Shown piece after piece: positions 1 to 22,070 of a stretch of DNA of 22,070 nucleotides (positions within the stretch are counted from its first letter, which is position 1; each line of letters opens with the position of its first letter). Source of the stretch: Octopus sinensis (lineage: Eukaryota); NCBI RefSeq assembly GCF_006345805.1, contig NW_021823572.1:1-22070 (forward strand). The letters run 5' to 3'. The position numbers and the translations under genes were made by a program. Below the pieces are notes generated by a model. The model saw only the letters and a list, made by a program, of their open reading frames with translations, searched no databases and was not told the DNA's origin.

Positions 1-59
1 AACATGACCACATCCACAGAGTCCCTCTACACCTACACACTCATGCTGGTACCACAGCT

Positions 60-385
60 ATTACTACCACCCACCACCACCACCACCACCACTAACATTT
101 CTACCAGCATCACCACCACCACTATCATTACCATCCTCACTAACATTTCTACCACCACCAGCATCACCAGCAATGCCATCACCACCATCACCGCAACCGC
201 CATCACCACCACCACCACCACCACCGCCACCACCACCACTACCACCACCGCCACCACCACCACCACCACCATCACCGCCACCACTACTACTATACTACTA
301 CTACTACTACTACTACTAACTACAAGCAGCAGCAGCAGCAGTAGTGGCAGTGGCAGCAGCAGCACTACCACCACCACCACCATTA
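60..385. repeat. Imperfect trinucleotide array (ACC)n/(ACT)n/(AGC)n
   Basis: Runs of accaccacc, actactact and agcagcagc; these explain the Thr/Leu/Ser homopolymer ORFs. Confidence 0.9.
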
Positions 386-1454
386 CTAGGGCCTTTTCGA
401 ACCTTAACTTCAACTAAGCCATGGACACGACATCGACTACCAGCACAACACTGGAAGCGCAACCAGTTCACCATACCATCCGCACCACCTCCCTGTCCCC
501 ACTGTCACCTAACAACAACATCATGAATTCCCTCCTGCTCTCCAAGCTGATATCTGCAAAGGGTTCACCATTAGCAACAAGTTCAACAAACACGGCTGAA
601 ATCCCACTAAAATTCGCAACGTCGCCACAACCACCACCCCACTGCAAATAGGTTTACAACTTAAACAACAGCATCTCTTTCAACACTAAACCACAGCTAA
701 GATATCACAACACAACATCAACTAAATGCCAATAACACCTCACAACTGAGATTAGCAACATCACAAACTCACAACACCGAACTGCCAACAGCATGCCACC
801 GAACATCACCATCGCAACTCACAACGTCGCCATAACTCTCAACACATCAACACAACCTACACCACCACCACCACCACCACGGATACTATCACAACCACCG
901 ACTCGCAACCATTACCACCGTCACCCTGACCTCATTGATTTCACTTCGACTGGTACCACCACCACCACTAACATCATTAAATTGGAAGATCTTCCGTCAG
1001 TATCGACGATGGATATCCAGTTGTTCGGCCAAACTGGATTCTCGGAGAAATGGACGTGTAAGTGGTTGAATACCCCACAGATACGTCTACCATTAACACT
1101 CAAATGTGCATGATACAAGGTTAAATGCTTGAATTTCAGGTAAAATCCAGAGAAATGGAGAGAGTGAGAGGGAGAGAGAAAGAGAGAAAGATTACTGATC
1201 CCCGAGATTATTAAATGCTATGATGACATTGGTGGGATTTGAACTTGGAGAATAGAGAGCCAGATCGCATATTGAAAAACATTTTATCTGACGCCTCTAA
1301 CACACTTGCCAATTCGTAACTGCCATCTTTAACTAGAAAATAAGACACAACACCGCCATCAATACTCCGTTTCCACCAATACCAAATAGCCATACCATCA
1401 AAATCACATTCTCCACCCACTAACCATATAACCACCAACGTGGTTACTGAAACT

Positions 1455-1625
1455 ACTAGAAATAGTAGCCATTGTTGCTAAAATTCCTTAACGCTTAAGG
1501 ACTGATGCTTGAAAATGTAGTCCTTGCTAAAATGTGTCTAAAAATGACATGAAGGTCACGGCTAGAACAGAATTGGTCATATGTTTAGGTCCATTGAGCC
1601 AAGATTGATTTTCGGCTGACCAAAC
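1455..1625 (+). mobile_element. Degenerate interspersed repeat (SINE-like 3' part), copy 1
   Basis: Starts ctagaaatagtagcc and continues aatgtagtc...ggtcacggctag. The same motif order occurs at 2007-2160, and the start motif occurs inverted at about 21985-22002. Confidence 0.5.
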
Positions 1626-1654
1626 CAATCGACGTCTCATTACACCACAGGAGA

Positions 1655-1965
1655 CACCACCATCACCAAAAACACGACGACCACCACGACTACCACCACG
1701 ACCACTGCCACGATGATGATGACGACGACGACGACCACCACCACCACAACCACCACCATCACTTCTATGAGAGACAACAATTACAACAAAAGAAGGGTGT
1801 GCAGCGACAATAATAAAAGTATCATTGCCATCTCCAGCAGCAGTAGCAACAGCAGCTTCTGCAGCAGCAGTAGTAGTGGGAGCAGCAGCAACTGCAGCAC
1901 CGCCACTACCACCACCACTACTACCAACAACAACAACAACGACAACAACAACGACACCAATATCA
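1655..1965. repeat. Mixed trinucleotide arrays (ACC/ACG/AGC/AAC)n
   Basis: Directly visible triplet runs. Confidence 0.85.
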
Positions 1966-2006
1966 TCATCGATACATCATAGAGGAGGGTGCGTTCAATT
2001 CAGGTT

Positions 2007-2160
2007 GCTAGAAGTAGCAGCCAAATCGCCGCAGATCACACGATGCAGTTTCGAGAAAACTGAAGGAACCATTATATAATGTAGTATGAGAGTAGAAGGG
2101 TGGACACGGTCGAAGTATCCTTAATCTTACTAATTAGGTCTCACCTGCGACTCAACGTAA
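2007..2160 (+). mobile_element. Degenerate interspersed repeat (SINE-like 3' part), copy 2
   Basis: gctagaagtagcagccaaatc...ataatgtagt...ggacacggtcg; collinear with 1455-1625. Confidence 0.5.
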
Positions 2161-2301
2161 TAACCACAATAATAGCGACCATCACCACCACCATCGCATC
2201 TCTCAAGCTTCTTTCTCTATAAATTTAAACTGATTCCACCAATGTCACCTGGCGGTAAATAATAAGTGGAATTAAACACCACCACGCGCTGAACCTTCTT
2301 C

Positions 2302-2304
<3 letters not shown>

Positions 2305-2358
<54 letters not shown>
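2305..2358. repeat. (CT)n microsatellite
   Basis: Perfect CT run. Confidence 0.97.
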
Positions 2359-2361
<3 letters not shown>

Positions 2362-2494
2362 TTATATGCATACTATCACCTGTGTCGCATCCACCATCCC
2401 TCCCTTCATACCATTCTCCTTTGCTACCTGGTGGCTCTCCGTCTACCGTTGGTCACTGCCTGTCGCACAGATTGTCTTTGTGCGTATAATATGA

Positions 2495-2508
2495 ATATAT
2501 CTATATAT

Positions 2509-2553
<45 letters not shown>

Positions 2554-2616
2554 TATTATATATATATATACTTTACATATATAATATATACATATAATAT
2601 ACACACATACGTACAT

Positions 2617-2648
<32 letters not shown>

Positions 2649-2689
2649 CTACTCACACATCACACATATGTATATATGCATATACAGTT

Positions 2690-2722
<33 letters not shown>

Positions 2723-3016
2723 AACAGATAAAAATATGTGTGTGTGTGTATGTATAAACGTATATAAAATATATATATACATGTATGTATTCATGTACAT
2801 ATGTATATATATATATGTATCTATATATATCTATATATATAAACATATACATATATATATATATAACATATATATATATATATAAACATATATATACGCG
2901 TATATACATGTATGCATATATATGTGTACGTATGCATGGAACTCTCTATATATGCATGTATCTACGTATGTATATATGCATGCATGTGTATTTGTACATG
3001 CCTCAATATATTGTGT

Positions 3017-3049
<33 letters not shown>

Positions 3050-3102
3050 GCCATATATATATTATATATATATATAATTTCAACAATTGAGGGTAGAATT
3101 AA

Positions 3103-3160
<58 letters not shown>
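2495..3160. repeat. (TA)n-rich compound microsatellite region
   Basis: TA runs interleaved with CA, TG and CATA variants. Confidence 0.9.
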
Positions 3161-3161
<1 letters not shown>

Positions 3162-3395
3162 AATGTAGGATAACATTTTTTTTCGAAAATTTTTTTTATC
3201 AATGGCCAGCATATTAAAAAATACCTTTAAAGGTTAAATTTATATAATTCATAAATACGGACAAACGAAAAAATTTCTAATGCCAAATATGCCGAAAAAT
3301 TGGACATATTGTCCATTAACCATTTAATTTTTTCACAATATGCACCGCTACTCGAAAAAAGGTCGACAGAAATTTCTAAAATTCCATTATTATGA
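3161..3395. mobile_element. (TA)n-flanked interspersed repeat fragment related to 10130-10270
   Basis: Shares tggccagcatattaaaa..tacct.taaaggt.aaa and tgcca(a)atatgc.ga with 10178-10270; bounded by (TA)n on both sides. Confidence 0.65.
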
Positions 3396-3398
3396 CTA

Positions 3399-3516
<118 letters not shown>

Positions 3517-3570
3517 GTATGTATGTATATATATATATGTGTGTATGTATATATATATATATGTATCTGT

Positions 3571-3766
3571 GTGTCTGTGTTTACTCCCCACCTTCACTTG
3601 ACAACCGATGCTGGTGTGTTTTCGTCCCCGCACCTTAGCGGTTCGGCAAAATAGACCGATAGAATAATCATTAGGCTTTAAAAGAATAAGTCTTGGGTTG
3701 ATTTGTTTCGACTAAACGCGGTGCTCCAGCATGGCCGCTGTCAATTGACTGAAACAAATAAAATAA
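3571..3766 (+). mobile_element. SINE 3' half (cephalopod-type family; several copies in window)
   Basis: ttgacaaccg...cttagcggttcggcaaaa...gatagaataa...taggctt...cgactaaa...ggtgctccagcatggccgc...tgactgaaac, then an A-rich tail. Homologous to 4622-4735 (-), 16030-16233, 18022-18220 (-) and 21700-21925. Confidence 0.85.
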
Positions 3767-3828
3767 TGTATATAAGAAGTACATAAATAACTATGTTGTG
3801 TATGTACGTATGCACATTACATATATGA

Positions 3829-3864
<36 letters not shown>

Positions 3865-4115
3865 CACACATCACCACCCACATATATGTATGTATATATA
3901 TATATATATTTATATATATATGTTATAATATATATATATATATATATATGTAATATATAATATATATAATATGCACTACATGTGTTTACCTGTGTGAGTG
4001 GAGGCGGATGATTTCTGTGTGTGTGTACAGTTTCTCAATGTATTTCAGAAAGGATGTTGTACGTACGCTCGTAAGTATTAATGCGTGTATGTATCTATAT
4101 ATAAATATTAATGTG

Positions 4116-4226
<111 letters not shown>

Positions 4227-4566
4227 GCGCCTGTGTATGTGAGTGTGTGTGTGTGTTAGGTGCGCGAGGTGTAGTACCTCTAAGCTGGCTACGACTACCT
4301 GGCTAGCTTAGTTTGGCAATGAAGTTAGTTGAGATGTCACCTTCGCCAAACTAGCTGACTTCTTTGGTAGCGGATTGTCTGCTTGCTAACTAACTTCGTT
4401 TGGAGACTAGGTCACACACACACACACACACACACACACATGCATCCTGCATCACTTCTTTCATATTCTTATGCACTGAATCGTTGCTTGTCAATGTATA
4501 CATATATATATATTATATATATATATATATCTAGTGTGTGTGTGAATATATGTATGTATCCGGTTT

Positions 4567-4597
<31 letters not shown>

Positions 4598-4621
4598 TAT
4601 ATATTATATATATTATATATT

Positions 4622-4735
4622 GTTTTATTATTTTACTTGTTTCATTCATCTAACGGCGACCATGCTGCAGCACACCTTGAGTTGAACAATGCGACCCTAA
4701 TACTTATTCTATCGGTCACATTACCGAACCGCCAG
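4622..4735 (-). mobile_element. Degenerate SINE 3' fragment
   Basis: gcgaccatgctgcagcac...tacttattctatcggtc...ccgaaccgc is the reverse complement of the 3571-3766 family. Confidence 0.75.
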
Positions 4736-5023
4736 GTGTTTACGTCTTCCATGTAAAAACTGTAACACATGCTCACATATACAAACACACACGCACACGC
4801 CCAGATACACACACACACACATACACACATACACACAAATATACATGAATATATATATAGATATATATATATATGCGTGTGTGGGTGTGTGGTGTATTTA
4901 TAAATATATATATATATATAATATATATATATATAAATATATATATATATGCAAAAGCAATACATTAATATTTCAATATATGTTGCACATTATGTATACA
5001 AATGTATTTAAATATATAGATGT

Positions 5024-5068
<45 letters not shown>

Positions 5069-5759
5069 CACACACATAGGTATGCATGTATAAGGTCTAT
5101 CTGATATTTATATATGCGTATATATGTATGTATACGTACATATATATATATATATATTATATGCACATATACATCATTTAAAGCCGAGCAGGCTAAGCAA
5201 CACTCCCTTCACGCACTCATGCGTATAATATGTATATATATATATATATATATACAGATGCACAGGCGACACACATGTGTGTATATGTCTATATATGCAT
5301 ATGCATATGTGTGTGTGTATGTATGTGTATGTGTGTGTATGTGTAACGTCGTGCACGCGTGCACCTGTGAATGTTCATCCAATATGTGGACATATGTGTA
5401 TGCTTGCCTTATGTGTGTGTTTATGTGTGAGTGCGTGTTTGTAGCTACGTGCGAGGTAAGAGTAAATTTGTCCTCTGTCACATGTTCTCCGCGATATTTG
5501 TGTATGGTGGCAATGCATGCATTGAACAAATGCACATCCTACTTATGCAGGCTACTTCTAATGCAGCATGCATCGAAGTATGCACACACTTGTGCATCCA
5601 CGCCCACATACACATTTCCTCTTACTATTCCTCTCCATCCTTTCACCTTGTCTCCCCTTCCTCTCACTCACACTCAACCTCTCTCTTCAAGTCTCGTCTT
5701 TGACATAACTATATCTATCTATCTCTCTAGCAATCTATCTGTATGTCAGTCTTTTTTTA

Positions 5760-5829
<70 letters not shown>

Positions 5830-5842
5830 CTATCTATCTATC

Positions 5843-5930
<88 letters not shown>

Positions 5931-5967
5931 TTATCTATCTATCTATCTACCTACCTACCTAACTATC
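5760..5967. repeat. (TATC)n array, 5' flank of the Tx1-like LINE
   Basis: TATC run with TACC variants abutting the LINE. Confidence 0.95.
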
Positions 5968-8900
5968 ACCCGAATGCGCCAATGTGGACATGGAGCAACC
6001 GCATCGGGTCGTCGAGATCGTATCTAGATAGGATACTGCGTAGGACAGTAGATAGAGATAGCATAGGATGTCCACAATTCCACATAGTCAGCTACACGGA
6101 TCACAAACTTGTGACATGTACGCTAGACTTAGGTAAGACACTTAGGCAGGGTCCCGGATACTGGAAACTAAACGCGTCTTTCCCATCGAGACAGGTTTTC
6201 AGAGACCGGATTAGCACACTAGTAAGAGAGGGCTTTGACGGAGCCATCATTCAACAACAATGGTGGTTTGTCCTCAAGAGGCAGTAAAAGCAGAAGCGAT
6301 TAGGGTACAGCAAAGCACTAGCCATAGATAGAAATAGAGTAGAGGGTGAGCTAGTTAAGAAGCTAGAAGAGGCAATTAGAAGCGGCATCGCATCCGACGT
6401 TTTGGCGGCAAGGTTGGCCCTCGACCAACACTTCAACGCCAAACACGAAGGGTGTGCTGTCAGAGCTAGGATGCGTGCTCTAAGGAACGAAGGTGTTGGA
6501 GCCGCAAGAGAGGCCCGTGTGGCAGAGGCGCAACAGGGCAACGAAGCCACCATTCGGTCTCTGGTAGATGAGCAGGAGCGCGAATTGATCGAGCCAAGTA
6601 AAATGTGTGAGGCCCTTTAACAGCATTTTTCCCGACTGTTCGGGACGAGTGGTTGGCAAGAACGTAGGGTGGACTTCAGTGCCTACCTACACAGCCTACC
6701 ACGACTCTCGACAAGAGAGGCAGGATGCTGCAAAGGTGCCATCACGACGGCGGAAGTGCAGGACGAGTTGGCAGAATGCTCGAGGGACAAATCACCGGGT
6801 TTGGATGGTCTACCCTACGAGCTTTACAATTGTATGCCAGACTGGTTTGGAGATGTCTTGGCAGCGGTGTACTGCAACTGGCAACAAAACGGGAGCATTC
6901 CTGGTTTTGTGAGCCGAGGAGCCGTAATACTGCTGAAGAAAGATCTAAACAAGGGAAATGTAATAGATAACTTTAGGCCCATCACTCTGCTTAATGCAGA
7001 CTTGAAAATTTTGGCGCTTGTCATCGAGAAACTGGTCGACAAGGCGCAAACATGCACCGTGCCGGGCCGGACCATCCATGACAACCTCCACCTGATGCGC
7101 TACATCATAGATAGGGTAGTTAACGAACCTGGCATAGGTGGGGTGCTTATCAATTTGGATCAATCGAAAGCTTTCGATAGGGTGGACCATCGATACTTGG
7201 AGGCAGTCCTCAGAGCGGCTGGCTTCGGTCCCGTCTTCAGCGGCTGGATAGCCGCTTTGTACAGAGGCATCCGTTCGGTAATTCGCGTAAATGGACATCT
7301 ATCGAGACCTTTCGACATCGCACGTTCGGTCCGTCAGGGATGCCTCCTCTCGTCGCTTCTATACGTATTGACTCTCGAGCCATTATTGCGGAAGCTGGCA
7401 ACATTGAGGGGTATCCCGCGAGAACTGGGATGCGGGACGAGAATGTCTGCATACGCGGACGACGTCACCGTCATAGTGTCTAGCCACGAGCACATCGAGC
7501 AGGTCGGCGAGACACTGAAAAACTACGAAGCGGTGACAGGAGCGAAAATCAAACGGAAAAGTCAGTGGGTTTGCGACTAGGCACCTGGAGAAGCAAGCCC
7601 ATGCCGTCCACCAGCGCCTCCGTCGTGGGACGCTGGACCGACGGCCCGGTCGAGTTGCTCGGGGTCTGGTTCGGTCCGGACCTCCAAGTGGAGAAGAACT
7701 GGAACGAGATAACGAGTAGGGTGGTCACTCTCGCCCGGCAATGGGCCGAGAGGAAACTGTCCCTAAAAGGTCGAGCGGAGGTGGTGAACACGTACATCGC
7801 GTCCGTCATCTACTACCGCCTGACCGTCGTACTTTGTCCCGACCCTACCATCACCAAACTAGAACGCATTCTCTTTCACTTCTTGTGGAAAGGATGCGTC
7901 CCGATGGTCAGGCAATCCATTTGCTGTCAACACCCGTTAAAAGGAGGACTGGGCATGCCGTGGTTGATGATGCGCAGACACGCGCTGAGACTGCGACATC
8001 TCAGGCTCTTCGTAGACGACGGTGAACAGGTGTGGTCACCGTTTGTGAGGCACGCTTTCCCGCAGCTCGTCTCCATGACCGAACTGCAGTCGTGGATCAA
8101 AAAGAGGCCGAGGAAGGGCGAATGGCACCTCGAGTGTCGCGTTGCTCTCAAGCAACTCTGTCGTCCTGGGTCGACCTTGAATGACTGCATCACAACCAAA
8201 GCATTCTATAGGGGATTAATGGAGGGGAGGCACGACGACGAGCTCGGGGCGAACCTGGACGTCGACGAGGAATACCTGATCCGCCTGTTCTGGACGACTT
8301 TCGGTCCAGGGCCCATGGACAACTTCCAGAGATCCCTGGCCTGACAGTGCTACCGAGAAGCGCTACCCATTAAGCTCTACAGACACGGCTCGAGAAACAC
8401 GGGGCCGACCTGCCCGAGATGCGGTCAGAGCGACGAAACCGTTCTGCACGCCTCGTGCAGTGTCCAACAGTAAACGACCTTTGGGCTTATTTCGAACAAC
8501 TGCTGTCACGTGTGGGACGAGTCGGTTTATCAGCTGAGTCTATCGTCAATATTGTGACGCCTCCTTCCTTCAAACGGGAAGGAAGAGCTATTTTCATCAT
8601 CCTTGTGGCTATGGCAAAGAAATGTATCTGGTGGACGCGTCTGAAAGGATTGGAGACAAACACTTTCCTCTCTGGTCAATCTCTCATCAACTTCTTCAAG
8701 TACCACTTGAAAAGGAAAGTGAGAGTAGAGAGGCAAGTTTTGTCTAGCGAATGTTTTAAAAAAAGATGGGTGAATGTAGCAAGGATGGCACGTATGAATG
8801 ACGAAGCCACCTTGAGCATGATCCTATGAACCCAGAAATTGAAAACAGAGGGTTACCCACTTGCAAACAAATGTGGTAACATATAACAATATTGACGAAG

Positions 8901-9233
8901 GTTACCGTGGTCTTTTTCGTAGGCTTTTCTTCCCACGGATAAACCTTACTTGCTTTCCCTTTTACATCATACATCATGACACTGTGATACACGATCCCTA
9001 TTGATCGTTTTTTTCCTCTCCCCCTTTTTTCCTCTTTTTTCTTCCTCTATTTTTCTTTTCTTTTTTTTTCTTTTTCACCCTTTTACGATCCCTTTTGATC
9101 GAAAACCTACGCCACATTTTTTCGTTTCTTCTGTTTTTTTTGTTTTTTTTGTTTTCTTTCATCCCACAAAAGAAAATCTCTACCTTGTAATTTGTCCCAT
9201 CTGTGTGCAGCCCTGTGTGGCCAATAAAGAAAC

Positions 9234-9234
<1 letters not shown>
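5968..9234 (+). mobile_element. 5'-truncated Tx1/L1-clade non-LTR retrotransposon inserted in (TATC)n
   Basis: GC-rich block with ORF2 remnants, a pyrimidine-rich 3' UTR and AATAAA at 9223-9228; both ends abut (TATC)n. Confidence 0.92.
5982..8829 (+). pseudogene. Disrupted ORF2: C-terminal APE endonuclease, reverse transcriptase and CCHC zinc finger
   Basis: APE end: SRSYLDRI..TDHKLV and GPGYWKLNAS. RT motifs: KSPGLDGLP, FRPITLLNADLKIL, LDQSKAFDRVDH, VRQGCLLS, AYADDV, then GGLGMP. CPRCGQSDETVLH..VQC spans a frameshift near 8450. Stops at 6285, 6618 and 8342; frameshifts near 6230-6305, 7555 and 8450. Confidence 0.92.
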
Positions 9235-9328
<94 letters not shown>

Positions 9329-9362
9329 CCTACCTATCTATCTATCTTCTATCTATCTATCT
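9235..9362. repeat. (TATC)n array, 3' flank of the Tx1-like LINE
   Basis: Starts immediately after ...aataaagaaact. Confidence 0.96.
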
Positions 9363-9577
9363 ACCTCTGTATCTCTTTGTCTCCTCCTCACAGTCTGTAC
9401 TTTCTTGCTCTCTTTATTCCCTCGTCCTTCTTTGTCTCTTTTAAATCTTCGCAAACAACTCAAAGGCTTGCACAGTTGCACCAAAAACACATTTATGCAG
9501 TCATGCGTATCCATTCTTGGAGTTAGTAGCTCGCGCTCTAAACCCAAAGTTACCGAGTTCGATTCCAAGCAGTGACC

Positions 9578-9583
9578 ATAATA

Positions 9584-9636
<53 letters not shown>

Positions 9637-9699
9637 TAATTATAATAATAAGAATAATAATAATAATAATAAGATAATAATAATTATAATAATAATAAC

Positions 9700-9730
<31 letters not shown>

Positions 9731-9735
9731 TAATG

Positions 9736-9813
<78 letters not shown>

Positions 9814-9826
9814 TAATATTATTATT

Positions 9827-9860
<34 letters not shown>
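9578..9860. repeat. (AAT)n microsatellite
   Basis: Long, nearly perfect AAT run. Confidence 0.97.
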
Positions 9861-9864
<4 letters not shown>

Positions 9865-9921
9865 CAACAACATCGAAAAATAGTTTAGGAATGAGAACCC
9901 AGGTTCGAAATTTCCCCAAGT

Positions 9922-9963
9922 CACTTGATGAAGACTGGAGGGTGTATCAGCCGAAACATTGTG
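9922..9963 (+). ncRNA. Degenerate minimal type I hammerhead ribozyme motif
   Basis: cac TTGATGA a gactg-N10-cagcc GAAA CATT gtg. Stem I is cac/gtg; core has C3->U; stems II and III have mismatches. Probably inactive. Confidence 0.6.
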
Positions 9964-10027
9964 TTAATAATAAACAAGATGAGGACAAATATCCGTCAAT
10001 TGTAAATAATGTAAATAATGTAAAAGA

Positions 10028-10091
10028 ATATATAATATAATATAATATAATATAATATAATATAATATAATATAATATAATATAATATAAT
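10028..10091. repeat. (AATAT)n pentanucleotide microsatellite
   Basis: Direct reading. Confidence 0.93.
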
Positions 10092-10215
10092 GTATGATAT
10101 ATATATATTTTTTCATTAATATATGTATATATAAACATTCTAATATACAATAAATTTTTTTCAAATATTTCATCAAGTGGCCAGCATATTAAAATACCTC
10201 TAAAGGTCAAAATTA

Positions 10216-10405
10216 TATACAATTATAAAGAAGGGCAAAATAAAAACATTTCTATGCCAATATGCTGAGAAATAGACTTTTAAATCGTCAATCACCACAT
10301 ACAATATACATCACTGTTGTATGTGGTGACCGACGATTTAAAAGTCTATTTCTCAGCATATTGGCATAGAAAAAATTTTCTTTTGCCTTTATTTACAATT
10401 GTATA
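10216..10405. repeat. Long inverted repeat (89-bp arms, 12-nt loop)
   Basis: 10216-10304 pairs with 10317-10405; the inner arms are nearly perfect (tttctatgccaatatgctgagaaatagacttttaaatcgtc and its reverse complement). Confidence 0.95.
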
Positions 10406-10432
10406 AATAAACCATACATACATGCACATTAC

Positions 10433-10485
<53 letters not shown>

Positions 10486-10582
10486 ATCCAAACAAGAAAA
10501 CAAAAACAAAAATCACAACAACGCAAAGACGTGGAACAAATAAAGTATTATTGGACGCTCAGGAAAGAAGGGAAGAAGGAGG

Positions 10583-10617
10583 GTTTGACGTTTCTAGCGG
10601 AGCTCTTCGTCGGAAAC
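10583..10617 (-). ncRNA. Minimal type I hammerhead motif (CCGACGA core variant)
   Basis: Minus strand: gttt CCGACGA a gagc tcc gcta GAAA CGTC aaac. Stem I is gttt/aaac, stem III is the palindrome ACGT, and the site is GUC. Confidence 0.7.
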
Positions 10618-11047
10618 ATAGGAGAAGGAAAGATCCCGAGAAGGGAAGACAGGGGAAAAAAATCGCTAGTGGTACAGACGAGGTCACATACTGAAAGACG
10701 GAAGTAGTAAAAGTAGAAGAATAATGTCTTTTAAAGACAGGAGAGTTATATCAAAGACAGTATGGTAAAGAAAGTGAGAGGGGGAATGTGTGTGGGTGTA
10801 GTGCGTGCGGGGAGGTCAGCGTGTGCGCGCGCGTGTGTGTGTGCAATGATGACACGTGTGTGTGTGTGTGTATGGCGAACAACTGGCTAGCAGGCCAGTA
10901 GTAAGAATTAAGGAGTGGTGTTTTGGGTCCAATCGCAGGTCAAAAACAAAGGGAGAGTTCACGAAAAAAAAAAAAAACAAAAGACGGAGACAGGTTGTGT
11001 AGAAAACAAACATATCCATTAGTATAACGCTCGGGAATCGAAAAAGT

Positions 11048-11083
11048 CTTTTACGTTTCGAGCCTACGCTCTTCCACAGAAAG
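11048..11083 (-). ncRNA. Minimal type I hammerhead motif (CUGUGGA core variant)
   Basis: Minus strand: cttt CTGTGGA a gagc gtag gctc GAAA CGTA aaag. Perfect 4-bp stems I and II, ACGT stem III, GUA site. Confidence 0.7.
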
Positions 11084-11152
11084 GAACACAGAAAGAAACA
11101 AGGAGAGAAAAAATGTGTGTAGTGGCTACCGATCTAAGTGTGAGTGTATATA

Positions 11153-11204
<52 letters not shown>

Positions 11205-11377
11205 ATAATAAATATTAGGGAATGAATCCAAAATTACAGGGAAAAATCAGATTTAGGGTTAAATCCAATTTATAGTAAAATATTATATAATATAATTCGA
11301 GACAAAACCACTATTTTAAAACCAAACAAGGAAAGACTTAATCAATACATAAAATTTTATATAAATTAAATAAACCG

Positions 11378-11420
11378 CCACTACAAATGTTTCATGTCTG
11401 CTCCGACAATCTTCAGGTGG
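11378..11420 (-). ncRNA. Type I hammerhead motif, left palindrome arm
   Basis: Exact reverse complement of 11475-11517. Confidence 0.8.
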
Positions 11421-11474
11421 ATTTTCGATCTTCTAATCAGTATCAAATTTGATACTGATTAGAAGATCGAAAAT

Positions 11475-11517
11475 CCACCTGAAGATTGTCGGAGCAGACA
11501 TGAAACATTTGTAGTGG
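11475..11517 (+). ncRNA. Type I hammerhead motif, right palindrome arm
   Basis: ccac CTGAAGA t tgtc ggagca gaca t GAAA CATTTG TA gtgg. Canonical core; stem I ccac/gtgg; stem II tgtc/gaca; short stem III; predicted cleavage after A11513. Confidence 0.82.
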
Positions 11518-12587
11518 CGGTTTATTTAATTTATATTAAAATTTTATGTATTGATTAAGTCTTTCCTTGTTTGGTTTTAAAATAGTGGTTTTGTCTCGAA
11601 TTATATTATATATATATATATATATATGTATGCATGTATATGCAAATGTTTGCGGATGCAGTGCATGCGAATGTATATATGTATATGGCTGTGTGCGGGT
11701 GTGTGTGTGTATATGTATGTTGGTGTAGTTTTCCCATGCTTGTTTATTAGTGAAGGTTTGAGTGGGAACACAGTCGAAATTGTGGTTATCTGGAAGGTTT
11801 AATAGCACGATAAATGTTTACGAAATATGCGGTGTAATTTTTAATTATGTATCTTATGCTAATAACGTACTTCGACTGGGTATGGGTGTCTGTTTGCATG
11901 CATGTATATATATTTATGGATATATGTGAGTAGTTATGTATGCAAACATATATGTGTGTATGTAAGCTTGTATTTCCTGTATTGTGATTTATCCATGTAT
12001 ATATGTGTAAGCGCACATATACGTGTGTACATATGTAAGTATTTCTTAACAAACCAACCGTAACGAAGACAATTGAAATTCAAATGTGCCGGCCAATCGT
12101 ATTGGGCATTCGATCTTTAACTATCTCTGAACTTAATACTTTACACATATCACAGCCAAAATGATGGCTGGCACCCGTGTATACGCTTGTGCATCTGTGA
12201 AATTTGCTATGATGTAAATTAATGTTTTTCATTTTTTATTTTATACGTATTTGCCGATCTATAATGCTTTGCATGGTACTGTATTATTGTTGTTGTTATT
12301 TTTACTATTATGTTGCTAACCGCGTGATGCATATATTGTCTTGCTGGTATTAATGTTATTAATAATAATAATAATAATGATATTAGCAGCAATAATGGCA
12401 ATGGTAATAGTAATGATGGTAATATTAATGGCATTTTGTGACTTAATATAATGAACTCTTGACTTTGTAAATCTGCATTTGAATATAGATATATGTATGT
12501 TTGTATATTGTAATATTCTAATATATTGTTTTGACCAACTGTAACCTTGAATATAGAACATATGTATGTATATTGCTGTATATTATT

Positions 12588-13350
12588 ATAATAATGAAAT
12601 TATTGTATACAGTGCTCAGGTGCACCACAACTTGTCAGACAGTGCATATAAAGCACATGCAGTAATGTACAAATGTCTGGAAAGCGAACAATGCATGAGT
12701 CAGATACATGCTTGTGCGTGTATGGAGGGGAGAAAATCAGGTGTAGTGTTGGTGAATCTCAGAAAGTATGGAAGTTTTGAAGGATGCAGTGCTCCAACAA
12801 CTAACAACTGATGCCGGCAGTTTGTTCCATGCTTCAGCAACTCTCAGCGTGAAAAAATGTTTCCTAAAGTCATGGGAGCTGTGCTGTTTTCTGACTTTGT
12901 AAATATGTCCACGGGTGTTAGATGGGTGGAGTTTGAAAAGGTGCTCATGGGTTATTGTTTGTATGATGGTTGATAATTTTATGGGTGTCTGCCAAGTCAG
13001 CTGCCAGACGTCGGAGTTTCAATGTGTCCACGCCCAGGGAAGTAAGGCGTTCAGAATATGGCAAATGCCTGATGGAGGGTATTCTTTTGGTTGAACGTCG
13101 CTGAACGGCTTCCAGACGATTGATATCCTGGGCAAGATAGGGGTTCCAGACCGGTGATGCAAATTCCAGGTGAGGTCTTACCATAGCTATGTAAAGCCGC
13201 AGATAGATAGTCGGAGAGCGGCCCACAAAGGATTTAGTGAGTGATGCCAAGACACCCTCAGCCTTCTTGACAATTTTAGCGATGTGTTTTGTCCAACGCA
13301 AATCACTATCGACAATAACACCCAGGTCACGTTCACATTAATACTTTTTG
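12588..13350 (-). mobile_element. 5'-truncated CR1-clade LINE (C-terminal ORF2 remnant and 3' UTR)
   Basis: ERDLGVIVDSDLRW..H, LYIAMVRPHLEFASPVWNP, LEAVQRRSTK, YSERL..L...L..RR; after a frameshift, TRGHIYK...FFTLRVAEAWNKLP. Stop at 12737-12739. Confidence 0.9.
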
Positions 13351-13400
13351 AAACTAGTGTTGTGGAGGGAATAGTATGTATATATATATATATATATATA

Positions 13401-13840
13401 GGAGTATGGGCATATGCACTCATATGTATGTGTATATTATATATTATGTACCCACCTTGTATGGGTGTACCTCCTCTGATATTCATATTTAATTTAGTTT
13501 GTACTTCATAATTTCTGAAGAGGCCTTGGGATATTTTTGTAAGTGTCTCATTTATAACCACATATTAACTTATCACACATGGCTAATATGAGCATAATGA
13601 GATACCCATATCCGCATGGCTGAAACAGCTGTAAGATGTAGTTTATATTTGTATTTATTTATATTCACTTATACATACTGTACTTATTGTATCATATTAC
13701 TCATTGATGTACATTGTTTTGTTCTATATTATTATGTTTGACCTTAATGTTCATATGTAGTGGTTTAATAAATTATTTGATTGGGTATTATCTGGTAGTT
13801 GATTATTGATTAAGGTGTATTTCTCCATTTTCTTATTTTG
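13401..13840 (+). mobile_element. (TA)n-flanked non-coding element carrying a hammerhead
   Basis: TA arrays on both sides; hammerhead at 13511-13637; the terminal 127 bp are repeated at 16857-16983. Confidence 0.7.
13511..13637 (+). ncRNA. Type I hammerhead motif with an extended stem II of about 100 nt
   Basis: attt CTGAAGA ggcc...ggct GAAA CAGCTG TA agat. Nested stem II pairings: ggatat/atatcc, gtgtctcatt/aatgagatac, catatta/taatatg. Stem III is the palindrome ACAGCTGT. Confidence 0.8.
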
Positions 13841-13875
13841 TATATATATATATATATATATATGTATAGCATATG

Positions 13876-13928
<53 letters not shown>

Positions 13929-14506
13929 TGTGTGTGTATGTGTGGTGTGTGTGTGTGTGTTGTATGTGTGTATGTGTGTATGTGTGTATAATTTACTATG
14001 TGGTATAAGGCATGGCATACTTTATCTGACGAGATGGTTTTGCAAAAGAATTTAGGAAGATCATAGAAATGATGGTAATGAGGTCGTCAAAAGATCGCTA
14101 ATTTGTTTACTGCCATTACTTCAACAATTCATAGAAGAGCAGATAATTCCAAATGAATGCGGCATCTTCATAATTACTGCTCTCGTGCTACTTGTGGCGC
14201 CGGAGCAATCCAAGTTTGAAGGAAGAGAGTATAGGGCTTACACTGCGAAGCACGCTCTCTTTAATTATTTTCACTATGAAGCTGGTTTAGCAGAGCTAGA
14301 CACTAGCATCAAAGCATCAAACACCATTCAGGCCTTCTTCATAACTCCAGTGGCTTTAGGGAAAGCGGGCGACAGGTAGAGGATGTTACTGGAAGTTTTC
14401 AGATGTGACCCAGCACACGGGACGACGTCAGCTGATGGTCGTTTTTCATTGACGTAGCCGACTGTCTGACCCCTCATTTGTGGAAGCGACGAGAGAATCT
14501 ATTACC

Positions 14507-14507
<1 letters not shown>

Positions 14508-14537
<30 letters not shown>

Positions 14538-14543
14538 CATACA

Positions 14544-14572
<29 letters not shown>
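14508..14572. repeat. (CATA)n microsatellite
   Basis: Direct reading. Confidence 0.96.
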
Positions 14573-14575
<3 letters not shown>

Positions 14576-14880
14576 CCTTGAATTATTGGGGGTCTGGGAT
14601 ATGTAACATACTGCCTAAATACCAATCTTGAGAAATTAGGCTTCTCAAAACCAGAAAGGGGAAAGCTGATTCGAAGGTACACATCCAATCTATCACTGGA
14701 ACTGTAAAAATCTGTAGAACTTTCCAGCAGTTTGCCATATAAAGATATATGAGCATGTCTAGATATGCAACTATATGTGTGAGAATACATACATAAAGCA
14801 AAACATATAAATCTGCACGTACATTCCGACATCCATCCATCCATCCATCCATCCATCCATCCATCCATCCATCCATCCAT
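14572..14880 (+). mobile_element. Short 3' fragment of an R4/Dong-like retrotransposon with a (CATC)n tail
   Basis: Highly similar to the reverse complement of 18802-19065; encodes [31 protein letters not shown]; (ATCC)n at 14831-14880. Confidence 0.88.
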
Positions 14881-14899
14881 ACATACATATATACATGCA

Positions 14900-15439
14900 T
14901 TGTGGCTGCCCCCTCGTTATCGAGTATGGCCATTGCATGAAGCTTAATCAATGTTATTATCGTGCAATGCCTGTGCAAGAAGATATTTTTTTAAGTGAGG
15001 AAAGGCTGTGCACTGAGTCAACCCCACTCACTAAGCAACAGCAGCCGTAATCCGAAAAGAAGAACAAGTCAACATCATCGGTAACCAGTGAGCCGCAGGT
15101 TTTATGTCGGAGTTATCCCAGTTACCTGAGTTGCCTTCTCCTAGAAGGATGCCCTGACAAAGGCTCCCAATGGTTTAACTGCGCGATCGGGTATTCAGTC
15201 CGATTATTTCTATGTCCCCGCGCATGTTCCAGCCTTAAGACATTTATTGGATGGCGGTTGACTCTCAAGAGTTCCTCCGCCCTTTGACGGGTTTTGTTTT
15301 TCATCCCGCGGGGTGACCAATAAACACCCTCCTCACCAAGCGAGCTTGGTGGGGTTGCCGGTTTAGTCGCCGACGACCCGACCATGCAACAGGTTGTACT
15401 GGGTTACATGCTACCAGTAGCACTCGAAAGTGACCTGAC
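14900..15439 (-). mobile_element. RTE-related non-autonomous element (5'-UTR-like part joined to a 3'-end-like part, no ORF)
   Basis: Minus-strand ggcatccttctaggagaaggcaactc (15153-15128) resembles the RTE 5' UTR motif, recalled as GGCAACCAGTCTAGGAGAAGGAAAACTC. The end catactcgataacgagggggcagccac resembles RTE 3' termini. No RT coding sequence lies between them. Confidence 0.6.
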
Positions 15440-15716
15440 ATACATACATACATACATACATACATACATACATACATACATACATACAAACAAAAATACC
15501 CTGTTGTTGATGTTGAAATTCCAATGAAGGAACTTTGGATTTGGAGTAGAAACCGGTTCTTTATTCGCAAGAAATCTTGAAATAAACTGAATAATGACAT
15601 ACATACATACCGACAGACTGACAGATAGAAAGATAGATAGACTGACTGATAGACACACAGACAGATAGATACATACATACATACATACAGAAAGACTCAC
15701 ACACACACACACACAC

Positions 15717-15777
<61 letters not shown>

Positions 15778-15787
15778 TAGTTAAATA

Positions 15788-15965
15788 GGACAACAAACGT
15801 TAAGGCAAGACAAACATTTCAAGTCATATTCGTTATTATTATTAGAAAAATTTAAACTCTTACAGCTGTTTCTGGGATATCCCAAAATATGGGATATTCA
15901 GTCATCAGAGACAAGCGTGAAGGGAATAGGTTAAGGAAACGATGAATAAAGGACTGGAGGAAAGG
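15788..15965 (-). mobile_element. Hammerhead-bearing short repeat, same family as 17151-17444
   Basis: gttaaa.aggacaacaaacgt..aggcaag...tcaagtcatat...ttacagctgtttct.ggatatccca is shared with 17155-17290. Confidence 0.8.
15857..15912 (-). ncRNA. Type I hammerhead motif
   Basis: Minus strand: gtct CTGATGA c tgaatatccca tattt tgggatatccc a GAAA CAGCTG TA agag. Confidence 0.78.
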
Positions 15966-15971
15966 AATATG

Positions 15972-16233
15972 TGGAGGCACATAGCTAAATGGTTAGAACA
16001 GCGGACTGCGTGGCACTTTGTATATATTTGTGTATCTGTGATGTGCCCCCACCATTGCTTCACAACCGATTTTGGTATGTTTACGTCCCCGTAACCTGGC
16101 GAATCGGCAAAAGAGAACGATATAATAAGTACTAGGCTTACAAAGAATAAGTTCTGGGGTCGATCCCTTCGACTAAAGGTGGTGCGCCAGCGTGGTTGCA
16201 GTCAACAGTCAGAAGCCAATAAAAAATAAAAGA
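15972..16233 (+). mobile_element. SINE with a partial tRNA-like head and family 3' half
   Basis: ggaggcacatagctaaatggttaga is A-box-like; the body is homologous to 3571-3766. Confidence 0.8.
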
Positions 16234-16576
16234 ATATGTGTGTGTAACGCACACACATATACATACATATATGTACGCACACATTTGCACTATAACAATT
16301 CGTGCTTAAAGTGTAGTTTGTTTCATTAAAATGGAGATTAAAATTAGAGGTGTGTGCGATACAAAGTGTAAAAATTATAACATTAACATAATAAAATTTT
16401 AATTAATTTTTAACATTATTCTTTTAAAAGTAAATATTTATACGTATAATGAAGTGATGATGACTAATTATGTTGTTGGATTACAGGTGATATATTGGGT
16501 ACTAGAGGACTTTTAAAAGGTATTTTGGCCCCAATATGAAGATGCATGTTATACAAGGAATTGTATGGTGGTTGTA

Positions 16577-16652
16577 TGGCGTAGGTGTGGCTGCTGGAAA
16601 AGGAAAATACTTCCCAAACACATGGCTCCGGGTTCAGTTTCACGCAGTGAGA
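16577..16652 (+). mobile_element. Isolated degenerate tRNA-like SINE head
   Basis: ggcgtaggtgtggctg...cttcccaaacacatggctccgggttcagtttcac; B-box-like GGTTCAGT; similar to 21545-21590. Confidence 0.6.
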
Positions 16653-16734
16653 CATACACACACTCAAACACATACACATACACACGCATGTACATACACA
16701 CACACATTTATATATGTGTATGTATAAATATGCA

Positions 16735-16774
<40 letters not shown>

Positions 16775-16856
16775 AATTGAGATAGGGGTTGTGAGTGCAA
16801 CCCACCATGGGATAACATATATCCAATATACTGCCAGTAAAGCACCCAACAAAGCT

Positions 16857-16981
16857 TTGTTTTGTTCTATACTATTATGTTTGACCTTGATGTTCATATG
16901 TACTGGGTTAATAAATTATGTGATTGGGTATTATCTGGTAGTTGATTATTGATTAAGGTGTATTTCTCCATTTTCTTATTT

Positions 16982-16983
<2 letters not shown>
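16857..16983 (+). repeat. 127-bp dispersed direct repeat of 13714-13840
   Basis: Near-identical sequence ending ...tctccattttcttattttg, followed by (TA)n in both copies. Confidence 0.93.
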
Positions 16984-17020
<37 letters not shown>

Positions 17021-17233
17021 GTTTAGCTCACAGGTGATCTAAACGACTAGGTTCGCTAGGTAAGTGCTGTGACGGACTACAAAGGCTCTTAGGTTACAGC
17101 CGAGGTGATAGTTATGAAGCCATTGCAGATTTCCGATACAGCGGATATAGAATTGTTAAAGAGGACAACAAACGTCAAAGCAAGGCGACCATCTCAAGTC
17201 ATATACTTTATTATTATTGGAAAAAAATTCAAA

Positions 17234-17289
17234 GTCTTACAGCTGTTTCTAGGATATCCCAGAGAATGGGATATTCCGTCATCAGAGAC
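17234..17289 (-). ncRNA. Type I hammerhead motif
   Basis: Minus strand: gtct CTGATGA c ggaatatccca ttctc tgggatatcct a GAAA CAGCTG TA agac. Stem I is gtct/agac, the core is canonical, and stem III is palindromic. Confidence 0.83.
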
Positions 17290-17317
17290 CAGAGACAAAT
17301 AGGGAATATGAGAAGGG

Positions 17318-17365
17318 TGACGGAATATCTCATATTCTGGGATATTCCAGAAATATCTGTAAGAC
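17318..17365 (+). ncRNA. 5'-truncated, mutated hammerhead remnant on the right arm of the inverted repeat
   Basis: TGA c ggaatatctca tattc tgggatattcc a GAAA TATCTG TA agac; lacks CTGA and the 5' strand of stem I. Confidence 0.65.
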
Positions 17366-17610
17366 TTTGAATTTTTTCCAATAATAATAATGTATATGAC
17401 TTGAGATGGTCGCCTTGCCTTGACGCTTGTCCTCTTTAACAATTATGTGTGTGTGTATATGTATGTATATATATACAAGTGTAAACAAGAGATACAGAGA
17501 AAGGCAGAAACAAGGAAAATGCCACTTATATTTGAACACTATACAAATATTCTTTTAAAAAAACATTTCTTTTAATTTTTCTAAATTTATATTATTAATT
17601 TAATCGTTTA

Positions 17611-17648
17611 CAGTTGATAAGGTCTCAAAATGACTGAAACCGGTACTG
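17611..17648 (+). ncRNA. Degenerate minimal type I hammerhead motif
   Basis: cag TTGATAA ggtc tcaaaat gact GAAA CCGG TA ctg. All three stems are present, stem III is the palindrome ACCGGT, and the core has C3->U and G8->A. Confidence 0.65.
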
Positions 17649-17704
17649 AAATGTTCTTTATAAAATTATTTAAACATTTCTATCTTGACATTGTTTTTTC
17701 AATG

Positions 17705-17749
<45 letters not shown>

Positions 17750-17750
<1 letters not shown>

Positions 17751-17987
17751 GTTTTCGTAAACATCCGCCTTTCACCATGTGGCAACTCGTAAACACCAGT
17801 CGTCTTTTTTTCTCTTCTTCCCTGTTGCCCGCTCTGGGATCTTTCTTTCCTCTCTCTTCCTTCTTTATGTTTCCGACGAGAGCTCCCTCGAAACGTCATA
17901 CCTCCCTGCTTCCACTTCCTGAGCGCCTATTAATAATAATACTGTAATTGTTCCATTGTTGTTGTTTTTTTGTTTCCCGTTTGGATT

Positions 17988-17993
<6 letters not shown>
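17750..17993 (+). mobile_element. (TA)n-flanked hammerhead element, same family as 10482-10640 (-)
   Basis: ggatctttc...atgtttccgacga...gaaacgtca...ttcctgagcg...ttgttcca...gtttggattaa, then (TA)n. Confidence 0.8.
17869..17901 (+). ncRNA. Minimal type I hammerhead motif (CCGACGA core variant)
   Basis: gttt CCGACGA gag ctcc ctc GAAA CGTC atac. Confidence 0.68.
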
Positions 17994-18021
<28 letters not shown>

Positions 18022-18025
<4 letters not shown>

Positions 18026-18220
18026 TTTTATTCTATTACATGTTTCAGTCATTTGACTGCGACCATGCTGGAGCACTGCCTTTAGTCGAGCAAATCGATC
18101 CCAGGACTTATTTTTTGTAAGCCTAGCACTTATTCTGACAGTCTCTTTTGCCGAACCGCTACGTTACGGTGAGGTAAACACAGTAGCATCGGTTGTCAAG
18201 CAATGTTGGGGGACAAACAC
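18022..18220 (-). mobile_element. SINE 3' half
   Basis: gtttcagtcatttgactgcgaccatgctggagcac...tttagtcg...aagcctag...ttttgccgaaccgct...catcggttgtcaagc is the reverse complement of the family. Confidence 0.88.
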
Positions 18221-18277
18221 GCAAACAAATACACACACACACGCATACATACATACATACATACATACATACATACA

Positions 18278-18313
<36 letters not shown>

Positions 18314-18433
18314 TGTGTGCGTGTGTGTGTGTCTCTCTCTCTCTATATATATATATAATCCCCAAGTGCAACCAATGAGTAATGTCAATAAAAGACAAGA
18401 AGACGAGAGTTACATGCATAACGGACACACAGG

Positions 18434-18801
18434 TATGTATGCATGTATGTATGTATGTTTGTATATATGTATGTATGTATGCATGTATGTTTGTATGTAT
18501 GTATGTATGTATGTTTGTATGTATATAAGTATGTGTGTTTGTATGTATGTGTGTATGTATGTATGTATGTATGTTTGTATGTATGTATGTATGTATGTTT
18601 GTATGTATGTGTGTATGTGTGTATGTATGTATGTTTGTATGTATGTTTGTATATATGTATGTATGTATGTTTGTATGTATGTATGTACGTATGTGTGTAT
18701 GTATGTGTCTATGTATGTATGTATGTCTGTGTTGTATGTATGTATGTATGTATGTATGTATGTATGTATGTATGTATGTATAGATGGATGAATGGATGGA
18801 T
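18434..18801. repeat. (TATG)n array grading into (GATG)n
   Basis: Direct reading; abuts the 3' end of the R4-like element. Confidence 0.95.
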
Positions 18802-20201
18802 GTCGGAATGTATGTGCAGATTTATATGTTTTGCTTTATGTATGTATTCTCAGACATATAGTTGCATATCTAGACATGCTCATATATCTTTATATGGCAA
18901 ACTGCTGGAAAGTTCTACAGATTTTTATAGTTCTATTGATGGATTGGATCTGTATGTAGTCTTCGAATTAGCTTTCTCCTTTCTGGTTTTGAGAAGCCTA
19001 ATTTCTCAAGTTTGGTATTTGGAGAGTGTGTTACATATCCCAGAGCCCCAATAATTGCATGTATAAACCTGAACTTGTAATCTGGATAGAGTAACTGCAG
19101 ATTTCTCAATAGTTCAGCATAGGTGTTCCCTTTTTCACTGATCTTCAGCTTTATGTTAACATGTGCTGGGCAGCTAATTTCCACAACTGTGCACAGTTTC
19201 TCTTCTCTATCCCAAATCATTATATCAGGCATGTTGTGCTTACATTTTATTTTGGTCTTCACTGGGACATTCCACCAGTATTCCTTTTTGTTATGGGTGG
19301 TTATGGCTTTTATCATATTGTGGGTCTTTATTTCTTTGTTCTCGGGTTTATCCTTCCGACGGATTTCATTATAGCATGTCCTAGCTACAACATCATGTTT
19401 CATCGGTAGATAATACCGTGATGACATTTTCGGACAACTGCTTAAGATGTGGGTGATATCTTCAGTGTGAACTCCAGAAAGTTTGCATCAGTTGTCACAT
19501 TTTACTCCTTTTCCTGCATCTCTATCGCTTTTGCGCATCAGGTATTTGTTTGATATTTTCCTGTCCCTGGATTGCAAATATACCCTTCAAAGTTGAGGTA
19601 GTAATCCAGCTATTGGTCGATGATAAACTGCTTTGATGACCAATGTTACTATCATCTCGGAGCTTTCTACTAATATATCCATGCATAGTCTTCTGCTCAT
19701 ACAAGCTCATCCTTTCATCTGATGATACGTTGCGGTAGAGTCGTGCGACTTCTTTGGGCATGTATTCTAGGTTATCAAACGAGGAATGTTGCTCAAGGAG
19801 CTGCCTTCCATGTCTTATGATGTTATCAGCCTCATATATGCAAAGTTGGTTAAGAGATGGACTTCGATACTTAGTGGTTAAAAGACTTTGCCGAAGGGAT
19901 ATGATACGACATTCAGAGGCATTTTGGATCTATGTTAAGTCTCTTCCTCCTTGTTTTCGTTTTAGATAAATGCGGTCTACGTAACTGTTTATGTGGAAAT
20001 TACGTGTGCTTGTTAGTATTTTCCGGGTTTTCACACCAATAGCTTATATCTCATCAAGCGTTCAATCAAGCAGCCCAAATATTGGTATGAGCACTGGCAC
20101 TGCAAGCACATTGTGGGCCACTGTTTTATTGAATGCAGAGAATTCTGATGACCTAATTTTCTTTATTTGGCTTTAATATTCTTTAGTGACGCGTGCTTTG
20201 C
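18802..20201 (-). mobile_element. 5'-truncated, decayed R4/Dong-like RLE non-LTR retrotransposon
   Basis: Post-RT region NKTVAHNVLAVPVL..FGLLD, KTRKILT...FH....VDRIYLKRKQGGR; CCHC remnant C....EDITHILSSCP; KHDVVA; RLE domain PDIMIWD...VVEISCP...EK...Y..L..IIGALG. Multiple stops and frameshifts. Confidence 0.9.
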
Positions 20202-20217
20202 TATGTATGTATGTATG

Positions 20218-20569
20218 TCATCTTTCTCTTTTTAATTTAGAGTAATTTTTTTCTGGCCACCGACTTGGAATCAGACTTGTGAAGGTTAGCATTTCGTTTC
20301 AAATCCTTAGAAGGTTTTGCAGGTTTTTTATAATCCTACATATGATTATTTGTAATGTATGAATTAAAGATTGGCAGTCGCTCTTCTTTGCTCCAGACGG
20401 GCAGGTATGCGCCTTTTGCTCCAATAATGTTAGGTACGAAGCTGAAAGTGTATCTTGGGTGCTGGATTTGCAAAGTTCTTATCAATGGTCCATAGATGTC
20501 CTCTTTCTCTTGTGTTCTTCAACCACATTGTTGTTCATCGAGCAGTTGATTTTCACTACAGAACCTATC

Positions 20570-20570
<1 letters not shown>
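20218..20570 (-). mobile_element. 3' fragment of a second, diverged R4/Dong-like subfamily
   Basis: Minus-strand translation across a frameshift, VVKINCSMNNNV../EKEDIYGPLIRTLQIQHPRYTFSFVPNIIGA and later KTCKTF, parallels VVEISCP..NI..EKGNTYAELLRNLQLLYPDYKFRFIHAIIGA and KICRTF in the neighbour. Confidence 0.75.
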
Positions 20571-20573
<3 letters not shown>

Positions 20574-20602
<29 letters not shown>

Positions 20603-20880
20603 TGTATGTATGTATGTATGTATGTATGTATGTATGTATGTATGTATGTATGTATGTATGTATGCATGCATGCATGTATGTATTGTGTATGTATTTATGT
20701 ATGTAAGTATGTATGCATGTATGTATGTATATATGTATGTATGTATATATGTATGCATGTTTGTATTTATGTATGTATGTATGTATTTATGTATGTATGT
20801 ATGTATGCATGTATGTATGTATGCATCTATGTATGTATGTATGTACTTATGTATGTATATATGTATGTGTGCATGTGTAT
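20574..20880. repeat. (TATG)n array
   Basis: Direct reading. Confidence 0.95.
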
Positions 20881-21242
20881 CTGAGCGGTGTGTGTCTGTG
20901 TGTGTATGCGTGTGCGAGTGTGCTGGAGTAGATTTAATCGAATAGTACCTACCTTGGATGTATTTCCTTGTGTCCATGCATGAAATGAAGTTTAGTGAAC
21001 ATAGAAACGTGCGAGTGTATTTAAACTACGATGTTATACTTACGACATACCAAAAGCTCCCAGCGTATTGAATCATTTGTGAATGACTGGCGTTGAGAAT
21101 TACCCAACAACAGTCTCCAGTTGGTTTAATTGATGCCGACGCAGACGGATTATTTTACTGTCTGCTCTCTGTGATTCTATCAAGCCAATTATCGGTGTCT
21201 TACACATTGATCTGCCTCAGTTATTAATGAATCATTTCAAAC

Positions 21243-21540
<298 letters not shown>

Positions 21541-21542
21541 GA

Positions 21543-21925
21543 GAGGATGTGTGGTAAGAAGCTTAGTTCCGGTTCAGTTCTACTGCGTGGGAAATGTTTC
21601 CTAGTATAGCCTCGGGGTCGACCAAAGCCTTGTAAGTGGATCTTGCAGACGGAAACCGAAAGAAGCCCAGCGTGTAGTAAGTATATATCTATGTGTGTAT
21701 GTTTTTGCCTTTGTCTTTGTCCACAACCACTGCATGACATTTATTGTTGATATGTTTATAGACAAATCCTGCAACTCGTGGTTCGAAAAAGTGACCGTTA
21801 GATTAAGTACTAGGCTTGAATAAATTAAGTACCAGGGGTCAATTCGTTTGACTAAAACCCCTCAAGGTGCTGCTCCTGAATGGCTGCTGTCTAATGACTG
21901 AAACAAATACAAAATAAAAGATAAA
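21543..21925 (+). mobile_element. Near full-length degenerate tRNA-derived SINE
   Basis: Head tgtgtggtaagaagctt..ggttcagttctactgcgtgg; middle ctcggggtcgaccaaagccttgtaagtggat...gacggaaaccgaaagaagccc; 3' half homologous to 3571-3766; A-rich tail. Confidence 0.85.
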
Positions 21926-22070
21926 TATATGAGTATACGTTATCTGGGAGATACTTCGTGCAGTAGAAGAAATAGCTAAGTTCTTTGGCTGCTATTTCTA
22001 AAAGTTCGGTATGTGGCAAAGCAAATTCTTTTGCTGAACCCTAATTATATTATAACTCATAATGTATAAA

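What the first reader, a model, noticed from the sequence alone, without database searches (positions are those of the whole stretch)
11284..11612. Loop-less palindrome of about 330 bp carrying a canonical-core hammerhead on each arm
Seen in sequence: two arms of about 164 bp joined with no spacer at 11447/11448, differing by one base, set between (TA)n arrays. Each arm encodes an outward-reading hammerhead. A transcript from either strand would contain one sense ribozyme plus its antisense, so long dsRNA folding would compete with ribozyme folding. Established: PLE insertions often carry an inverted, truncated terminal copy, and long perfect palindromes are unstable. Inference: a very recent fold-back or self-primed second-strand insertion product, and possibly a source of siRNA or ADAR substrate.
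Basis: partly seen in the sequence, partly recalled or inferred. Interest (0 to 1): 0.8.

Follow-up and report, generated by a model that had tools for sequence, protein, structure and literature searches.

The report
Twin-primed Penelope retrotransposon palindrome
This mirror-image stretch is one of hundreds of similar head-to-head insertions of a Penelope-like jumping gene; its two halves lack the parent's intron and end at two different fixed points, which likely means the element's enzyme copies a single spliced RNA twice, once from each cut DNA end, a candidate answer to the open question of how these elements insert.

Summary
The palindrome and both hammerheads are real, but the insertion is larger and asymmetric: about 11201-11612, with an ~80-bp 'tail' on the left arm only. 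It belongs to a young family (1464 exact hits of one arm word) whose parent is a Hydra-type Penelope-like element (PLE) with RT and GIY-YIG motifs and a ~1.29-kb GT-AG intron in its leader. Both window arms are the spliced form. Across 97 junction-selected and 50 unbiased head-to-head pairs, one arm always ends at site A and the other at site B. Spliced never paired with unspliced (0 of 53), subfamily variants agree between arms, either arm can be truncated, and at 7 loci the arms do not overlap. That excludes simple fold-back. It best fits two reverse transcriptions of one sense, spliced, probably capped RNA, primed from both cut target strands and joined at a natural micro-palindrome (inferred). 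Head-to-head PLE copies with tail and hammerhead are known; this mechanism was not found in my searches and runs against the published antisense self-priming idea. siRNA, ADAR editing, ribozyme activity and reads spanning this one locus are untested.

The parts
11147..11201 (.). Left (TA)n array, the insertion target
   Evidence: 156 of 157 tail ends in held loci run into at least (TA)4
11284..11429 (-). Left arm, exon 2 of the PLE leader; with the tail it matches the parent copy L071 at 228 aligned letters, 0 mismatches, 4 one-base gaps
11378..11420 (-). Type I minimal hammerhead, left arm; predicted cut between 11382 and 11381
11430..11447 (-). Last 18 nt of exon 1, joined to exon 2 at 11430|11429 (intron absent)
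11445..11450 (.). Centre: self-complementary AAATTT, part of a natural near-palindrome in exon 1 where the two copies are joined
11448..11465 (+). Last 18 nt of exon 1, joined to exon 2 at 11465|11466 (intron absent)
11466..11612 (+). Right arm, exon 2, ending at site A without tail
11475..11517 (+). Type I minimal hammerhead: stem I 4 bp, full core, U.U at the base of a 4-bp stem II, short stem III; predicted cut between 11513 and 11514
   Evidence: same layout as Hydra-clade hammerheads
11609..11628 (.). Right (TA)n array, merging with end site A
   Evidence: 120 of 124 A ends run into at least (TA)4

Best explanation
The stretch 11201-11612 is a leader-only, head-to-head insertion of a Hydra-type Penelope-like retrotransposon into a (TA)n array, with both halves lacking the parent's intron, and it was likely made by twin priming: two reverse transcriptions of one spliced sense RNA. 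Shown: parent ORF and intron, spliced arms, A+B asymmetry, agreement between arms, (TA)n targets. Inferred steps: the RT-endonuclease (a predicted dimer in a relative) cuts both strands of (TA)n; one DNA end primes at site A, the other at site B, 80 nt further 3'; both copy towards the RNA 5' end, the B enzyme displacing the A copy or stopping short of it; the two cDNA 3' ends anneal at a self-complementary word in exon 1, prime on each other and are ligated. Priming in the spliced 5' leader gives short palindromes like this one; priming in the downstream, unspliced repeat gives long intron-keeping copies. The hammerheads are passengers: here the RNA was copied uncut.
For: Parent found with exon 1, GT-AG intron (1249-1314 bp in 28 of 30 rows, many loci listed twice), exon 2, hammerhead, tail, ORF. 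277 exact spliced-junction arms versus 72 unspliced-acceptor arms, controls 0. A+B in 96 of 97 junction-selected pairs and 49 of 50 unbiased pairs (45 independent); both exceptions are A+B with a later deletion or insertion. Mixed spliced/unspliced pairs 0 of 53 classified, although both forms occur in the same subfamilies. Seven subfamily sites: 81 both arms, 415 neither, 3 discordant. L172 has a one-off junction on both arms. Seven loci with non-overlapping arms (L103, L134, L159, L165, L205, L223, L232). Centre letter 7 A, 10 T, 4 none. Of 12 spliced arms that start at the initiator-like A, 8 have an extra G, 4 of them not explained by the partner arm. In vitro a related PLE cuts and extends both strands and starts at two internal sites that bound the tail (PMC11167929).
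Against: No biochemical test; all mechanism steps are read from end products. 78 rare variants lie on one arm only against 24 on both; later mutation or assembly error would give this, but so would two templates. The extra-G signal is small (4 clear cases; 4 arms have A or T). One spliced arm (L082) carries sequence from upstream of the presumed start. The related PLE showed no difference in start site between strands in vitro and no homology between target and start site, whereas sites A and B here are TA-like. About a third of arms in the unbiased sample are single (24 single hits, some only fragments). Gene conversion between arms or later central deletion could mimic part of the concordance. 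The 97-pair set was chosen by junction words and holds a few duplicated loci.
Confidence: 0.7

Rival explanations
1. Two separate RNA molecules, one per subunit of an asymmetric dimer and both from the same source gene, are copied from sites A and B and joined head to head.
For: Explains non-overlapping arms, independent truncation and shared subfamily variants through cis preference; one-arm-only rare variants (78).
Against: Needs a separate rule for strict A+B; does not readily explain 0 of 53 mixed isoform pairs, the shared one-off junction in L172, or both arms stopping on the same side of the hammerhead (35 of 45, Fisher p 2.8e-4, table tallied by hand and tested).
Confidence: 0.15
2. Fold-back: one cDNA (or an antisense RNA, as proposed for rotifer Penelopes) self-primes at the micro-palindrome and copies itself to make the second arm.
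For: Arms share variants and isoform; centre lies on a natural near-palindrome; proposed in PMC3846280.
Against: Seven loci with non-overlapping arms; tailed arm often the shorter; natural centre letter goes with the tail-less arm in 10 of 17; an antisense template cannot be spliced at sense GT-AG sites or carry a 5' G at the sense start.
Confidence: 0.06
3. The short palindromes spread as their own non-autonomous family: a read-through RNA of one palindromic copy is copied whole.
For: The 36-37-nt centre class recurs at many loci with near-identical arms.
Against: Centres are very diverse and often unique; spliced palindromes occur in every subfamily including an older one at ~89% identity; the recurrent class is explained by the natural micro-palindrome.
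Confidence: 0.06
4. The window's palindrome is a fold-back library or assembly artefact.
For: The window is a whole small unplaced contig of 22,070 bp; no laid record spans the locus with its flanks.
Against: An artefact would mirror flanks and tail; here the flanks differ and the arms end at the family's A and B sites. The same no-spacer centre occurs at other loci (L008, L015, L116), and a 68-nt short-read contig of run X2 crosses such a centre (21 letters on its short side, below the tool's 31-letter bar, and not locus-specific).
Confidence: 0.03

Closest known systems
Hydra clade of C-terminal-endonuclease Penelope-like elements (Craig et al. 2021, PMC8557442; sections 11 and 12, passages, part 2 of the supplement read)
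   Same: DKT, RWK-like, CxCX5C linker, CxxC and CxH motifs around the conserved E and N, (TA)n targets, hammerhead with an extra U on both sides of stem II; Penelope-13_HM is listed with an inverted truncated copy at its 5' end.
   Different: Hammerhead letters differ from all listed families, including the listed octopus family Hydra-1_Obim; element much longer than the usual <3 kb because of a 1.29-kb leader intron, repeats and an Asn-rich insert; tail ~80 bp rather than 30-40 bp.
PLE insertion unit with inverted pseudo-LTR, junction palindrome and one-sided tail (Arkhipova et al. 2013, PMC3846280, passages read; Craig 2021 Fig. 2 legend)
   Same: Head-to-head copies, palindromic junction, tail on one end, initiator-like TCACT word, Asn-rich ORF insert.
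   Different: Here most junction-bearing copies are spliced and hold no ORF; that paper explains the junction by self-priming on an antisense template with intron retention, which these data do not fit.
Poseidon of Anolis, in vitro (Frangieh et al. 2024, PMC11167929; parts 1-2 of 4 read, covering results, plus word search)
   Same: Both target strands cut and extended, AT-rich target, two internal start sites bounding the tail, hammerhead cleavage not needed, predicted dimer.
   Different: Different clade; start sites lie in the ORF there and upstream of it here; the paper does not discuss inverted or head-to-head products.
LINE-1 twin priming (passages in PMC11702581)
   Same: Second target end primes internally on the same RNA, giving an inverted 5' part joined by microhomology.
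   Different: In L1 the two copies abut with 1-10 bp lost or doubled and the second site is variable; here both sites are fixed and the copies usually overlap by up to 164 bp, giving a palindrome.
Minimal hammerheads of metazoan PLEs and non-LTR retrozymes (PMC4209133, parts 1-2 of 4 read; bioRxiv 10.64898/2026.07.22.740005, part 1 of 5 read)
   Same: Type I motif, short stem I, weak near-palindromic stem III; dual motifs 100-700 bp apart on opposite strands were already noted in Schistosoma.
   Different: No G10.1-C11.1 pair; not a head-to-tail array, so not a retrozyme.

Membership tests
Endonuclease-bearing Penelope-like elements | Parent ORF with RT followed by C-terminal GIY-YIG endonuclease | tested here: met
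   Motifs read in L071; full-length relatives P0003 (44%, E 3e-94) and P0004 (33%, E 3e-60), P0004 with a sub-threshold Pfam GIY-YIG match (E 0.0011), endonuclease part matching P0003 at E 6e-23. Pfam gave no RT or GIY-YIG hit on the parent pieces themselves.
Endonuclease-bearing Penelope-like elements | Pseudo-LTR repeated before and after the ORF | tested here: met
   L071 holds exon 2, hammerhead and tail both upstream (7557-7322) and downstream (1376-1148) of the ORF.
Endonuclease-bearing Penelope-like elements | Inverted 5'-truncated copy and one-sided tail | tested here: met
   tail ~80 bp, longer than the published 30-40 bp.
Endonuclease-bearing Penelope-like elements | Hammerhead in the pseudo-LTR | tested here: met
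   core unchanged in all common variants; changes fall in loop II, loop III, N7 and the H17 letter. No compensatory stem changes seen.
Endonuclease-bearing Penelope-like elements | Spliceosomal intron in the 5' leader | tested here: met
   GT-AG, 1291 bp in L071; exact loss in 277 arms.
Hydra clade | DKT, RWK, CxCX5C, CxxC/CxH motifs | tested here: met
   By eye against section 11 of PMC8557442; the RWK motif reads KWK here.
Hydra clade | (TA)n insertion preference | tested here: met
   120 of 124 A ends and 156 of 157 B ends.
Hydra clade | RT groups with named Hydra families in a tree | not tested
Hydra clade | Length under 3 kb | tested here: not met
   About 6.2 kb from one acceptor to the next in L071; described as general, not defining.
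Canonical type I hammerhead | G10.1-C11.1 pair and stable monomer fold | tested here: not met
   U.U at that place; no Rfam match; fold no better than shuffles.
Canonical type I hammerhead | Self-cleavage | not testable with these tools
   Needs an in vitro assay.
Non-LTR retrozyme | Head-to-tail tandem units each with a hammerhead | tested here: not met
   Units are head-to-head.
MITE or microRNA hairpin | Fixed symmetric terminal inverted repeats, or an Rfam match at gathering score | tested here: not met
   Ends are asymmetric and centres variable; best Rfam hit MIR7504, 82 bits against 83, is driven by the hairpin.

The most novel reading that the evidence does not exclude
Penelope-like elements insert by obligate twin priming on one RNA: an RT-endonuclease dimer starts two cDNAs at two fixed sites, which explains in one step the inverted pseudo-LTR, the one-sided tail and intron retention (the 5' leader is spliced and gives short palindromes, the downstream repeat is unspliced and gives the long copies). 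The hammerhead acts as a switch on that RNA: both arms either read through it or both stop about 7 nt 3' of its cut site, the first genomic trace of a role for the PLE ribozyme in vivo.
Probability: 0.4. Interest if true: 0.8.

Novelty: new variant of a known kind. Interest (0 to 1): 0.55.

Why it matters
How PLEs make inverted repeats, tails and intron-bearing copies is called open in PMC3846280, PMC8557442 and PMC11167929 (passages read). This family carries natural markers (an intron, subfamily variants, two fixed ends, a likely cap G) that let rival models be counted in the genome, and the counts favour one RNA copied twice over antisense self-priming or fold-back. It gives a simple marked-RNA test for the existing in vitro system. 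As a locus the palindrome is ordinary, one of hundreds; such copies will be mis-annotated as MITEs or microRNA hairpins, and those in transcripts could be double-stranded RNA sources (untested).

Tried and rejected
Rfam scan: no hammerhead; microRNA hits are hairpin artefacts. Pfam on parent pieces: nothing useful. Search for sequencing runs: no RNA holder listed on record, all 24 runs are contigs. Laying runs X1, X2, X4, X7 on 11203-12300: no record spans the stretch, depths are summed over the family, RNA status of X7 is a guess, so nothing on expression, editing or an empty allele. Search for a second assembly copy or empty allele of the locus: flanks are repeats, best other matches 93% and 89%. 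Idea that exon 1 is the end of the ORF: rejected, the ORF stops ~2 kb upstream. Idea that arms end at the hammerhead cut: no arm in the unbiased sample starts at exon-2 positions 35-56; the cluster starts at 57, the cut is at 49|50, so cleavage as the cause is not shown. Target-site duplications cannot be read in (TA)n. No covariance model or tree was built. Literature: 10 searches found no paper proposing twin priming for PLEs or spliced leader-only PLE palindromes; most subscription papers are not searched, and supplements of PMC11167929, PMC3846280 and the bioRxiv preprint were not seen and may bear on this. Earlier scan notes: two look-ups blank, one gave similar cases in other genomes.

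Full report
Observation. The window is the whole contig G000:C43 (22,070 bp) of a 2.7-Gb, microsatellite-rich animal genome. The palindrome is centred at 11447|11448, perfect for 89 bp, then offset by one base and paired to 11284/11612. As RNA it folds at -261 kcal/mol, z -43.5. Each arm has a type I hammerhead reading outward; a descriptor scan gave 3 sites in the window and 0-1 in 20 shuffles. Rfam lists no hammerhead and the motif alone folds no better than shuffles. The left arm does not end at (TA)n: it runs on ~80 bp to ~11201.

Family. The right arm gave 1275 first-look candidates in the genome; 40 were scored, with 22 matches identical over 158 nt. An outer-arm word has 1464 exact hits, a word just 3' of the hammerhead cut 436, a word across the cut 357 (reversed controls 0). 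Ends run into (TA)n at 120 of 124 A ends and 156 of 157 B ends of held loci.

Parent. A word extending the centre by 12 nt had 38 hits; 30 were fetched, and many continue into a GT donor instead of exon 2 (output cut in the middle). Larger fetches showed the layout in L071: intron end, exon 2 with hammerhead, tail, ATG at 7270, a broken ORF with RT motifs, an Asn-rich stretch, a CxCX5C linker and a GIY-YIG-type end, then repeats, exon 1, a 1291-bp GT-AG intron, exon 2, tail and (TA)n. Intron length is 1249-1314 bp in 28 of 30 rows, many loci listed twice. Two full-length relatives were found among longer proteins; one has a sub-threshold GIY-YIG match. Motifs, targets and hammerhead form match the Hydra clade of PMC8557442; no tree was made. 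The window's left arm matches the parent's exon 2 and tail at 228 letters with no mismatch and 4 one-base gaps.

Both window arms are spliced. The exon-exon word has 277 exact hits, the acceptor word 72. None of the first 100 listed spliced arms lies within 20 kb of 64 of the 72 acceptor hits (the 8 on small contigs were left out); these 100 arms form 77 loci, 21 with two or more exact arms. In D. virilis Penelope most transcripts are spliced while genomic copies keep the intron (passages of PMC2377424).

Geometry. In loci chosen by junction words, 96 of 97 head-to-head pairs have one arm ending at site A and one at site B. In all loci behind the first 100 of the 1464 outer-word hits (65 loci given), 49 of 50 pairs do, 45 being independent, with 24 single hits. 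The two exceptions are A+B pairs with a later deletion (L097) or insertion (L238). Isoforms: 39 spliced/spliced, 14 scored unspliced/unspliced, 0 mixed; 2 unclassified and 42 with a truncated arm. One of the 14, L172, in fact has exon 1 joined to the last 10 nt of the intron on both arms, seen at no other held locus. Both isoforms occur in the same hammerhead subfamilies. At seven subfamily sites arms agree 496 times and differ 3 times; rare variants are on both arms 24 times (10 in one older locus) and on one arm 78 times. Either arm may be truncated, and at L103, L134, L159, L165, L205, L223 and L232 the B arm holds only tail sequence, sharing nothing with the A arm.

Centre. Exon 1 holds a natural near-palindrome, five-base arms around one A. 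Most full palindromes join there: no spacer in 4 cases (as in the window), and the spacer letter belonging to the tailed arm in 7 and to the tail-less arm in 10 (includes L172 and one duplicated locus, misses loci with tail variants). That balance is what annealing of two cDNA ends with one mismatch predicts (inference). Spliced arms reach at most 33 nt before the donor, except L082. Of 22 arms reaching the initiator-like word, 10 carry on in natural sequence and 12 start at its A: 8 preceded by G (4 not explained by the partner arm), 3 by A, 1 by T. An untemplated G is attributed to copying of the cap in L1 and SVA (passages of PMC3287187). Suggestive only.

Hammerhead. Core letters are unchanged in all common variants and in an older subfamily. 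The window's RNA was copied through the cut site. In the unbiased set, 5' ends cluster in exon 1 and at exon-2 positions 57-80; the cut is at 49|50. Both arms passed the ribozyme in 18 events, both stopped 3' of it in 17, and 10 were discordant (hand tally; Fisher p 2.8e-4; one placement, L198, is uncertain). Some centres at position 57 hold reiterated short AT-rich repeats (L185, L211), like an RT slipping at a block. Cleaved RNA, a folded roadblock or later central deletion could each contribute; this is unresolved.

Mechanism. A relative cuts and extends both strands and starts at two internal sites that bound the tail, without needing hammerhead cleavage (PMC11167929); it does not discuss inverted products. 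Adding the counts above, the simplest model is twin priming on one sense RNA (0.7). Two RNAs from one source (0.15), fold-back or the antisense self-priming of PMC3846280 (0.06), whole-palindrome copying (0.06) and artefact (0.03) fit less well. The PLE identity itself is near certain.

Reads. All runs were contigs and none was on record as RNA. Of four laid, none spans the locus; one X2 contig crosses a centre with a one-letter gap but falls short of the tool's bridging bar and is not locus-specific. No second assembly copy of the locus was found. The case against artefact rests on the family pattern.

Novelty. Head-to-head PLE copies with tail and hammerheads on opposite strands are described, and earlier scan notes report like cases in other genomes (unchecked). 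New here, within 10 literature searches of an incomplete library: a Hydra-type family not among those listed, mass retroposition of the spliced leader, an 80-bp tail, and marker counts that separate the insertion models. Verdict: ordinary locus, new variant of a known kind, useful mechanistic evidence; interest 0.55.

Noticed in passing
window 10246-10372: Second hairpin with ~55-bp arms (-79.9 kcal/mol, z -23.6 for 10256-10375); member of another, older repeat family with many inverted pairs (1873 candidates, 40 scored, best others 75-89%).
   Followed up: partly
window 13511-13630: Hammerhead of another family that passes my descriptor, with a ~95-nt stem II region containing a GTAAGT donor-like word; possibly an intron inside the ribozyme.
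   Followed up: no
window 15790-15930 and 17150-17445: Hammerhead-like motifs of another family on the minus strand (cores at 15908 and 17285), the second with an inverted partial copy beside it, next to (TA)n; seen by eye, did not pass my descriptor.
   Followed up: no
window 5970-9230: Broken LINE between (TATC)n arrays with an RT frame at 6621-7580; L1/Tx1-like by recalled motifs.
   Followed up: no
window 18933-19487 (-) and 14572-14899: Frame with a zinc-knuckle and restriction-like endonuclease motifs next to (TACA)n, and an inverted partial copy; R4/Dong-like by recall.
   Followed up: no
L063 (G000:C905) 4219-6325: Array of head-to-head units of the same family at 581-bp spacing; left out of the pair counts.
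   Followed up: no
L071 5750-5540 and P0003: Long Asn-rich (AAT)n stretch inside the ORF between RT and endonuclease, as described for rotifer Penelopes.
   Followed up: no
L071 4600-1900: The 3' region and the intron of the parent share several long internal repeats, seen by eye.
   Followed up: no
B ends of held loci: Variable numbers of extra TAT units at the tail end and reiterated short repeats at some centres (L185, L211, L034), reminiscent of telomerase-like slippage.
   Followed up: partly
L061 1591-1883: Three tandem copies of the tail segment alone.
   Followed up: no
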